Assembly: GCA_023703615.1 (NCBI GenBank)
Contig: CP097971.1
Location: forward strand, 1,134,224-1,198,223
Length of the DNA stretch: 64,000 bases
Origin: SAR86 cluster bacterium
GTDB taxonomy: Bacteria; Pseudomonadota; Gammaproteobacteria; Magnimaribacterales; D2472
Direction of reading: 5' to 3'
The notes under the pieces were generated by a model. That model made no database searches, was not told the origin of the DNA, and saw nothing but the letters and a program-made list of their open reading frames with translations. The position numbers and the translations under genes are program-made. Of this stretch, positions 1 through 64,000 are shown piece after piece. Position 1 is the first letter of the stretch, and each line of letters begins with the position of its first letter.

Positions 1-1255
1 AGAACAACCTGATTTAATCCTTACTGATGTTCAAATGCCTGGAATGCTTGGTTATGATCTACTAAAACATATCATCAATAATTTTGAAAACCTTCCTGTC
101 ATAGTTATGACTGCTTTTACTGATATGCAGGCAGCTGTAGATTCTTATGGTGGTGGCGCATTTGAATATATTCCTAAGCCTTTTGATCTTGATGAAGCAA
201 TACAAATTATTAAAAGAGCATTGGAAAAGAAACCAAAAACAAGGGGTCTAAAAGGACTAAAAACTGCTGAAATGATTGGAGAAGCGCAATCGATGCAAGT
301 TGTATTCAGAGCTATTGGTAAATTATCAAATACTAATGCTACTGTTCTTGTTCAGGGAGAATCAGGAACTGGTAAAGAACTTATTGCAAAATCATTACAT
401 AAAAATAGTCCAAGATTTGATATGCCTTTTATAGCACTTAATATGGCAGATATTCCAAAAGAATTAGTTGAATCAGAATTATTTGGTCATGAAAAAGGCG
501 CATTCACTGGGGCTGTAGATAAACGGATTGGAAGATTTGAGCAAGCTAATGGAGGAACATTATTTCTTGATGAAATTGGAGATATGCCGCTTGATTCACA
601 AACAAGACTTTTGAGAGTCCTGTCAAATAAAGAATTTTATAGAGTTGGTGGTGATAAACCCATAAAAGTTGATGTAAGAATTATTGCAGCAACTCATCAA
701 AATCTTGAAAATCTTGTTTTTGAAAAAAAATTTAGGGAGGATTTATTCTATAGATTAAATGTTATTAAAATTGATGTTCCTGCGCTAAAAAATAGAAAAG
801 AAGATATCGCATTACTATCAAAATATTTTCTTAAAAATCATGCTGATTCATTAGGTGAAGAATTAAGAGTTGTTTCAGAAGAAGCTGAGGAATTTTTATT
901 AAAATATGATTGGCCTGGAAATGTTAGACAGTTAGAAAATGTTTGTTATTGGTTGACTTTAATGAGTCCTACTCAAAATGTTAAAGTTCAAGATTTGCCA
1001 ACTGAAATTAAAAATTATGAAATAACTGAGCTGCCATCATCATCATGGGAGGATAGCTTATCTTATTGGTTAAAAAATATTTCAAAAGATTTTGATGGTG
1101 AATTATCTAACATTGCAAATAATAAAATAGAAAAAATTCTTATTAATGTTGCACTAGATAGAACAAATGGTAAAAAGAACGAAGCTGCAAAACTTCTTGG
1201 TTGGGGACGCAATACATTAGCAAAAAAAATGAAGGAAATGGGTATTGGGGGTTGA
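1..1255 (+). CDS. ntrC: Nitrogen regulation response regulator NtrC (sigma54 activator), 5' end truncated by window edge
   Basis: Frame is open from base 2 ([14 protein letters not shown] receiver domain). Walker [15 protein letters not shown] loop, Walker [10 protein letters not shown]-terminal Fis-type HTH ([13 protein letters not shown]). Confidence 0.93.
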
Positions 1256-1256
1256 A

Positions 1257-1670
1257 TTAATTTGTTACTAGCGGCAAATTTGATATCTTCCAACTGTTTA
1301 TTCCACCTCTAAGGATTAATATATTTTTATATTCAAGTTTCTTTAGTTTCTCACCTGCATTTGGTGAATTCATTCCCATATCACAAATTAAAACAAGAGC
1401 TTTCACTTCGTCATTTTTTATTTCATTTGATCTAGTCTCGATGTCAAGAAAAGGAATATTTTTTGATCCAACTATATGTCCTAATTCAAATTCATCTGAA
1501 TTTCTTAAATCAATTAAATTTGCCATATCTTTATTACATAATTCAACTAAATATTCTGGATCTATTTTTTTTCCACCTTTTCTTGAATTAGATATGAAGA
1601 ATAGAATTATTAAAATTATTAATGGGCCAGAGTAATAATAGTGATCAATCAAAAAATTAAATATTTCCAT
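1257..1670 (-). CDS. Rhodanese-like domain membrane protein (YibN type)
   Basis: N-terminal TM helix, LIDLR..EFELGHIVGSKNIP motif, active-site loop LICDMG. Confidence 0.85.
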   Translation of the reverse strand: MEIFNFLIDHYYYSGPLIILIILFFISNSRKGGKKIDPEYLVELCNKDMANLIDLRNSDEFELGHIVGSKNIPFLDIETRSNEIKNDEVKALVLICDMGMNSPNAGEKLKKLEYKNILILRGGINSWKISNLPLVTN

Positions 1671-1720
1671 TAGTATATTATCTATTAAAATAGAGAAAAT
1701 TAGTTTAAAAGATTAAAAAA

Positions 1721-2338
1721 ATGAAGCAACGAAATTTAATATTAATCAGGCATGGGCAAAGTGAGTGGAATGCTAAAAATTTATTTACTGGATGGGAGGA
1801 TCCTGGTCTTACCCCAAAAGGAGTTTCAGAAGCAAAAAAAGCTGGTATTGTTATTAAAAACTTGGGTATAAGTTTTGATCTCATATTCACTTCAGCATTA
1901 ATTAGAGCGCAATTAACAGGCTCAATAATTCTAGATGAAATTGGAATTGTAATTCCTACAATTCAAAATGAAGCCCTTAATGAAAGATATTATGGAGATC
2001 TTCAAGGATTAAATAAAGATGAATGTAGAAAAAAATGGGGGGAAGAAAAAGTTCAAATCTGGAGAAGAAGTTATAACTCTGGTCCGCCTGGAGGTGAATC
2101 ACTTAAAGATACTAGTGATAGAGTTTTACCTTATTATTTAGATGAAATTCATCCTCTAATTTTAAGTGGCAAAAATATCCTCATAGCTGCTCATGGAAAT
2201 TCTCTTAGATCGCTAGTAAAGCATTTAGATATAATTTCTGAAAAAGAAATTGTTGAACTAGAAATTCCAACTGGTGCGCCAATTCATTACCTATTTGATA
2301 AAAATGGTGAGGTTATAAAGAAAAAAAACTTAATTTAA
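1721..2338 (+). CDS. gpmA: 2,3-bisphosphoglycerate-dependent phosphoglycerate mutase (short dPGM)
   Basis: LIRHGQSEWN catalytic motif, LNERYYGDLQGLNK, AAHGNSLR. Confidence 0.95.
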   Translation: MKQRNLILIRHGQSEWNAKNLFTGWEDPGLTPKGVSEAKKAGIVIKNLGISFDLIFTSALIRAQLTGSIILDEIGIVIPTIQNEALNERYYGDLQGLNKDECRKKWGEEKVQIWRRSYNSGPPGGESLKDTSDRVLPYYLDEIHPLILSGKNILIAAHGNSLRSLVKHLDIISEKEIVELEIPTGAPIHYLFDKNGEVIKKKNLI

Positions 2339-2343
2339 AAATT

Positions 2344-3354
2344 TTGAATAAGTCCAATAACACATTTTCAGAAAAAATTATTAGCTGGTATGAAATCAAT
2401 GGCAGAAATGATTTGCCATGGAGAAAAAATATCTCTCCATATAGAGTTTGGATTTCAGAAATAATGCTTCAACAAACACAAGTTAAAACGGCTATACCTT
2501 ACTTTAAAAGATTCATTAAGCAATATCCTAATTTTAAGCAGATCTCCTTCGCTTCTGAGGAACAAATTTTAGCTCTTTGGACAGGATTGGGGTTTTATAA
2601 AAGAGCAAAAAATATTTTTAGAACCAAAGAAATCATAAAAAAAGATTATAGAAATAAATTCCCTTCAACATTTGATGAACTGATGGCTTTGCCAGGAATT
2701 GGGAGATCAACAGCAGGCGCAATTATGTCAATTGCTTACGGAGGCTCCTATCCAATTTTAGATGCTAATGTAAAAAGGGTAATTTCAAGATATAGAAACA
2801 TTAATTTGTATGATAAAAATGCTATAAAAGAGTTATGGTTGTTATCAGAATCTTTAACTCCAAAGAAAAATATCTTTGAATACACCCAGGGAATAATGGA
2901 TTTAGGTGCCCTGATTTGTAATATCAGATCACCAAATTGTAAAGAATGCCCTTTAACTAATTCATGCATAAGTGCATTTCAGAATTTTGAATTTAATTCA
3001 AAAAAAAAGAAGGATAAATCAAAAAGAAAAATTCACTTTACACTTGCACATTCTAATAATACCTTTTTATTATTCAAAAAAGATGAAAAGACTTTTTGGG
3101 AAAGTCTTTGGGTACCATTTGAAAATGAAAATCTCAAAAAGACTAAAATTTTTAAAAAACCAACTAATTCAGTAACAAAAAACATTAGTCATGCTTTGTC
3201 CCATATTGATCTTGATATCACAATTGAAATTTTTAACTATAGTGCGCCATTTAAAGTTAAGACAAATCAAGAACATCGATGGGTTAGTAAAAATAAAATA
3301 CATAATTTTGGTATGCCAAAACCTATAAAGACTATAATAGAGGAATATGTCTAA
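2344..3354 (+). CDS. mutY: A/G-specific adenine glycosylase MutY
   Basis: VWISEIMLQQTQV, HhH LPGIGRSTAGAI, DANVKRV, [4Fe-4S] motif CNIRSPNCKECPLTNSC; precedes yggX. Confidence 0.95.
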   Translation: MNKSNNTFSEKIISWYEINGRNDLPWRKNISPYRVWISEIMLQQTQVKTAIPYFKRFIKQYPNFKQISFASEEQILALWTGLGFYKRAKNIFRTKEIIKKDYRNKFPSTFDELMALPGIGRSTAGAIMSIAYGGSYPILDANVKRVISRYRNINLYDKNAIKELWLLSESLTPKKNIFEYTQGIMDLGALICNIRSPNCKECPLTNSCISAFQNFEFNSKKKKDKSKRKIHFTLAHSNNTFLLFKKDEKTFWESLWVPFENENLKKTKIFKKPTNSVTKNISHALSHIDLDITIEIFNYSAPFKVKTNQEHRWVSKNKIHNFGMPKPIKTIIEEYV

Positions 3355-3616
3355 AAAAATTTTATGCAAAAAACTAAATAAAGAGCTACCTGCTTTATTA
3401 GTGCCGCCAATGCCCGGTCCAAAAGGCCAAGAAATTATGAATTCTATTTCAGAAGAAGCATGGGAAATGTGGAAATCTCATCAAACCACATTAATAAATG
3501 AAAAACATTTAGATATGTCTGATCCTAAAAATAGGAGATGGTTGATAGAACAAATGGATAAATTTTTTAATAATGAAGAGTACGAAAAGGCTTCGGGTTT
3601 TAAAGCTATAGATTAA
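3347..3616 (+). CDS. yggX: Oxidative damage protection / Fe(II) trafficking protein YggX
   Basis: CKKL..E.P.L..PP.PGPKG...AWEMWKSHQTTLINEKHL; conserved mutY-yggX pair. Confidence 0.93.
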   Translation: MSKKILCKKLNKELPALLVPPMPGPKGQEIMNSISEEAWEMWKSHQTTLINEKHLDMSDPKNRRWLIEQMDKFFNNEEYEKASGFKAID

Positions 3617-3737
3617 TTAATATTATTACTTAGGTTGTATTTTTTGTACCATTTATAGTTTTGATGATTGGTAAATTTTTTGATTTACAAAATAAAAAAA
3701 ATAACGTTTAATCAATAAGGTATTTCATTTACAAGGG

Positions 3738-6350
3738 GTGCAAAGTTTGTCAGATAAAACTAATTCTAAATTTCCTGCTGAAGCAGATGTTGTAATCGTA
3801 GGAGTTGGAGGAATTGTTGGATCAATGTTGGCATACTGGCTAACAGAACTTGGTCAAAAAAATATTGTCGGGTTAGAAAAGTCCTCCGTAATTCCATCGG
3901 ATATTGCATCTACCGCTCATGCTTCTGATTTTGTTTACAATACAACCCATGACAAATTAGGTTGCTGGACGACAGCATTTAGTAGAAAGTTTTATGAGGA
4001 TAATGGCTTCTTTTTAAAAAAAGGAGGCCTAGAAATCTGTCGAAAAGATGATGAGGCTCGTTGGGAAGAACTCAAACGAAAAGTATCTTCTGGTAAGGCC
4101 TTTGGAAGCAATGTTAAATTAATTTCAGCAGCGGAAGCTAAAGAAAAATTTCCTTTATTAGAAGAAGACTCAATGCAAGGTGCGATGTGGGATCCAGATG
4201 CAGGCTTAGTTATTCCTCGATCTCAAGATGTTGTTAGTTTTGCGGTAGAAAGTGCTAAAGAAAAAGGTGCACTTAAAACATTCACTGATACTCCTGCACT
4301 TGACTTTGAAATTGAAAATGGACATATCGTGGGAGTAAAAACCGATAAAGGAATAATTAAAACTAAAAAAGTTGTTATCGCATCCGGCATATGGGGCCCG
4401 TTAATGGGAAAAAAAGCGGGGGTTTCAGTTCCATTAATGCCGCTAGAACATCCTTTGTTATTTTTTGGTCCGCTACCAGAAGCGCAGGATGCGGAAGACT
4501 TTTTGATATACCCTCTTCTTCGTGATCAGGGTAACTCTGCTTACGTAAGAGATACAGGAAGGCTTCATGGAGGAATGCTTGAATGGGGTTTTTATGAAGA
4601 CAAAAACCCTAGGCTTGTTGATCCTGAAGATATTGGAAATCCAGAAAAAACAATGGGATCTGATTCAATGAGATATCTAGATCTCGAAGAAGTTGCTGAA
4701 CCTTTAGAAAAAGCTTTTGAAACTACCCCTATACTTAATGAACTGGGCTGGGATGAAAAAAGTTCATTCAATGGGCTTTTGTCGGTAACCCCCGACGCTG
4801 GTTCTTTAATAGGTGAAAGTCCTGAAGTAAGAGGATTTTGGATGTGTGAAGCTGTTTGGGTTAAAGATGGGCCTGGATGTGCCAGGTTATGTGCAGAAGC
4901 AATGGTAAACGGTAAAACTCAGGTTGACATGCATTCATTTGATATATCTAGGTTTTATCCAGAGCAAAAAGAAAAAGAATTTGTAAAATCAAGAGCCTAT
5001 GAAAATTCTCAAACAATTTATACACCTGCTGTTCATCCAAGAGAACCATATATTAGTCAAAGAGAAAAATTTGTAAGCCCTTTTTATGAAAGAGAAAAAG
5101 AACTTGGAGGATATTTTGATAATGAAGTAGCTTGCTGGGAAAGAGCTTTTGCATATGAAAGTAACAAAGAAAAACTTATCAAATATGTGAATCAGATACC
5201 AGTTCGAGAAAATGAGTGGGACAGACGACATGTACCATATGAAATTGCTAATGCTGAGCACCTGGCAATGAGTGATTCAGTTGGAATGATCAATTTATCA
5301 CACTTTCCTATCATGGATATTAAAGGTCCTGATGCAGAGAGAATGTTAGAGTATCTTTCTGTTGCTAAAGTTGGAAGTAATACTCCTGTTGGTAAAGTTA
5401 TTTACACTAATTTTCTTGATGAGGATGGTGGTGTTCATGCAGATTTGACTATCTCTAGATTAGGCTTAGATAGTTATCGTGTAGTAACTGGGGGAGCTGA
5501 TGGAAACCGCGATTGGGTTGCACTGCGAAATTATCGTGATGATCACGAATTGGATGCTGAAATAAATATCAGAACTCATGATATAGCAACTTTAGGTTTA
5601 TGGGGCCCAGAAGCAGAAAAAGCTTTGAATAATTTTATTGATCCAAATGAAGTAAATATTAAAAATTTTCCTTTCGCTTCATCAAAAAATCTTACACTTA
5701 ATTTGTCAGGTGGAAAAAAAATTGATGTTTGGGCGGGAAGAATTTCATATGTTGGTGAAAGTGGATGGGAAATCTATCTTAATAATGATAGTGAAGACGG
5801 CTTAGCCTTATATGACTCTCTACTTGAAGTTGGTGCTGTTCCTGTTGGAATAGAAACTTATGCTAATAGTAGAAGGCTTGAAAAAAGCTTTAGACTTCAA
5901 GGAGCTGACTTAGAAACAGAATACAACGCAATTGAATCAGCCATTCAAAGACCATTGGTCAAGGAAGCAGATTTTCATGGCAAAGCAGCACATCTTTCCC
6001 AAAGAAAAGAGGATCCGTGCGCTATTCTATGCACTATGACATTAGATAATCTAAATGTTTCAGGCAATACAAGATATCCAGTAGGTATTTCACCAATTAT
6101 CGATCCTGCAACAGGCGAAGTACCTATAGATAGTAAAGGTCGAAGATCGTATACCACTGGGATGTCATACTGCCCTTCTATTAAAAAATTCGTAGTAATG
6201 GGATATCTTCCAAAAGAGATTGCTGTTCAAGGGAAATCACTTTTAATTGAGTATTTTAATGAAGATGGTGATGGTTTATATCCAATGACTGTTCAAATTG
6301 TTGGCAAAGGATCTCTTTATGATCCTTCAAATGAAAGAGTTCGCGCATAA
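3738..6350 (+). CDS. GcvT-family FAD oxidoreductase, dimethylglycine oxidase/dehydrogenase-like (FAD domain + THF-binding domain)
   Basis: VVIVGVGGIVG FAD motif, ASTAHA (covalent-FAD His position), FNGLLSVTPD, EAVWV, SPFYEREKELG, RISYVGESGWEIY, RRLEKSFR, LYDPSNERVR. GTG start after AAGGG. Confidence 0.88.
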   Translation: MQSLSDKTNSKFPAEADVVIVGVGGIVGSMLAYWLTELGQKNIVGLEKSSVIPSDIASTAHASDFVYNTTHDKLGCWTTAFSRKFYEDNGFFLKKGGLEICRKDDEARWEELKRKVSSGKAFGSNVKLISAAEAKEKFPLLEEDSMQGAMWDPDAGLVIPRSQDVVSFAVESAKEKGALKTFTDTPALDFEIENGHIVGVKTDKGIIKTKKVVIASGIWGPLMGKKAGVSVPLMPLEHPLLFFGPLPEAQDAEDFLIYPLLRDQGNSAYVRDTGRLHGGMLEWGFYEDKNPRLVDPEDIGNPEKTMGSDSMRYLDLEEVAEPLEKAFETTPILNELGWDEKSSFNGLLSVTPDAGSLIGESPEVRGFWMCEAVWVKDGPGCARLCAEAMVNGKTQVDMHSFDISRFYPEQKEKEFVKSRAYENSQTIYTPAVHPREPYISQREKFVSPFYEREKELGGYFDNEVACWERAFAYESNKEKLIKYVNQIPVRENEWDRRHVPYEIANAEHLAMSDSVGMINLSHFPIMDIKGPDAERMLEYLSVAKVGSNTPVGKVIYTNFLDEDGGVHADLTISRLGLDSYRVVTGGADGNRDWVALRNYRDDHELDAEINIRTHDIATLGLWGPEAEKALNNFIDPNEVNIKNFPFASSKNLTLNLSGGKKIDVWAGRISYVGESGWEIYLNNDSEDGLALYDSLLEVGAVPVGIETYANSRRLEKSFRLQGADLETEYNAIESAIQRPLVKEADFHGKAAHLSQRKEDPCAILCTMTLDNLNVSGNTRYPVGISPIIDPATGEVPIDSKGRRSYTTGMSYCPSIKKFVVMGYLPKEIAVQGKSLLIEYFNEDGDGLYPMTVQIVGKGSLYDPSNERVRA

Positions 6351-6362
6351 CTATTTCACTTG

Positions 6363-6391
6363 ATGACAACACCTTTAAACTTGCCTATAAT
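6363..6391 (+). promoter_or_regulatory. Sigma70-type promoter of tRNA-Phe
   Basis: ATGACA (6363-6368), 17-bp spacer, TATAAT (6386-6391), ending 16 nt before the tRNA. Confidence 0.7.
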
Positions 6392-6407
6392 CCAAAGTTC
6401 AATTTAA

Positions 6408-6483
6408 GCCCAGATAGCTCAGTTGGTAGAGCAAAGGACTGAAAATCCTTGTGTCGGTGGTTCGATCCCACCTCTGGGCACCA
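6408..6483 (+). tRNA. tRNA-Phe (GAA)
   Basis: Full cloverleaf: acceptor stem GCCCAGA/TCTGGGC, D arm GCTC..GAGC, anticodon stem AAGGA-CTGAAAA-TCCTT, T arm GGTGG-TTCGATC-CCACC, encoded CCA. Confidence 0.98.
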
Positions 6484-6545
6484 TTTTATAAGTTTATAAA
6501 AAATATACCCTCTTTAAATGTTTCAAATAATGGCATAATTACTAT

Positions 6546-7817
6546 ATGAGTTTTTTTCAAAATATTTTATCTTCACTAGTTAAGAGTACTCGTCGGCTTA
6601 ATCGTTTTGGCTCAAAGGGTCTTGGAAAGCTTCATAATAATATAGATAAGGCAGTAGATTCGGTTATGTCAACAACTGGAGAAGTATCAACTCTTGTTTA
6701 TGCAGAACATTTATTAAATCTTATTGAAAAAGAAAATGATGAAGGGCTTTCAAAATTTCTTAAAAATTTATTAGCTAATCATGATATTGATACCAAAGCA
6801 TTAATGAAAGATGTAAAAAATTATTCAAATGAAAAAAGTGAACAAAACTTGAAAAAAATAAATATCTCAGCTGAACCAAAATGGATTGAATTATTTAGAA
6901 GGCTGAATTCGACCTCAAATGGAACATCAAGATTAGTAAAATTAAGAGAAAGAATTCGAACCTTAAATGATCCTGAATTGAAAACTTTTGATTCTGGATT
7001 ATTAAAACTTTTTAAATATTGGTTTAATCCATCATTTTTAGTTCTAGAAAAAATTGATTGGGAAACTCCTGCAAATATCCTTGAAAAAATTATTGAATAC
7101 GAAGCTGTACATGAAATAAATTCATGGGATGATTTGCGAGCTAGATTAGCACCAACCGATAGACAGTGCTTTGCATTTTTTCATCCATTAATACCTAACG
7201 ATCCTCTAATATTTGTTGAAGTTGCCTTATGTAAAGATATTCCTAAGTCTATTCAAGAAATCATTAAGATTGATAGAAATGAAATTGATATTGAGGATGT
7301 AAATACTGCTATTTTTTATTCTATTTCAAATTGTCAAAATGGTTTATTAGGAATTTCTTTTGGTAATTTTCTTATAAAAAAAGTTGCAAAAACTCTCAAA
7401 CGAGAATTACCTAACCTTAACCAATTTTTAACACTATCTCCCATCCCTGGTTTGATGAAATGGATGGAAGAATATGCGCCGATTACATTTGAAAGATGTT
7501 CTGAAAAGAGCTGTAGCGATGAAGAACTACTGAAAAAAACAATACTATACTTAACAGAATCTGACAGGTCTGACAATATGCCTAACGATCCTGTGGGAAG
7601 ATTTCATATTGGTAACGGTGCAAGTTTAGAAAGAATAAACCTTAATGCTGACCTTTCAGAAAAAGGATTGACTCAATCATATGGGGTTATGGCTAACTAT
7701 TTATATGATCTTGATGTTGTTGAAGAGAATCATGAATTATTTTTTAAAAATAAAATTGTCCCTGTTTCAAATGAAATTAAATCCATTAAAAAAAATATTC
7801 ATAAGAAACTTAAATAA
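6546..7817 (+). CDS. Malonyl-CoA decarboxylase
   Basis: WFNPSFLVLEKIDWETPANILEKIIEYEAVH, DRQCFAFFHP, PLIFVEVAL, FYSISNCQ.GL.GISFGNFLIK, TLSPIPG, DPVGRFHIGNGA. Confidence 0.93.
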   Translation: MSFFQNILSSLVKSTRRLNRFGSKGLGKLHNNIDKAVDSVMSTTGEVSTLVYAEHLLNLIEKENDEGLSKFLKNLLANHDIDTKALMKDVKNYSNEKSEQNLKKINISAEPKWIELFRRLNSTSNGTSRLVKLRERIRTLNDPELKTFDSGLLKLFKYWFNPSFLVLEKIDWETPANILEKIIEYEAVHEINSWDDLRARLAPTDRQCFAFFHPLIPNDPLIFVEVALCKDIPKSIQEIIKIDRNEIDIEDVNTAIFYSISNCQNGLLGISFGNFLIKKVAKTLKRELPNLNQFLTLSPIPGLMKWMEEYAPITFERCSEKSCSDEELLKKTILYLTESDRSDNMPNDPVGRFHIGNGASLERINLNADLSEKGLTQSYGVMANYLYDLDVVEENHELFFKNKIVPVSNEIKSIKKNIHKKLK

Positions 7818-7828
7818 ATAAATTAACT

Positions 7829-8317
7829 ATGGAAAACATTTCACTAATTGGCATGGCTGGATGTGGTAAATCAACCCTAGGTAAAGCATTATCCAAAGAA
7901 CTAAATGTTGAGTTTTTAGATACTGATAGCCTCATCGAAGAAAAGCATCAATTAACACTCGAACAAATAAAAACAAAATACGGTTATCAATTTTTAAGAA
8001 GTGAAGAAGAAAAAGTAATAATGAATATTACTTCGACTATTAAAATTATTTCTACTGGTGGAAGTGCAGTATATTCTGATAAATCTATGCTTCATCTTTC
8101 AAAATTTTCTAAAATTATATATCTTGATACCCCTTTTGATATTATTAAAAATAGAATAGAAAATGGTGAAGATAGAGGTCTTGCAGTTGTGCCTGGTACT
8201 TCAATTGAAGACGCTTATAAAGAAAGAATTGTATTATATGAAAAATGGGGTGAGCTTAAACTGGATGGATCATTAAGCATCGATGAGTTAGTTAGTCACA
8301 CCTTAAGTATAATTTAA
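7829..8317 (+). CDS. aroK: Shikimate kinase
   Basis: LIGMAGCGKSTLGK Walker A, DTD, ISTGGSAV, R..LYEKW. Confidence 0.85.
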   Translation: MENISLIGMAGCGKSTLGKALSKELNVEFLDTDSLIEEKHQLTLEQIKTKYGYQFLRSEEEKVIMNITSTIKIISTGGSAVYSDKSMLHLSKFSKIIYLDTPFDIIKNRIENGEDRGLAVVPGTSIEDAYKERIVLYEKWGELKLDGSLSIDELVSHTLSII

Positions 8318-8318
8318 A

Positions 8319-8984
8319 ATGCAAAAAAATATATCTTTGGTTATAGGTTCTTCAGGTTTAGTGGGTTCATACATATTAAAAAATCTTGAGGAGACTGATG
8401 AGAAAGTAATAATACTTTCTAGAAAACCCAATCTAAAAAAGGATTATAGTACTGAAGAAATAATTACTGATTTCACTAATTTAAATATTTTACCAAGTGC
8501 AGATACTTTATATGTAGCTATTGGATACAAATTATCTATATTTGATCTTATGTTTATTCCTCATAAAAAGAGGCAGGAATTTATGAAAGTTGATTTTTCA
8601 ACTGTTTTAAAAGTGGCGAGATTAGCTTTTGCGAATGGTACTAAGCAAATTTTAGTTGTCTCTGCAGTTGGTGCAAACCCTAATTCAATGAACTTATATT
8701 TAAAGACAAAGGGCGAGCTTGAGGAAGAAATAAAAAAAATTGGATATGAAAGCATCACATTTGCACGGCCTAGTCATTTATTGGGCAAAAGATTGAATCA
8801 ACCGCACGCAAAATTAATTGAGTTTATAGAGTTTTTTTCAAAACTTGTTCAACCATTAATGATATCTGGCTTAAAAAAATTTCGAAACATAGAAGCAAAA
8901 AAGGTTGCTGCAACAATGGTTAAAAGTTCAAAAAACTTAAACAGTATTCAAATTTTAGAATATAAAGATTTTGTTAAAAATTAA
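8319..8984 (+). CDS. NAD(P)-binding oxidoreductase (YraR/HTATIP2-like atypical SDR)
   Basis: IGSSGLVGS, VDF, VSAVGANPNS..LYLKTKGELE, RPSHLLG. Confidence 0.85.
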   Translation: MQKNISLVIGSSGLVGSYILKNLEETDEKVIILSRKPNLKKDYSTEEIITDFTNLNILPSADTLYVAIGYKLSIFDLMFIPHKKRQEFMKVDFSTVLKVARLAFANGTKQILVVSAVGANPNSMNLYLKTKGELEEEIKKIGYESITFARPSHLLGKRLNQPHAKLIEFIEFFSKLVQPLMISGLKKFRNIEAKKVAATMVKSSKNLNSIQILEYKDFVKN

Positions 8985-9232
8985 ATTTTTCTTCTTTTCG
9001 ATTTATGTATTTTTTTTAAAGCAATAAAAGAATTAATCAGCCAAAATCCAGAAGCAAATAAAAAATAATACAAACCAGAATAAAATTGAACAATCATTGC
9101 CAATAAGCTTCCAGTAATAATAGCCAAAAGTCCAATAGCTCTTTTTTTTACTTTTTTAGAGACAAGAAGCGGTGCAGCTAAAACTGTTCCAAAAATAACA
9201 CTACTAATTTGAATAAATTCTATGATATTCAT
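8981..9232 (-). CDS. Small hypothetical membrane protein (about 3 TM)
   Basis: 83-aa ORF with hydrophobic helices and a basic C-terminal tail; fills the gap between genes. Confidence 0.6.
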   Translation of the reverse strand: MNIIEFIQISSVIFGTVLAAPLLVSKKVKKRAIGLLAIITGSLLAMIVQFYSGLYYFLFASGFWLINSFIALKKIHKSKRRKI

Positions 9233-9331
9233 ATTAATAAATGTAAAGAATTAACATTTATAAATATAAATATCGGAGCATTATCCTCCTTTAAATATAG
9301 ATGTAAATAGTTTTTTTGAAAAAAATATCTA

Positions 9332-9556
9332 CTAAAATCTACCTCTTTTAAATCGCATTCGTATTGAAAATACCCTCACAAGCGCAACTACTGTAATAAT
9401 AGTTTGGGTAAACAACGAAATTGTTAAAGGGTTTGACCATTTCCAACTGTCAATGGTTAACCATAACAGAAAGGTCTGTAATGGAAAGTTAATAATTGCA
9501 CCCATAAGAACAACAATTAATGCCTCTCTGAAAGCAGTCTTCTCAGTTTTATTCAT
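9332..9556 (-). CDS. Small hypothetical membrane protein (2 TM)
   Basis: 74 aa; AGGA upstream; pattern AF.EA....G..IN ... TIITVVALVRVF.IR..F. Confidence 0.7.
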   Translation of the reverse strand: MNKTEKTAFREALIVVLMGAIINFPLQTFLLWLTIDSWKWSNPLTISLFTQTIITVVALVRVFSIRMRFKRGRF

Positions 9557-9570
9557 AGTGATTCCTTTTT

Positions 9571-9894
9571 TTAAATTTTTACCGCAGTACCAAAAGCTAA
9601 TATTTCAGAAGCTCCATCAGTAATTGTTGAGGTTTGATATCTAAAAGCAACCACAGCATTGCCGCCTTTTGATTTTGCATCTTCTATCATCCTCATTAAA
9701 GCCTGTTCTCTTGTTTTTGATAAAAGTGATGTATACCCTACCAACTCACCACCAACAATATTCTTCAGTCTAGCTAAAAAATCTACGCCAATATTTCTTC
9801 CTCTTACTGCACTACCTTGAACAATCCCAATGTGCTCTTTAATTTCTACATTTGAAATACTGTCTGATGATACAATTAAAAAATTTTCTTCCAT
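9571..9894 (-). CDS. ybjQ: YbjQ/UPF0145 family protein
   Basis: GIVQGSAVRGRNIG.D..A.LKNIVGGEL.GYT.LL...REQAL.RM...A...G.NAVV..R. Start moved to ATG 9894 (MEENFL). Confidence 0.9.
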   Translation of the reverse strand: MEENFLIVSSDSISNVEIKEHIGIVQGSAVRGRNIGVDFLARLKNIVGGELVGYTSLLSKTREQALMRMIEDAKSKGGNAVVAFRYQTSTITDGASEILAFGTAVKI

Positions 9895-9930
9895 GACTTT
9901 TTTCCTTAAATAGTTTAACTTACAAATATA

Positions 9931-10263
9931 ATGCAAGAAGTAATAGAAGCAAAGTTTTCAATTGGAAATATTGTTAAACACCGTTTTTTAAATTTTAGAG
10001 GTGTCATTTTTGATTTAGATCCAAAATTTAATAATACTGAGGAATGGTATCAAGCAATTCCTAAAAATCTGAGACCTAGAAAAGATCAACCTTTTTATCA
10101 TTTGTTTGCTGAAAATGAGGAAATTTTCTACATTGCATATGTATCAGAACAAAATTTATTACATGACGCTAGTAATAAAGAAGCAAGTCACCCAGACATA
10201 AAGAAAGTTTTTTCGCACTATGACGGTAAAAATTATATACCTTTTAATAGGTCAAAGAATTAA
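9931..10263 (+). CDS. hspQ: Heat shock protein HspQ / YccV-like domain
   Basis: AKFSIGNIVKHRFLNFRGVIFDLDP, RP.KDQPFYHLFAEN, AYVSEQNL, HPDI. Confidence 0.9.
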   Translation: MQEVIEAKFSIGNIVKHRFLNFRGVIFDLDPKFNNTEEWYQAIPKNLRPRKDQPFYHLFAENEEIFYIAYVSEQNLLHDASNKEASHPDIKKVFSHYDGKNYIPFNRSKN

Positions 10264-11471
10264 TACTCAATATCGAAATGGGCAATTTGAACTGCTGTTA
10301 TGAAGATATTCATTGCAAGTTCTAATTTATTAACAGATACATAAGTAGGAGCAATACGTAAAACATTATCTAGACATTTTCCTTTTGGAAATAATGAGCT
10401 AGCAGGAGTTATATATAAACCCATTTCTTCACAAATTGTCTGTACTTTCGTCGCAATTGGTTTATTAAAATTGAAAGTCATAAAGTAACCACCTGTTGGA
10501 TTTGAAAAAGATCCACACTCTGAGGGAATGTCAGATAATATTTTTTTAACTGCCTCAAATTTTGGGAGAATTAATTCAGCATGTTTTTTCATATGGTTTG
10601 TAATATTGTCTATATCTTTTAAAAACATGACATGTCTTTTCTGATTTATCTTGTCTGGACAGATAATCATAGATTCACGCATCCGTTTTATAAGATTAAA
10701 TGATCTTCCTCCAGATAAAATAAATGAGAGACCTCCTCCTCCAAATGTTACTTTTGAAAATGAGGTAGCCACAACGCAATTATCGGTAACTTTTTCTGTT
10801 GTTGCTATGCTCCATATTGGTGTTTGTTTTATAGTTGGAAGAAAGTCGTGAACTAAGTAAGCATGATCAAATATAAATAAAAAATTATCTGAATATTCTT
10901 TACCAATCTTAAAAATTTTTTTTATATTTTCGTCTGTAAACGTCTCACCAGATGGGTTTGAGTGTCTTGGTACTGATAAAATTCCACAAACATCATTGTT
11001 TTCTTTAAGAATTTTTGTATATTCTTCAATATCAACGCCATCATCTTTCAAAGGGACAGTAATTACCTCAATATCAAAATCTTCTAATATTCTGAAATGT
11101 CTATCAAAACCTGGTACAGGATAAATAAATTTTTTTGATTTTCTTTTTTTCCATGGATCGTCTGAAAATAAATAGTAGGACAAAAATGTTTGGTAAGTTA
11201 ATAGTAAACTAGATTGCTCTGCTGCTATTATATTTTTAGATGGAGCACCTAAAATCTGGGAACCTAGTTCTCTTGCTTCTTCGATTCCAAGTGGCTCGCC
11301 GTAATTTCTAAGATCAATACCACTTTCTGTTATTGGATCAACTTTTAAGCTCAATAATTCATTAGAAATGTCTAATTGCAAGCCTTCAGGTTTGCCCCGC
11401 GTTATATCAATATTAATTGACATATCTTTATATTTTTTAAAATGAGTTAAAATAGAGTCAGCTGAATTCAT
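10260..11471 (-). CDS. PLP-dependent aminotransferase, fold type I (Rv3722c-like aspartate aminotransferase family)
   Basis: DITRGKP, LRNYG, PVPGFDRHF, VPRHSNPSG, DHAY.VH, PLP-lysine motif TSFSKVTF, P.GGYF, LRIAPTY. Confidence 0.85.
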   Translation of the reverse strand: MNSADSILTHFKKYKDMSINIDITRGKPEGLQLDISNELLSLKVDPITESGIDLRNYGEPLGIEEARELGSQILGAPSKNIIAAEQSSLLLTYQTFLSYYLFSDDPWKKRKSKKFIYPVPGFDRHFRILEDFDIEVITVPLKDDGVDIEEYTKILKENNDVCGILSVPRHSNPSGETFTDENIKKIFKIGKEYSDNFLFIFDHAYLVHDFLPTIKQTPIWSIATTEKVTDNCVVATSFSKVTFGGGGLSFILSGGRSFNLIKRMRESMIICPDKINQKRHVMFLKDIDNITNHMKKHAELILPKFEAVKKILSDIPSECGSFSNPTGGYFMTFNFNKPIATKVQTICEEMGLYITPASSLFPKGKCLDNVLRIAPTYVSVNKLELAMNIFITAVQIAHFDIEY

Positions 11472-11502
11472 ATTATATATATTTTATAGGATAAATTCAT
11501 AA

Positions 11503-12393
11503 GTGCTATACATAACAATCTTATTAATTGTAATAATATTATTGCTTGCGATACTTCTTTATATAAGCGTTAGGAATAATTCAAACTACTTTGATCCTAG
11601 AGATTCGATAAGAGACATAGATAAAGCTGTTGAAAGACAAGAATCCACATTGTTTGATCTTTCCAAAGATATTCAATCATTTCAAGACCCTTTAAATAAA
11701 TTAAATAGATATCTATCGGGTGGAACATTAGCAGGGAAATTTGGTGAATGGTCTCTTGAGGCTATCATAAAAGATATATTTCACTCTCAACAGTTTTTAA
11801 GTAATTATGAAGTCATACCTGGATCTGGGAAAAGAGTTGAATTTGTTATTAAGCTTCCTGAGGGTTTACTATTACCAATTGATGCTAAATTCCCTTCAGG
11901 ACTATTCGAAAATTATCTTACTGCTATTGAACAAAAAGATGAAACTCTTGTAAAAAGAACAAAAGATGACATAAAACGCCATATTTTAAAAGATGCAAAT
12001 GATATCAAAGATAAGTATATTCAAACAGGTGTTACTGTAGATTTAGGTATTATGTATATACCAAGTGAAAGTCTAATGCAGCTGATTGATTCTATTGAAA
12101 ATATTAGAGAAAAAATTTTTAGAGACCATCGTATTTTAATAATGGGGCCTAATTCACTAGCGGCATACCTTATAAGTGTTCATATGGGATTCAGAACTCT
12201 AGCGTTAAATGAAAGAGCTGGTGAAATCATGCAGGAATTTGGAAAAATGAAAAAAGAATTTGAAAAATTTGGCAACTCTACTGAGGATCTTATGAAAAAG
12301 ACTGATGCATTATTAAAAACAGTGAATGAACATGCAACTCGAGAAAGACAAATGAAAAAATCAATTAAAAATATGGATCAACTTGATTCTTAA
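11503..12393 (+). CDS. rmuC: DNA recombination protein RmuC
   Basis: N-terminal TM, GKFGEWSLE, LPIDAKFP, MYIPSESL, GPNSLAAYL, MGFRTLAL. Confidence 0.92.
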   Translation: MLYITILLIVIILLLAILLYISVRNNSNYFDPRDSIRDIDKAVERQESTLFDLSKDIQSFQDPLNKLNRYLSGGTLAGKFGEWSLEAIIKDIFHSQQFLSNYEVIPGSGKRVEFVIKLPEGLLLPIDAKFPSGLFENYLTAIEQKDETLVKRTKDDIKRHILKDANDIKDKYIQTGVTVDLGIMYIPSESLMQLIDSIENIREKIFRDHRILIMGPNSLAAYLISVHMGFRTLALNERAGEIMQEFGKMKKEFEKFGNSTEDLMKKTDALLKTVNEHATRERQMKKSIKNMDQLDS

Positions 12394-13236
12394 CTAGTAG
12401 TAAAATCTTCTCCACATATTTAACCCAAACATAAGCGCAAGGACCCATAAGAGAACTTCAGGAATATTTGGATTGCTGTTGTAGCCAAAAAAACCTTTTA
12501 GAAAAATGCCAATGTTTCCTTTATCATGCATAGGATGATAGAGAGTTGTCCCTGTTTCAATATTTGAAGTTGGTTCAAGGATATTCCATGCTCTTGTAAT
12601 TTCTGAGCTTTGTATTTTTTCAGACTTCACATAATATTCCTCAAACTCATGAGTACCGTATGCAACCATACCAGCTGCTAAGAAGACTAAAAGTAAAGTA
12701 GTATATTTAAAAACATATCGTAAATTAATTCTTCTACCCTGTTGAACAATAAGATAACCAATTAAAACCGCCAAAAAAGCGCCAACTGAAAATCCTATAT
12801 ATGAAAATTTTCCAGTTATAGAGAAGCTTGATATTAAAAAAACTGCCGTTTCAAAACCCTCTCTAAGAATTGCAAAAAACACAACAAGAAAAACGCCCCA
12901 AGAAGAAAGTTTTATCGCATTTATGGTACTTTCCTCCAACTTCTTTTTATCACTTACATTTTTAGATAACCAAAAGATAACATACCAAATTAATATTGCT
13001 GTAACGTATAAGAATATTCCCTCAAATAATGCCTGAACAGAATCATTTCCTAGTGAATTTTTGGCTTGTATCACTAAATACCCAACAAAAATACTTGCTA
13101 CAATTGATAAAAATACTGCAAACCATAATTTTGGCAAATGACTTTTTTGATTAGTTTTTTCTAATAACAAATATATAATTCCGACGACTAGAGCTGCTTC
13201 TAAAACTTCTCTAAAAACTATAATAAATTCACTCAT
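12394..13236 (-). CDS. FTR1-family iron permease
   Basis: Two RExxE motifs (FREVLEAA, LREGFET); 7 TM; Fur-like box upstream. Confidence 0.92.
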   Translation of the reverse strand: MSEFIIVFREVLEAALVVGIIYLLLEKTNQKSHLPKLWFAVFLSIVASIFVGYLVIQAKNSLGNDSVQALFEGIFLYVTAILIWYVIFWLSKNVSDKKKLEESTINAIKLSSWGVFLVVFFAILREGFETAVFLISSFSITGKFSYIGFSVGAFLAVLIGYLIVQQGRRINLRYVFKYTTLLLVFLAAGMVAYGTHEFEEYYVKSEKIQSSEITRAWNILEPTSNIETGTTLYHPMHDKGNIGIFLKGFFGYNSNPNIPEVLLWVLALMFGLNMWRRFYY

Positions 13237-13248
13237 AATGTAAATCCT

Positions 13249-13267
13249 AAATGAGAATGATTCTTGT
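13249..13267 (-). promoter_or_regulatory. Fur box upstream of FTR1 permease
   Basis: + strand AAATGAGAATGATTCTTGT, close to the AATGAGAATnATTCTCATT Fur palindrome. It lies between a minus-strand TATAAT (13277-13272) and the ATG at 13236. Confidence 0.75.
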
Positions 13268-13346
13268 TTAGATTATATATAAAATAATTTAAAGGTAAAG
13301 TAACAAATTAAATCGATTTAAGTTCATAAAACTGAGACAATAAGTT

Positions 13347-14570
13347 ATGAAAAAAATAGCGATAATTGGTGCCGGAATTGCTGGTATTGCTACTGCTTAC
13401 AAGTTGTTGCAAAAAAATCATAATGTAACTATTTTTGATGCAAGAAGCTCTGCAGCAATGGAAGGTAGCTACGCAAACGGCGCTCAATTAAGCGTTAGCA
13501 ATGCCGAAACTTGGAACACTCCAGGTAATCTTGTCAATGGGTTGAAGTGGATGTTTAAAAAAGATGCTCCATTACTATTGAATCCAGCCCCAAGCCTTCA
13601 AAAATATAAATGGTTAATAGGTTTTTTTCTATCAACTATTAATGGAGAACATAGAAATAACACATTAAAAACTATTGAGCTTGCAAAGAAAGCTCGGGAA
13701 ATATATTTTCAAATTGCAGATGAAGAAAATATTGAATTCGATCTATTAAAAAAAGGTATTCTAAGATTTTATGATTCAAAAAAATCATTTAAAGAAGATG
13801 CCAATAAAGCATCTTGGATGCAGCAAGATGGATTAGAATGGGATGTCATTTCATCTGATGAAGTTTTTTCATTGGAGCCGGCGTTAGCAAACAATCCTAA
13901 ATTAAATATTATCGGCGGAATATATACGAAGTCTGATGCAAGTGGTGATATTCATAAATTTTGTGTTAACCTCCAGAAGGTTTTAGTTGAAAAATACTTT
14001 GCTAATATTGAACTCAACACACTTGTGACAAATATCTCTAAATCGAATGACAAAATTATTGTAACTATAAAAAATGATGACAACGAAAATGATATGAGTT
14101 TTGATAATGTTGTAGTTTGTGCTGGCGTAAATACACAAACTTTTGCTGATAATCTTGGTGATAGTATGAACATTTACCCAGTGAAAGGATATAGCGTTAC
14201 TATTGATCTGAAAGATGAACAATCGAAAAGATATGCACCTATTATCTCTCTTATCGACCAGCCATTAAAAATTGTTTCTAGTAGGCTTGGAAATAAATTG
14301 AGGATTGCTGGAACTGCAGAAATCTCAGGATATGATCCCAAGGTTAATATTGAAAGAATTCAACCGTTATTAGCATGGGTAAACAATTATTTTCCCAATA
14401 TAAAAATTGAAGACTATAGCTCATGGGGAGGATTTAGACCAATGTCATCAAATATGATGCCAGTCTTAAGTGAAAGTAAAGTTAAGGGAGTTTTTTATCA
14501 TTCTGGTCATGGCCACTTAGGATGGACATTAAGTGCAGCCACTGCAGAAATAATTGCAGATAAAATTTAA
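13347..14570 (+). CDS. dadA: D-amino acid dehydrogenase
   Basis: IAIIGAGIAG, SYANGAQLS, W..KKDAPLL, IYPVKGYS, LRIAGTAE, GFRPM, GHGHLGWTLS. Confidence 0.88.
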   Translation: MKKIAIIGAGIAGIATAYKLLQKNHNVTIFDARSSAAMEGSYANGAQLSVSNAETWNTPGNLVNGLKWMFKKDAPLLLNPAPSLQKYKWLIGFFLSTINGEHRNNTLKTIELAKKAREIYFQIADEENIEFDLLKKGILRFYDSKKSFKEDANKASWMQQDGLEWDVISSDEVFSLEPALANNPKLNIIGGIYTKSDASGDIHKFCVNLQKVLVEKYFANIELNTLVTNISKSNDKIIVTIKNDDNENDMSFDNVVVCAGVNTQTFADNLGDSMNIYPVKGYSVTIDLKDEQSKRYAPIISLIDQPLKIVSSRLGNKLRIAGTAEISGYDPKVNIERIQPLLAWVNNYFPNIKIEDYSSWGGFRPMSSNMMPVLSESKVKGVFYHSGHGHLGWTLSAATAEIIADKI

Positions 14571-15223
14571 GGTAAGTCTTTTATCATCCAGTTCTTTTCA
14601 ATACAAATTTGTTTTAATTTTGTATCTGGATTTACTGCGATAGGATTTTGTACAACTTTTAACAACGGAAGATCATTTATTGAATCTGTATAAAAAGTGA
14701 CATTATTAAAGTCTAAAAAATTGTTCTTTTTCATCCATTCTTTTACTTTTAAAAGTTTGCCTTCGCCAAGGGCAGGTATTCCATTAATCTTGCCAGTATA
14801 AACATCATTTATAGTCTCAACTTCAGTTGCAACTATGTTTGAGAACCCTAATCTTTTTCCAATTGGTTCAACAATGACATTGTTAGTGGCGCTTGCTAAT
14901 AGCAAAACATCATCTTTATGATGATGGTCATGAATAATTTTTAGAGCATAAATATTAATCATAGGCTCAATTATTTCTGCTAAAAAAATATCTAAGAGTT
15001 TTTTCACAGTACTTATATCTTTATCTTTTATTGTAGAAAGAGCAAATTCTGCCCACTCATAATAATCTAAATTGCCTTGATAGTATTTTTGATAAAAATA
15101 TTCATTCTTTTTTGTATATTCTTCAACATCAACACGATTTGAATCTATCAGAAATTTAATCCAAGAATAATCAGAATCACCATTAAGAATGGTATTATCA
15201 AGATCAAATATTGTTAAATTCAT
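14567..15223 (-). CDS. HAD-IB family hydrolase (SerB-like)
   Basis: FDLDNT.L.GDSD, SAT, GEGK, FYTDSINDLPLL, AVNPD; divergent from rppH as in pseudomonads. Confidence 0.9.
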   Translation of the reverse strand: MNLTIFDLDNTILNGDSDYSWIKFLIDSNRVDVEEYTKKNEYFYQKYYQGNLDYYEWAEFALSTIKDKDISTVKKLLDIFLAEIIEPMINIYALKIIHDHHHKDDVLLLASATNNVIVEPIGKRLGFSNIVATEVETINDVYTGKINGIPALGEGKLLKVKEWMKKNNFLDFNNVTFYTDSINDLPLLKVVQNPIAVNPDTKLKQICIEKNWMIKDLP

Positions 15224-15235
15224 GTAATTTTCAAA

Positions 15236-15727
15236 ATGGTCAAAGATTCAAATTATCGTTTAAATGTTGGAATAATTATTGTTAATGATAATGGCAAATT
15301 GCTTTTATGCAAAAGAAGTAATTCAAATAATTGGCAATTCCCTCAAGGAGGAATTGATTTTGGAGAAAAACCTTTGAATGCTGCAATTCGTGAAACATTC
15401 GAAGAAGTTGGTATTAAGTCAAATTGTATAGAAATGATTGCAGAAACTAATAATTGGTATAAATACGATGTGCCAATAAATAAAAGAAAAAAAAATTTTT
15501 TACAAAAAAAATTTTTAGGTCAAAAACAAAAATGGTTTTTATTTAAATTAATAAAAAATTGTAAAGTATCTTTTGCTAATGATCCTGCGAATGAATTTGA
15601 GGAACATAAGTGGGTTTCATATTGGCATCCTATTACCAAAATAGTTTCTTTCAAAAAAGATGTTTACAGAAATGCACTTCTAGAATTCAAAGAAACATAT
15701 TCAAATATGTTCTCGAATAAAAATTAA
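15236..15727 (+). CDS. rppH: RNA pyrophosphohydrolase RppH
   Basis: YRLNVGIII, WQFPQGGID, Nudix box AAIRETFEEVG, GQKQKWFL, EFE...WVSYW, FKKDVY. Confidence 0.93.
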   Translation: MVKDSNYRLNVGIIIVNDNGKLLLCKRSNSNNWQFPQGGIDFGEKPLNAAIRETFEEVGIKSNCIEMIAETNNWYKYDVPINKRKKNFLQKKFLGQKQKWFLFKLIKNCKVSFANDPANEFEEHKWVSYWHPITKIVSFKKDVYRNALLEFKETYSNMFSNKN

Positions 15728-15738
15728 AATATGGAATT

Positions 15739-16530
15739 ATGATTGAGGAATTTTTTACATACGGAGTGCTAGGAATATTTGCTGGTCTGATTGCAGGCAT
15801 GTTTGGTATTGGTGGAGGTCTAATTATTGTTCCAATTCTTATTGCATCATTTATCGGTTCAAATTTTGATGGTGAGATAATTGTTCATTTAGCAATTGGC
15901 ACTTCAATGGCAACAATCGTATTTACTGGCCTTGCATCAGCATATACTCATTATAAAAATAAAGCGGTTGTAAATTCCTATTTTAAATTTATAAGTTATG
16001 GGATTGTTTTTGGCGCTTTAACAGGAGCTTTATTTACTGTTCAAATTCCTGGTGAGTATGTTAAAAAATTTATTGGGATTCTTATAGGTCTAATTGTCAT
16101 CCAGATTTTTTTTGATTTAAAATTTAGGTTAACTAACAATGGTCCAAGCCAAAGGCTATTAGTTTTATCTGGTTCAGGAATTGGATTTTTATCATCAATA
16201 TTAGGTATAGGAGGAGGACTTTTTACTGTACCCTATTTAAAAAATATTGGATTAAGCCTTAAAAAAAGTATTGGAACATCCTCTGCATGTGGAATTCCTA
16301 TAGCAATATTTGGATCTTTAGGATATGTAATCCTTGGTCTTAATGAAGCCAAACTTCCAATGCTTAGTTTTGGTTATACATATTTACCAGCTGTAGTTGG
16401 TATATCCATAACAAGTGTATTCTCAGCTAGAATTGGCGGAAATTTAGCGCATTTTTTCTCAACAAATACTTTGCGAAACCTTATGTGTATACTATTAATT
16501 TGTATAGCTTTTTACATGTTTTCAATATGA
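15739..16530 (+). CDS. TauE/SafE sulfite exporter family membrane protein
   Basis: AGMFGIGGGLIIVP, AIGTSMA, SSILGIGGG..TVP; lies upstream of lgt. Confidence 0.9.
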   Translation: MIEEFFTYGVLGIFAGLIAGMFGIGGGLIIVPILIASFIGSNFDGEIIVHLAIGTSMATIVFTGLASAYTHYKNKAVVNSYFKFISYGIVFGALTGALFTVQIPGEYVKKFIGILIGLIVIQIFFDLKFRLTNNGPSQRLLVLSGSGIGFLSSILGIGGGLFTVPYLKNIGLSLKKSIGTSSACGIPIAIFGSLGYVILGLNEAKLPMLSFGYTYLPAVVGISITSVFSARIGGNLAHFFSTNTLRNLMCILLICIAFYMFSI

Positions 16531-17324
16531 TTATAGAACTTTCTAATTTTTTTAATAATCCAAGCATTATCAAAATAGGTTCCTTCAGCATCCAATACTA
16601 TGCTGTAACTTGGGCTTTATCTGCTTTCTTTATTTTGATTTTTTTACAGAGAAGCAGAATTATTTCTGAGCTACATATAAATAAAGAAAAAGTTAGTGAT
16701 ATGGTAATTTTTTATGGTCTTTTTTTAGGTGCAATATGTGGTGGAAGGATAGGTTATATGTTTGTTTATGGTTTAGATCAATTATTAGCAAACCCTTTAT
16801 CGATGTTTTTTGTATGGCAAGGTGGTTTAAGTTTTCATGGAGGATTGCTTGGTGTCGTTATTAGTCTTTTTTATTTTTCAAAAAAAAATCATATCAGCTT
16901 TTTGCGACTTTTGGATGCTGTTGCAGTTGCAATGCCTATTGGTCTTGGTTTAGTTAGAATTGGGAATTTTTTAAATGGGGAGCTTTATGGCAGGCCTACG
17001 AATGGTGAATGGGGTTTTGTTTTTCCGACAGACCCTTATGGGCTTCTAAGACATCCATCACAATTGTATGAAAGTTTTGGAGAGGGAATTATTTTATTTT
17101 TAATCTTATATTTCATAAGCATTTATTCAAAAACAATTGGAGTTATAAGCTCATCATTCCTGATATTCTATGGGGTTATAAGATTTGCAATTGAATATTT
17201 TAGACAACCTGATTCACATCTAGGATATGTAGCTTTTGATTCGCTTAGTATGGGTCAAATCTTATGCATTCCTATGATAATAATCGGTATAATTATGTTC
17301 ATATTTTCTAGGAAAAAAACATGA
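16527..17324 (+). CDS. lgt: Prolipoprotein diacylglyceryl transferase
   Basis: GGRIGY, WQGGLSFHGG, RIGNF.NGELYGR, RHPSQLYE, RF.IEYFRQPD. Start set at ATG 16527 (ATGA overlap with upstream stop). Confidence 0.95.
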   Translation: MIIELSNFFNNPSIIKIGSFSIQYYAVTWALSAFFILIFLQRSRIISELHINKEKVSDMVIFYGLFLGAICGGRIGYMFVYGLDQLLANPLSMFFVWQGGLSFHGGLLGVVISLFYFSKKNHISFLRLLDAVAVAMPIGLGLVRIGNFLNGELYGRPTNGEWGFVFPTDPYGLLRHPSQLYESFGEGIILFLILYFISIYSKTIGVISSSFLIFYGVIRFAIEYFRQPDSHLGYVAFDSLSMGQILCIPMIIIGIIMFIFSRKKT

Positions 17325-18184
17325 AGGCATATCTAGATCTTTTAAGGCATATTATTGAAAATGGTGAAACAAAAGATGACAGAACTAATACAGGAACAAT
17401 ATCTTCATTCGGACATCAACTAACTTTTGATCTTTCAAATGGCTTTCCAGCTGTTACGACAAAATCTCTTGCATGGAAGGGAGTTGTTTCAGAGCTTTTA
17501 TGGTTTCTTGAGGGATCAGGAGATGAAAGAAGACTGGCAGAGATTAGGTATTGTAAAAATAGAGAGGAAATCAAAGATCTTTCAAAATATTCAACTATAT
17601 GGACAGACAATGCAGAAAATCAGGGAAAAGATTTAGGTTATATAAATAATGATGTTAAAAAGGAATTAGGTCCAGTTTATGGAGTCCAATGGCGCGATTG
17701 GAACGGAATTGATCAAATTAAAGACCTTATACATAACTTAAAAAATAACCCTAATGGAAGAAGACATATTTTATCTGCGTGGAATGTAAGTGAAATAGAG
17801 AAGATGGCTCTACCCCCATGTCATGTAATGAGCCAATATTATGTTCATGAGGGTGAAATAAGTTGTCATATGTATCAGAGGAGTGCCGATATGTTTCTTG
17901 GTGTTCCTTTTAATATTGCAAGTTATGCCCTTCTATTATCAATATTTGCTGAAATATTAGATCTTAAGCCTAAAAAATTCGTTCACTCTTTTGGGGATGC
18001 TCATATTTATTTAAATTCTATTGATCAGGTAAAAGAACAACTTGATAGAAAGCCTAAAAAACTACCAAAATTAATTTTACCTAAACTAAAATGTATTAGT
18101 GATCTTAAAGAATATACAGTTAATGACTTTATACTTGAAAATTATGATCATCATCCTGCAATTAAAGCAAAAATGGCAATCTAA
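17321..18184 (+). CDS. thyA: Thymidylate synthase (ThyA), T4-like sequence type
   Basis: DRTNTGT, ELLWFL, LGPVYGVQWR, MALPPCH, YQRSADMFLGVPFNIASY, GDAHIY. Confidence 0.96.
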   Translation: MKAYLDLLRHIIENGETKDDRTNTGTISSFGHQLTFDLSNGFPAVTTKSLAWKGVVSELLWFLEGSGDERRLAEIRYCKNREEIKDLSKYSTIWTDNAENQGKDLGYINNDVKKELGPVYGVQWRDWNGIDQIKDLIHNLKNNPNGRRHILSAWNVSEIEKMALPPCHVMSQYYVHEGEISCHMYQRSADMFLGVPFNIASYALLLSIFAEILDLKPKKFVHSFGDAHIYLNSIDQVKEQLDRKPKKLPKLILPKLKCISDLKEYTVNDFILENYDHHPAIKAKMAI

Positions 18185-18691
18185 ATGATAATTTCTCATG
18201 TAGTTGCAATGTCTAATAATAATGTTATCGGGGTCGATAATGATTTGCCTTGGAATTTGAAAAAAGATCTTGAGCATTTTAAAAAATATACTCTCAATAA
18301 AGTTATTGTGATGGGAAGAAGAACATATGATTCAATCGGAAGGCCGCTTCCAAATAGACAAAACTATATTGTCTCAAATACTCTAAAACATATTCCAAAT
18401 GCACAAATATTTACGAATATAAACTTAGCTATCAAAGCTGCAGAAGAATACAATTTAGAAAATGATTTAGAAAATGAGATAGTTATTATAGGCGGTGGTT
18501 TTTTATTTAGAGATACTTTGGACTATTTTAATAAACTCATATTAACACGCGTAGATTGTGAAATAGAAAATGGAGAGGTATTTTATCCAGAATTTGATCT
18601 TAAGAATTGGAAAAAAACTCAGAGTGAAAGTTATTTAAAAGATGCTGACAATGATTTCGATTTTAAAGTTGAGGAATATGTAAAACTATGA
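18185..18691 (+). CDS. folA: Dihydrofolate reductase
   Basis: VIG..NDLPWNL..DL.HFK, IVMGRRTYDSIGRPLPNR.N, IIGGG. Confidence 0.95.
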   Translation: MIISHVVAMSNNNVIGVDNDLPWNLKKDLEHFKKYTLNKVIVMGRRTYDSIGRPLPNRQNYIVSNTLKHIPNAQIFTNINLAIKAAEEYNLENDLENEIVIIGGGFLFRDTLDYFNKLILTRVDCEIENGEVFYPEFDLKNWKKTQSESYLKDADNDFDFKVEEYVKL

Positions 18692-20119
18692 GGAGTTTTG
18701 AATGTAATCTCTTCTCAATGCTAAATTTTTAACTCTTATTTCTTCGTTCTCTGTATATTTCAACCAATTATTTGCCGTTCCTTTAATTTTCTTGTCTTTG
18801 TCTCTGGCTGCTATTCTAAATTGTTTTCTTGCTTCATCGAATTCTTGAAGTTCAAAATATGCTTGACCAAGAGTCAAGTATACTTGAGATAGTTTTTTGC
18901 CTTCTATCTTACCCTTTTTTAAACCTAATTTTATTGCTGTTACAGCATCATCAATTCTATCTTCTGATAAGTATAAATTCCCCAATAAAACATATGGTTC
19001 TCCATCTTTCGCCAACTTTGCAGCTCTCTCTAAGACAGGTATGGCTTCATTAATCTCTTGTGCCATTCTCCATGCATCTGCAAGAAGTCTTAGATTTTTT
19101 TCAGTATCTTTTACAACAGGAACTATTTTTTCTTCTTTTGTCTTTTCATCTACTATCGTAATTTTTTTATTCTGACCTGATACCAAAACTTTAGCTGCCC
19201 AATAAGGATTTTCATTTAGAAGTAATAATTGCGTTAATGCTAAATATTCGGATTCTTTGTTCAAAAAATCTTTTGCATGTGCAGCTTTTAAAGTAATCAT
19301 ATAATCTCTTTCTCGATTTAATCTAGCGTATGACCCACCAAGTTGAATAAAGTAAAGTTTTTTTGGGTATAGATTTACAAGAATCTCATAAATATCAACT
19401 TGCCTTAGTAGAGAATCTTTCTCTCCTATTTCAGCTTTTAATTCTTCAATATTTGCTGCTAGCAATACATACCAATTTTCTTTAGGTTTATAGCCCTCAA
19501 CTTCTTCAGCAAGCTGTATTGCTTTTTCGATAGCAGACATAGATTTTTTATGATCTTCTAACTGAAAATAAGCTTGTCCTAAAATACCCCAAGATTGTGC
19601 AGTAACTGTTTCAACTTCAGACATCCAATCTAAAATAAATTCTACACCTTTCCTATAGTTTCCTTGAACCATATAAAGCTGACCCATTGTTAATAATGCT
19701 TGCACTCTTATTGGAATAGTAACTTCTGGCTCAGAAATTGTTTTCTCATATGCTTGAATTGCTTGATCATATTTTTCATCTGAAAAATATACGTAACCCC
19801 AAGCATTCCACATGACAGATCTATCGTAACTTTTTAAATTTGCTGAATCATTTCTTAGCTCAGTAAGAATATTGGTAACTGTTTCCATATCTGGATCAAG
19901 ATCACCTACATCATTTACTCTTTCGAGAGCTTCATATACTTTTGCCATTTTTTTTGCTGTAGACGATTGTAATGCCCTTGCTTTTCTGTATTTAATTTCT
20001 TTTTTTGGTTTTTCAGATGCTTCTTGAGCCTGAATATTCGACGCAACAAATAAGAAAGAGCCACTAAAAATAATTAGTGAAAAAAAGATATAAATAAATT
20101 GATTCTTTAAATTAATCAT
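18686..20119 (-). CDS. TPR-repeat periplasmic protein of the TonB operon (TtpD-like)
   Basis: Signal peptide (..QAQEA), multiple TPR-like helices; last gene of the ttp-exb-tonB operon. Confidence 0.8.
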   Translation of the reverse strand: MINLKNQFIYIFFSLIIFSGSFLFVASNIQAQEASEKPKKEIKYRKARALQSSTAKKMAKVYEALERVNDVGDLDPDMETVTNILTELRNDSANLKSYDRSVMWNAWGYVYFSDEKYDQAIQAYEKTISEPEVTIPIRVQALLTMGQLYMVQGNYRKGVEFILDWMSEVETVTAQSWGILGQAYFQLEDHKKSMSAIEKAIQLAEEVEGYKPKENWYVLLAANIEELKAEIGEKDSLLRQVDIYEILVNLYPKKLYFIQLGGSYARLNRERDYMITLKAAHAKDFLNKESEYLALTQLLLLNENPYWAAKVLVSGQNKKITIVDEKTKEEKIVPVVKDTEKNLRLLADAWRMAQEINEAIPVLERAAKLAKDGEPYVLLGNLYLSEDRIDDAVTAIKLGLKKGKIEGKKLSQVYLTLGQAYFELQEFDEARKQFRIAARDKDKKIKGTANNWLKYTENEEIRVKNLALRRDYIQNSS

Positions 20120-20814
20120 ACATCTTGCTCCATAATATAAGTAAATCTATGAAGAACGCCTTGGACTGGTGTTGCTTTACCATCAACTATTTTTGGTTTG
20201 TATTTAAGTTTTAATGCTGCCCTTGCTGATGAACTATTAAATATGGTACATGGTCTATACTCAGTATCTGGATTCGTTGGATCTCCACACCATCCTTCTA
20301 ATGGTTCAACATCTTCAACAGTTCCGGTCTCTGTAATTGTGAATTGAACTATCGCGTAACCTTGCGTTCCTCTTTCCTGAGCCCTTCTCGGATATACTGG
20401 CTGTACTTTAAATAAAGGAATATATTCACCGTCCCTAAAAAAACTACCTCCAGCTTTGAAATTTGCTTTAGGTTTTGCAATATTAACGTCTATCCCAGCC
20501 AGAGGTTGAAGATCTAACTCTGGTTGTGCAATATCTTCTGGTTGTTCCTCAGGCTTATCAGGCTTATCAACTTCTGTAAGAAACGTATCTATTTCTCTCT
20601 CTGGCATTACTACATCAGCTAGTTTTACAGAACTATCCTCTTTCATACCACTATCACCAAGAGCAATTAATATAACCATTATTGAAAATAATCCAAATGT
20701 GATTAAAACAGAAAAACCTATGCCAGCAGCAATTTTATTTGCATTAAAAGCTCTTATATATAGATCTTTAATAGGCCTAATGATTGAGTTTAAAATTGAA
20801 AGGGCTTGATCCAT
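20116..20814 (-). CDS. tonB: Energy transducer TonB
   Basis: N-terminal TM, Pro/Glu/Lys-rich linker (PDKPDKPEEQPE), C-terminal domain P.YPRRAQ.RG.QG...VQFTI...G.V. Confidence 0.9.
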   Translation of the reverse strand: MDQALSILNSIIRPIKDLYIRAFNANKIAAGIGFSVLITFGLFSIMVILIALGDSGMKEDSSVKLADVVMPEREIDTFLTEVDKPDKPEEQPEDIAQPELDLQPLAGIDVNIAKPKANFKAGGSFFRDGEYIPLFKVQPVYPRRAQERGTQGYAIVQFTITETGTVEDVEPLEGWCGDPTNPDTEYRPCTIFNSSSARAALKLKYKPKIVDGKATPVQGVLHRFTYIMEQDV

Positions 20815-20818
20815 AATT

Positions 20819-21229
20819 CTATTTTGGTTCAGATGCTAATGATATTGCGTTGACTCCTGCTTCTCTTGCACCATCCATTACTTTAATTATAGTATCAGCC
20901 ATTGCCTTTTCATCAGCCTGTATTACAACTGAGCCTTGCGGATTGTCTGCTAAAAGTTTAACGACATTTGCTTTAACTTGTCTAACATCTATTCTTCTGC
21001 CGTCCATCCAAACCTCACCAGTGGGACCAACAGCAACTAATATTGCAGCATTTTCTTGGGTTTCTGCAGTTTCAGAATCTGGTCTATTAATTTCAAGGCC
21101 TGGTTCTTTGATAAAGTTTGCAGTAACAATAAAAAATATGAGCATTATGAATACTACATCTAACATAGGTGTTAAATTAATTTCACTTTCTTCATCTTTT
21201 ACAGCTGATGAAATTGCATTTCTTCTCAT
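20819..21229 (-). CDS. exbD: Biopolymer transport ExbD
   Basis: INLTPMLDVVFIMLIFFIVT, VIQAD, VMD..REAG. Confidence 0.93.
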   Translation of the reverse strand: MRRNAISSAVKDEESEINLTPMLDVVFIMLIFFIVTANFIKEPGLEINRPDSETAETQENAAILVAVGPTGEVWMDGRRIDVRQVKANVVKLLADNPQGSVVIQADEKAMADTIIKVMDGAREAGVNAISLASEPK

Positions 21230-21238
21230 AAAAACTCC

Positions 21239-21769
21239 TTATATTTCTCTCTTAATTATTTCATTTAGATCGGTTTTATGTTTTTCACTTGCACTATTTA
21301 AATATATGCTAGCAAATACACCAGAAAGGGCAACAACCATACCTGCCATTGTTGGAAGAGTGGCTTTTGAAACTCCTCCAGCCATAGCTCTGGCATCACC
21401 ACCACCGTTAAAAGCCATAACTTGAAAAACCTCTATCATTCCTGTGACTGTTCCCAGCAATCCAAATAATGGTGCAAGCATTACACAAGTTTGAATAATG
21501 CTTAGGTTCTTGCTGATTTCAATTTTTGCTTGTGAAATTATTTTTTCTCTGATTTGCAGGGCGTGCCAAGAAGTTTTATCAGATCTGTTATTCCATTTCT
21601 GAGATTGAACTGAAATGTACTGATTATAGCCATATGAAAAGAACCAAATTCTCTCAAATATCATTGCCCACATAGCAAATACAAGAATGGCAATAAGCCA
21701 GAGCACACTTCCACCAGCTTCCATAAAGTCCCTGATAGATGAAAATGCCTCTGAAATTGCAAAAAACAT
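21239..21769 (-). CDS. exbB: MotA/TolQ/ExbB proton channel (short ExbB)
   Basis: APLFGLLGTVTGMI..F, MAGGVSKA..PTMAGMVVA. Confidence 0.92.
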   Translation of the reverse strand: MFFAISEAFSSIRDFMEAGGSVLWLIAILVFAMWAMIFERIWFFSYGYNQYISVQSQKWNNRSDKTSWHALQIREKIISQAKIEISKNLSIIQTCVMLAPLFGLLGTVTGMIEVFQVMAFNGGGDARAMAGGVSKATLPTMAGMVVALSGVFASIYLNSASEKHKTDLNEIIKREI

Positions 21770-21777
21770 ACTCGATC

Positions 21778-23172
21778 CTAATTAGTTTCTGCGTGCTCTG
21801 CTAATATTCCAGTGCTCTGCTCTTCTAAAATACCAATAATTCCTTTAGCAGATGATTGTGTAAAAGAATGTAAAAAAGTAGTTGGAATTGCAACAAGAAG
21901 TCCAAGCACCGTGGTCACAAGAGCTTGAGAGATACCTCCAGCCATTAATTTTGGATCACCAGTACCGTATAAAGTAATCATTTGGAATGTAACAATCATA
22001 CCTGTGACAGTTCCCAAAAGACCAGCGAGCGGCGCAATAACTGAAATAATTTTTATTGCTCCAATACCTCTTTCAATGGATGGTCTCTCTGCCATAATCG
22101 CTTCAGCTAATTTTAGTTCAAGAGTATCTATGTCTTTACTGAAATTTTCCTGCCCAGCTTTCAAAACTCTTCCCAACGGATTATTTTCATCTGGAGTCTT
22201 AGATTTAGCTTGTTTTCTGACCAATCTTCCAAGCATAAATAAGCTATATAATTTATAAAATGCATAAAGTATTCCAATAGCACCCACAGCAATTATTGCA
22301 GCACCAACTTCTCTTCCCTGAGCAGCTCTTTCCATTAGTGATGGAGTTTGAATAAGATTTGCTAAAAGACTTCCGCCAGTTGGTCCAGTTGGATCTACGC
22401 CAAATCTAATTTCATCACCTGGGTCAGCTCTACCAATTCTTCTTGCAGTCTTTGTATATCTGCTTGCAGGCTGTCTTGGTAAAAATGCATATTGTCCCTT
22501 TGAAGTAGCATACTCTAAATATTTGTCGTCACATACGGCATTAAATAATCCTATTCTAGTGACATTACATTCTTCTGCTTCACCATTAACATCTATTACT
22601 TCTGTATCAAATGACACAACTTGACCACTTGCAACCATTTCTCTTTGAAGTTCGTACCATAATCCTTCAATTTCTCTAATGGTAGGTAATTCAGTTGTTT
22701 CTGACATTTTGCTTGTAAGATCATTTAAAAAGTCTACCCTTTCTTGACCATATTGAGCGCCAGTTAAGGAACCTGAAAATTGAACTGCAGCTTCACCTGC
22801 AGAGCTTTGTAAATGACCAAATAGCTCTACTAAAGATCCTAGTTCTTTTTTATAAGCATCTTCTTTAACTATTAATATGCTCTCGTTTTTCTTATATTCT
22901 GCTTCTAATGTATCTGCTATCTTCTCTTGTCTTGCTAATTCTCTTTTTTCAGCAGCCAAAATAGATGCTTGTTTATTCTTGTTAGCAAGAAATTCATTTT
23001 CTCTATCAGTATTTGCAGCTTGTTCAACAGTTTTGCCTTCTTTAACCAAAAGAAGAAGAGCTTCAACAGTTGAAATCTCTTCAGAAGCCTCATCAGAATC
23101 CTGAGCAATAACATTATTGCTTAAAGCAAATGAAAAAATAGCTAATGAAAATAGTAATTTATAATTATTCAT
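21778..23172 (-). CDS. Long ExbB-family protein with periplasmic coiled coil (TtpC-like)
   Basis: Signal peptide, long helical N-terminal domain, DPT, then APLAGLLGTVTGMI..F, GDPKLMAGGISQALVTT. Confidence 0.88.
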   Translation of the reverse strand: MNNYKLLFSLAIFSFALSNNVIAQDSDEASEEISTVEALLLLVKEGKTVEQAANTDRENEFLANKNKQASILAAEKRELARQEKIADTLEAEYKKNESILIVKEDAYKKELGSLVELFGHLQSSAGEAAVQFSGSLTGAQYGQERVDFLNDLTSKMSETTELPTIREIEGLWYELQREMVASGQVVSFDTEVIDVNGEAEECNVTRIGLFNAVCDDKYLEYATSKGQYAFLPRQPASRYTKTARRIGRADPGDEIRFGVDPTGPTGGSLLANLIQTPSLMERAAQGREVGAAIIAVGAIGILYAFYKLYSLFMLGRLVRKQAKSKTPDENNPLGRVLKAGQENFSKDIDTLELKLAEAIMAERPSIERGIGAIKIISVIAPLAGLLGTVTGMIVTFQMITLYGTGDPKLMAGGISQALVTTVLGLLVAIPTTFLHSFTQSSAKGIIGILEEQSTGILAEHAETN

Positions 23173-23921
23173 TACACTTCTCCTTTAACAACTGGCATTA
23201 AAAGCATATCTGTTGGAGCTAGTTTTTTTGCCATTCTGATTCCATCTCTTATTGGTTTTCTGTATGAAGATGATAGTTCATCCCATGAATTAGTATCATT
23301 ATTCCATCTACCACTCGTTCTTTCGTCCTTTGTCTGATAAAACATACCAATTCTTCCTATTACTAATATATTCACAACAGTTCCGTCAGAAAGTGTGTCC
23401 TCATATGTATCAATTTTTCTGCCATATTCCGCTTCAATGTTATAAGCTTCAAGAACTTGTCTTACCTGTTCTGATGCTGTTACTTTAGGTTTGGCTAATG
23501 ATGCTCGAACTAAATCAACTCTATTTTGTCTCTCTGCTTTTCTAAATGGTGTATCTAAAGAAATAAATGTTTCTAAACTTTCTAGCATTCTTTGAGCCAA
23601 AGGCGGTATCTGTCTTTGCATGACAACTACTTGTATGAGTTGTTCATCTAGCTTATCCATTAAATCAAGTTGAGCTTGAATCTGTATTCTTTTTTGTTCG
23701 TTATAAAGTTTTAGGCCTTCGACTTGTTTTGAAACAACTTTATATTCATTTACAATTTTGTCTGTTTGTCTTTCAGTTTTATCGATTCTGTCCTGTGAAC
23801 TTGCTGACAGTTCTTGATTTTCTCTTCCAACTTCTAAAACTGCTTCCATATCAGATGTATGAATCTGCATAGAAGAAAGTATTAGAGCCAATGAAGAAAA
23901 TGTTATTAATCCATATTTCAT
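23172..23921 (-). CDS. DUF3450 family periplasmic protein (TtpB-like)
   Basis: Signal peptide, coiled coil, D.PF...ERQ.R, SEQ.RQVLEAY.IE.EYGR, L.IGRIG.FYQT; first gene of the TonB operon. Confidence 0.85.
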   Translation of the reverse strand: MKYGLITFSSLALILSSMQIHTSDMEAVLEVGRENQELSASSQDRIDKTERQTDKIVNEYKVVSKQVEGLKLYNEQKRIQIQAQLDLMDKLDEQLIQVVVMQRQIPPLAQRMLESLETFISLDTPFRKAERQNRVDLVRASLAKPKVTASEQVRQVLEAYNIEAEYGRKIDTYEDTLSDGTVVNILVIGRIGMFYQTKDERTSGRWNNDTNSWDELSSSYRKPIRDGIRMAKKLAPTDMLLMPVVKGEV

Positions 23922-24049
23922 TGCATAACTCCCTTAAAGTTTGTCTATATTAACAGGCATTACGCCTATATTAAAACTTATGTCCCTAACTTTTCTCAAT
24001 AATCATTATAATACATCGATATTGTTAATTATTAATTTAATTATTTTTT

Positions 24050-24916
24050 TTATTTAAGGCTAAAAAATAAGGCTGGGGTTTCTTTTCTATATTTTTTATA
24101 TTCTTCAAGATGCCCCCATTTTTTATTAGCTCTGTCCTCCAACATCCTAACTCCGCTTATGTAAACAAGTAACAAATATGTAAAAATTGGTGATATAAGT
24201 GCAATATATTGCATCCCATTAAGAGATGAAAAAGATATTACTGCAATAGCAAACCATAAGACAATCTCACCTAAATAATTTGGGTGCCTTGATTTCGACC
24301 AAAGTCCAGAAGTAATAAATTTGTTCTTATTTTCTGAGTTTGATCTAAAAACTGTTTTTTGATGATCTGCAATTATCTCAATAGAGAATCCAATAATAAA
24401 TAGACCAATACCAATGTATGTTATTAAATTCATCATTACTCCAGATGGATTGGCCATTGCAGTCCAAGCACAAATGGAACAAAGAGATACCCACATGCCT
24501 GAAAGTGTCCATGTAAAGAAAAACTGGGAAGCTGAAGTTTTAATGGTTCTGAATCTTTTATCTTCACCATCTTTATGAATTCTCATGAATAAAAAACTAC
24601 CTAGTCTTATTGTCCAAATAGAAATGAGAGAAGCTAATATTAAATTTCCACTACTATATCCATAAAGTTCATGAGAAAGTATATAAATGAACCAAGTTAG
24701 AAGTAGGTATTTAATACTTCCTGTTAAATCATAAAACTTTTCAGTTTGGAATAAATAAGCAGGTATATAAGCTAGCCAACTAATCAAAAATGCCAATAAA
24801 ACTGCAATAAACACTATTCTACTACCAACTGCATAAGCTATAACCATTGTTATAAGGAAGGCAACAATAGACGAAAGAAAATATAAATACCATTTCATGA
24901 TTTTTCCCATCCACAT
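24050..24916 (-). CDS. DUF1295 family membrane protein (steroid 5-alpha-reductase/ICMT-like)
   Basis: TEKFYDLTGS, WTIRLGSFL..RI...GEDKRF, E..AD.QK..F, GLW..SRHPNY.GE. Confidence 0.9.
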   Translation of the reverse strand: MWMGKIMKWYLYFLSSIVAFLITMVIAYAVGSRIVFIAVLLAFLISWLAYIPAYLFQTEKFYDLTGSIKYLLLTWFIYILSHELYGYSSGNLILASLISIWTIRLGSFLFMRIHKDGEDKRFRTIKTSASQFFFTWTLSGMWVSLCSICAWTAMANPSGVMMNLITYIGIGLFIIGFSIEIIADHQKTVFRSNSENKNKFITSGLWSKSRHPNYLGEIVLWFAIAVISFSSLNGMQYIALISPIFTYLLLVYISGVRMLEDRANKKWGHLEEYKKYRKETPALFFSLK

Positions 24917-26721
24917 GTTCTGTTTTGATTTTGTTCATCTAACCAAGTCTTTAAGGGAGCATAATAATTTAATATAGATTTTCCACTTAATTCTCTTGAG
25001 CCTGTTAATTTTTCGAATGCATCTTGCCATGGAACGCTTTGTCCTAATGCCATTGTTGATATAACTCTTTCCCCAGCTTTTTTACTATCATATATAGAAC
25101 ATTCATGAAGGGGTCCATCAAAATTGATTGCATTGCATAATGCTTCATGAAACTGATATTGCATTATTGAAGCAAGAAAATATCTAGTATAAGGAGTATT
25201 GGCTGGAATATGATATTTTGCTCCGGGATCAAAGAAGTTCTCTGGTCGATCAATTGGTGGTGCTATTCCTTGATATTTTTCTCGAAGTTCCCACCAAGAT
25301 TCATTTAAGTTTGATTCGTCTATTTTTCCAGAAAATAATGCAGCACGCCATTTATCAAGCATTATTGCCCATGGAACAATGACAACTCCATCAAGTGCTT
25401 TTTTCATTAGCAACCCAATAGGATCCTCATTGGCTTTATTGGCTTGATTTATATCAATAAACCCTATTTGCTCAAGGTAATTTGGGGTTACAGATAAAGA
25501 GAGTAGATCACCAAAGGCTTCATGGAAACCATCATTGGCTCCAGCTTGAAATATAGTTGGCAAATGATTATAAGCCTGATAATAAAAAATATGTCCAAGC
25601 TCATGATGAATTGTTGAAAAATCCTCTTCATTTTTTTCAATGCACATTTTAATTCTCAAATCGTTATTTTTTGAGTCCAAATTCCATGCAGAAGCATGAC
25701 AAACAACTGACCTATCCTGAGGTTTTACGAAAAGTGATCTGTCCCAAAAAGTATTAGGCAGAGGATCAAAACCTATAGAAAGAAAAAAATTCTCAGCAAT
25801 TTGTACCATTTCTATCTCATCAATTTCTTTTTCATTTATTATTTTTGTTACGTCAATTGAATTATTATCATTTGGTTTTTTATAAACAAGATCATAAATA
25901 TTTGACCAAGACTGCCCCCACATATTACCTAATATATGGGCTGGTAGAGGACCAGTCTTAGAGACAATTCCATCACCATATTCTTTATTAAGTGAGTCTC
26001 TAACGTGGCAGTGAAGTGCTTCATATAGAGGTTTCACTTCATCTAATACCCTATCAATCTCCGATAAAAATTCTTCTTTTGGCATATCATATTTACTAAA
26101 CCATAAATCATCTAAACCATCATAACCAAGATCTATTGAGCCCTTATTTCCAATTTCGACCATCCTTAAATATAGAGGTTTCATTGGCTTACCTACTTCA
26201 TGCCAACCAGACCAAGCCCTTAATAATTCATCTTCATTCCTAGATAGGTCCATAATTGCTTCAAAGCCTTCGAGATCAAAACACTCATTATTTTCAAAAC
26301 AGTATTCACCATTTCCATACATTGCTCTTAGCGTTGATTGAATTTCTGATAACTCTTTAGCTAAACTTTCATCTAGGGGAGGCGGCATAACAAAAGAGCT
26401 TTTTAGTAATGCTAATTTTCTTCTATTATCTTTGGTTGTTTCAAAATTATTGAAGAGGGATGCTTCTCTTGCTCTTTCTAAAGAATTTATTGAGTATCTT
26501 TTACTATAATCAGCAATAACTTTTTGTGAATCATAAGTAATAAAATTGGAGCTTATCCAAGATGCTGAACTAATTATTGGACCTTCTTCAATATTTTGTT
26601 TTTCAACTTTTTCTAAAAAAGTCTCTAAGTCTTCAATTGATTTACTTTGTTCGCCAGTTTTTGCACAAGAAGCTACAATTGCTATCATAGCAATAATAAA
26701 TATCATTTTTTTCATGGTCAC
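24895..26721 (-). CDS. M2 family zinc metallopeptidase (ACE-like peptidyl-dipeptidase), lipoprotein
   Basis: HHELGH zinc motif, GFHEAFGD, CHASAW, PAHILGNMWGQSW, FDPGAKYH.P.N.PY.RYF; lipobox VASC. Confidence 0.95.
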   Translation of the reverse strand: MTMKKMIFIIAMIAIVASCAKTGEQSKSIEDLETFLEKVEKQNIEEGPIISSASWISSNFITYDSQKVIADYSKRYSINSLERAREASLFNNFETTKDNRRKLALLKSSFVMPPPLDESLAKELSEIQSTLRAMYGNGEYCFENNECFDLEGFEAIMDLSRNEDELLRAWSGWHEVGKPMKPLYLRMVEIGNKGSIDLGYDGLDDLWFSKYDMPKEEFLSEIDRVLDEVKPLYEALHCHVRDSLNKEYGDGIVSKTGPLPAHILGNMWGQSWSNIYDLVYKKPNDNNSIDVTKIINEKEIDEIEMVQIAENFFLSIGFDPLPNTFWDRSLFVKPQDRSVVCHASAWNLDSKNNDLRIKMCIEKNEEDFSTIHHELGHIFYYQAYNHLPTIFQAGANDGFHEAFGDLLSLSVTPNYLEQIGFIDINQANKANEDPIGLLMKKALDGVVIVPWAIMLDKWRAALFSGKIDESNLNESWWELREKYQGIAPPIDRPENFFDPGAKYHIPANTPYTRYFLASIMQYQFHEALCNAINFDGPLHECSIYDSKKAGERVISTMALGQSVPWQDAFEKLTGSRELSGKSILNYYAPLKTWLDEQNQNRTCGWEKS

Positions 26722-26763
26722 ACCTCTATCTCACAGATTAAAATAACATAAATAATAATTAAT

Positions 26764-27324
26764 ATGAAAATTTCTACAAATCAATTTAAAAATGGAACTA
26801 AAATTATTGTAGATAACGCACCATGTTCAATTATAGAACATGAATTTCATAAACCTGGTAAAGGTCAAGCAGTGATGCGAGTAAAATATAAAAATCTTAT
26901 TACTGGGAATACAAATGATAAAACATTCAAATCTGGCGAGTCAGTTGATGCCGCAGATGTTAATCATAAAGAAATGGATTTTTTGTATTCTGATGGTAAT
27001 TCGTGGCATTTTATGGATCCTTTATCATATGAACAACTTGAAATTGATTCGTCTTTGATGTCAGAAGCAAAAAAATGGTTAATAGGTCAAGAGAAGTGTG
27101 AAATAGTTCTTTGGGATTCTATTCCTATTCTTATCGAGACGCCTGTGTTTGTAGAGCTAAAAATCGTAAAATCTGAACCAGGCGTAAAAGGCGATACTGT
27201 TTCTGGTGCAACTAAACCAGCTGAATTGGAAACAGGGGTAATCATTCAAGTGCCTCTATTTGTAAATGAGGGTGAAATTGTAAAAGTTGATACTAGAAAA
27301 GAAGCTTACGTGGGAAGAGTATAA
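26764..27324 (+). CDS. efp: Elongation factor P
   Basis: HKPGKGQA, PGVKGDT.SG..KPA.LETG, VPLFV..GE.VKVDTR. Confidence 0.97.
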   Translation: MKISTNQFKNGTKIIVDNAPCSIIEHEFHKPGKGQAVMRVKYKNLITGNTNDKTFKSGESVDAADVNHKEMDFLYSDGNSWHFMDPLSYEQLEIDSSLMSEAKKWLIGQEKCEIVLWDSIPILIETPVFVELKIVKSEPGVKGDTVSGATKPAELETGVIIQVPLFVNEGEIVKVDTRKEAYVGRV

Positions 27325-27329
27325 GAAAA

Positions 27330-29060
27330 ATGTTCAAAATCATTCAAGACAATATTAATTCTTATCTAAACTTAATAGAAGGTATATCTGAATCAGATAT
27401 TCAAGCAATAAAAGATAAATACACTATTTCTATTACGGATGATATGTCTAAAGGACACATCACATCGAACATATGCTTGATATTAGGTAGCATACACAAA
27501 GCTAACCCCAAGGAATTGTCAAAAGATTTATGTGCACAACTTAATAAATTAAAAAAGTTTGAAAAAGTTGAGTCTGCAGGTCCAGGATTTATAAATATAT
27601 TTCTTAAAAGAAAAGATTTTGCTTCTATTATCAATAAGGCTAATAAAAAAACATTCGGAGAGTCTGATGTTGGAAAGAAAGAAAAGATTCAAATTGAGTT
27701 TGTCTCTGCAAATCCAACTGGGCCACTTCATGTTGGACATGGAAGAGGAGCAGCTTTTGGCGATGCATTGGCCAGAATATTTACTGCCACAGGTTGCGAA
27801 GTCCAAAAAGAGTACTATGTTAATGATGCAGGGAGACAGATTGATATTTTGTCAGCAAGTGTTCTTTTAAGATTATATGAAGAAGAGCTTGAGAGTTTTT
27901 TTCCAGAAGTTGCATATAAAGGGAAGTATATTAATGTTTTAGCAAACGAATTTTTAAAAAATAATAAAAAACAAAATATAGAAATTAAAGAAATTTTAAA
28001 AAATCTACCTAGTGACAATGAAGATCAAATAGATGCAATCATTACAATCTTTAAAAAAAATCATTTGGACTTATGGGAAGAAGTTAAATCGTACTCATTG
28101 GACAAGGTTCTAGACGAGATAAAAAGCGATCTAAGTAAATTTAATGTAAATTTTGATAATTGGTTTTTTGAATCTGATTTAGGAAACATTATGGATTCTA
28201 ATTCAGAAATTTCTAATGCAATAAAAAAATTGCAAAGCAATTCTCTAATTTATAAAGAAAACGGTGCTACTTGGTTAAATACATCAGCAAGTAATGATGA
28301 TAAAAACAGAGTGCTAATAAGAGATGATAATAGAGCAACATATTTTGCATCTGATGTTGCTTATCACAAAAACAAACTAGATAGAGGTTTTTCAAAAATT
28401 ATAAACATATGGGGAGCAGACCATCATGGATATATAAAAAGAATTGAATCATCAATTATTGGTTTAGGTTATAAAAAAGAACAGATGAGTGTCCAACTTG
28501 TTCAATTTGCAAATCTTTTTAAAGAAGGGAAAAAAATAAAAATGTCTACAAGATCTGGTGAGTTTTATACTCTTTCAAACCTTATTGACGAGATAGGCAA
28601 AGATGCTTCAAGATTTTATTATCTTTCAAAACAAGCTGATCAACACCTTGATTTTGATCTTGATTTAGCCAAAACAGACAGTAAAGAGAATATTTTTTAT
28701 TATATTCAATATGCTCATGCAAGAATTTCATCTCTTCAAATCAAGAGCAAGCTTAAAGATAAAGACTTCGATTTAATAAAACTTCAAGATGGCTCATATA
28801 ATTTTTGTGATCAATTGATTCATGAAATTTATAAATACCCTTCTATAGTTTTAAGGGCTTCAAATAAGATGCAACCACATTTAATAATATTTTATTTAAA
28901 AGACGTAGCTCATAAATTTCATAGTTATTACAACGACAACAAAATTCTCTCAGAAAATGAAGATAATCTTAAATCTATAATGTTTTGTTTAAGTGCAGTT
29001 AAAAACGTACTTTCAAGTGGTCTTAATTTATTAGGCATAGAACCAATGAATAAAATGTAG
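27330..29060 (+). CDS. argS: Arginine--tRNA ligase
   Basis: EFVSANPTGPLHVGHGRGA, EYYVNDAGRQ, YFASDVAYH, WGADHHGY, MSTRSGEF, YIQYAHARI. Confidence 0.97.
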   Translation: MFKIIQDNINSYLNLIEGISESDIQAIKDKYTISITDDMSKGHITSNICLILGSIHKANPKELSKDLCAQLNKLKKFEKVESAGPGFINIFLKRKDFASIINKANKKTFGESDVGKKEKIQIEFVSANPTGPLHVGHGRGAAFGDALARIFTATGCEVQKEYYVNDAGRQIDILSASVLLRLYEEELESFFPEVAYKGKYINVLANEFLKNNKKQNIEIKEILKNLPSDNEDQIDAIITIFKKNHLDLWEEVKSYSLDKVLDEIKSDLSKFNVNFDNWFFESDLGNIMDSNSEISNAIKKLQSNSLIYKENGATWLNTSASNDDKNRVLIRDDNRATYFASDVAYHKNKLDRGFSKIINIWGADHHGYIKRIESSIIGLGYKKEQMSVQLVQFANLFKEGKKIKMSTRSGEFYTLSNLIDEIGKDASRFYYLSKQADQHLDFDLDLAKTDSKENIFYYIQYAHARISSLQIKSKLKDKDFDLIKLQDGSYNFCDQLIHEIYKYPSIVLRASNKMQPHLIIFYLKDVAHKFHSYYNDNKILSENEDNLKSIMFCLSAVKNVLSSGLNLLGIEPMNKM

Positions 29061-29065
29061 TTTAA

Positions 29066-29296
29066 ATGAAAGATTTTGCAAACAGAAAGACATATAAAAA
29101 ATCAAATACTTTAAGCAATACTAGAGCCAGCTTTAAGTCAAAAAAAAATACTGCTCAAATAAGCTTTTCAGTAATTGGAAGTCTTTTATTATGTTCTTTT
29201 TTTTTAATATTTTTTTCAAACTTTTACTTTGATACTGATATTAAATTAATTGAACCAAGAGAAGAAACAAATTCTGTTAGAGTAATATGCAAGTAA
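29066..29296 (+). CDS. Short bitopic membrane protein, FtsN-like N-terminus without SPOR domain
   Basis: MKDFANRK basic tail, single TM, about 25-aa periplasmic stub; directly after argS, where the FtsN/SPOR gene usually sits. Confidence 0.5.
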   Translation: MKDFANRKTYKKSNTLSNTRASFKSKKNTAQISFSVIGSLLLCSFFLIFFSNFYFDTDIKLIEPREETNSVRVICK

Positions 29297-29961
29297 ATAT
29301 AAAATCAAATATAGATTCCTTATATCTTAAAGTTACAAAAAATTCTAGTATTGATGAAACCTTAATCGTTGCCGTATCAAAAAAGAAACCAATTGAAGAT
29401 ATTCTTAAAGCTAATGAATTTGGCATTACCAACTTTGGTGAAAATTATGCTCAAGAATTACAATTAAAGGCAGAACAACTTGATAAAAATATTATTAAAT
29501 GGCATTTTATTGGCCCTATTCAGTCAAACAAAGCAAAATTGGTAGCTACGCATGCCAATTGGATTCACTCGCTTTGTAGAGAAAAAGTAATAAAAAAAAT
29601 CAATAATGAGTGTATTAAAATTGGAAAACAGATTAATGGTTTAATTCAAATAAACATTTCAAATGAAGAATCAAAGGATGGAATAGATCCGAAAGAATTA
29701 ATGGATTACGCAAATTTGATTAATTCACTGGAAAAAATCAATTTAAAAGGGATAATGGTGCTCCCAAAAATTATGGAAGACGAAGCTGAGACAAATAAAA
29801 TAATGAATGAATGTAAGCAAATACATAACAAGTTATTGAGCAAATATCCTAAAGCAACTTTTCTATCTATGGGAACAACGTCAGATTTTGAGATAGCATT
29901 AAAGAATGGATCAAATTTGATAAGAATTGGAGAACTTATTTTTGGTAAGAGAGTCAAATGA
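29287..29961 (+). CDS. yggS: PLP homeostasis protein YggS
   Basis: IVAVSKKKP, FGENYAQE, WHFIGPIQSNK, LSMGTTSDF..A...GS..IRIG..IFG. Confidence 0.95.
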   Translation: MQVNIKSNIDSLYLKVTKNSSIDETLIVAVSKKKPIEDILKANEFGITNFGENYAQELQLKAEQLDKNIIKWHFIGPIQSNKAKLVATHANWIHSLCREKVIKKINNECIKIGKQINGLIQINISNEESKDGIDPKELMDYANLINSLEKINLKGIMVLPKIMEDEAETNKIMNECKQIHNKLLSKYPKATFLSMGTTSDFEIALKNGSNLIRIGELIFGKRVK

Positions 29962-30749
29962 AAAAAATACTATTTTTCGGATGTGGAAATATTTCACAAT
30001 CACTAATAAAAGGTTTATTAAATAATGGATTTAATAATGAAGATATTTTTTTTAAAGATAGAAGTATTCGAAATCACAAGATACCTAACAAGATGGGTAT
30101 TTCAAAATTTAGGGAATCTCAAAAGAAAGATGTTGGAATTATATTTTTGGCTGTTAAGCCCAAAGATGCCTTAAATGCATTCAAAGAAATTACTACTGAA
30201 TTTAAAAATCCTAAAATTGTTTCATTAGTGGCGGGAATCAAGTCGAAATCTTATATGACTATCTCAAATAAAAATGAGTTAATTAGAGCAATGCCCAATA
30301 CATCATCTGCCTCAAATAATGGAATAACAGGAATTTTTAATTATAGTTCAAAAAATACGACACTTTCTCGAGTAAAAACAATTTTCAAAAAAGTTGGGTC
30401 GGTTATAGTTTTTGAAAAAGAAAATGAGATGCATGAATTTACAGGATTGATTGGAAGTGGTCCTGCTTATTTTTATTATTTGTTAAAAGTTTATGAAAAA
30501 AGGATACTTAAGATTTGCAAAGGCGACAAAAAGATGGCTGAAAAAATTTTAAAAACCTTCATTAATGGAGTTAGTATGTCTGTTAGCAATCATGCAAATA
30601 TGGATGATTTAATAAATAAAGTTGCATCAAAAAAAGGCACTACGGAAGCTGGTATAAAATCATTAATAAATGATAAAGCTCTTTCAATTTTTAATGATGC
30701 AATAAATGCTGCTTCAAAAAGATCTAAAGAGATAAGTGATGAATTCTAG
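29958..30749 (+). CDS. proC: Pyrroline-5-carboxylate reductase
   Basis: FFGCGNI, LAVKP, IRAMPNT, GSGPAY, V.SK.GTTEAG. Confidence 0.93.
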   Translation: MKKILFFGCGNISQSLIKGLLNNGFNNEDIFFKDRSIRNHKIPNKMGISKFRESQKKDVGIIFLAVKPKDALNAFKEITTEFKNPKIVSLVAGIKSKSYMTISNKNELIRAMPNTSSASNNGITGIFNYSSKNTTLSRVKTIFKKVGSVIVFEKENEMHEFTGLIGSGPAYFYYLLKVYEKRILKICKGDKKMAEKILKTFINGVSMSVSNHANMDDLINKVASKKGTTEAGIKSLINDKALSIFNDAINAASKRSKEISDEF

Positions 30750-31251
30750 TATTGTTTTAATTTTTGATCTGCTAAGTTATTTCTTTGTAATACTTTTTGT
30801 ATTCAATCTATTTAAAGTCAATTACTTTAACCCTATAGTGAAAATTTTTGTAAACATTTATAAACCAATTGCTAAAATTAATATTTTTCCAAGTCAGCTA
30901 ATTACAATTTTTTTAATTGCCCTTCTAATTAAATTTACTGGTTTTTATTTAAGCTATAGTTCTTCATATGATGAAATGACCCTTGCGCTTGTTTCATTGA
31001 TAAAAACTATATCAATAATTTTTAGGGTCATGTTTTTTGCTATTATTGGGTCGGTTATTTTAAGTTGGGTGGCACCGAATAATAATCATCCTCTTTTAGC
31101 ATTAATAAATGAAATATCCTCAGGAGTCCTTGATCCAGTTAGAAAATATATTCCTGCATTTGGCGGTCTTGATTTTTCTCCCTTATTTGCATTGATTTTA
31201 TTCAATCAACTTGAAATTCTCTTAAACAGTATCCTTAGGTCAATAATATGA
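30736..31251 (+). CDS. yggT: YggT family membrane protein
   Basis: NYFNPI, ILSWV, P.RK.IP.FGGLDFSP; conserved yggS-proC-yggT order. Confidence 0.9.
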   Translation: MMNSSIVLIFDLLSYFFVILFVFNLFKVNYFNPIVKIFVNIYKPIAKINIFPSQLITIFLIALLIKFTGFYLSYSSSYDEMTLALVSLIKTISIIFRVMFFAIIGSVILSWVAPNNNHPLLALINEISSGVLDPVRKYIPAFGGLDFSPLFALILFNQLEILLNSILRSII

Positions 31252-32339
31252 AAGTGGCCACTAATTTAATTAAATTTAATAAGGGAATTACATTGGAGTC
31301 TGGGGATGAGCTTCAAACATTTGAACTAATAATTGAAACTTATGGTGAACTTAACAAAGATAAGTCTAATGCAATACTTGTCTGTCATGCTTTTTCGGGA
31401 AATCATCATGCTGCTGGGATTAATGATGCTGAAGTTGAGGGGTGGTGGACTCAAATTATTGGTCCAGATAAGGCCATAGATACTAACAATTATTATGTGG
31501 TTTGCTGCAATAATCTTGGTGGGTGTTCTGGATCATCAGGGCCAACAAGTATCAATCCAGACACAAGTGAGGTTTTCGGAAAAGATTTTCCACAGGTATC
31601 TGTAAAAGATTGGGTGAAATCTCAAAAAATGCTTTCTGATCACCTAGGTATAGATAAATGGGAATTAGTTTTAGGTGGAAGTTTAGGTGGTATGCAAGCT
31701 CTCCAATGGGCAATTTCGTATCCTCAATCCCTAAAAAAAGCAGGTATATTTGCTGCTGCGGCAAAATCAAGCACACAAAACATAGCTATGAATGAAGTAG
31801 CTCGGGAATCAATTAGAAAAGATCAAGATTTTCATAATGGTGACTATATCAAGCACAATACAAAGCCAAAAAATGGATTAAAAGCTGCAAGAATGCTCGG
31901 GCATATCACATATTTATCTGAAGAACATATGAATATTAGGTTTGGAAGAAAATTTCAAGATGTTAATTCAAGAGTAGCTGGAGAAGTCGATTACGAAGTT
32001 GAAAATTATTTACAATACAAAGGAGAAAAATTTTCTGATATTTTTGATGCAAATTCTTATATATTAATGACAAAGGCAATGGATGATTACGATGCATCAT
32101 CTGATGCAGATGGTAAATTAGAAAAAGCATTAGCAGCAATTGAAGCAAAATTATTAATTATTGGCTTTGACTCAGACTGGCTTTATCCTCCTTCGCGAGG
32201 AAAAGAAATTCAAATGGCTGCAATGAAAAATAACATTGCTTCATCTTATATTTGTTTAGATGGTGCTCAAGGTCACGATAGTTTTCTATTTGCCACAGAA
32301 AAATACACAAAAATTATTAAAACATTCCTGGAATCATAA
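31248..32339 (+). CDS. metX: Homoserine O-acyltransferase MetX
   Basis: ETYG.LN..KSNAILVCHA.SG, GGSLGGMQAL, ARMLGHITY, FDANSY, DSDWLYP, GHDSFL. Confidence 0.95.
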   Translation: MKVATNLIKFNKGITLESGDELQTFELIIETYGELNKDKSNAILVCHAFSGNHHAAGINDAEVEGWWTQIIGPDKAIDTNNYYVVCCNNLGGCSGSSGPTSINPDTSEVFGKDFPQVSVKDWVKSQKMLSDHLGIDKWELVLGGSLGGMQALQWAISYPQSLKKAGIFAAAAKSSTQNIAMNEVARESIRKDQDFHNGDYIKHNTKPKNGLKAARMLGHITYLSEEHMNIRFGRKFQDVNSRVAGEVDYEVENYLQYKGEKFSDIFDANSYILMTKAMDDYDASSDADGKLEKALAAIEAKLLIIGFDSDWLYPPSRGKEIQMAAMKNNIASSYICLDGAQGHDSFLFATEKYTKIIKTFLES

Positions 32340-32932
32340 TGGCAAACTTGATAAATAAATTTATAAAAGATTGGATACCTAAAGATTCCAAAGTTATAGA
32401 TTTTGGTTGTGGGGATGGATCATTGTTAAAAGATTTAGTTGATACAAAAAATATTTCTGGATACGGTGTTGAAATAGATCATAAAAAAATAGAAGAATGT
32501 ATTTCGAAAGGCTTATCTGTTATAGAACAAGATATAGACAGCGGTATTCAAGACTATGAAATATTAGATTTTGACATTGCTATCATGGCAAGTTCGATTC
32601 AATGTCTTATAAATCCTCACATTGCTTTGAGAAAAATCCTTAATCTATCAAGTAAATGTGTTGTCACACTTCCAAACTTAGGATACTGGAGATGCAGACT
32701 GAATCTAGCATCTGGAAAGATGCCAGTAACTCCTAATTTGCCTTCAAGTTGGTATGAAACTGAGAATCTGCACTTATGTACTATTAAAGATTTTGAGAAA
32801 CTTTGTTTGGATGAAGGATTTATAATTGAAAAAAGTATTTTTTTAAATTCACAACAAAAAAAAGGCTATCTGGCATCTTTGTTACCAAATTTTTATGCCT
32901 CAGAGGGGGTATATTTACTTGCAAGAAAATAA
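32339..32932 (+). CDS. metW: Methionine biosynthesis protein MetW
   Basis: VIDFGCGDGSLL, PN.GYW..R, G.MP....LP..WYET.N.HLCTIKDFE; follows metX. Confidence 0.92.
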   Translation: MANLINKFIKDWIPKDSKVIDFGCGDGSLLKDLVDTKNISGYGVEIDHKKIEECISKGLSVIEQDIDSGIQDYEILDFDIAIMASSIQCLINPHIALRKILNLSSKCVVTLPNLGYWRCRLNLASGKMPVTPNLPSSWYETENLHLCTIKDFEKLCLDEGFIIEKSIFLNSQQKKGYLASLLPNFYASEGVYLLARK

Positions 32933-33521
32933 ACAAATAGTTATTGCTTCGTCCAATAAAGGCAAATTAAAAGAATTTAAAAAAATATTTGATGGCTTTG
33001 AAATAATTTCTCAATCTGAGTTGGGCATCAAGGATGCCATAGAGGATGGTAAAACGTTTTTTGAAAATGCTCTAATAAAAGCAAGGAATGCCTCATATCA
33101 CTCTGGTATATTTTCTATTGCAGATGATTCAGGGTTGGTCGTACCTGAATTAAATTTTGAACCAGGAATTTATTCTGCAAGATACTCTGGTCAAAATGCG
33201 TCTGATGGATCTAATAGAAAAAAAATTATTGATGAGTTGAAGAAATTAAATAAGGAAGAGGCTGAAGCATTTTATATATGTGCTCTTGTTGGTATAAGAA
33301 ATTTTAAAGATCCAATTCCATATTTTTCAACTGGAAAAATATATGGAAAAGTCAAAATTACAGAAAGTGGTGAAGGTGGTTTTGGATACGACAAAATCTT
33401 TTATCCAAATGATATAGATGGATCTATGGCATCACTTAATAGTGAAATTAAAAACAAAATAAGTCATAGAGCTATTGCTACAAAATCTTTTATGGAGCAA
33501 CTTAATTTACATAAGATTTAA
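32919..33521 (+). CDS. rdgB: dITP/XTP pyrophosphatase RdgB
   Basis: ASSNKGKLKE, EDG.TF.ENA..KA, ADDSGL, PGIYSARY, GFGYD.IF, KN.ISHRA. Start uncertain (TTG 32919 versus ATG 32895). Confidence 0.93.
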   Translation: MQENKQIVIASSNKGKLKEFKKIFDGFEIISQSELGIKDAIEDGKTFFENALIKARNASYHSGIFSIADDSGLVVPELNFEPGIYSARYSGQNASDGSNRKKIIDELKKLNKEEAEAFYICALVGIRNFKDPIPYFSTGKIYGKVKITESGEGGFGYDKIFYPNDIDGSMASLNSEIKNKISHRAIATKSFMEQLNLHKI

Positions 33522-33530
33522 GATTTTTGG

Positions 33531-33980
33531 CTAGTTACTTCTTCTGAAAACCCAGGGTGGTGTAGGACTAGCTTCTGACCAAATATTAAAAGAATTTTTT
33601 TTTGCTAGATTTTGATCATTATATAAAGATTGGTCTTCAACATAATAATCATATACCCAAGCAAGTCCACTTCTTACCATTGATCTATTTATATCTTTGT
33701 TATCTTTATAAATTTTAGCAACAATTCTGCCATACCTATCTTCTGTAATATAAATCAATTCTATTTCTTTATTTAAAATAAGAGAGGCTAGAAAATTCTT
33801 TGATTCAGTTCCAAATCTTTGATTTATCTCAGGCGCGTCAATTTCTGACAGTCTAACTTTATAGTTTCTTTTTTCTTGCCTTACTTCGATAGTGTCTCCA
33901 TCGATTACTTTCGTCACGAAATATGAATCAGCATGAAGATTAAGAAGAAAAAAAACCAAAAAAATTATAAGCTTATTCAT
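33531..33980 (-). CDS. Secreted thermonuclease (SNase/TNase-like)
   Basis: Signal peptide, VIDGDT, VRLSEIDAPE, DRYGR, N..MVRSGLAWVY, PPW.FRR. Confidence 0.92.
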   Translation of the reverse strand: MNKLIIFLVFFLLNLHADSYFVTKVIDGDTIEVRQEKRNYKVRLSEIDAPEINQRFGTESKNFLASLILNKEIELIYITEDRYGRIVAKIYKDNKDINRSMVRSGLAWVYDYYVEDQSLYNDQNLAKKNSFNIWSEASPTPPWVFRRSN

Positions 33981-34621
33981 TTCTTTTTAACTTTAAATGA
34001 AAATATTTTTCTACCTTCGGTGATCGCTTTTTTTTGAAATTTAGTAGGCATAGATACAGTATTTGAAACCAAATTTTTATTTACAAAAATTTTCGATTTT
34101 TTTAAAACTTCATTAATACTTTCAGCATAATTTTCCCAATCCGTTGAAATATATAAATTTCCATTAGCCTTAATTGTTGGATATATTAATTTTAAAAATT
34201 CATCATTAATCATTCTTCTTTTATGATGTTTAAGTTTTGGCCATGGATCAGGACATATTATTACTATTTCATCAAAAAGAGGTTGCTTAACTTCCTCTAA
34301 AAAACATCTTACATCACCATTTATAATTTTTATATTTGATAAATTGTCTTTTTTTATATTTCCGATTAAGTGCCCTATTCCAGCCAGATAAACTTCAGAA
34401 CCTATATAAAGATTGCTTAGGTTTTCTTTTGCTAATTTAATTATATTTTCTCCATTTCCAAATCCTATTTCTAGTATAGTCTTTGAATATAAAAGCAAAT
34501 GAGCATCTATATCAAAAGGTTTTTTTATCTCATAATTTGATATTGAATTTAAATTTTCTATTTGTCCCGTGGTAATTTTGCCTCTTCTTTTTACAAAAGA
34601 TGGTAAATATTTGTTTCGCAT
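33977..34621 (-). CDS. trmB: tRNA (guanine-N7)-methyltransferase TrmB
   Basis: SFVKRRG, LEIGFGNGE, PDPWPK.KHHKRR, STDWENYA, TKFQ. Confidence 0.94.
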   Translation of the reverse strand: MRNKYLPSFVKRRGKITTGQIENLNSISNYEIKKPFDIDAHLLLYSKTILEIGFGNGENIIKLAKENLSNLYIGSEVYLAGIGHLIGNIKKDNLSNIKIINGDVRCFLEEVKQPLFDEIVIICPDPWPKLKHHKRRMINDEFLKLIYPTIKANGNLYISTDWENYAESINEVLKKSKIFVNKNLVSNTVSMPTKFQKKAITEGRKIFSFKVKKK

Positions 34622-34663
34622 GAAACTTAAATGGTATTTCTATTATTTGGTTTGTTGCAAGTC

Positions 34664-35521
34664 TTATGCAACTTCGACCATAAAAGATTTGAGTTTTTTT
34701 AGGGCGCCGCTTTCTATTTGTCTAACTCTTTCAGCAGATACCTTATATTCATCAGCAAGATCATGGAGTGTTGCTTTTTCATCAGATAAATATCGTCTTT
34801 GAAGAATATCCCTACTTCTGTCATCGAGTTGTTTTAAAGCAGCGCTGAGATCCGAGCTATTTAAATCAGCTGCTTCATTCTGTGCAACTATTGTCTCTGG
34901 ATTATATCTTTTATCTTCAAGGTACTGTGATGGATACATTGCTTCATCATCATCAGTGCCTGAGGGAGCATCAAAAGAGGCATCATTAGATGAAAGTCTA
35001 TTCTCCATATGAATTACATCTTTCACCTCAACATTTAAATCTTTTGCAATATTTTCTGCTTCTTCTTTTGTAAGCCATTCTAAATTTTTCTTTTTACTTC
35101 TTAAATTGAAGAAAAGTTTTCTTTGAGCTTTTGTGGTAGCAATTTTTACAAGTCTCCAATTTCTTAGGATGTATTCGTGTATTTCAGCTTTAATCCAGTG
35201 CACTGCAAATGAAACAACCTTAACACCCTTATGAGGATCAAATTTGTCAACGGCTTTCATGAGCCCGACATTTCCTTCTTGAATAATATCTGCTAATGGA
35301 AGACCGTAGCCTTGATAAGATCTTGCAATGTGGACTACAAAACGTAAATGATGGATAACTAACTGTCTTGCGGCATCTAAATCATCTTCCTCGAAAAGTT
35401 TTAATGCTAATTCTTTTTCCTGTTCTTTATTGAGTATTGGAATAGAATGCACAGAAGCTAAGTAAGACTCAATGTCTTTACCTGGACTTCCTAAGTGAAT
35501 TGGTTGTAAATCAGTACCCAT
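34664..35521 (-). CDS. rpoH: RNA polymerase sigma-32 factor
   Basis: HLRFVVHIAR.Y.GYGLP.ADIIQEGNVGLMKAV, RpoH box KIATTKAQRKLFFNLRS, VSAERVRQIE. Confidence 0.96.
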   Translation of the reverse strand: MGTDLQPIHLGSPGKDIESYLASVHSIPILNKEQEKELALKLFEEDDLDAARQLVIHHLRFVVHIARSYQGYGLPLADIIQEGNVGLMKAVDKFDPHKGVKVVSFAVHWIKAEIHEYILRNWRLVKIATTKAQRKLFFNLRSKKKNLEWLTKEEAENIAKDLNVEVKDVIHMENRLSSNDASFDAPSGTDDDEAMYPSQYLEDKRYNPETIVAQNEAADLNSSDLSAALKQLDDRSRDILQRRYLSDEKATLHDLADEYKVSAERVRQIESGALKKLKSFMVEVA

Positions 35522-35574
35522 ATTATATAAAAAATTTATAAGTAATTATAATCATAACTAATATATCTGTAAAA

Positions 35575-36393
35575 TTATACCAATTTTTTATTAAAATCGC
35601 CTAATAATTTGAAATATTTTTCTCTTATAATAGCATTTCTAATGCCAATAAAAGGAGGATTTAAAATAGAATCTCTCTTTGAATAACTCAACTCACTTAA
35701 ATCGCTAAATCTCAAAACTTCTCCGCCACAAGCATTCAGTACAGCATGCGCGGCTGCAATATCCCACTCAGATGTTGGACCAAATCTGGGATAAATATCA
35801 GCATCATTATCTGATAAAGCACACAATTTTAACGAACTACCCTTTTCAACAATTGAAAAATTGACATCATTTTCATTTAAATATTCAAGAAATCTAATAT
35901 CTGTAGGATTTTTATGAGATTTGCTCATAACTATTCTTAACTTACTACCCATATTTTCATCAGTATTTTGATTTTTCTTTAAAATTGAGCCATTCCAGAT
36001 TCTTCCGGATACCGGAGCTCCTACAGCACCAAAGACTGTTTTTTTATTATGAATTAATGCTATATTTACGGTAAAGTCATCTGATTTATTAATAAATTCT
36101 TTTGTTCCATCAAGTGGATCAATTAACCAATATGTAATTGGTAGTTTATCTAAAATTTTATTATCAAAAGTTTCTTCAGAGATAATTCCTATTTCAGGTG
36201 AAATTTTTTGCAAGTTATCAAAAATTATAGAATTAGATAATTTATCTGCTTTGGTTACTGGTGAACCATCTTCTTTATTAATCTTTTCAAATTTACCACT
36301 CTTGTAAATTTTCATTATTGGATTGAATGTTTCTATTATTGTTTTTTCAACTGGAAAAATAAGTTTTTTTATTAAATCTTTTGAGATATCCAT
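35575..36393 (-). CDS. cysQ: 3'(2'),5'-bisphosphate nucleotidase CysQ
   Basis: SPVT.AD, ISEE, WLIDPLDGTKEF, GSSLKLC, GPTSEWDIAAAHA. Confidence 0.92.
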   Translation of the reverse strand: MDISKDLIKKLIFPVEKTIIETFNPIMKIYKSGKFEKINKEDGSPVTKADKLSNSIIFDNLQKISPEIGIISEETFDNKILDKLPITYWLIDPLDGTKEFINKSDDFTVNIALIHNKKTVFGAVGAPVSGRIWNGSILKKNQNTDENMGSKLRIVMSKSHKNPTDIRFLEYLNENDVNFSIVEKGSSLKLCALSDNDADIYPRFGPTSEWDIAAAHAVLNACGGEVLRFSDLSELSYSKRDSILNPPFIGIRNAIIREKYFKLLGDFNKKLV

Positions 36394-36401
36394 CTATGCT
36401 T

Positions 36402-37532
36402 TTATTTGTTTAGTGCTTCAAGCATTTTTTTATATATATCTGTATTATCCATTGTTCCAGAAAAAAGATGTGCTCCAGGACCGTATGCATAAACACCTAC
36501 GTTTGTAATGTTATGTTTTTTTGTTGCCCAGCTGTATAAAATTTTTTTCTCTTCGTTTTTATCATCCTGTGAATGAATAACTAATCCTCCTGTAGCATGA
36601 TCAGTTGTTATAACAAGAAGTGTATCTTTATTTTTATTTACATAATCTATTGCATAACCTATGGTTTGATCAAAATCATAAAATTCTCTCAACATATAAT
36701 CCGCATCGTTTGCATGTCCTCCCCAGTCTATTTGACTTCCTTCAGACATTAAAAAAAACCCATTCTTTGATTTTAATGACAAAAAATTAACAGCAAATTT
36801 TGTCATTTCTAATTGAGTTGGTAAGTTGGATGATCTATAAATGGCTCCATTCGAAAAAAGACCTAAAATTCTATCAAATTCTAAACTTTTATCACTTAAT
36901 AAATCTTCTTTATTTTTGATTAAACTAATATTATTGGATAAATTTTTTATTTTAAAATATTTCTCTCCACCACCTAATGCAATTGAAAAATCTGAATTCA
37001 CTAATTGATCTGCAATTATTTTTTCTTTGTAGCGACTATCAACATGTGAATAAAAAGCAGCTGGAGTAGCATGAGTAATACTAGAAGTTGCAACTAAACC
37101 AAATATGTATCCACTTTTTGTTAGGGTTTCAGTTATTGTTTCAAGTTTTCTATTATCTTTTGTTATAGATAACATCTTATTATTTGTTTTGTAGCCTGTT
37201 GCAAATGCTGTGCCGGCAGCTGCAGAATCTGTATAAATATTGTCAACTGAATGATTATTAACAATCCCTACATAGGGCAAATTATCAATATTTAATTTAT
37301 GCGATGGTCCACCTTTGTGCAGCCTTGCTAAATGAATAGCATTAAATCCAGTTCCATCTCCAATTAAAAAAATAATATTTTTAGGTTTGAGATCGAAATC
37401 AAAATCTAAAATTTTCGTTTCTAGACTTTTAGTATTTCCCATGCTTATTTCAAGAATTTCTGTGTCATTTGCGAAAATTTTTAGGCTTAAAAAAATTAAA
37501 GCAAATACTCTAAACTGATAATACTTTTTCAT
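36402..37532 (-). CDS. phoA: Alkaline phosphatase (PhoA family, compact)
   Basis: IIFLIGDG, catalytic TDSAAAGTA.ATG, THATPAAF, EGSQIDW.GH.ND, DH.TGG, V.VYAYGPGA; signal peptide. Confidence 0.88.
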   Translation of the reverse strand: MKKYYQFRVFALIFLSLKIFANDTEILEISMGNTKSLETKILDFDFDLKPKNIIFLIGDGTGFNAIHLARLHKGGPSHKLNIDNLPYVGIVNNHSVDNIYTDSAAAGTAFATGYKTNNKMLSITKDNRKLETITETLTKSGYIFGLVATSSITHATPAAFYSHVDSRYKEKIIADQLVNSDFSIALGGGEKYFKIKNLSNNISLIKNKEDLLSDKSLEFDRILGLFSNGAIYRSSNLPTQLEMTKFAVNFLSLKSKNGFFLMSEGSQIDWGGHANDADYMLREFYDFDQTIGYAIDYVNKNKDTLLVITTDHATGGLVIHSQDDKNEEKKILYSWATKKHNITNVGVYAYGPGAHLFSGTMDNTDIYKKMLEALNK

Positions 37533-38383
37533 TTAGTATTTAGTGACTCTTTTCTTTTTTTAATAAGCTCATTGATGGAATCTGGTCTCTCAAAATCATA
37601 CAAGGAATCCTCCCATCTCCCATACACAGGATTAGTGATAATAAACCATTTTTTACCCCACATATCGTGATACTTTGTAGCAATTTCTTTTCTTTGATTA
37701 AAATCTTTTGTTGATTCTTTTATTGAAATAAAGTCTGTTAGTTGGTCTCCGATGAGTAACAAAATTCTATGTTCTTCTGCTATGGCGATTCTTCTATTAG
37801 TCTTATCTTTATTTATGTCTCTCATAAATAAAACATCGTCTTTTTCATTAAAAGGTATGTTTACTTTTTTAAAGTTATTTATAGTTGCTTCTCTTAATTC
37901 TGGAACTCTGTTCGTTACATAAAAAATCTTTACATCTCTAGACTTAGCATAATCTAAAAACTTTTTTGCTCCTGCAACAGAACTTGCTGATTCTTCTAAT
38001 CCCCACTCAATCCAACCATTTGGGTAACCAAAATTGTCTTTGATTGCTCTTGCTTGATAGGGACTATTATCAAGAACAGTTTCATCTACATCAATAATGA
38101 TAGCTGGTAATTTTTTAGAAAAGTCACCATTTTGCTCTATTGCTGCTGACCAGCTTTTGTCAGACAAAGCTAAATCAATGGCTTTAGCAGCATTTTCATA
38201 AACCTGCAAATTGTTTGCTATAAATTCTGCAGATGTTTGCATGTATAGAACAGACAGCAGAGATTGATCATGAACAGAAAAAACATTTTCTAATTCATCT
38301 TCAGTCTCTATATATGCTGATGAAAATACTAGAACAATTATAAGATTTATTATAAAAAATTTATTTTGATTAGGTGATTTCAT
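37529..38383 (-). CDS. Class C acid phosphatase / 5'-nucleotidase, e(P4) family (HAD)
   Basis: DVDETVLDNSPYQ, FYVTNR, K..RR, GDQLTDF, NP.YG.WE; hydrophobic N-terminus without lipobox Cys. Confidence 0.92.
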   Translation of the reverse strand: MKSPNQNKFFIINLIIVLVFSSAYIETEDELENVFSVHDQSLLSVLYMQTSAEFIANNLQVYENAAKAIDLALSDKSWSAAIEQNGDFSKKLPAIIIDVDETVLDNSPYQARAIKDNFGYPNGWIEWGLEESASSVAGAKKFLDYAKSRDVKIFYVTNRVPELREATINNFKKVNIPFNEKDDVLFMRDINKDKTNRRIAIAEEHRILLLIGDQLTDFISIKESTKDFNQRKEIATKYHDMWGKKWFIITNPVYGRWEDSLYDFERPDSINELIKKRKESLNTK

Positions 38384-38428
38384 ACATTTAGAGCATTATA
38401 ATGCTTATATATTACATAAGTATAAAAA

Positions 38429-38590
38429 ATGAATAGCGAATTGTTAGAAAATCTTCAGAAATTAAAAAAAATGCTGGTTTTGTTAAGTGAAGAGAGAAAA
38501 GTTGTATTATCTCATCATAAAACTTTTGAACACGTTGAAAAGATGAGGAATATTGTTGACGAATCTATTGATATAGCTGATAAATCATGA
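38429..38590 (+). CDS. Small hypothetical protein (53 aa, not in ORF track)
   Basis: MNSELLENLQKLKKMLVLLSEERKVVLSHHKTFEHVEKMRNIVDESIDIADKS; its TGA overlaps the next ATG (ATGA at 38587-38590). Confidence 0.7.
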   Translation: MNSELLENLQKLKKMLVLLSEERKVVLSHHKTFEHVEKMRNIVDESIDIADKS

Positions 38591-39453
38591 CTAAAAAAAA
38601 ATATACTTGTTTTGATCTAACTAAGTCTGAACATATTGCTAATTTAGTTTTTTCACGTCCTGATGAACTAAATACTATGTCTAAAGATTTTTGGGTTGAA
38701 CTAGGCGAAGTTTTGCATGAAATTAATTCAGATTCAGACATCAGAGCTTTAGTGATGTCATCTACTGGCAAGCATTTCTGTGCAGGTATGGACTTAAACG
38801 CCTTTTCAAATGGCGTTGAAAATATTGCCGAAGAAAATAAACCTGACCACGCTAGAATTGGTGAAGCTGTTTATAGAGTAGCAAAAGAACTTCAAGGCTA
38901 TATTAGCCAAATTGAAAAAATTAGAGTGCCTGTTATTGCAGCAATTCATGGTGGCTGTATTGGAGGCGCTGTTGATATGGTCACTGCATGTGATATTAGA
39001 TTAGCCTCAGAGGATGCATTCTTTTGTATACAAGAGATAAATATTGGAATGGCAGCTGATGTTGGTACACTCCAAAGACTACCAAAAATAATACCGGATT
39101 CTAAGATGCGAGAAATGGCTTACACTGGCAGAAGAATGTATGCTCCAGAGGCAAAAGATTCTGGTTTGGTAAGTGATACTTTTGAAAATCAGGAAAAAAT
39201 GCTGGTTGCTGCAAATAAACTTGCAAAAGAAATTGCGTCCAAGTCGCCCGTTGCAATATATGGGCTAAAAGCCGTGATGAATTATTCAAGAGACCATTCA
39301 ATAAATGATAGTTTAGATTATAACGCTCTTTGGAGTGGAGCTATGCTTAGTCAAAAAGATATGACAGAAGCAATGACTGCAAATTTTGAAAAAAGAGAAG
39401 CGGAATTCAATAAATTAGTCGGCGTTAAAAAATTTAACGAATCAGATAACTAA
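38587..39453 (+). CDS. Crotonase/enoyl-CoA hydratase family, delta3,5-delta2,4-dienoyl-CoA isomerase-like
   Basis: FCAGMDL, PVIAAIHGGCIGGAVD...ACDIR, EINIGMAADVGTLQRLP. Confidence 0.9.
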   Translation: MTKKKYTCFDLTKSEHIANLVFSRPDELNTMSKDFWVELGEVLHEINSDSDIRALVMSSTGKHFCAGMDLNAFSNGVENIAEENKPDHARIGEAVYRVAKELQGYISQIEKIRVPVIAAIHGGCIGGAVDMVTACDIRLASEDAFFCIQEINIGMAADVGTLQRLPKIIPDSKMREMAYTGRRMYAPEAKDSGLVSDTFENQEKMLVAANKLAKEIASKSPVAIYGLKAVMNYSRDHSINDSLDYNALWSGAMLSQKDMTEAMTANFEKREAEFNKLVGVKKFNESDN

Positions 39454-40220
39454 CTTTTTCTTAAAAAAACTGGAGTTGACGCGGTAGATTCTGCTTTTGA
39501 GTATTTATAACCATTTAAATCAAAATTAATTAGATCTTCAAAATCTTTTACCTTGTTTTGAATAACCCATTTAGCCATAGTACCTCTTGCTTTTTTTGCA
39601 TAAAAACTAATTATCTTATATTTACCATTTTTGTAATCTTTAAAAGTAGGTGATACTACATTTATATACTCTGGCATTTTACCTAGAACTGAAAAATATT
39701 CTTTTGATGCAAGATTAATAATGAGATCAGACTTGTGTTTTTTCAAATCGTTTAAAATATTTTTTTGAATTTTGTCGCCCCAAAACTCATACAGATCTTT
39801 GCCTTCAGATGTTTTTAGCTTTGTACCCATTTCAAGTCTATATGGTTTCATTAAATCTAAAGGTCTAAGAATGCCATATAAGCCAGATAAAATTCTTATA
39901 TGCTTTTGTGCAAAAGAAATTTCACTTTTTGATAACGTATCAGCCTCAAGGCCTTGGTAAACATCACCCTTGAAAACCAACATAGATGGTTTTGTGTCTT
40001 TGGAAACTTTCTTTGCAGCAGTCCATGACTGATATCTATCATAGTTTAAAGCTGCTAATTTATCACTTAGTCCCATTAAAGAAGCAATATCTTTAGGTTC
40101 TTTGGTTTTGAGTTGTTTAATTAACTTAGAGGAATGACTTAAAAAGTCCGGCACAGAATGACTCCCGCTTGCCTCAAACTCGTAATCAAGTGTTTTTGCT
40201 GGAGAAAGTACTATAATCAT
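39450..40220 (-). CDS. yaaA: Peroxide stress protein YaaA
   Basis: LSPAKTLD, F.GDVY.GL, ILSGLYG.LRPLD...PYRLEMG, NLAS.EY, SFYAKKARG. Confidence 0.95.
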   Translation of the reverse strand: MIIVLSPAKTLDYEFEASGSHSVPDFLSHSSKLIKQLKTKEPKDIASLMGLSDKLAALNYDRYQSWTAAKKVSKDTKPSMLVFKGDVYQGLEADTLSKSEISFAQKHIRILSGLYGILRPLDLMKPYRLEMGTKLKTSEGKDLYEFWGDKIQKNILNDLKKHKSDLIINLASKEYFSVLGKMPEYINVVSPTFKDYKNGKYKIISFYAKKARGTMAKWVIQNKVKDFEDLINFDLNGYKYSKAESTASTPVFLRKS

Positions 40221-40263
40221 GTCTGTATTCTAAGGATACATTAAAGCTTATTCAATATTAAAA

Positions 40264-40728
40264 ATGGAAAAATTTATAAATTTTATAGGAAAATTCATAT
40301 CATTAATGATACCCACCATAGCATTATTGATGATAGTTATAATTGTGGCTAGATATTTCCTAGGTATTGGATTGACTGGCATTCAAGAATTAGTAATGTA
40401 TATGCATGCATTAATCTTTTTAGGGTGTGCTGGATATGTTCAATATAAAGATGAACATGTAAGAGTTGATATTTTTTACAGAGAAGCATCAAATTCATAC
40501 AAAGCTAAAATAAATTTTTTCCTTAGTCTTCTTTTCTTATTGCCTTTATGTTTTGTTGTTAGTTATTACTCAATTGAGTTAATTTATATGGCGTGGAAGA
40601 TTAAAGAGGTATCTACTGAGGCAGGTGGTCTAGGATTTGTATATATTCAAAAAACTTTGATTGCATTATTTCCAATAACGCTATTAATCACCCTTTTTTA
40701 TCAGTTTATTAAAAACAAATGGAACTAA
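40264..40728 (+). CDS. dctQ: TRAP transporter small permease DctQ
   Basis: 4 TM, QEL..Y, HVRVDIFY, E.S.E.GGL. Confidence 0.88.
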   Translation: MEKFINFIGKFISLMIPTIALLMIVIIVARYFLGIGLTGIQELVMYMHALIFLGCAGYVQYKDEHVRVDIFYREASNSYKAKINFFLSLLFLLPLCFVVSYYSIELIYMAWKIKEVSTEAGGLGFVYIQKTLIALFPITLLITLFYQFIKNKWN

Positions 40729-42056
40729 TACCCCTACTTTTATTACTATTAATATGTGTCACATTATTAATTGGTTATCCTGTTGCATTTACCCTTGCAG
40801 GAGTATCATTACTCTTCGCATTAATCTGTATCCCATTTGGAATATTTGATCCAACAATTTTTAAAAGCATACCCATAAGAATTTTTGGCATTATGAATAA
40901 TGTAACTTTGCTTGCAGTGCCGCTATTTATTTTTATGGGAACTATTTTAGAAAAGTCAGGTATCGCAGCAAAAATGTTAGAGAACATGGCGGCTGCTTTT
41001 AGGAGGACAAAAGGTGGTTTATCAATATCAATTATTATTGTTGGAGCTCTCTTAGCAGCTAGCACAGGTATCGTTGGAGCAACTGTTGTAACTATTGGGC
41101 TTATGTCTCTACCAATTCTTATCAACCAAGGATATGAAAAAAGTTTTTCAGCAGGTCTTGTTGCCTCAACAGGAACGTTAGGCCAAATCATACCTCCATC
41201 CATTGCTTTGGTTCTCTTGGGTGATGTTATGTCTAATGCCTATCAAAGAGCCCAAAACAATATGGGTATCTTTTCTCAACAAACAGTTACAGTTGGTGAT
41301 CTTTTTATAGGTGCAATTGTTCCAGGAATAATGATCTGTCTTGGTTATCTTTTTTACACAATTTATAAAAATAAAACTAATTTAAATATTAAAAATTACT
41401 CAGATGAAAAACACATTAATAAAATAGATTTACTTAAAACTCTTGCACTTCCAATTACTTTAATTTTTCTTGTTCTAGGATCAATTTTTGCTGGGATTGC
41501 TACTCCTACAGAAGCAGCAGCCATTGGAGCTTTTGGAGCACTTATAATAACATTTATAAATAAAAAAATTACTCTAACTTTTATCAAAGAAACATCTGAA
41601 AAGACTGCTGTTGTATCTACAATGATTTTTACTATTCTCATCGGTGCTTCAATATTTTCATTAATTTTTAGAGGTGTTGGTGGCGATGAATTAATAGATC
41701 TTATATTCAACTCTCTGCCTGGTGGTTCCTATACAGCATTGATTTTTGTATTGCTTGTAATATTTTTATTAGGTTTTATCTTAGACTTTATAGAAATTTG
41801 CTATGTTATAGTGCCTTTGATAGCTCCTCCACTTTTAATGATGGGTTTTGATCCAGTCTGGTTGGCTATCCTGTTTGCTATCAATCTTCAAACATCATTT
41901 TTAACACCCCCTTTTGGGTTCTCATTATTCTATTTGAGAGGGGTTGCTGATGAGACAATTCAGACCAGTGAAATATATAGGGGTGTTATACCTTTTATAT
42001 TAATTCAATTATTGATACTTAGCATAGTGCTTATATTCCCAGCAATTATAATTTAA
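40719..42056 (+). CDS. dctM: TRAP transporter large permease DctM
   Basis: LLAVPLFIFMG..LE.SG, AASTGIVGA, GTLGQIIPPS, PTEAAA, NLQTSFLTPPFG. Confidence 0.94.
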   Translation: MELIPLLLLLLICVTLLIGYPVAFTLAGVSLLFALICIPFGIFDPTIFKSIPIRIFGIMNNVTLLAVPLFIFMGTILEKSGIAAKMLENMAAAFRRTKGGLSISIIIVGALLAASTGIVGATVVTIGLMSLPILINQGYEKSFSAGLVASTGTLGQIIPPSIALVLLGDVMSNAYQRAQNNMGIFSQQTVTVGDLFIGAIVPGIMICLGYLFYTIYKNKTNLNIKNYSDEKHINKIDLLKTLALPITLIFLVLGSIFAGIATPTEAAAIGAFGALIITFINKKITLTFIKETSEKTAVVSTMIFTILIGASIFSLIFRGVGGDELIDLIFNSLPGGSYTALIFVLLVIFLLGFILDFIEICYVIVPLIAPPLLMMGFDPVWLAILFAINLQTSFLTPPFGFSLFYLRGVADETIQTSEIYRGVIPFILIQLLILSIVLIFPAIII

Positions 42057-42144
42057 TCAACTAAAGGATTTTTTACCCATTTATTTTCATCTTCTTTTGC
42101 TGGCAGAATAAATTTTTTAATTAACTCTAAAATTAATAGAAAAA

Positions 42145-43110
42145 TTACCCCAAGCCAACATTATTTTTTTCTAAAGCTCTTTCCGCTCTATAGCTTGATC
42201 GAACCATAGGCCCTGACATCACTTCAAGAAAACCTTTTTTTAATCCTATTTCTCTGTATTTTTCAAACTCTTTCGGTGTAACCCACCTTTCAATTGGATG
42301 GTGATTAACAGTTGGTCTTAGGTATTGACCGATAGTTAAAATATCAACTTTATTTGTGATCAGATCATCCATTGTTTGCTCAATCTCAAGGTCTGTTTCA
42401 CCAAGTCCTAGAATAATACTGGTCTTAGTAAGTACTTTTGGATTAATGCGCTTTGATTCTGCTAGGACATCTAGTGTTTGTTTATACCCTGCTCGAACAT
42501 CTCTAACTTGATGTGTAAGTCTTTCAACTGTTTCAATATTTTGAGCAAAAACTTCTAATCCACAATTTACTAAAGTATCAATTGATGAAGTTATGCCTTT
42601 AAAATCTGGAGTTAAGGCTTCTACCGCCGTATTTGGATTAAATTCTTTTATAAGTTTTACAGTATCAGCAAAATGTTGTGCTCCTCCATCTGAAAGATCA
42701 TCTCTATTTACAGATGTTAAAACTACGTATTTTAATTTCATTATCTCAACAGCTTTTGCAGTTTTCATTGGTTCATCTCTATCAAGCCAGCCATTTGGAT
42801 TCCCAGTATCTACTGAACAAAATTTACATGCTCTTGTACAAACTGATCCCATCAACATAAAAGTAGCTGTCCCTGCCGACCAACACTCACTAATATTTGG
42901 GCAATGTGCTTCCTCACAAACTGTGTAAAGTTTTTTACTCTGAACCTGTTCTTTTACTTTATGAAAATTAGGATTAAATTCAGCTTTAACTTTTAACCAA
43001 CTAGGTTTCTTTGGCGAAGGAATTTCAGAAAATTTATTGAATTTTTGACCATTCTTAATAGCTTTGATGCCATCTCTGTTGATAATTTTTGTTGTTGGTA
43101 TTATTTCCAT
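42145..43110 (-). CDS. lipA: Lipoyl synthase
   Basis: [12 protein letters not shown] and CTRACKFC cluster motifs, [14 protein letters not shown]. Confidence 0.97.
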
Positions 43111-43715
43111 TGTAAAAAAATATTTTTTAGTAAATTTATTACTAGTTCTTCTAATTGTAGTTTAGAAATGTTCTTATTTAAATCTCTTATCTGCGTTACT
43201 TCGAGACCCGCATAACCACAAGGATTTATTTGTTTGAATGGCAATAAATCCATATCAACATTAAGACTAATGCCATGATAGGTTTTTCCTTTGGAGATTC
43301 TTAGACCGATAGAGGCAATTTTCTTCTCACCTACATAAACTCCTGGAGCACCTTCGACAAAATTGCTATCAATTGATATTTTATCTAGCAATTCTTTTAC
43401 AAAATTCTGTAAAGTCAAAACTAATCTCTTAGGGCCAAGTTCTAATTTCTTTACATCAAGCAAAAAATAGATAACTAGCTGTCCAGGTCCATGATATGTA
43501 ACTTCTCCACCTCTGTCTGATTGAAAAATAGGTATACCTTTTGCATTTAAAATATGACTCTCATCTGCAGCTGTCCCAAGAGTAAAAATTGGAGGATGCT
43601 CCAGCAACCAAATTTCATTCTTGAAATTATTACTTTTAATATGAGACTTCATTAAGTCTAAAGTTTCATGATAATTAACAACACCAAGTGATTTGAATGT
43701 TAACTCTTTAAGCAC
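43101..43715 (-). CDS. lipB: Octanoyltransferase LipB
   Basis: [40 protein letters not shown]. Confidence 0.96.
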
Positions 43716-44800
43716 TACTTATTTCTTGACTCAACAAATGCATCTTCCGAAATTTTATGATATGCGGATACATTATTTTTAAACTCTACATAAGAGTTAT
43801 AAACCTTTGCAATGGTTTCGTCCTCTTTAGCTAAATCATCAAGAATCCTATTAGAAATCTTTCTAAATTCTTCTATTACGTCTTCAGGCAGCTTTCTTAG
43901 CTCAACTCCATGAACATCAATTAGTTCAGTAAGTGCTTTATTATTTTTTGCTAAATATTCATCCAGCATGTCTTGATTTACTGCTTTAGAGGCTGTTTCA
44001 ATAATAACTTGTAAATGTTTTGGCAAAGAGTTCCAAGCATCCATATTAATTAATAGTTCAAGCATAGGTCCTGGTTCGTGCCATCCAGGATAATAGTAGT
44101 ATTTAGCAGCTTGGTGAAAACCAAATGTTAAATCATTATATGGGCCAACCCATTCTGTAGCATCTATTACTCCTGTTTGAAGCGCTGTAAATAACTCACC
44201 ACCCGGAAGTGTGACCGGAATTCCTCCAGCCTCTTTTAATACCTCTCCACCAATACCTGGAATACGCATTTTGAGACCTTTTATGTCTTCAAGTGAATTA
44301 ATTTCTTTGTTAAACCAGCCAAACATTTGAGTTCCAGTGTTACCAGCTGGAATTGGATATATATTAAACGGAGCATAAATTTCTCTCCATAGTTCTAATC
44401 CTCCACCTCTATTGACCCATGCATTTATTTCATCAGCTGTTAATCCAAAAGGAACGCTTGTAAAAAACTGCGCAGCTGGAACTTTGCCTTTCCAAAAATA
44501 ACCGCCGCTATGTCCCATTTGATGAGAGCCACTTGATACAGCATCAAAAACTCCAAATGCTGGAACTTGTTCCTCAGCACCGTAAACAGTTATTTTCATC
44601 TGTCCATTACTCATTTCTTCTACAAGATTCGCAATTCTTTCAGGAGCCATACCTAGGCCAGGATAATTTTTTGGCCATGAGGTTACAAGCCTCCAATTAT
44701 AGGTTTTTTGAATATTTAATGAATCTTCTTTTAGATTAGATTCTTCATTTGAGCATCCAAAGATTAAAAAAAACAAAGGTAAAAAAATAAGCTTCTTCAT
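43715..44800 (-). CDS. dctP: TRAP substrate-binding protein DctP (TakP/2-oxoacid subfamily), lipoprotein
   Basis: WRLVTSWP, GYFWKGK, GNTGTQM.GWF.KEI, LKMRIPG, IDATEWVGPY.D, YYYPGWHEPG. Start ATG 44800 (MKKLIFLPLFFLIFGC), ATGA overlap with uvrD stop. Confidence 0.9.
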   Translation of the reverse strand: MKKLIFLPLFFLIFGCSNEESNLKEDSLNIQKTYNWRLVTSWPKNYPGLGMAPERIANLVEEMSNGQMKITVYGAEEQVPAFGVFDAVSSGSHQMGHSGGYFWKGKVPAAQFFTSVPFGLTADEINAWVNRGGGLELWREIYAPFNIYPIPAGNTGTQMFGWFNKEINSLEDIKGLKMRIPGIGGEVLKEAGGIPVTLPGGELFTALQTGVIDATEWVGPYNDLTFGFHQAAKYYYYPGWHEPGPMLELLINMDAWNSLPKHLQVIIETASKAVNQDMLDEYLAKNNKALTELIDVHGVELRKLPEDVIEEFRKISNRILDDLAKEDETIAKVYNSYVEFKNNVSAYHKISEDAFVESRNK

Positions 44801-46971
44801 ATTTTCTCTAGATTTGCATATGCCATGACCAACCATTTAGTTCCAGAATTATCAAAACTAACTTGAATTCTTGCAGAATCGCCAGAGCCTTCATAATTTA
44901 AAACAATACCTTCGCCAAATTTTTTGTGCTGTACTTTTTGTCCAAGAGCAATACCTATTTCCTCCTCAAATTCCATTTTTGTTTCTTTGAAATCAGTTCT
45001 ATTATAAGGGATCTTGGTTTGGGCTCTAGGTCTAATCTCATTTATTAATTCTTTTGGAATCTCCCTTATAAATCTTGATGGGGGATTAAACGTATCAGAA
45101 CCATGAAGCCTTCTAGATTCAGTATGAGTAATATAGAGTTTTTCCATAGCCCTTGTAATAGCAACATAACAAAGCCTTCTTTCTTCTTCCAATTGAGATG
45201 CATTTTCCATTGACCTACCATGGGGAAATAAGCTCTCTTCTAATCCAGTAATCATAACCATTTTAAATTCAAGGCCTTTTGCGGAATGCATAGTCATTAA
45301 TTGTGCAGCGTCGTCATACTCTGATGCCTGCCTATCTCCAGAATCTAGTGAGATCATATCTAAATATTGTTCAGCAATTTCTATATTTGTTTTTTCTTCT
45401 CTTATGCTTTGCTCAAAGTTTTTTGTAGCTGAAACTAATTCTTCTAAATTTTCTACTCTTGTTTTACCTTTTTCTCCAGGTTCTTTTGCATGATACGAAT
45501 AAAGACCAGAGGATTTTATAATTTCCTCCATAAGAGAAGATAGAGTATTTTCTTCAATAAAGCTTTTGCAGTTTGCAATAAATTCTAAATAGTTTTTAAG
45601 TCCTAAGCCGCCTCTTCCAGTAATTGAATTTTCATCAATTAATTTTGCAGACGATTTTATATATGAAATATTATGTTTTTTTGCTGTAGCCCTTATTTTA
45701 TTTAAAGTCTTCTCCCCAACCCCTCTAGTTGGATTTGAGATTGAGCGCTCAAATGCAGGATTGTCAGAATTATTAAAAATAATTTTTAAATAAGCAATTG
45801 CATTTTTAATCTCCATTCTTTCGTAGAAACGTAATCCACCATAAATCCTATATGGTATGTTTATTCTTAATAATGCTTCTTCAAGAGCTCTTGATTGAGC
45901 ATTTGATCTATATAAGATAGCCGAGTCACTATAAAGCTCGCCTTTATTCATCCAATCTTTTAAAACATCAGCGACGTATCTCGCCTCATCCTGTTCGTTG
46001 TATGCTTGATACAAAATTATTTCCTCTCCTTCTTTTTTATCTGTCCACAGATTTTTTCCTAGCCTATCTGAATTATTGTCGATAACTGCATTTGCAGCTC
46101 CAAGAATCACGTTTGTTGATCTATAATTTTGTTCTAACTTTATTACTTCGGTATCTTTAAAGTGTTTTGTGAAATCGTCAACGTTTTCTACTTTTGCCCC
46201 TCGCCATCCGTAGATAGACTGGTCATCGTCTCCAACGGCAGTAATTGAAGCATTCTTCGATGTTATTTCAAGCAACCATTTATATTGAATAGTATTTGTA
46301 TCCTGAAACTCGTCTACGAGAACAGATTTAAATCTTGAATGAAAAAATTCTTTAACTAATTCATTTTCTTTGATTACTTCATAAGATTTTAAAAGCAATT
46401 CACCAAAATCAACAAGATTATCATTTTTGCAGACTTCTTCATATTCTATATATACCTTTTTAATGGTCTCTTTAAAATAATCCTCATTTTCGTTTACATC
46501 TTTAGATCTTAAGCCGTCATCTTTCCATGAGTTTATTTGCCATTGAGTCTGCCTTGCAGGCCAAGTTGCTTCATCTAAATTAAGTTCTTTTGAAATTCGT
46601 TTTACGATTCTTAATTGATCATCACTATCTAAAATTGTAAACCCGCTACTAAGATTTGCCTCTTTATAGAATCTCTTAAGAAGTTTATGTGATAGCCCAT
46701 GAAATGTTCCAACCCAAGAATCTCTCATTTGAACCTGTAATAATTCTTCTATTCTTGAACGCATTTCCATAGCGGCTTTGTTTGTAAAAGTTACAGCCAT
46801 TATTGAGGCGGGATTTATTTGCAAGGCCTCTACTTGCCAAGCTATTTTATGAACTAAGACTCTAGTTTTTCCAGATCCGGCTCCAGCCAAAACCATTAAA
46901 TGTTCTTTTTCAGAAGTCACAGCCTCTCGCTGTTGTTCATTAAGATTGTCTAAAATATGAGATACATCCAT
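44797..46971 (-). CDS. uvrD: DNA helicase II UvrD
   Basis: LAGAGSGKTRV, VDEFQDTN, VGDDDQSIY.WRGA, LEQNYRS, MTMHSAKGLEF, EERRLCYVAITRA, C-terminal Tudor-like domain. Confidence 0.96.
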   Translation of the reverse strand: MDVSHILDNLNEQQREAVTSEKEHLMVLAGAGSGKTRVLVHKIAWQVEALQINPASIMAVTFTNKAAMEMRSRIEELLQVQMRDSWVGTFHGLSHKLLKRFYKEANLSSGFTILDSDDQLRIVKRISKELNLDEATWPARQTQWQINSWKDDGLRSKDVNENEDYFKETIKKVYIEYEEVCKNDNLVDFGELLLKSYEVIKENELVKEFFHSRFKSVLVDEFQDTNTIQYKWLLEITSKNASITAVGDDDQSIYGWRGAKVENVDDFTKHFKDTEVIKLEQNYRSTNVILGAANAVIDNNSDRLGKNLWTDKKEGEEIILYQAYNEQDEARYVADVLKDWMNKGELYSDSAILYRSNAQSRALEEALLRINIPYRIYGGLRFYERMEIKNAIAYLKIIFNNSDNPAFERSISNPTRGVGEKTLNKIRATAKKHNISYIKSSAKLIDENSITGRGGLGLKNYLEFIANCKSFIEENTLSSLMEEIIKSSGLYSYHAKEPGEKGKTRVENLEELVSATKNFEQSIREEKTNIEIAEQYLDMISLDSGDRQASEYDDAAQLMTMHSAKGLEFKMVMITGLEESLFPHGRSMENASQLEEERRLCYVAITRAMEKLYITHTESRRLHGSDTFNPPSRFIREIPKELINEIRPRAQTKIPYNRTDFKETKMEFEEEIGIALGQKVQHKKFGEGIVLNYEGSGDSARIQVSFDNSGTKWLVMAYANLEKI

Positions 46972-47013
46972 TTAGGGATTCATTTTTTTGTCTAAGAGAG
47001 ATATTCTAACCCT

Positions 47014-47856
47014 ATGACAACTAAATTATTGAGGCAAATTGAAAATTCTTTACCTGATTTAAGAAAATCAGAAAAATTAGTTGGTGAATTTGTTCTTCAA
47101 GATCCAAAATCTGTGATAACCATGAAAACTGCTGAAGCTTCTAAAGCCATTGGCATTAGCGAACCAACTTTAATAAGATTTTGTAAAGCGCTTGGTTTTT
47201 CAGGATACCAGGAATTTAAAATTAACTTATCTCAACAATTAGCAGCTGATGACTATTTTGTGATGTATGAAATTGAAGAAGACGATTCAATACATGAGTT
47301 GTGTGAAAAAGTTTTCGATACAACAATAAGTGAAATCTTAAATGTTAGGTCACAAATTAATCAAAATATTTTAGAAGAATCTATTGAAACGCTAGCTAAT
47401 GCAAACAGAGTTGAGTTTTATGCTTTTGGAGGTTCTGCTCCAGTTGCTATGGATGCACAACATAAATTTTTTAGGTTAAAAATACCATCGTCGTTTATAA
47501 CAGATCCTCATATACAATTTATGTCAGCTAATTCATTGAATGAAAATGATGTTGTCGTTGCAATATCTCAATCAGGCACTACATCTGCTCTTGTAAATAG
47601 CGTTAAAATTTTAAGAAAAGCTGGAGTTAAGGTAATAGGTATTATGCCTGGCAATACTCCTCTAGCTAATATATGTAACTATCCTTTAACAATAAATGTT
47701 GGAGAAAATAACAGAATATCGAAACCAAATACCTCAAGAATTGCCTATACAGCAGTAATTGATGTTCTGACAATGGGAGTGGCTCAGCTAAAACCTGAAG
47801 CACAAGATCATTTATATAATATTGCTGATTCGCAAAGGTCTTTGAGAATTAAATAA
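47014..47856 (+). CDS. hexR: RpiR/HexR-family transcriptional regulator (HTH + SIS)
   Basis: LRKSE..V...VL, ISEPTLIRFCKALG..G.QEFK, A.DAQHKFFR, ISQSG.T, SRIA...VIDVL. Confidence 0.75.
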   Translation: MTTKLLRQIENSLPDLRKSEKLVGEFVLQDPKSVITMKTAEASKAIGISEPTLIRFCKALGFSGYQEFKINLSQQLAADDYFVMYEIEEDDSIHELCEKVFDTTISEILNVRSQINQNILEESIETLANANRVEFYAFGGSAPVAMDAQHKFFRLKIPSSFITDPHIQFMSANSLNENDVVVAISQSGTTSALVNSVKILRKAGVKVIGIMPGNTPLANICNYPLTINVGENNRISKPNTSRIAYTAVIDVLTMGVAQLKPEAQDHLYNIADSQRSLRIK

Positions 47857-47858
47857 CT

Positions 47859-48485
47859 CTAATATCTTAGACCTTCTCTAAACCACAAGTTGATGGCCCA
47901 CTTTTCTCCTTTCTTGACAGGCATTCCAGCATGTAAAGAATTAGGATGAATGGTATTTGTATCTTTAAGACAGTTTTCAAAAACTATCGCTCTGCCTTTG
48001 ATGGGTTTGACACCTACATCAAGTTTTGGAAAATAAGTTTCTCCTCCTTCTTCTACATCATTGAGATAGGCTAAAACTGTAAGCACTCTTTGTCCACCAG
48101 GATTCCAATGGAGTTTGCCTGCTTCAGATTCTGGATCAAACGAATCAAAATGAGCTTGATATTCTTTTCCAACGCCGTAATAAACCAATTGAAAGTCCTC
48201 TGCTGACCTAATTGACATTTTAGTAAGAATTGAAAATCTTTTGCTAACCTCATGAATAATTTCAGTAGCATCATGTTTCACAAAACAATTTTTATTTGTT
48301 CTATTTTTGTGCATTGTAGAGCCAGATTCATTGATAACAGTTGCATCTTCAAGTTTATCTTTACTAAAATCAATAAAACTTTGGCACTCCTCTGATGATA
48401 GAAAATCATCGACTACATAAATCAATGGATCTGCAGAATACATAAAAACATTTTTAGCTATAGTTTGTATTGGTTCCGTTTTCAT
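47859..48485 (-). CDS. 2OG-Fe(II) oxygenase, prolyl 4-hydroxylase-like
   Basis: HFD...H facial triad, GGQRV.TVL.YLNDVEEGGET.FP, HAGMPV..GEKW. Confidence 0.9.
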   Translation of the reverse strand: MKTEPIQTIAKNVFMYSADPLIYVVDDFLSSEECQSFIDFSKDKLEDATVINESGSTMHKNRTNKNCFVKHDATEIIHEVSKRFSILTKMSIRSAEDFQLVYYGVGKEYQAHFDSFDPESEAGKLHWNPGGQRVLTVLAYLNDVEEGGETYFPKLDVGVKPIKGRAIVFENCLKDTNTIHPNSLHAGMPVKKGEKWAINLWFREGLRY

Positions 48486-48546
48486 ACTCTTATTTTAATA
48501 TTTAATAATGGTTTATTATATACTTGTAAAAATTTTGTTATAAAAA

Positions 48547-49365
48547 ATGTTAAATATACTTAATAATAAACAAAAAAAATTCTTTGAAAAAAATAGATAT
48601 GTCGTTGTAAAGAATGCTCTTTCACAAGAAATAATTTCATTTATAAAAGATAGTTGGAATAGAATGGATGAAGAGCCATATAGTAAATCAATTTTTGTAA
48701 AAGAAGGTAAGCATGTAGATGGTTCGATTTGGAGCAAGCCTTTCATCACTTCTGAATATGGCATTTCTCCGTTTGGTGTTTCAACACTAACTAACCTCCA
48801 AAAAATTATTGAAAAAAATATAGAAATTGAATTAATACCAACCTACAGTTTTGAAAGAAAGTATTGGAGAGATGCTGTCTTATATTCCCATAGAGATAGA
48901 CCAAGTTGCGAAATAAGTGCAACTATAACTATAGATTACGTAACCGATAACAAAGAACCTTGGCCTATATGGATATTGAATGATAAAAACTATGCTGGAT
49001 TCAATAATGCCAATGCTTTTGCAGTTTCACAATCTAAAAATGAAGATGAAAGAATCAAAGCTGGTTGTAAAAGAATTTTGATCTATCCAGGCGATATTCT
49101 AGTGTATCAGGGTGTAAATGTATTGCATTGGAGAGATCCATTGGATGGAGAATGGGCAAGGCAGATTTTTGTGCATTATGTGAATAAAAATGGTCCTTTT
49201 TATCAAGAATTTCCTGAATTAGAGTTTGATGGAAGAAAGTCTCTTTATCATACCTATGATGACAATTATAGAAACTACAAAGTTGTTAAAGAACTAAATG
49301 AAACACTTGCTAACGATGTAAACTTTTGTAAAGAAAGGGCTTGCAAAGGTATTAGTAAAATATAG
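48547..49365 (+). CDS. 2OG-Fe(II) oxygenase-like protein, phage-associated type
   Basis: PTYSF.R.Y....L..HRDRPSCEISAT, WPIW, PGD..VYQG....HWR, QIFVHYV. Confidence 0.75.
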   Translation: MLNILNNKQKKFFEKNRYVVVKNALSQEIISFIKDSWNRMDEEPYSKSIFVKEGKHVDGSIWSKPFITSEYGISPFGVSTLTNLQKIIEKNIEIELIPTYSFERKYWRDAVLYSHRDRPSCEISATITIDYVTDNKEPWPIWILNDKNYAGFNNANAFAVSQSKNEDERIKAGCKRILIYPGDILVYQGVNVLHWRDPLDGEWARQIFVHYVNKNGPFYQEFPELEFDGRKSLYHTYDDNYRNYKVVKELNETLANDVNFCKERACKGISKI

Positions 49366-49375
49366 AGGATAAGAT

Positions 49376-49792
49376 ATGTCTAAAGAGGTAAAAGATTTTT
49401 TTGCAGTATATTCAGATTTTGTTGAAAAGGTAACAAGCGATCCAAGTCTAGACTTAGAAGATTTAAAGCGAAGATTTGATGAGATTGAAGACTCTTCTTC
49501 AATAAAAACACCAAGATTGCTTACGGCAGCTCTTGGGCTTGGGAGCGAAACAGGTGAATTTGTTGAAATTGTAAAAAAAATGTTTTTACAGGGAAAACCC
49601 CCATCAGAAGATAATATTTTTCATATGAAAAGAGAACTAGGAGACATAATGTGGTATTGGACAACTGCGTGTGCTTCATTAGGCTTAGATCCATATGAGG
49701 TAATAAGTGAAAATCAAGAAAAGCTTGCTGCCAGATATGGAGAAAAATTTGAAGTTGAAAGAAGTGAAGTTCGAAAAAAAGGCGATCTGTAA
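49376..49792 (+). CDS. MazG-like nucleoside triphosphate pyrophosphohydrolase (single domain)
   Basis: RLLTAALGLGSETGEF.EIVKK..LQGKP, RELGDIMWY, N..KL..RY. Confidence 0.88.
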   Translation: MSKEVKDFFAVYSDFVEKVTSDPSLDLEDLKRRFDEIEDSSSIKTPRLLTAALGLGSETGEFVEIVKKMFLQGKPPSEDNIFHMKRELGDIMWYWTTACASLGLDPYEVISENQEKLAARYGEKFEVERSEVRKKGDL

Positions 49793-49798
49793 CTTTAG

Positions 49799-49951
49799 AT
49801 GACTAAAAATAAGCAAGAAATTAAAAATAGTCAATTGCCTTCAGCGGTTGATGATTGTGCTGATGTAAAATCAAAGTTTGATAGATTTAAAAGGAAAAAA
49901 AAGCATGATAGATTTACTCCTGTTTCTTATGAGAAACCACCCCATTTTTAA
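49799..49951 (+). CDS. Small basic hypothetical protein (50 aa, not in ORF track)
   Basis: MTKNKQEIKNSQLPSAVDDCADVKSKFDRFKRKKKHDRFTPVSYEKPPHF; fills the mazG-to-next-gene gap exactly (TAA then ATG at 49952). Confidence 0.55.
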   Translation: MTKNKQEIKNSQLPSAVDDCADVKSKFDRFKRKKKHDRFTPVSYEKPPHF

Positions 49952-50314
49952 ATGTTAATTTTTTTAGCATCATTATATTTTATCTATGCATTTTTTTTTC
50001 TTTTTACCTATGTAAAGGGGTACAGCTTATTGAGATATCTTCTTAAAAGAAAAAATATTAATGTTCAATTATCAATTGAGCTTATTTTTATTATCATATG
50101 CTCATTTGTTTTATTCATGACACAACCACTGAACTGGATAGTAGGTCTAATAATGTTATCTCATGTTGGTGGGATAATTTGGATTATTTCAAACCCAGAT
50201 CAATACTATGCCATGGTTGAAGAGGCCTCAGTTGATATGGATTCATTCGAGATTATTGCATTTATGACATACATTGCTTATGGAGCATTTGCATACTACT
50301 CCATAATAATTTAA
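49952..50314 (+). CDS. Hypothetical membrane protein (about 4 TM)
   Basis: 120-aa hydrophobic ORF abutting the upstream small ORF. Confidence 0.7.
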   Translation: MLIFLASLYFIYAFFFLFTYVKGYSLLRYLLKRKNINVQLSIELIFIIICSFVLFMTQPLNWIVGLIMLSHVGGIIWIISNPDQYYAMVEEASVDMDSFEIIAFMTYIAYGAFAYYSIII

Positions 50315-51186
50315 ATAATATCTTTTATTCTTTTGTATAAGCTTGATGTATCCCATCCCCCGCCACCAGCATTTTGTATATCTTTATAGTATTCATTAAT
50401 AAGTTTTGTTAGATCTAGGTTAATATTTGATTTCTTCGCTTTTTCTAAAACTATATTAAGATCTTTTCTCATAAGATCTACTGCAAATCCATGATCATAT
50501 TTGTCCTCTGACATTGTTTTCCACCTATTTTCCATTTGCCAAGATTGAGCAGCACCTTTAGAGATAACTGAAATCACATCATTGATATTTAAACCTACTT
50601 TATCTGAAAAATTCATTCCCTCTGCTAAAGATTGAATAAGTCCTCCTATGCAAATTTGATTTACCATTTTTGTTAATTGTCCCGAACCACTTGAGCCCAT
50701 ATATTTTATAAATTTTGAGTAGCACTCTATAATGTCTTGTACTTTTTTATAGGATTGTTCTTCACCACCAACCATTACAGTTAGTTGACCTTTTTCTGCG
50801 CCTATTTGGCCACCTGATAGAGGTGCATCCAAAAATTTACAATTTTTTAATTTTAAAGAATCATTAATTTCTTTTGGTAGATCTGCCGAGGTTGTTGTAT
50901 GGTCAATGATTATTGTTTCTTCATTTAAATTTTCGTGAATCCCAGATTCACCAAAGATAATATTTCTTACGTCATCATCTTTTGTCACACATAAAATTAT
51001 AACTTTAGATTCTTTAGCAATATCTGATGGTGTTTTACAAACATTCCCAACATATTTATTTGACCAGTCAACTGATTTTTTTATAGATCTGTTAAATACA
51101 GAAACCTTATAGCCTTTGTTAGAAAGATGGCCAGCCATTGGAAAGCCCATCACCCCCAAGCCTATAAAGCCCAAGGCTTGTTTCAT
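50311..51186 (-). CDS. NAD(P)-dependent beta-hydroxyacid dehydrogenase (3-hydroxyisobutyrate/tartronate semialdehyde family)
   Basis: GFIGLGVMG.PMA, DHTT, LDAP.SGG..GA..G.L..MVGG, G.GQ.TKMVNQ. Confidence 0.92.
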   Translation of the reverse strand: MKQALGFIGLGVMGFPMAGHLSNKGYKVSVFNRSIKKSVDWSNKYVGNVCKTPSDIAKESKVIILCVTKDDDVRNIIFGESGIHENLNEETIIIDHTTTSADLPKEINDSLKLKNCKFLDAPLSGGQIGAEKGQLTVMVGGEEQSYKKVQDIIECYSKFIKYMGSSGSGQLTKMVNQICIGGLIQSLAEGMNFSDKVGLNINDVISVISKGAAQSWQMENRWKTMSEDKYDHGFAVDLMRKDLNIVLEKAKKSNINLDLTKLINEYYKDIQNAGGGGWDTSSLYKRIKDII

Positions 51187-51350
51187 ACTATAAAATCTTC
51201 TCTATCATTTTTTTCAGACTTATTAGCCTTTTTTTCATGATTTTGAGGTATGCCTTTTGTGCCTGATATTTCTTTTTTAGATAAATTTAACAAGTAAACT
51301 ATTGAAGCGATAGAGGTGATTGTAAGCGTTATGATTATAAAAATATCCAT
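51183..51350 (-). CDS. Small single-pass membrane protein (55 aa, not in ORF track)
   Basis: MDIFIIITLTITSIASIVYLLNLSKKEISGTKGIPQNHEKKANKSEKNDREDFIV; TGA overlaps the ATG of the dehydrogenase (ATGA). Confidence 0.6.
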   Translation of the reverse strand: MDIFIIITLTITSIASIVYLLNLSKKEISGTKGIPQNHEKKANKSEKNDREDFIV

Positions 51351-51364
51351 ATGATTTCCTAAAT

Positions 51365-52339
51365 TTATATCTCTATTTTGGTTTTAAATTCTTTAAATGC
51401 AAGTTTGTATTCACTTTCAAGTCTTTTAACAAGTTCTTCAACGCTTGGTGAATCTTCAATTAACCCAATCCCTTGCCCAGACCCCCAAATATCTTTCCAT
51501 GCTTTTGAATCTGTATTTCCACCTGATCCAAAATTCATTGTTGATTTGTCTGCATCTGGAAGATTATCAGGATCTAGCCCAGCATTTTTTATTGAGGGTT
51601 TAAGATAATTACCAAGAACACCAGTAAATAAAGAAGAATAAACAATATCTGCAGCTGTGCTTTCTTCCAACATTTTTTTGTATTCTCTATCAGCATTAGC
51701 CTCTTTTGTAGCAATAAATCTTGTTCCTAAATATGCAAAATCCGCTCCTAGGGTTATGGCTGACGCAACAGAATAACCATCACCAATTGATCCAGAAAGA
51801 ATTATAGTGCCATCAAACCAATCTTTAACCTCTCTTAAGAGTGCAAAAGGTGATAAAGCACCTGCGTGTCCGCCTGCACCGGCACAAACTAAAATTAGTC
51901 CATCAACCCCCTGTTCAACTGCTTTCTTTGCATGTCTCACGTTAATAACATCATGATAAACAAGACCTCCATAACTATGAGCAGCTTCTACTAATTCAGC
52001 TGGTGGCCTTAATGAAGTAATAATGATTGGTACTTCATGTTTTACACAAGTTTCCATGTCATCCATTAACCTATCATTTGATGCATGACATATTTGATTA
52101 ACTGCAAAAGGTGCAACTTTTGCTTCAGGATTTTTTTCTTTGTAGCTTTTTAGTTCTTCTTTAATTTTTATAATCCACTCCTCAAGCACATGTTGAGGTC
52201 TTGCATTAAGAGCTGGAAAAGACCCAATAACGCCAGATTTGCACTGAGCTATTACTAGCTCGGGTCCAGAGACAAGAAATAATGGTGCTCCGATAACAGG
52301 AATAGTTAAATTTTCTTTAATATTATTAGGTATAGCCAT
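51365..52339 (-). CDS. Nitronate monooxygenase / enoyl-ACP reductase II-like FMN oxidoreductase
   Basis: PVIGAPLFLVS, G.FPALNAR, GAGGHAG, GADFAY.GTRFIAT.E, W..IWGSGQG. Confidence 0.88.
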   Translation of the reverse strand: MAIPNNIKENLTIPVIGAPLFLVSGPELVIAQCKSGVIGSFPALNARPQHVLEEWIIKIKEELKSYKEKNPEAKVAPFAVNQICHASNDRLMDDMETCVKHEVPIIITSLRPPAELVEAAHSYGGLVYHDVINVRHAKKAVEQGVDGLILVCAGAGGHAGALSPFALLREVKDWFDGTIILSGSIGDGYSVASAITLGADFAYLGTRFIATKEANADREYKKMLEESTAADIVYSSLFTGVLGNYLKPSIKNAGLDPDNLPDADKSTMNFGSGGNTDSKAWKDIWGSGQGIGLIEDSPSVEELVKRLESEYKLAFKEFKTKIEI

Positions 52340-52448
52340 TTTTTATTTCTTTGTTTTTAATTTTGATTTTATAAAAGTTAATTTATATTGGAAGATTATA
52401 GTCTTTTTTAATGGTAATAGTTCCATTAATAATGTTAGCTTAAAAGGT

Positions 52449-53354
52449 TTAATCACCCATGGCTTCTAAGATTTCTAATAGTAAATTGATAATGTCTAAA
52501 TAAATTGTGAAAGCAATGGTAAACGCTGTGTTCCAATTATTTAAATCTGCAATTTCACCAGCCTTTTTAAGTAAATTGAAGTCATATAATAAATATAACG
52601 AAAAAACAAAAGCACCAAAAATTGCAGCAGCTCTGGTAGTTGGCCTGCTTATATTTATGAAAGTTCTTACTATATTAAATAGTACAATTCCAATTAGTGA
52701 TATAAAAAGAATAGCTGCGAATATTGTACTCTCTGAAAAAGAAATAAAATCACTATAACCAATAAATCCAGTCAAAATAGTAACAAAAAATACAATTTTT
52801 AATGCTTTATATCCATCATTTTCATCCATCTCTAACATTATTAAGCCTATCAATGGACCGGTTAGAATGCTATTTAATGAAAACATCAATGCTTGAGCAG
52901 TTATTGATACACCAGAAACTCCTGAAACAAAAAAAAGTGTCATACATAAAGAAATAATCCATGCAAAACCTAAAAAATTCACTGATTTATTTGTTTGTGT
53001 AACATGTTTAAATCCTAGTTTTAATAAACTTGATTCTTCTGCCTCATTTAATGCGATTTCTTTTCTGGTTATAGTATTTTTAAAAATGTTTACGGGTTGT
53101 GTAAAGTCTCTTTGGTATTCATCTTCTTTTGTCATTGTTTTAGGAAAAGATTTTGGCAATTCGTTATAAGGTATTAAATCAAGCTGATTTTTCATATTAA
53201 CCGAGCCAATAAACCTAAGCCCTAAAAGTTTTGAATCCTCTCTATATGCTTGATTAGCTTTTTTGATAAAAAACAAACATCCCAGCAGAACAATACCTAG
53301 TTGAGATGACAAAATAATCATGGTTTTAAAAAACAGAGTTGTTTCCATAAACAT
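52449..53354 (-). CDS. Bax inhibitor-1/YccA family membrane protein with soluble insertion
   Basis: C-terminal LYLLYDFN and A..IYLDIINL.L.IL motifs; hydrophilic segment after TM1. Confidence 0.82.
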   Translation of the reverse strand: MFMETTLFFKTMIILSSQLGIVLLGCLFFIKKANQAYREDSKLLGLRFIGSVNMKNQLDLIPYNELPKSFPKTMTKEDEYQRDFTQPVNIFKNTITRKEIALNEAEESSLLKLGFKHVTQTNKSVNFLGFAWIISLCMTLFFVSGVSGVSITAQALMFSLNSILTGPLIGLIMLEMDENDGYKALKIVFFVTILTGFIGYSDFISFSESTIFAAILFISLIGIVLFNIVRTFINISRPTTRAAAIFGAFVFSLYLLYDFNLLKKAGEIADLNNWNTAFTIAFTIYLDIINLLLEILEAMGD

Positions 53355-53420
53355 AAATAATCATAGCTTGTATTTGCTAAAAAGAAATTTTAAATAATGT
53401 TACAAAATAATATATATATA

Positions 53421-53924
53421 TTATTTTTTAAAATAAGCTACGGAGTGATCAACAAAATTGTGAGTCCCAATTTTTTTGAATCCATATTTATAATGAAATT
53501 TTATAGATGCTTTATTTAAAGGTTTAATATTTACCTCGCAGCATAGAGGTAGATTTTCATAATTAACTTTTTTTTCAACATATTTATATAAATCTGAGGC
53601 AAGGTTATTGCGTCTAAATTCTTTTTTTACAGCAATCCTATCTATATACAAAAATTTTTCAGTATTATTTGAAAAAAATTTATAATTTTGTGACGAATAG
53701 TCAGAACTCTCTCTGAAACATACAATAAAACCTATAACTTTATTATCATAACTAAGATAGAAGTTAGCGAAGCTTAATCTTAATAATTTAATTAAATCAT
53801 CAAAAGATCCTAAATCGCCAACCTCAGGTGTATTAGATTGATTAATTAAATAAATAGACTCTAGAATGTTTGCTTCAGAATCTAAAAAAAATTCTTTAAT
53901 TATTAACTCAGACTTGAGGATCAT
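53421..53924 (-). CDS. GNAT family N-acetyltransferase
   Basis: FLYIDRIAV....R...LA..LY, CEVN..P.N..S..FH...GF. Confidence 0.88.
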   Translation of the reverse strand: MILKSELIIKEFFLDSEANILESIYLINQSNTPEVGDLGSFDDLIKLLRLSFANFYLSYDNKVIGFIVCFRESSDYSSQNYKFFSNNTEKFLYIDRIAVKKEFRRNNLASDLYKYVEKKVNYENLPLCCEVNIKPLNKASIKFHYKYGFKKIGTHNFVDHSVAYFKK

Positions 53925-54633
53925 CCTTTGGAATCACTGGTTTAGGATCCGAACCAAGATTATCAATTGCATCATTAATTTTTTTTAAAGTCTCAGCAAT
54001 AAATAATTCTTTTGTAAGAGAGTAACTAGGATTTCCCATTGTTGATAAATCCTTTGCTTTTTCCATTGCGGTATTCATCAAATTATTTGACTCTGTTATT
54101 TCATCAATAATGCCAGTTTTTGTAGCGTCTTCTAATGCAAACATTTCGCCGCCAAGGACTGCTCTATATTTATAAGACTGCGTAACCCTAAATTTAATTA
54201 ATTCTAATATTGGTGTAGGTATAACCATGTTTGTTCTCATTTCATTTGCGCCAACCATGTATTCGCCTTTAATACCAATTCTATAATCACAACAACATAA
54301 TAAAAAGGTGCCAAGTGCTATTCCGTGACCTGAACAAGCTGCTAAAACTGGTCTTGGAAAAGAAAAGATTCTTGCAAGAAGCTTAAAGCCATTCAAAGTC
54401 ATATCTCTTATTTTTTCTATATCACCCGAACTAATTACTTTTAAATCAAAGCCAGCAGAGAACATCCCTTCCCTCCCAGTAATAATTAGTGAGCCTTTGT
54501 CTGTTGGTACATTATCTAAACATTCATTGAAGGCATCTATCATGTTTTTAGAAAAAACATTTGCCTTACCATCGTCAATAGTAATGATTGATACGTCGTC
54601 TTTGCTTTCTAGAGTTGCTAATTTTTCCATCAT
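53908..54633 (-). CDS. Crotonase/enoyl-CoA hydratase family protein
   Basis: DDGKAN, FSAGFDL, PVLAACSGH.IA.G.FLL..CDYR, ANE. Confidence 0.9.
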   Translation of the reverse strand: MMEKLATLESKDDVSIITIDDGKANVFSKNMIDAFNECLDNVPTDKGSLIITGREGMFSAGFDLKVISSGDIEKIRDMTLNGFKLLARIFSFPRPVLAACSGHGIALGTFLLCCCDYRIGIKGEYMVGANEMRTNMVIPTPILELIKFRVTQSYKYRAVLGGEMFALEDATKTGIIDEITESNNLMNTAMEKAKDLSTMGNPSYSLTKELFIAETLKKINDAIDNLGSDPKPVIPKDDPQV

Positions 54634-54688
54634 GCTCCTAATTTTTTATAAGAATATATTAATATGCCCCTTTATTAAATATAAATGT

Positions 54689-55300
54689 TTAAAACTTATC
54701 TGGATATTTTGGAGCAAAACTTGAATAATATTTTTTAATTTCTTCAATATCTTTTTCGTTGTCACCAGTTGGTATATAAATGTCACCTAGTAAAATTTCT
54801 TTAGCTGAAAAGTCTATGGATGCCATGAGAACATTAGCCTGAATTTCTTTTGCTATTCTTAAAAAGCCTGACTTCCATTCACTAACCTTCGATCTTGTGC
54901 CTTCTGGTGCCATAGCAAAAAGTGTCCCAGGATTATTTTTTATTTTTTTAACAATTTTTAAAACTACATCTCCAGGTACTGATCTATTAACCGGTATACC
55001 GCCAAGCGACTTCAAAAACCAACCTAATCCAAATCTAAAAACAGTATGTTTTCCGATAAATGAAATTCTTGCATCTAATCCAATTATAGTGGCAAGTCCT
55101 AACGCACCATCCCAGTTTGAGGTATGTGGCGCAACAATTACGACTAAATTTTCTCCATCTTTGACACCTGCAATTTTTCCATTAACCTGCCATCCAAGAA
55201 TATATAAGAAATATTTTCCTAACCATTGATAAAAACCAGGTCTATTTGCCCGATAGTAATTTGGAATTTGATCACTTGAAACAGTATGATTTTTTTTCAA
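54689..55300 (-). CDS. 1-acyl-sn-glycerol-3-phosphate acyltransferase family (LPLAT)
   Basis: APHTSNWD (HxxxxD), GGIPVNR, APEGTRS, WKSGF..IA. Confidence 0.92.
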   Translation of the reverse strand: MKKNHTVSSDQIPNYYRANRPGFYQWLGKYFLYILGWQVNGKIAGVKDGENLVVIVAPHTSNWDGALGLATIIGLDARISFIGKHTVFRFGLGWFLKSLGGIPVNRSVPGDVVLKIVKKIKNNPGTLFAMAPEGTRSKVSEWKSGFLRIAKEIQANVLMASIDFSAKEILLGDIYIPTGDNEKDIEEIKKYYSSFAPKYPDKF

Positions 55301-55306
55301 AATAAT

Positions 55307-55990
55307 TTATGTCCTATCTTTGAGAAGATATGGCGTATAAAGCAAATAACAAACTATTACAGCAAAAATATATAAATCAATAATATGGAAAGGTTCATTT
55401 CTCATAAAAGCTGTAACATTATTCCCGATAGGCTTTTCGATTAAGAACCAATAATTTGCAGGGGGTCCCAGTAAATAGTTTATTAAATACATAAATACAA
55501 GAAGCACGGATGCAAAGAAAAGAGCTTGATGAACATCTTTAAGATATGGTCTTTCTTTCTCAACGATAATTGCATATGAAACCACTAGGATAATAACAGT
55601 ATGTCCAATTTGATTTTGAATATATCCAACATAAGGAAAACCATAGAAAGTATCTGGCGTTAATATAGACATGCCAGCACCTGCAATTCCAAAAAAGAAA
55701 GCAAAAACAAAAAAAGGTCTTTTTTTGGTAATTAAATATGCAGCTGCAGCAAAAGTTGAAAAATCACACAAATGCAGTGGTAAGCCAAGTTTCCAATCGT
55801 CAAGTATTCCTTCTCTATAAAAATCCGTAGCTTGATTAATTATCATTATCACGATGACAATAATTGCAAAATTACGTTTAGTTTGTTCGGATGTGCCAAT
55901 AAAAAATCTTGGTAAAAAAATTATGGTAAGAGTGCATAAAGCAACAATAATTAGGTGAGATGTATCAAAGAGATTAAGTTTGCTCATCAA
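55307..55990 (-). CDS. YwaF/TIGR02206-type integral membrane protein
   Basis: LPLHLCD, G....LTPD, GH, ANYWFL..KP; multiple TM. Confidence 0.82.
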   Translation of the reverse strand: MMSKLNLFDTSHLIIVALCTLTIIFLPRFFIGTSEQTKRNFAIIVIVIMIINQATDFYREGILDDWKLGLPLHLCDFSTFAAAAYLITKKRPFFVFAFFFGIAGAGMSILTPDTFYGFPYVGYIQNQIGHTVIILVVSYAIIVEKERPYLKDVHQALFFASVLLVFMYLINYLLGPPANYWFLIEKPIGNNVTAFMRNEPFHIIDLYIFAVIVCYLLYTPYLLKDRT

Positions 55991-56051
55991 AAAGGAATTA
56001 TTAAATATATAAAGGCATTATAAAGTATTTAAAAAATATATCTCCATTAAT

Positions 56052-56069
56052 TGTCAAGCATACTTGACA
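56052..56069. promoter_or_regulatory. Palindromic operator overlapping a -35 box (site 1)
   Basis: TGTCAAG-CATA-CTTGACA; right arm TTGACA (56064-69), 16-bp spacer, TATATT (56086-91); 51 bp upstream of ATG 56121. Confidence 0.7.
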
Positions 56070-56120
56070 TTTTATTTTCTTCAATTATATTGATATTACA
56101 TAATTTTAAAGGATTTAAAT

Positions 56121-56600
56121 ATGGCAAAAATTACATTTGGTGGAATGTGGGTAGATATAGAGTCTTTAGAAGGCAAAGATAAGTCATATTGGATTGCTTG
56201 CTTAATTTTTTCAATAATAGCAGGAATGTGTTTTGGCGTTATATTGGGTTTTACTTCAGAGAGTTGGCTTTTCGAAGCCGATGTTGATAGAACAAATGAA
56301 GTTTCTGATATTTATAAAGAAAATAGCTGGCTTTTGTATTTAGCAATAGCTGCTGTTATTTCAACATTTATTGCTGGGTATACCTATATAAAAGTTCTAG
56401 TTAATCAAGATGACTTATTTAAAAAATATAATGAAATGAGTATGATTGGTGGTGCATGCGGTTTTGTATTTATTGGTGTACCAATCGCGGTGCTATCACC
56501 TTTTATTGGATACTCACCGAACTTTTTTGATTTTTTCCTAACATTTGCTGTAGGCTCTATAATAAATGGTTATAGGTTTAGTAAGAAATATCTTAATTAA
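56121..56600 (+). CDS. Hypothetical membrane protein co-transcribed with XRE regulator
   Basis: About 4 TM, QDDL.KK motif between helices, AAGGA RBS, 8 bp before the HTH gene. Confidence 0.75.
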   Translation: MAKITFGGMWVDIESLEGKDKSYWIACLIFSIIAGMCFGVILGFTSESWLFEADVDRTNEVSDIYKENSWLLYLAIAAVISTFIAGYTYIKVLVNQDDLFKKYNEMSMIGGACGFVFIGVPIAVLSPFIGYSPNFFDFFLTFAVGSIINGYRFSKKYLN

Positions 56601-56608
56601 ATACCATA

Positions 56609-56809
56609 ATGAAAAATAACATTAAAGAGCTTAGGGCTAGCATTGCAATTAGTCAAAGTGATCTAGCGAAATCTTTGAATGTTAGTAGGCAAACAATTAA
56701 TTCAATTGAAAATGGTAAATTTGATCCATCATTGACCCTCGCGTTAAAACTAATAAAATATTTTAATAAGCCTTTAGATTCTATTTTTAAATACGAAGAT
56801 AGTCTTTAA
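56609..56809 (+). CDS. Single-domain XRE/HTH_3 transcriptional regulator
   Basis: N.IKELR.....SQ.DLA..L.VSRQTINSIE.GKFDPSL.LALKL..YF. Confidence 0.93.
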   Translation: MKNNIKELRASIAISQSDLAKSLNVSRQTINSIENGKFDPSLTLALKLIKYFNKPLDSIFKYEDSL

Positions 56810-57569
56810 TTAAATTTATTTTTTTTGTGCCCCCGAAATAGCTCACTTCATTAGCATCTAAGATATCTAAACTTTTCTGTAGGCCCTTTTTTGCCTTTGG
56901 AAAATTATGGATTGCGCTAAGTGGTTGAAAAATTACATTTATAGTAAATAAAGAAAAGTCTTCATGGAATCTACATATTGTTTCTTTTTCAGATCTAATA
57001 AACCAACTGGAGGGATTAGTCTCTAGAGAATCCTCCTCATTTAGATGAAACCTTTTAGTGTCACCGTGAATTAACCAGTTTTGTCTGGCAAAAGGTTTCT
57101 TCAAGGGTGACTGTTTTATAAATGTTTCTATATGAGAACCAATTTTTTTGTTTAAAGAAATTACAGGTTTATGAATATCTCTTAAGGGTTTTCCTATTTT
57201 TGTTTTTACATTCCAGTAGCTTGGCGAACAAATGCTGGCAGCTATCATCCTCTGATCTCCATTTGCTTCTATTAAACATAAATCATCTTGAATACATAAA
57301 CCAATGTCAGCTATTAAATCTTTATATAAAGGCTTTTTAATTTTAAAAAATTTGCCAAGTTCTAATTGCGCATCTAAAGAATCTTTGGTTGCAGCAACTA
57401 CTTGATCGTATTTATTTTTCAGGAGTTTTTTTTTATGCTCAAGAATTTGACCATTGATTGGCCTATCAATCCATGTATCAAAATGTATTGGATGAAGACC
57501 AAGCTTATATTTTTTATTGCCATTTCCCCATGGAGGACTTCTCCAAAAACTTGAATCGATTTGTAGCAA
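56787..57569 (-). CDS. DUF3445 / heme-dependent oxidative N-demethylase alpha-subunit-like protein
   Basis: LGL.PI....W, QDDLCL, C.PS.W....KIGKPL..IH.PV, F.RQNW, R.E.ET..R, LFTI. Confidence 0.8.
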   Translation of the reverse strand: MLQIDSSFWRSPPWGNGNKKYKLGLHPIHFDTWIDRPINGQILEHKKKLLKNKYDQVVAATKDSLDAQLELGKFFKIKKPLYKDLIADIGLCIQDDLCLIEANGDQRMIAASICSPSYWNVKTKIGKPLRDIHKPVISLNKKIGSHIETFIKQSPLKKPFARQNWLIHGDTKRFHLNEEDSLETNPSSWFIRSEKETICRFHEDFSLFTINVIFQPLSAIHNFPKAKKGLQKSLDILDANEVSYFGGTKKINLIKDYLRI

Positions 57570-57589
57570 AACTGTTCCTTATAAAATTT

Positions 57590-57895
57590 CTAAAAAATCT
57601 TATGTTTACCCCTTATGATTTCTAGGTACATAACATGATCCGCTATAAGACTATACAAAGGATATTTGAATGTTGCCGGTTTATTTTTTTCGATAAAAAA
57701 ATGGCTTATCCAAGCAAATCCATAACCACTAAACAATGCAACTAAAAGAAAGAAATAGTTTAATGTAATAAAAAATAAAACTAAAAAAGATAAAGAGAAT
57801 GTGGTTCCAATAAAATGATAAAGCTTTGTTTTCTTCTCTTTATGTTCACTTAAGTAAAATGGGTAAAAATCCCTAAAATTATTATACTTTTCCAT
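57590..57895 (-). CDS. DUF962/Mpo1-like membrane protein
   Basis: F.DFYPFYL.EH, LYHFIGT, GYGFAW.SHFFIEKNKPATFKYPLYSL..D. True start is ATG 57895 (TAATG overlap), not 58036. Confidence 0.88.
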   Translation of the reverse strand: MEKYNNFRDFYPFYLSEHKEKKTKLYHFIGTTFSLSFLVLFFITLNYFFLLVALFSGYGFAWISHFFIEKNKPATFKYPLYSLIADHVMYLEIIRGKHKIF

Positions 57896-58218
57896 TAATG
57901 ACCTCCATACGCATTTACTAGAATAACGCCATTTACTATTAGAAACAAACCCAAAATAGATTGCCAGCTCAAGGTCTGTGAATAAAGATAATATGAAAGG
58001 ATTGCTATTAAAAAAACTCCCAAGCCGCTCCAACATGCATACACTATTGCTAAAGGTATTTCTTTCAAAGCTATTGTTAAAAAATAAAAAGATAAAATAT
58101 ACAAAGCCGATAGAATCACGGTAGGAATTATTTTTGTAAATTGTGCGCTAATTGGAAGAAGTAAAGTACCGGTTACTTCAAATAAAATAGCTAAAGTTAG
58201 AGCTGCATATGCAGACAT
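57895..58218 (-). CDS. SMR family small multidrug transporter (EmrE/Qac-like)
   Basis: 4 TM, conserved membrane Glu (AILFEV), YACWSGLG, GLFLI..GV. Confidence 0.92.
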   Translation of the reverse strand: MSAYAALTLAILFEVTGTLLLPISAQFTKIIPTVILSALYILSFYFLTIALKEIPLAIVYACWSGLGVFLIAILSYYLYSQTLSWQSILGLFLIVNGVILVNAYGGH

Positions 58219-58532
58219 TAATCTCTTGGTGGTAACCCGTTAATTCTTGTTAATGTAATTGTAGTTGAAGCTCTTCTAAATTTACTAATCTCTTTATAAT
58301 CAGAATCATCCCACCAAGCATCTGCTTTTTCGGCAGACGGAAAGCTAAAAAGTATAACTCTGTCTTGCTCAATTGGACTGTCGCCTTCAACGTGAATAGG
58401 ATTATCATCAAATGTTATAAATTCTCCATCATACTTTTTTAAAATAGGAAAAAATCCTTTTTCATACTTTCGATAGGTTTCAGCGTCATGGATTTTTATA
58501 TTTACAATATAATAAACTTTTGTATCGCTCAT
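58218..58532 (-). CDS. DUF1330 domain protein
   Basis: D...Y..Y......L.KY.GEF, VEG, ..FSFPS...A.AWW.D.DY....K.R. Confidence 0.85.
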   Translation of the reverse strand: MSDTKVYYIVNIKIHDAETYRKYEKGFFPILKKYDGEFITFDDNPIHVEGDSPIEQDRVILFSFPSAEKADAWWDDSDYKEISKFRRASTTITLTRINGLPPRD

Positions 58533-58555
58533 ATTTGCTCCTTATTTATAAATTT

Positions 58556-59164
58556 TTATTCTGGAGCAGCAGAAGGCTGATAATCATAATAACCATCCAA
58601 AGGAATCATTAGGTGGACAAATTTTGTTCCTTTAAACATAACGTATGGCGCACCAGTAGTATAGTCAGTGGTTTGACCATCTAGGCTTGATGGATCTTTT
58701 GGCATTAACATTATGTGAGCACCAGATTCAATGTAATGTTTATGACCAGCATCTTTTTGACCATCAGTATAAGGTTTAAAATTATCAACGCCTAAGTCGC
58801 CATGTTTCATCCAAATCCAACCGTCGCTTTCTAATTTAGGAGTCGTATCTGATATGTATGCTTCTACCCATGCAACTGCATTTGGATCTGAACAAGCTGC
58901 AGCTGAAGCATGTGCATCTTCATATCCACCTTCAGGCATCGGCACAAGCGGTCTGCATGTCCACCCATTTGAACCTTCTCTTAGAACCTCGCCTGAAGCA
59001 CTTATAACTGTTGCATAATCACCGATAAATGCCGGCGCGGCACTAGTATATGCTTTTAACTGCCAGTCTGAAGAATTACCAGCATTTTTATGATCGTCCG
59101 CGATTAAACTAACAGCAAAAATGATAAATAATAGACCTAAAATAAAATTTGTTTTTATACTCAT
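58556..59164 (-). CDS. Secreted hypothetical protein
   Basis: Signal peptide (..LIADDH), AAP.FI...ATV, LREGSNGWTC, M.HGD, HIML, P.VM..GT...HLMIP; AAGGAG RBS. Confidence 0.8.
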   Translation of the reverse strand: MSIKTNFILGLLFIIFAVSLIADDHKNAGNSSDWQLKAYTSAAPAFIGDYATVISASGEVLREGSNGWTCRPLVPMPEGGYEDAHASAAACSDPNAVAWVEAYISDTTPKLESDGWIWMKHGDLGVDNFKPYTDGQKDAGHKHYIESGAHIMLMPKDPSSLDGQTTDYTTGAPYVMFKGTKFVHLMIPLDGYYDYQPSAAPE

Positions 59165-59240
59165 ACATCTCTCCTTTATTTAAAAATATAATGTCATTTA
59201 ATATTTAGTATTTCAAGAATATTCGAACAAAAAATGGGTA

Positions 59241-62024
59241 TTATTGCCAACTAAACCAAGGTGATTCTGAAAAATCATCTCCTTTAATTTGAACTGTTGT
59301 ATTCATATAGTTACCTTGAATAAAAAAGTCATTTATCAAATTGGTAAGGTCTTGTTTTGTAGTATTTTCTAAATATTCTTTTGCCTTTTGTTTTGTATCA
59401 AAAGAATAGTTTCCTTCTCCCCAATCAGCAAAATATTGTGATGCTTCTATTCCTAAATTTTCAGGGATTTTGTTCATTTCGTCTAGAAGTGCTTTTTTAG
59501 TATTCTCTACTGTAGAATCTGGAAGTTGATCAAAAGCAACAACAAAACTATATATGAAACCCATAACTTTTTCTTTTAGATCTTTAAGATTTGTATTGTC
59601 ACTTACTATAAGCATTGATAGAGTTGGATATTCGTTTGTTTCACTGTCAAAACTACTAGCAATATAACCAACTTCTTGTAAAGTTCTCAATTCATTAAAA
59701 AAAGTTGGTCGCATTAATCTATTTATTAAGTTCAGTTGGATGCTTATTTCTTCTGATTTGACTGGATATACATAATTATCTAGCAATCCAACTCCGTCCT
59801 TAGAAATAGAAACTTTTTTCATTCTTGCTGTTCCGGTCTTTACTGAAAAATCTGGTATATCTCTCCAGTGTATTTTTTGAGAAGTATCTCCAATTATATT
59901 TCTTGCACTTTTTGCAAAATTTACAACCTCTGATGGATCATAATTACCATACGCATAGATATCTAAAAAGATTGAGTTAGTAAATTCTTGATAAATTCTT
60001 TGCACATCCTCATACGTAATTTTTTTTGTAGCTTCTATGTTTTCTTTAGTTGTCCATTTTTGAGTTTTATTAATCAAAGCATCATGCACAAAAAGTTGAG
60101 AACTGATATCGTCTTCTTCTATTGATTCATATTGATCCAATAAAAATTCTTTTGCATTTTTTAATTCCCAGTCCTTAATCTCAAATTCCATTAATTTAGA
60201 TATTAAATCATTTGCATATCCAATCTGTCGCATTGATCTGCCCGACATAAAGAAACCTATATTTCCATAATTATCTGGATTTGGAAGAATACTCACTCCT
60301 CCACCTTGATATGCTTTTTGTAGAATTCTTCTGTTTGATTTTATAAAATGATAAAAAATTATTCCCATAGCTGCGTCAATTTCAGCAGTATTTGAAAAAA
60401 TTGGAGACATCATATTAATTGACATCAAACCTTTGTTATTTTTATGGTTAATGCTTTGAGAAAGATAAGCTTGCACACCCTCATTAAAATAAACTTTCTG
60501 AGGAATTTCATAATCACTTGAAGCTATTACATTTTCATTTGGTTCATCTAAAAGAATTATCATTGGTTCTGGGAGTTTTAATGAGGCTATACCAGTTTTC
60601 CATCTAGAAATGTCTTCAGCTGGTATTGGTTCAGTTCGATAGGAACCATCAGCATATTTTAATTCAATATCAGCATTTTCTTCTGTACTTAGATGATAGA
60701 TCCTTACAAACTCAGGTTTAAGTTGTGACATAAGATCTTTGATAGCTTGTTCATCATACTCTTCTGTTAGATAACTATAATCGATTAAATTTTCTACTGG
60801 CACATCAAATATTTGACTTCCAAAACCTACAGCAACAGCTAGAGCTCTTGGAGCAGATAAATCTATAAAGTTCCTTTCGTTAATAGCTTTAATTTCATCA
60901 AAATACTCTTTTATAATTCCATCTGACTGAATTAAATTTAAATATTCAAAAGTTAAATCCAAAATAAGGTTCTTATTTTCAACACCCTTTTCTGTGAGAA
61001 TATAATCAATAAATGCTGATCCATCGTATCCCCATACTTTAGATTGTATTGATGCATTACCAGATTCTATAAAACCTTCATCAACTAAGTACGACATCAA
61101 GGTATTTTCTTCTTGGGAATTTAATAACTTTTCAACAAAAGAGTTTGGTTTGGATTTCCATTCAGATGAATTATCTCTTATGGGAAATTCTAACGATAGA
61201 CTTGGTGAACCAGCTCTTTTTTTAATATAAATATTTTTTAAAAGATTTGAAGAAAGATAAGCTTTCTCTTTAGTTAAAGGTCTCTCGACTTTTTTATTTT
61301 TTATTCCTTCAAAATACTTTCTTGCTAAACTTTTTAATTCTCTTGGTGATTGATTTCCAACTAACACAAGTTTCATCAAATTAGCTGAATAATATTTGTT
61401 ATAAAAATCTTTCAGTGAAGCTAGAAGTTGCTCTCTATCATCTGAGAGTGTATCTTTATTTCCAACTCCAAGATTTGTTTTTGGATGGTCAGGATTTCCT
61501 GTCATTGCTGCTGTTCTTTGTGTTACAAACTGATCGGTTTGTCTTGCAAGAAGCCATTCAGAATTAACTGCTGAAATTTCTTTTTCAACCATTGATGGGT
61601 CAAAGATAGGCGCCTTGATTGCAGCACTTAATCTATCAAGACCTGCTTCAAATTTATCACTATTAATTGAAAACAAATAAGTAGTTTGCTCTGTTGCAGT
61701 AAAAGCGTTAGTGCTTCCACCGTTCTCACTTATAAACTGCATATATTCATTCGGTTTTTTATATTTTTTGGAACCCATAAAAATCATGTGTTCTAAATAG
61801 TGAGCTATTCCTTGAGCGTCATCTGGATCTTGAAACTGACCAACCCCAACACTCAGAGTTGCTGCAGATGTTGCTAAATTTTTATCGCTAACTGTAACAA
61901 CCTCAATTCCATTTTTTAATGTAAAAGTTCCGTATTCTCTAGTATCACTTGGTGCTTTGTTAATAGAAGCACTAATTGATAATGTAAAAAAGAATAAAAG
62001 GAATAAGGATTTTGATCTAATCAT
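59241..62024 (-). CDS. M16A (insulinase/pitrilysin) family zinc metallopeptidase, secreted
   Basis: Signal peptide, inverted zinc motif GIAHYLEHMIFMGS, NAFT..E.T.Y, KEI.AV.SE, FFNELRT.Q..GY. Confidence 0.93.
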   Translation of the reverse strand: MIRSKSLFLLFFFTLSISASINKAPSDTREYGTFTLKNGIEVVTVSDKNLATSAATLSVGVGQFQDPDDAQGIAHYLEHMIFMGSKKYKKPNEYMQFISENGGSTNAFTATEQTTYLFSINSDKFEAGLDRLSAAIKAPIFDPSMVEKEISAVNSEWLLARQTDQFVTQRTAAMTGNPDHPKTNLGVGNKDTLSDDREQLLASLKDFYNKYYSANLMKLVLVGNQSPRELKSLARKYFEGIKNKKVERPLTKEKAYLSSNLLKNIYIKKRAGSPSLSLEFPIRDNSSEWKSKPNSFVEKLLNSQEENTLMSYLVDEGFIESGNASIQSKVWGYDGSAFIDYILTEKGVENKNLILDLTFEYLNLIQSDGIIKEYFDEIKAINERNFIDLSAPRALAVAVGFGSQIFDVPVENLIDYSYLTEEYDEQAIKDLMSQLKPEFVRIYHLSTEENADIELKYADGSYRTEPIPAEDISRWKTGIASLKLPEPMIILLDEPNENVIASSDYEIPQKVYFNEGVQAYLSQSINHKNNKGLMSINMMSPIFSNTAEIDAAMGIIFYHFIKSNRRILQKAYQGGGVSILPNPDNYGNIGFFMSGRSMRQIGYANDLISKLMEFEIKDWELKNAKEFLLDQYESIEEDDISSQLFVHDALINKTQKWTTKENIEATKKITYEDVQRIYQEFTNSIFLDIYAYGNYDPSEVVNFAKSARNIIGDTSQKIHWRDIPDFSVKTGTARMKKVSISKDGVGLLDNYVYPVKSEEISIQLNLINRLMRPTFFNELRTLQEVGYIASSFDSETNEYPTLSMLIVSDNTNLKDLKEKVMGFIYSFVVAFDQLPDSTVENTKKALLDEMNKIPENLGIEASQYFADWGEGNYSFDTKQKAKEYLENTTKQDLTNLINDFFIQGNYMNTTVQIKGDDFSESPWFSWQ

Positions 62025-62068
62025 ATGTATTTTTGTTATGTTATTTAATTTTGAAATACAAAGATAAA

Positions 62069-62090
62069 TATGTCAAGTATATTTGACATA
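62069..62090. promoter_or_regulatory. Palindromic operator overlapping a -35 box (site 2)
   Basis: TATGTCAA-GTATAT-TTGACATA; minus-strand TTGACA (62076-71), 17-bp spacer, CAAAAT; 46 bp upstream of the M16 peptidase ATG. Confidence 0.7.
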
Positions 62091-62095
62091 TGAGA

Positions 62096-62929
62096 TTATT
62101 CTTTTGTTTTTGGTGGCCCAAAAAATAAATACAACGATTCTTTTATATTATTTGAATTCTTGATGTCTTTAAGAATGTTGCTCCACTCCATAAAAGTAAT
62201 CTTGATCGGATTAAATGTTTTAACATTTTTTACTAGGCCATACTTTACGGATTCTTTTTCAGGCTCAAAAGTTCCAAACATACGGTCCCATACAATCAAT
62301 AAGTTTCCATAGTTTTTATCAATATATTGCTTATTTGAGCCATGATGAACACGATGATGTGAAGGTGTATTGAAGATATATTCAAATGGGCCTAGGTTTT
62401 TAATTATTTGAGTATGGCCTACTATCCCCCACAAAGTACTTATGACTCCAGCAATTGCAATAATTGTTGGATCAATGCCAACAATTGGTAAAAAAATAAA
62501 AAAGGGAATTTTTGAAATTGGCCCAAGCCAAGCTTGTCTAAAAGATACTGCAAAATTCATTTCTTCACTAGAATGATGTGACATATGCACAGCCCACAAA
62601 AAACGACTCCTATGAGATACGCGGTGATAAAAATAGAATACTAAATCTATCAAAACGAAAGCTAAAATCCACATCATCCAAATAGGTATTAATGAGCTAA
62701 GATCAAGTATTCTGTATTGATACAAATATATGTGAATTGCCAGAGTAATGCCTTTTACTAGAAATACCATTAAAATATTTCCAGTTAAAAGTCCGATAGT
62801 GCATAGAGTATCGTTTTTTCTGTATAGCTTCTTATTATTTAAACTTGAAAATAGTACTTCAATTAAAATAAATACAATTACTATTGGTAGGCCAATAAGA
62901 TATACTTGTTGATAGGTCAATTCTGTCAT
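62096..62929 (-). CDS. Sterol desaturase/fatty-acid hydroxylase family, alkylglycerol monooxygenase-like
   Basis: His boxes HRVSH, HMSHH, HHRVHH; N.AVSFRQ; YIDKNYG..LI.WDRMFGTF. Confidence 0.88.
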   Translation of the reverse strand: MTELTYQQVYLIGLPIVIVFILIEVLFSSLNNKKLYRKNDTLCTIGLLTGNILMVFLVKGITLAIHIYLYQYRILDLSSLIPIWMMWILAFVLIDLVFYFYHRVSHRSRFLWAVHMSHHSSEEMNFAVSFRQAWLGPISKIPFFIFLPIVGIDPTIIAIAGVISTLWGIVGHTQIIKNLGPFEYIFNTPSHHRVHHGSNKQYIDKNYGNLLIVWDRMFGTFEPEKESVKYGLVKNVKTFNPIKITFMEWSNILKDIKNSNNIKESLYLFFGPPKTKE

Positions 62930-62996
62930 TTTTAATACTAGTTATCTAACTTATATAAATTCGAATTGAATATTGTAAATTATTAATAAGGTCATT

Positions 62997-63935
62997 TTGA
63001 ATATTTCAACAAAATATATCTTGCTTACAGTTTTCTTATCTACAAATATATTTGCAGGCTTGTCGATTGGATATATCGAAGAAGACTATGTAAGTGTCAA
63101 TGATGACTTGGATAGAAGGATACAGATTTATTATCCATTTGAAAAAAAAATCGACTCGAATACTACATTTATAATCATGAACGACGGAGAAGAGTTGTTT
63201 TATGAAAAAGATTCATGGCATGGAAAAGCATGGAATATCGATGACAGCTTTAAAAGATTAAAAGAATCTGGGTATCAATTAAACATTGTTGTTGTTGCAA
63301 TAGATAGTGCAAGAAGAGCAAAGGGAGGGATAATTGATGAGACAAGAAGATACTCAGAATATTTCCCAAAAGATGCTATTCCTTTTTTTAAAACAGGTTT
63401 TAAAAAATATATTTATAGTTCATTCATAGATATCCCAAAAATGGATTATCTCGAATTTCTTGAAAAGAAAATAGTGCCTTATATTGAAAATAAATTTAAT
63501 GTGACTTTAAATAATACTAATTTAGGAATAATTGGTGCAAGTATGGGTGGTTTAAATGCTATAAACGCTCAATTAGAGTATCCTGATTTATTCGGTTTTG
63601 CTGGATGTATTTCGACACACTGGATAGGAATAAAAATATCTGAATATTTAGCTTTACCATTTAGTAAAAAGATATCTGGTGATCCAAACACTACAAGCGC
63701 AATTATCAAATATATCAAGTCAAAATCTGAAGTTTTAAATGATCAGAAACTTTATTTTGATCATGGTAGTGAAGGTTTTGATCGTTACTATTCAAAGCCT
63801 CAAGAACAGATTAATCAAATATTTGATATTAACAACATTAACTACGATTATAAAAAGTTTGAAGGTGATGATCATGAGCCTAAATATTTTGGCAGAAGAT
63901 TTGATAACATTCTAATTTATTTATTAGATGTATAA
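62997..63935 (+). CDS. Secreted alpha/beta-hydrolase (putative esterase, IroE/Fes-like)
   Basis: TTG start with signal peptide, MNDG..LF, nucleophile elbow GASMGG, YFDHG, HE..YF..RF. Confidence 0.85.
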   Translation: MNISTKYILLTVFLSTNIFAGLSIGYIEEDYVSVNDDLDRRIQIYYPFEKKIDSNTTFIIMNDGEELFYEKDSWHGKAWNIDDSFKRLKESGYQLNIVVVAIDSARRAKGGIIDETRRYSEYFPKDAIPFFKTGFKKYIYSSFIDIPKMDYLEFLEKKIVPYIENKFNVTLNNTNLGIIGASMGGLNAINAQLEYPDLFGFAGCISTHWIGIKISEYLALPFSKKISGDPNTTSAIIKYIKSKSEVLNDQKLYFDHGSEGFDRYYSKPQEQINQIFDINNINYDYKKFEGDDHEPKYFGRRFDNILIYLLDV

Positions 63936-64000
63936 AATATTTTTATTCTGGCTTTACAAATAAAAGAGTCATTCTGTCGCTCTCACCTATAGCTAAGTAT

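Follow-up and report, generated by a model that had tools for sequence, protein, structure and literature searches.

The lgt-thyA-folA locus

We analysed a 64,000-nucleotide stretch (the window) from the genome of a SAR86 cluster bacterium (GCA_023703615.1, CP097971.1:1134224-1198223), in which a thymidylate synthase gene, thyA, lies between lgt and folA (Table 1). The genes rppH, tauE, lgt, thyA and folA are all found on the plus strand, and the last four are tightly coupled: tauE and lgt overlap in an ATGA at 16527-16530, the TGA stop codon of lgt overlaps the ATG of thyA in a second ATGA, and folA begins right after the thyA stop codon (TAAATG). The likely start of lgt is the ATG at 16527; the ORF as listed opens at a GTG at 16485, and the TIGR00544 match begins at residue 24 of this longer ORF. 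The ORF ahead of lgt had no match in the NCBIfam search, and its product is presumably TauE-like, a name that we take over from the first-pass annotation of this DNA.

Table 1. Genes and segments at the thyA locus, in window coordinates
Feature	Position	Strand	Remarks
rppH (RNA pyrophosphohydrolase), native upstream neighbour	15236..15727	+	NF001937 164.9 bits, cut-off 139
TauE/SafE-like membrane protein (permease-like; presumed), native	15739..16530	+	Each of the four SAR86 families has a homologue ahead of lgt
lgt (prolipoprotein diacylglyceryl transferase), native left flank	16527..17324	+	TIGR00544 213.7 bits
thyA, long-form phage-type thymidylate synthase, 287 aa, probable xenologue	17321..18184	+	
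thyA small-domain segment, residues 66-115 (SGDERRLAEIRYCKNREEIKDLSKYSTIWTDNAENQGKDLGYINNDVKKE)	17516..17665	+	Holds both phage-type inserts and 3 added residues specific to the family
folA (dihydrofolate reductase), native right flank	18185..18691	+	NF008037 127 bits, below the equivalog cut-off of 168
TPR protein, TonB-like and ExbD genes	18686..21229	-	Conserved downstream boundary of the slot

The first-pass annotation had described the rppH-tauE-lgt-thyA order as ordinary and free of phage genes nearby, and our reading of the flanks agrees. The rppH neighbourhood is also present in other SAR86 families and in E. coli, and the genes examined on both sides of thyA are all housekeeping genes, with no phage gene among them. 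Neither an integrase nor repeats nor mobile-element scars were found at the thyA locus, and GC content stays at about 0.31-0.34 across the region with no step at thyA. Scanning 15-19 kb of the window for promoters and terminators gave counts at the level of shuffled sequence.

A single thymidylate synthase

The thyA product matches TIGR03284 over its full length at 332.9 bits (cut-off 108.35), NF002497 at 342.4 bits (cut-off 327) and PF00303 at 335 bits. The catalytic cysteine (PPCH motif) and the residues that bind dUMP and folate are all retained, as judged by comparison with E. coli residues R21, E58, W80, Y94, R126, R127, C146, H147, Q165, R166, S167, D169, N177, H207 and Y209, and the same residues are kept in all eight representatives examined from f1, the SAR86 family to which this genome belongs. 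The sole change among the E. coli active-site residues is that of W83 to asparagine, the residue that phage T4 thymidylate synthase (td) also carries at this position.

The genome is a single contig of 1.23 Mb with one PF00303 match, which is the ThyA described here, and no ThyX was found anywhere in it. Assembled contigs from seawater metatranscriptomes (at least 99% identity) cover thyA together with the lgt/thyA and thyA/folA junctions, although some DNA carry-over in libraries of this kind is possible. Because this is the only thymidylate synthase gene, is kept across 10 genera and has RNA coverage, its product is predicted to be a working folate-dependent enzyme that would convert dUMP and 5,10-methylene-THF to dTMP and DHF.

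Inserts and terminal signatures of the enzyme

The T4-like motif strings on which the first-pass annotation based its reading are present in the window ThyA, namely GFPAVTTKSLAWK (residues 41-53) and STIWTDNAENQGKDLGYINNDVKKELGPVYG, and so is the insertion that it saw after ELLWFL. The equivalent strings that it gave for T4 td (GFPAVTTKKLAWK; TVWDENYENQAKDLGYHSGELGPIYG) are found in the alignment with the T4 structure (1TIS), and those given for E. coli ThyA are found in thyA of NC_000913. When aligned with canonical ThyA, the f1 proteins carry two inserts in the small domain. The first consists of additional residues that follow ELLWFLEG (GSxDERRLAEIxxxxxRxEIxD...K), and the second (AxNQGxxLGYxNNxxxK, with A or D at its first position across the long form) precedes LGPVYG. 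Both are absent from canonical ThyA and are common to td proteins on uncultured marine phage contigs from IMG/VR, the Sinorhizobium phages phiM9 and phiN3, Marinimicrobia and HTCC2255. The likeness of these inserts is one of sequence, beyond position alone. An addition of 3 residues (LSKYS) in the same segment is specific to f1.

Further signatures of the phage type are distributed over the remainder of the protein. The f1 enzymes lack the canonical WPxxDG loop near residue 128, their C-terminal loop is two residues longer than the canonical one, and they terminate in K-A-K-M-A-I, a phage-type (K/E-M-A) ending, as opposed to the canonical K-A-P-V-A-I. Apart from the 3-residue addition, the indel pattern of f1 is that of the phage contig L092. 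At 18 positions that are fixed differently in phage-like and canonical sequences, f1 agrees with the phage-like group at 14 and with the canonical group at one, and has another residue at three; such fixed diagnostic substitutions fall almost wholly within residues 1-115. As we read it, the conserved catalytic core holds little substitution signal, yet it carries phage-type indels and the phage-type terminal motif.

Similarity to phage enzymes

Outside f1, the highest identities to the window ThyA (55-61%) are those of td proteins on uncultured marine phage contigs from IMG/VR, followed by phiM9 and phiN3 (53-54%), T5-like phages (51%) and T4 and T4-like td (46-49%). The ThyA proteins of the three other SAR86 families, f2-f4, are 44-50% identical to it (BLASTP, whole protein). 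With the inserts removed, the core of the f2-f4 proteins is 61-69% identical to E. coli ThyA and 54-61% identical to f1.

The best match among solved structures is T4 td, although its margin is narrow (281 bits, as against 260-269 bits for E. coli-type chains). The T4 enzyme matches the window ThyA over the full length, shares the GFPAVTTK-LAWK motif, has inserts at the same two small-domain sites, and likewise lacks the WPxxDG loop and ends in K-M-A. However, it is only about 49% identical, its inserts are shorter and of related but different sequence, and it has a C-terminal insert of about 20 residues (the GLPYKFRYLSTKEQLKYVLKLRP region) that is missing from the window ThyA. The T4 td gene also contains a group I intron, which has no counterpart in the uninterrupted window ORF. 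A specifically T4 origin was dropped, given that the best match from a cultured phage is at 54% (Sinorhizobium phage phiM9) and T4-like phages reach 46-49%. The first-pass name of a T4-type thyA therefore holds as regards a long form of phage type and fails as regards T4, and the label should be loosened to 'long-form phage-type'.

The marine phage td proteins (for example those on contigs L092-L094 and L097) and those of phiM9 and phiN3 resemble the f1 enzyme in length class, in the long ERRLAEI-type first insert, in the QGxxLGYxNN second insert and in the C-terminal loop. Unlike the f1 gene, their genes are phage-borne and have a phage-type frd ahead of td. In all T4-like, T5-like and other phage records examined, frd lies upstream of td, whereas in the window lgt lies upstream and a native folA downstream. 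Replication, virion and lysis genes surround the marine phage td genes; on two of the top contigs, the flanks hold a clamp loader, tk, frd-td, phoH, virion proteins and lysis genes including an endolysin. The CheckV completeness of the IMG/VR contigs implies genomes of about 350 kb. The Gp23 capsid protein scored above its family cut-off on 5 of the 32 IMG/VR contigs searched, which is not proof that all of these contigs come from T4-like myoviruses; matches are few because most contigs are fragments of 10-35%.

Distribution across SAR86

Our survey covered 154 genomes of the order, which fall into four SAR86 families (f1-f4). In f1, with 10 genera and about 73 genomes with a match, every genome has the 287/288-residue form. 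The f1 proteins are 66-80% identical to the window ThyA, and all close relatives at 65-80% come from SAR86 assemblies, on contigs of up to 1.19 Mb. Families f2, f3 and f4 have a canonical ThyA of 262-264 residues in the same slot, with the exception of two f2 genera, whose ThyA of about 300 residues has an insert of a different kind. Among 300 other gammaproteobacteria (about 265 genera), identity to the window ThyA is at most 57%, and nearly all of the proteins have 264 residues. Long-form ThyA is hence a family-level character of f1. Its presence in all of the roughly 73 genomes shows that the swap is old and shared by the family, and not confined to this one genome; it is neither recent nor an artefact of assembly.

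The slot itself is shared more widely than the enzyme. The order tauE-lgt-thyA-folA, followed on the opposite strand by genes for a TPR protein, TonB and ExbD, is kept in all four SAR86 families, and in the gammaproteobacteria sampled lgt is a neighbour of thyA at 24 of 30 loci and folA at 25 of 30.

Phylogenetic placement of ThyA and its neighbours

The ThyA tree (88 sequences, LG+C20 PMSF) is unrooted. For non-fast IQ-TREE searches on 88 taxa, the best checkpoint trees were used. All f2-f4 proteins, all other gammaproteobacteria and E. coli form a canonical clade (support 100/99), within which the f2-f4 proteins are found in a clade (96/94) that is almost entirely gammaproteobacterial. The f1 proteins do not group with these, which is the grouping that the first-pass annotation had named as a refutation of its reading. 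They make up a clade of their own (100/99) that lies outside the canonical one, among long-form groups, and f1 forms a polytomy with four such groups: IMG/VR phages with Marinimicrobia and HTCC2255; SAR11-like alphaproteobacteria with CPR/DPANN; phiM9/phiN3; and the T4/T5-likes. Phage T4, a T4-like phage, a T5-like phage and Klebsiella phage RCIP0006 are united in a 100/99 clade without f1.

For the full alignment, monophyly of SAR86 ThyA is rejected both under LG+C20 PMSF (dlnL 164, p-AU 1.7e-6) and in an independent run under LG+F+G4 (dlnL 166, p-AU 0.0026). A core-only alignment of 221 columns, from which the two inserts and the variable C-terminal loop had been removed, gave dlnL 110-129 and p-AU 0.044-0.045 under LG+F+G4. 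Under LG+C20+F+G4, the same core gave dlnL 115 and p-AU 0.008 with one constrained tree, and dlnL 46.7 and p-AU 0.21 with the best constrained tree. In a quick core-only tree the constrained likelihood had exceeded the free one because the free tree was under-searched; thorough searches flipped the sign, and the C20 result stayed non-significant. Rejection of SAR86 monophyly from the core alone thus depends on the model, with p between 0.008 and 0.21. Residues 116-287 taken by themselves do not reject monophyly under either LG+F+G4 (dlnL 35, p-AU 0.16) or LG+C20+F+G4 (dlnL 18, p-AU 0.31). The signal against monophyly is distributed over the length of the gene, but site likelihoods slightly favour SAR86 monophyly in residues 116-150 and 268-287; residues 151-246 contribute +98 lnL to a separate placement of f1. 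The maximum-likelihood tree of every partition has f1 beside phage or other long-form sequences, and that of residues 116-287 has it next to the IMG/VR phages.

Comparison of ThyA with Lgt and FolA, which the first-pass annotation had suggested, gave the discordance that it expected, since Lgt and FolA are congruent with SAR86 ancestry and ThyA is not. In the Lgt tree, f1-f4 fall on one side of a branch from 23 other gammaproteobacteria (SH-aLRT 83). In the FolA tree, f1 and f4 form a clade with support of 100, all SAR86 sequences are in the cellular part, and a long branch (97) divides them from the phage Frd clade. With vertical inheritance of both neighbours, the foreign segment is limited to the thyA ORF. 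Within f1 the ThyA and Lgt trees concur, with L183 basal and L184 and L185 paired, and this agreement fits vertical descent after the swap.

Discussion

We consider it very probable that the thyA gene in the ancestor of f1 was swapped, ORF for ORF, for a long-form thyA in the lgt-folA slot. A canonical gammaproteobacterial gene would have been exchanged, in the common ancestor of the 10 genera, for a form that otherwise occurs mainly in large tailed phages, with its nearest kin among the genes of uncultured marine phages that have T4-like replication genes and, in some instances, encode a T4-type major capsid protein (Gp23). Replacement of the host gene in place had been proposed by the first-pass annotation and is supported by the sister families, where lgt and folA still enclose a canonical thyA. 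From then on the gene would have been inherited vertically, and its composition would have become fully host-like. It is probably transcribed together with lgt upstream and folA downstream and coupled to both in translation; FolA would recycle the DHF made by ThyA, and the native pairing of the two would have been preserved.

The exchange may have occurred by crossovers inside the conserved ends of thyA. Alternatively, there may have been a transient stage with two copies, after which the native copy was lost and the locus was compacted. Homologous exchange guided by the flanks is unlikely, because phage td follows frd and lacks lgt and folA flanks in the host order. The absence of mobile-element scars and the host-like composition agree with a swap that preceded the diversification of the 10 genera.

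If a transfer did occur, then a phage seems the better candidate for its direct donor. We do not put this more strongly because f1 belongs to a polytomy that includes cellular lineages, and because the best phage identity is about 61%. The same polytomy bears on the description of the gene as a myophage xenologue in the first-pass annotation: xenologue appears to be the right term, whereas a myophage source is only plausible. It is possible, but less probable, that the gene came instead from a long-form cell such as a marine alphaproteobacterium or a member of the Marinimicrobia, which would still be a replacement, with a different donor. Such long-form cellular lineages exist and are located in the same polytomy of the ThyA tree. 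However, these cells carry the whole frd-td cassette in phage order together with a phage-type FolA, and therefore they too look like recipients. Moreover, the top identities and the exact indel pattern are found on phage contigs such as L092.

The replacement likely involved the whole gene. This is favoured over a mosaic because the phage-like indel and terminal signatures reach the last residues. In a mosaic, a phage-type allele would have converted just the 5′ third of the gene, roughly codons 40-116 with the small domain and what flanks it, and left the catalytic two-thirds as native SAR86 sequence. The crowding of fixed diagnostic substitutions into residues 1-115 is what such a conversion would leave, and consistent with it are the C-terminal partition, which alone does not reject SAR86 monophyly, and the negative site likelihoods in residues 116-150 and 268-287. 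We nevertheless regard it as unlikely, given the signal for separate placement from residues 151-246, the phage-type character of the C-terminal part (no WPxxDG loop, two more loop residues, a K-M-A ending) and the maximum-likelihood tree of residues 116-287, which keeps f1 by the IMG/VR phage sequences.

Still less credible is that f1 ThyA is native and has simply evolved fast, with inserts convergent on those of phage enzymes. In its favour are the wholly native slot and composition, and the AU test of the core alone, which does not reject monophyly under the C20 mixture model (p 0.21). Convergence would, however, have to account for inserts that are alike in sequence (GSxDERRLAEI..., QGxxLGYxNNxxxK) and for several independent indels and signatures, all of which agree with the phage type. 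It also sits poorly with the f2-f4 core being closer to E. coli ThyA than to f1, with the AU result for the full alignment and with the position of f1 beside the long-form group in the best tree of every partition. The reverse polarity, by which the long form was ancestral in SAR86 and f2-f4 regained a canonical thyA, draws on the unrooted ThyA tree and a branching order of the families that our data do not fix, but it is highly improbable, since f2-f4 ThyA lie in a nearly all-gammaproteobacterial clade, as do their Lgt proteins, nearly all of the 300 sampled gammaproteobacteria have the canonical form, and the FolA pairing of f1 with f4 would require at least two re-acquisitions in the same slot.

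The replacement that we favour has partial precedents. In situ xenologous gene displacement in conserved operons was reportedly described by Omelchenko and co-workers (2003, in Genome Biology). As in displacements of that type, one gene of a conserved string in f1 would have been swapped for a distant homologue while the flanks descended vertically. Unlike them, the f1 case has a source pool dominated by phages, concerns the sole essential thymidylate synthase, and involves a streamlined 1.2-Mb genome and a swap fixed across a whole family. Bacillus subtilis keeps two thyA genes, and one of these (ThyA2), with its relatives in phages phi3T and beta22, is likewise a phage-related ThyA on a bacterial chromosome; in f1, by contrast, no native copy is left and the incoming gene lies exactly where it used to be. 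E. coli ThyA (b2827, 264 aa) shares the fold, chemistry, active-site residues and lgt-thyA neighbourhood of the f1 enzyme, but has no small-domain inserts, has the WPxxDG loop and a P-V-A ending, and lies outside the f1 clade. Lateral transfer of thy genes is extensive and has been proposed to be driven by viruses, as exemplified by B. subtilis and phages phi3T/beta22, although xenologous displacements are not counted by the model used in that study (Stern et al. 2010, PMC2826268).

In the literature on SAR86 and thymidylate synthase we found no account of this SAR86 thyA. Virus-linked thy transfer and displacement within operons were already known, and the SAR86 f1 swap is a new and unusually well-controlled case of them. 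In the sister families the slot can be seen as it was before the swap, and the genes on either side act as controls for vertical descent. A very abundant marine family with streamlined genomes relies on a phage-type enzyme as its single essential thymidylate synthase, and the insertion was precise to a single ORF in a conserved, translationally coupled string and has been kept through the entire radiation of the family.

Phage-type genes for thymidylate synthesis also occur in other ocean lineages. Pelagibacteraceae-like alphaproteobacteria, Marinimicrobia and HTCC2255 have the whole frd-td cassette in phage order along with a phage-type FolA, whereas SAR86 f1 has thyA only. One might speculate that several abundant, streamlined lineages fixed such genes independently because they conferred a selective advantage rather than by neutral drift, although we think this doubtful. 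If true, the advantage might be, for instance, that phages could no longer shut off dTMP synthesis in the host, or that the phage enzyme performs better at low substrate levels. A practical consequence is that similarity by itself cannot tell whether reads of such thyA/td genes in marine viromes and metagenomes come from a virus or from a host. Within SAR86, long-form thyA can serve as a family-level genomic marker for f1.

Phage-type thymidylate synthase genes in viral and cellular genomes

The phage genes closest to the thyA of the window lie on IMG/VR contigs (those carrying loci L091-L170) for which completeness estimates point to genome sizes of about 350 kb; one example is the contig with L152, which has 357,559 bases and a CheckV completeness of 100%. 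A T4-type Gp23 capsid protein is encoded on the complete contig and on a few more, and these td sequences seem to come from one group of T4-like marine phages of very large size.

Long-form ThyA, which carries two small-domain inserts as in the td of such phages, is also found in other cellular genomes, namely two Marinimicrobia (L033, L034), the alpha proteobacterium HTCC2255 (L036) and SAR11-like or Pelagibacteraceae alphaproteobacteria (L039-L057). In all of these folA lies directly 5' of the thyA gene, which is the phage frd-td order, and in the FolA tree their FolA falls within the phage Frd clade, beyond the branch (97*) that parts it from cellular FolA. These organisms appear to possess the entire phage-type frd-td cassette, whereas in f1, the SAR86 family of the window, thyA alone is foreign.

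Two further long-form examples come from archaeal bins, one on a 1,751-base contig assigned to a Poseidoniales archaeon (L035) and one on a 12-kb contig assigned to Methanosarcinales (L038). Both contigs could be mis-binned viral fragments, and an archaeal assignment of their ThyA would be unsafe without context.

Within f1, one metagenome-assembled genome (G105, genus g5) has two f1-type thyA copies on separate contigs (C22 and C55), with 77% and 76% identity to the window's ThyA. A mixed-strain bin is a more likely explanation than real duplication. A different insert, of about 36 residues (WPFQNWLEETNQ...), occupies the small-domain site in three otherwise canonical ThyA sequences (L171 in G034, L175 in G121 and L197 in G289), from two genera of SAR86 family f2 and one other gammaproteobacterium; it differs from the phage-type small-domain insert.

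Other features of the window

The lgt profile match begins only at residue 24 of the listed ORF, and the downstream ATG is probably the real start. The cassette that another first-reader note flags as phage-like and lacking phage machinery may have been acquired from a phage too, as the second such gain of this genome.

Features by window position
Feature	Position	Remark
GTG start of listed lgt ORF	16485	within tauE
ATG in lgt	16527	overlaps tauE stop as ATGA
2OG-Fe(II) oxygenase and MazG cassette	48547-50314	flagged as phage-like

Follow-up and report, generated by a model that had tools for sequence, protein, structure and literature searches.

In the streamlined genome of a SAR86 marine gammaproteobacterium, an 18-bp palindrome recurs at promoters, among them those of peptidase genes and that of an operon encoding a membrane protein, TM159, and a small helix-turn-helix (HTH) protein, XRE66. 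We consider it probable that this palindrome is the operator of XRE66, that four promoters are repressed through it here, that SAR86 bacteria hold a peptidase and efflux regulon of this kind, and that TM159 relays a signal to the repressor. An earlier note on the window—the whole 64,000-nucleotide stretch of DNA that was analysed—had proposed an HTH regulon shared by the operon and a secreted peptidase gene, and knew of no described regulon matching it. Comparison of sequences supports the shared regulon and extends it, here to sppA and a promoter at C1:451360 and in relatives to TolC, MacB-like, HlyD-type and S9 peptidase genes; however, the claim that nothing similar has been described needs correction, since among known systems the kinase-free CylR1/CylR2 pair of Enterococcus faecalis comes closest.

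The features of the window discussed here are the following.

56052..56069, no strand assigned: operator O1 (predicted), the 18-bp palindrome TGTCAAGCATACTTGACA in the promoter of the membrane-protein/repressor operon.
56064..56091, plus strand: predicted sigma-70 promoter of the operon, with -35 TTGACA at 56064-56069 (the right arm of O1), a 16-bp spacer and -10 TATATT at 56086-56091; a consensus match only.
56121..56600, plus strand: TM159, membrane protein of 159 aa; it has four helices, its N-terminal beta-hairpin is conserved, and it is a candidate for the CylR1-like role beside the repressor.
56609..56809, plus strand: XRE66, 66 aa, an HTH_3 protein homologous to CylR2 and the predicted binder of the palindrome.
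59241..62024, minus strand: M16A (pitrilysin-like) zinc peptidase, 927 aa, predicted to be secreted, candidate regulon target.
62048..62076, minus strand: predicted promoter of the M16 gene, with -35 TTGACA at 62076-62071 (an arm of O2), a 17-bp spacer and -10 CAAAAT at 62053-62048; a consensus match only.
62071..62088, no strand assigned: operator O2 (predicted), TGTCAAGTATATTTGACA, in the promoter of the M16 peptidase gene.

Taken as 19-mers, the two sites (TGTCAAGCATACTTGACAT at 56052-56070 and TGTCAAGTATATTTGACAT at 62071-62089) are identical at 17 of 19 positions, as the earlier note had it, and its further observations on them also held: both are intergenic, one arm of each is a perfect TTGACA, and both lie about 50 bp before a start codon. 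The end of site 1 is 51 bp from the TM159 ATG (56121); site 2 lies 46 bp before the M16 ATG, in the 71 bp that separate the M16 start (62024, minus strand) from the stop codon of a fatty-acid hydroxylase gene. The motif is rare. Sites 1 and 2 are the only two exact matches to TGTCAA-N6-TTGACA in the window, and the whole 1.23-Mb genome holds three against 0.19 expected under a first-order Markov model; throughout that genome, the same arms with a spacer of 0-5 or 7-12 gave zero matches. The third copy, outside the window at C1:771955, precedes sppA (protease IV), and each of the three lies 45-51 bp 5' of an ATG, its TTGACA arm followed after 16 or 17 bp by a -10-like hexamer. A PWM trained on relatives only, with the reversed genome as control (maximum score 13.9), gave O1 26.2, O2 24.1 and a fourth box-bearing promoter, at C1:451360 and adjoining the gene for a 206-aa beta-propeller-like protein, 29.9. 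The sppA site departs from the degenerate consensus by G to A at position 7 and has a strict PWM score of 14.5, near the control maximum; in O2 the mirror-image substitution (position 12, C to T) still leaves a score of 24.1. The matching palindromes are a genuine pattern, beyond chance.

Across SAR86 relatives the box has the family consensus TGTMAAGT-NN-ACTTKACA. It stands upstream of TM159-XRE66 in all 22 relatives that carry the pair (16 + 6), often as tandem boxes that cover whole promoters, which supports the autoregulation suggested earlier. In 17 pair-carrying genomes (this one and 16 relatives) there are 81 boxes against 20 for the reversed-pattern control, whereas six SAR86 relatives without the pair have two against three, i.e. 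the control level, and in three other families the counts over 16 genomes are 12 against 17. Three of the four M16 orthologues also have an upstream box (G015, G016 and G024; the G008 orthologue has none), only about 20-27 bp 5' of the ATG, so the position of the M16 box relative to the promoter varies. The sppA gene is preceded by a box in G001, G002, G004, G010 and G012. It lies immediately 3' of the pair in 10 genomes; in pair carriers with sppA elsewhere than directly downstream the box precedes sppA, and G003 and G019, both without the pair, have no box upstream of sppA. We propose that the ancestral order was TM159-XRE66-sppA, and that in this lineage the pair would have moved beside a TMEM164-like gene while sppA retained a copy of the promoter and operator. 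It is highly improbable that TM159/XRE66 is a toxin-antitoxin-like addiction pair, its XRE antitoxin autoregulating only and the other sites arising by chance: many genomes have the additional sites again at orthologous targets, and the pair, which is not carried on mobile DNA, occupies conserved places in the chromosome across nine genera. XRE66 does match HipB, HigA and MqsA-type antitoxin models, but every score falls far under the curated NCBIfam cut-offs (Y4mF 37 bits against 71.65; HigA 29 against 47.7), and Pfam annotation places no toxin-family gene adjacent to XRE66, as would be expected beside a type II antitoxin.

What XRE66 does match is CylR2. It belongs to HTH_3 (Pfam, E=1e-15) and is a single-domain Cro/C1-type HTH of about 66 aa, homologous over its full length to CylR2 (PDB 1utx, E=3.9e-16, residues 3-63 on 4-64); BLASTP against the E. 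faecalis protein gives 56% identity at E=4e-23, with the segment VSRQTIN.IE conserved. The protein has no ligand-binding domain. In Enterococcus, CylR2 binds and so represses the cytolysin promoter, and signalling requires the membrane protein CylR1 (PMC3709268; PMC12304293), with no kinase or phosphorelay involved (PMC3709268); according to a 2024 preprint, a system of this type has so far been described only for enterococcal cytolysin. The SAR86 pair shares the arrangement: a 66-aa HTH directly follows a small polytopic membrane protein in one operon, again without kinase or phosphorelay, and an inverted repeat (O1, the predicted operator) lies in the operon's own promoter region. In the E. 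faecalis cyl promoter the repeat, TTTTGTCAAGTG-T-CACTTGACAAAA, has the same half-site, TGTCAAG/CTTGACA, at a spacing 1 bp different (N5, against N4 in SAR86). The perfect repeat in the cyl promoter is said to be the site bound in vitro in the work of Rumpel et al. 2004.

The same 18-bp dyad stands upstream of CylR2-like genes on Firmicute plasmids—in Clostridium estertheticum (TGTCAAGTTAGCTTGACA and TGTAAAGGATACTTGACA), Staphylococcus carnosus (TGTAAAATATATTTTACA) and Staphylococcus aureus (two boxes)—and the three HTHs with boxes are 47-59% identical to XRE66; a DUF3796-linked copy in B. cereus is 39% identical and has a different dyad. These plasmid genes are annotated merely as helix-turn-helix regulators, and we found no reported regulon or function for them. 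Together, the CylR2 homology and the occurrence of the same box at Firmicute CylR2-type genes give independent support to XRE66 as the binder, and we infer from sequence that the 18-bp palindrome is its operator. It is correspondingly very unlikely that the palindromes are conserved promoter elements, or the sites of another factor, with the XRE gene a bystander. In AT-rich genomes an arm reading TTGACA or TTTACA is also simply a -35 hexamer, but conservation covers the full dyad and not merely the -35 arm, the box exceeds the control level within SAR86 only in pair-carrying genomes, and no gene other than the CylR2-like one is common to the loci in Enterococcus, Clostridium and Staphylococcus.

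Bound to the palindrome, an XRE66 dimer would cover the -35 hexamer that forms one of its arms, which makes repression the most likely effect. In this genome the repressed promoters would be four: those of the TM159-XRE66 operon, the M16 peptidase gene and sppA (C1:771955), and that at C1:451360. We regard it as unlikely that XRE66 binds the palindrome as an activator or dual regulator instead, for example as a class II activator overlapping the -35. GakR, a homologous small XRE regulator, is reported to be a positive regulator despite an inverted repeat that overlaps the promoter (bioRxiv 10.64898/2026.09.04.749385), and the weak -10 of the M16 promoter (4/6 consensus positions) could mean that activation is needed. 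Set against this, the closest characterised homologue, CylR2, is a repressor (PMC3709268), tandem boxes span whole promoters in relatives, and sigma-70 region 4 would face competition from a dimer on the box, since one arm of it matches TTGACA perfectly.

The gene for TM159 lies directly upstream of the XRE66 gene on the same strand, with an 8-bp gap (56600 to 56609), and this adjacency is kept in 17/17 pair-carrying genomes (16 relatives besides this one). Transcripts of the pair occur in seawater, and metatranscriptome RNA contigs span the gene junction, so that the repressor shares a transcript with a small polytopic membrane protein encoded upstream, as in CylR1/CylR2; the contigs begin inside the TM159 gene, and 55984-56162 is uncovered. 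The description of TM159 as a 4-TM protein fits both a hydropathy scan and an AlphaFold model, which agree on four long helices (pLDDT 72, moderate confidence). No Pfam family matched it, RDD/SppI-like families included, and a set of 1.84 billion representatives contains just 59 relatives of it, the named ones all from SAR86. Unlike CylR1, which has 94 aa and three predicted TM segments (PMC3709268), TM159 has 159 aa and is unrelated in sequence (BLASTP E=0.5). The loci differ too: CylR1/CylR2 targets an adjacent lanthipeptide toxin cluster, whose mature peptide acts as inducer, whereas the genes neighbouring TM159/XRE66 encode lipid-modifying enzymes, with no adjacent lanthipeptide or cytolysin cluster, and the candidate targets are dispersed envelope peptidase and efflux genes. 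Three things are new here: a membrane partner that is unrelated to CylR1 and restricted to its lineage, a host that is Gram-negative, and the putative peptidase/efflux regulon.

By analogy with CylR1, we propose that TM159 is a sensor or anti-repressor. Without a phosphorelay, it would pass on to XRE66 a signal from the membrane or periplasm, for which membrane-active or accumulating peptides are plausible, and so bring about derepression. A different and fairly unlikely reading keeps XRE66 as repressor but makes TM159 an envelope effector or an SppI(YteJ)-like partner of SppA within the regulon, so that the repressor answers a cytoplasmic ligand or nothing. The proposed ancestral order next to sppA fits such a role, as do the lack of relationship to CylR1, the lack of a ligand-binding domain in the 66-aa XRE66 and the case of Bacillus subtilis, where the gene for the membrane protein SppI (YteJ) accompanies sppA and SppI inhibits SppA (PMC7568657). 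Nevertheless, TM159 matches no RDD/SppI-like Pfam family, and when the genes separate it stays with XRE66 and not with sppA (6 genomes and 6 further SAR86 genomes). Firmicute CylR2-type genes are likewise paired with small proteins: a partner gene adjoins in 3/4 plasmids examined (the S. carnosus copy has none annotated), and the families differ—DUF3796, DUF2178 and an uncharacterised 112-aa protein, beside CylR1 in Enterococcus—which argues that the pairing itself is functional.

With TM159 taken as the sensor, a broader reading can be put forward tentatively, and we hold it to be possible but doubtful: kinase-free signalling of the CylR1/CylR2 type (a polytopic membrane sensor, a repressor of ~66 aa and one conserved TGTMAAG-N4-CTTKACA box) may be an ancient cross-phylum module with an exchangeable membrane partner, reaching beyond the enterococcal toxin locus. 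In SAR86 it might act as an envelope peptide-stress switch, in which TM159 senses peptides and frees XRE66 from DNA, inducing SppA, pitrilysin or S9 peptidases and TolC-dependent MacAB-type efflux. If this were true, the peptides sensed could be bacteriocins, signal-peptide remnants or peptide nutrients, and the module would operate in one of the most abundant ocean lineages, which is taken to be poor in regulators.

The candidate targets vary within SAR86. Recurrent box-bearing promoters in relatives are those of TolC, a MacB-like ABC ATPase, an HlyD-type adaptor and S9 peptidases, which the same box would control in other genera; the TolC, MacB-like and HlyD-type orthologues of this genome have no box upstream, so regulon membership is not stable. 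Such differences between genera suggest that the regulon, made up of efflux and of peptide degradation in the envelope, is plastic. The SppA of this genome (610 aa; Peptidase_S49 E=5.4e-58 in two matched stretches) is of the SppA 67K type (protease IV). In B. subtilis, SppA confers resistance to lantibiotics and cationic peptides, and sppA-sppI is under sigma-W (PMC7568657), which supports a peptide-defence reading of the SAR86 regulon. The likeness—SppA with a membrane protein under a regulator that, in SAR86, is proposed to be envelope-responsive—is a functional analogy only: sigma-W is an ECF sigma factor with an anti-sigma, whereas the SAR86 regulator is predicted to be a small XRE repressor, and TM159 has no similarity to SppI. 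The M16 peptidase has a four-domain architecture (Pfam Peptidase_M16, M16_C, M16_M and PqqF-like_C_4), a hydrophobic, signal-peptide-like N-terminus and, at residue 75, HYLEH, which fits the HxxEH zinc motif; its score of 488 bits against the NCBIfam pitrilysin model lies under the 765-bit equivalog cut-off, which makes it a member of the pitrilysin (M16A) family and not a strict PtrA equivalog.

The two TGTCAA-N6-TTGACA palindromes lie where the earlier note had placed them, and reading both coordinates bears out its match of 17 in 19 positions. Both are intergenic, as it also held—site 1 in the divergent gap between the genes for a TMEM164-like acyltransferase and a membrane protein (TM159), the latter followed by the gene for a small HTH protein of the CylR2 type (XRE66), and site 2 in the 71 bp that separate the stop codon of a fatty-acid hydroxylase gene from the start of an M16 peptidase gene.

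Features around the two palindromes (window coordinates)
55307-55990, minus strand, TMEM164-like acyltransferase gene, left flank of site 1
56052-56070, site 1, TGTCAAGCATACTTGACAT
56121-56600, TM159 gene, 159-aa membrane protein, right flank of site 1
56609-56809, XRE66 gene, 66-aa HTH_3 protein, 8 bp after TM159
59241-62024, minus strand, M16 peptidase gene, 927 aa, HYLEH at residue 75, signal-peptide-like N-terminus
62071-62089, site 2, TGTCAAGTATATTTGACAT

The gene-proximal arm reads as a perfect TTGACA at both sites, with a -10-like hexamer 16-17 bp beyond it (TATATT at site 1, CAAAAT at site 2), in agreement with the claim that one arm forms a -35 box. Site 2 stands 46 bp before the ATG of the peptidase, whose HYLEH and N-terminus fit the secreted M16 enzyme described there. 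Both operators are enclosed by a run of lipid-modifying genes (55307-63935: TMEM164-like acyltransferase, HODM_asu-like, Mpo1-like 2-hydroxy-fatty-acid dioxygenase, DUF1330, OlsE-like fatty-acid hydroxylase, and esterase). The TMEM164-like start codon is only 61 bp from site 1, a distance that varies among relatives, and this gene could share the site in this genome.

The motif is not frequent at random: the genome, a single contig of 1,229,821 bp with 31.3% G+C, contains three exact matches, against 0.19 expected under a first-order Markov model (analytic). Sites 1 and 2 are the only exact copies in the window, and a search across the genome for TGTCAA/TTGACA with other spacers, 0 to 12, gave no matches. 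The third copy (TGTCAAATACACTTGACA, at C1:771955 in contig numbering) stands 45 bp ahead of the ATG of SppA (protease IV), a 610-aa protein that contains two Peptidase_S49 domains; the motif thus marks a second envelope peptidase, outside the window, and this copy is followed by TTGACA-N17-TATTAT. The sppA operator (C1:771955-771972; positions 3956-3973 of locus L001) is contained in the 3' end of the DUF2069-like membrane-protein ORF that precedes sppA (gene order wrbA-DUF2069-sppA); in relatives of genus g7, TM159-XRE66 is inserted exactly between the DUF2069-like gene and sppA.

A position weight matrix (PWM) trained on relatives' sites only added a fourth promoter, which scores highest of all.

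PWM scores in this genome, with the reversed genome as control
C1:451360, TGTAAAGTAAACTTTACA, 29.9, best-scoring operator of the genome
Site 1, 26.2
Site 2, 24.1
sppA box, 14.5
Window 18872, near-match, 14.2
Reversed genome, best match, 13.9

The site at C1:451360-451377 is flanked by the gene for a PQQ_2/BamB-like protein (206 aa, with a Gly-rich C-terminal tail) and that for an NAD-dependent epimerase of 335 aa; in one relative (G005) the homologue of the 206-aa protein likewise has a box. The near-operator AGTCAAGTATACTTGAGA (window 18872-18889) was set aside as probably a chance match, since it falls within a 477-aa gene and its score is level with the control. That gene belongs to an ExbB/ExbD-TonB-like cluster.

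Among 40 SAR86 relatives searched (24 of the same family and 16 from three other families of the order), the pair was found in 16, every one of the same family, with XRE orthologues at least 50% identical and invariably adjoining TM159. The exact motif occurs once per genome in eight relatives, as TGTCAAG-N4-CTTGACA in seven of them, and alignment of relatives' promoter regions gives a broader consensus, TGTMAAGT-NN-ACTTKACA, hereafter the box. The idea that the HTH protein governs its own operon gains from the conservation of this box, which is found 5' of TM159-XRE66 in all 16 relatives with the pair and in six further SAR86 genomes; tandem double boxes, 17-18 bp apart, are frequent there.

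Boxes counted as TGTMAAGNNNNCTTKACA with at most one mismatch; control, reversed pattern
Genomes with the pair (n=17): 81 boxes, control 20
Same-family genomes without the pair (n=6; G003, G007, G009, G011, G017, G019): 2 boxes, control 3
Other-family genomes (n=16): 12 boxes, control 17

Boxes are present and the pair was undetected in G002 and G013, both fragmented assemblies (92% and 87% complete). As G013 is also without sppA, a gene otherwise near-universal, its pair locus probably falls in an assembly gap.

Conservation at the peptidase genes is partial for M16. Only four relatives have an M16 orthologue, and the expected upstream box is there in three (G015, G016, G024) and missing from the upstream region in G008. 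Boxes precede sppA in G001 (two boxes), G002, G004, G010, and G012, and no box stands before sppA in G003 and G019, both without the pair. In ten other genomes sppA lies immediately 3' of TM159-XRE66 on the same strand, so TM159-XRE66-sppA is probably the ancestral cluster; we propose that, in this genome's lineage, the pair relocated beside the TMEM164-like gene, and that a promoter/operator copy was retained at sppA.

Over its full length XRE66 is homologous to the Enterococcus faecalis regulator CylR2 (PDB 1utx; E=3.9e-16, 56% identity), and the segment VSRQTIN.IE is kept. The regulatory region on the E. faecalis plasmid has a perfect inverted repeat, TTTTGTCAAGTG-T-CACTTGACAAAA, directly 5' of cylR1, probably the site that Rumpel et al. 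(2004) reportedly found CylR2 to bind in vitro. Its half-site, TGTCAAG/CTTGACA, is common to the cyl repeat and SAR86, the cyl halves being one base further apart. The same dyad of 18 bp also precedes CylR2-like genes on plasmids of Clostridium estertheticum (TGTCAAGTTAGCTTGACA and TGTAAAGGATACTTGACA) and Staphylococcus carnosus (TGTAAAATATATTTTACA), and two boxes do so on a Staphylococcus aureus plasmid. The box might instead be bound by some other protein; however, the small regulator is the sole feature common to the Firmicute loci and SAR86, which leaves XRE66 as much the strongest candidate for binding the box. Together with the conserved boxes and their co-occurrence with the pair, this homology supports the earlier proposal that the HTH protein may control both its own operon and the M16 peptidase. 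A second CylR2-like group, 39-48% identical to XRE66 and absent here, is commoner, being found in all but one of the four SAR86 families sampled (G001, G006, G008, G010, G012, G013, G015, G017, G018, G020, G021, G025, G027, G028, G030, G033, G034, G036, G037, G039).

The membrane partner is of a different kind. TM159 matches no Pfam or NCBIfam family, with a weak, sub-threshold match to DUF996, and homology to CylR1 was rejected because the two sequences show no similarity. An exhaustive profile search of 1.84 billion representative proteins found 59 relatives, against four by a word-based protein search; each is about 150 aa or a fragment, and all those with a named organism come from SAR86 genomes. 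By hydropathy and a predicted model of moderate confidence (pLDDT 72), TM159 has four long helices after an N-terminal beta-hairpin, and the acidic first loop and basic C-terminus suggest, by the positive-inside rule, an N-in/C-in topology. Conservation is highest in the N-terminal 20 residues, and the hairpin is conserved as MAKIT..G.W.DI. The small partners of Firmicute CylR2-like genes also vary: CylR1, DUF3796, DUF2178, and an uncharacterised 112-aa protein.

TM159 could be an effector, not a sensor; where sppA is parted from the pair, TM159 remains with XRE66, which makes a regulatory partnership more probable than an SppI-like one with SppA. We rejected a toxin-antitoxin pair, as antitoxin models score far under their cut-offs and the synteny of the pair is conserved. 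In seawater metatranscriptomes, contigs cover the two genes and run across the TM159/XRE66 junction, which fits an expressed bicistronic operon; the contigs leave the promoter gap (55984-56162) uncovered and do not map transcription starts or ends.

We consider it likely that an XRE66 dimer binds the dyad and, once bound, would cover the -35 and repress its own operon, the M16 gene, sppA, and the C1:451360 promoter. By analogy with the cytolysin system, TM159 may relay a membrane or periplasmic signal that lifts repression. In reviews CylR2 is described as repressing by binding the cytolysin promoter, and CylR1 as a small membrane protein that passes on a peptide signal by a phosphorelay-free route (PMC3709268, PMC5454873, PMC12304293). 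The opposite sign, in which XRE66 activates rather than represses, has a precedent in GakR, a homologue reported to be an activator (bioRxiv 10.64898/2026.09.04.749385).

Repression by XRE66 would reach a wider set of genes in the relatives.

Recurrent targets in relatives
TolC (Pfam OEP), 9 genomes
MacB-like ABC ATPase, 9 genomes
293-aa HlyD-type adaptor, 4 genomes
S9 peptidases, 7 genomes, mostly divergent from a TonB-dependent receptor gene

In mixed boxes, with TTGACA and TTTACA arms, the TTGACA arm points to the target, for example to TolC and not to the divergent parE-like gene. Operators were looked for at this genome's TolC, MacB-like, and HlyD-type orthologues and none was found, and the S9 peptidase targeted in relatives has no match here; regulon membership is therefore plastic, and the M16 peptidase may take the role that the S9 peptidase has elsewhere. 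Of the content first envisaged, the M16 target is supported, in a set enlarged by SppA, the fourth promoter, and the relatives' pan-regulon. The content of that pan-regulon (SppA, M16 or S9 peptidases, TolC, MacB-like, and HlyD-type genes) and the role of SppA in Bacillus subtilis, where it confers resistance to lantibiotics and cationic antimicrobial peptides as part of an envelope-stress regulon (PMC7568657), both suggest that the regulon responds to peptides that are membrane-active or that accumulate. Through the SppA link, a peptide-defence or peptide-scavenging response becomes a testable possibility for marine oligotrophs.

SAR86 bacteria are among the commonest surface-ocean heterotrophs and have very few regulators; to our knowledge, almost nothing is known of how they control gene expression. 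The candidate regulon is complete from sequence alone—regulator, operator, four promoters here, and a peptidase/efflux pan-regulon in relatives—and is fully specified and testable in an abundant, regulator-poor marine lineage. The earlier view that no described regulon matches it needs correcting, as CylR1/CylR2 is a known analogue with the same half-site. XRE66 falls within the CylR2 regulator family; in contrast, TM159 is not homologous to CylR1, and the SAR86 system is without a lanthipeptide cluster. We propose, by analogy, that it works like CylR1/CylR2. Our literature search on CylR2-like systems outside Firmicutes, or on any SAR86 regulon, found nothing relevant, and a 2024 preprint has the CylR1/R2 system described solely for the enterococcal cytolysin. 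The SAR86 pair sets this poorly understood mechanism, the phosphorylation-free transfer of a signal from a membrane protein to a 66-aa repressor in Enterococcus, in a much wider context. Because the half-site is kept across phyla while the partner varies, the SAR86 and Firmicute plasmid pairs offer simple, non-pathogenic models in which it could be dissected in E. coli.

Two further boxes in relatives precede less familiar genes. The one-mismatch box TGTAAAGTATATTTTACA (site at 2001) lies 33-43 bp before the gene for a secreted protein of 652-655 aa in G010 (L076) and G002 (L077), two genomes of the same genus; the protein was matched to no family here. In G008 an exact box (L017, G008:C3:115281) stands before a gene for a 152-aa F420H2_quin_red-like protein, followed by a MacB-like ATPase and an unclassified 398-aa lipoprotein-like ORF, an order suggesting that the efflux operon there may have taken in a redox enzyme.
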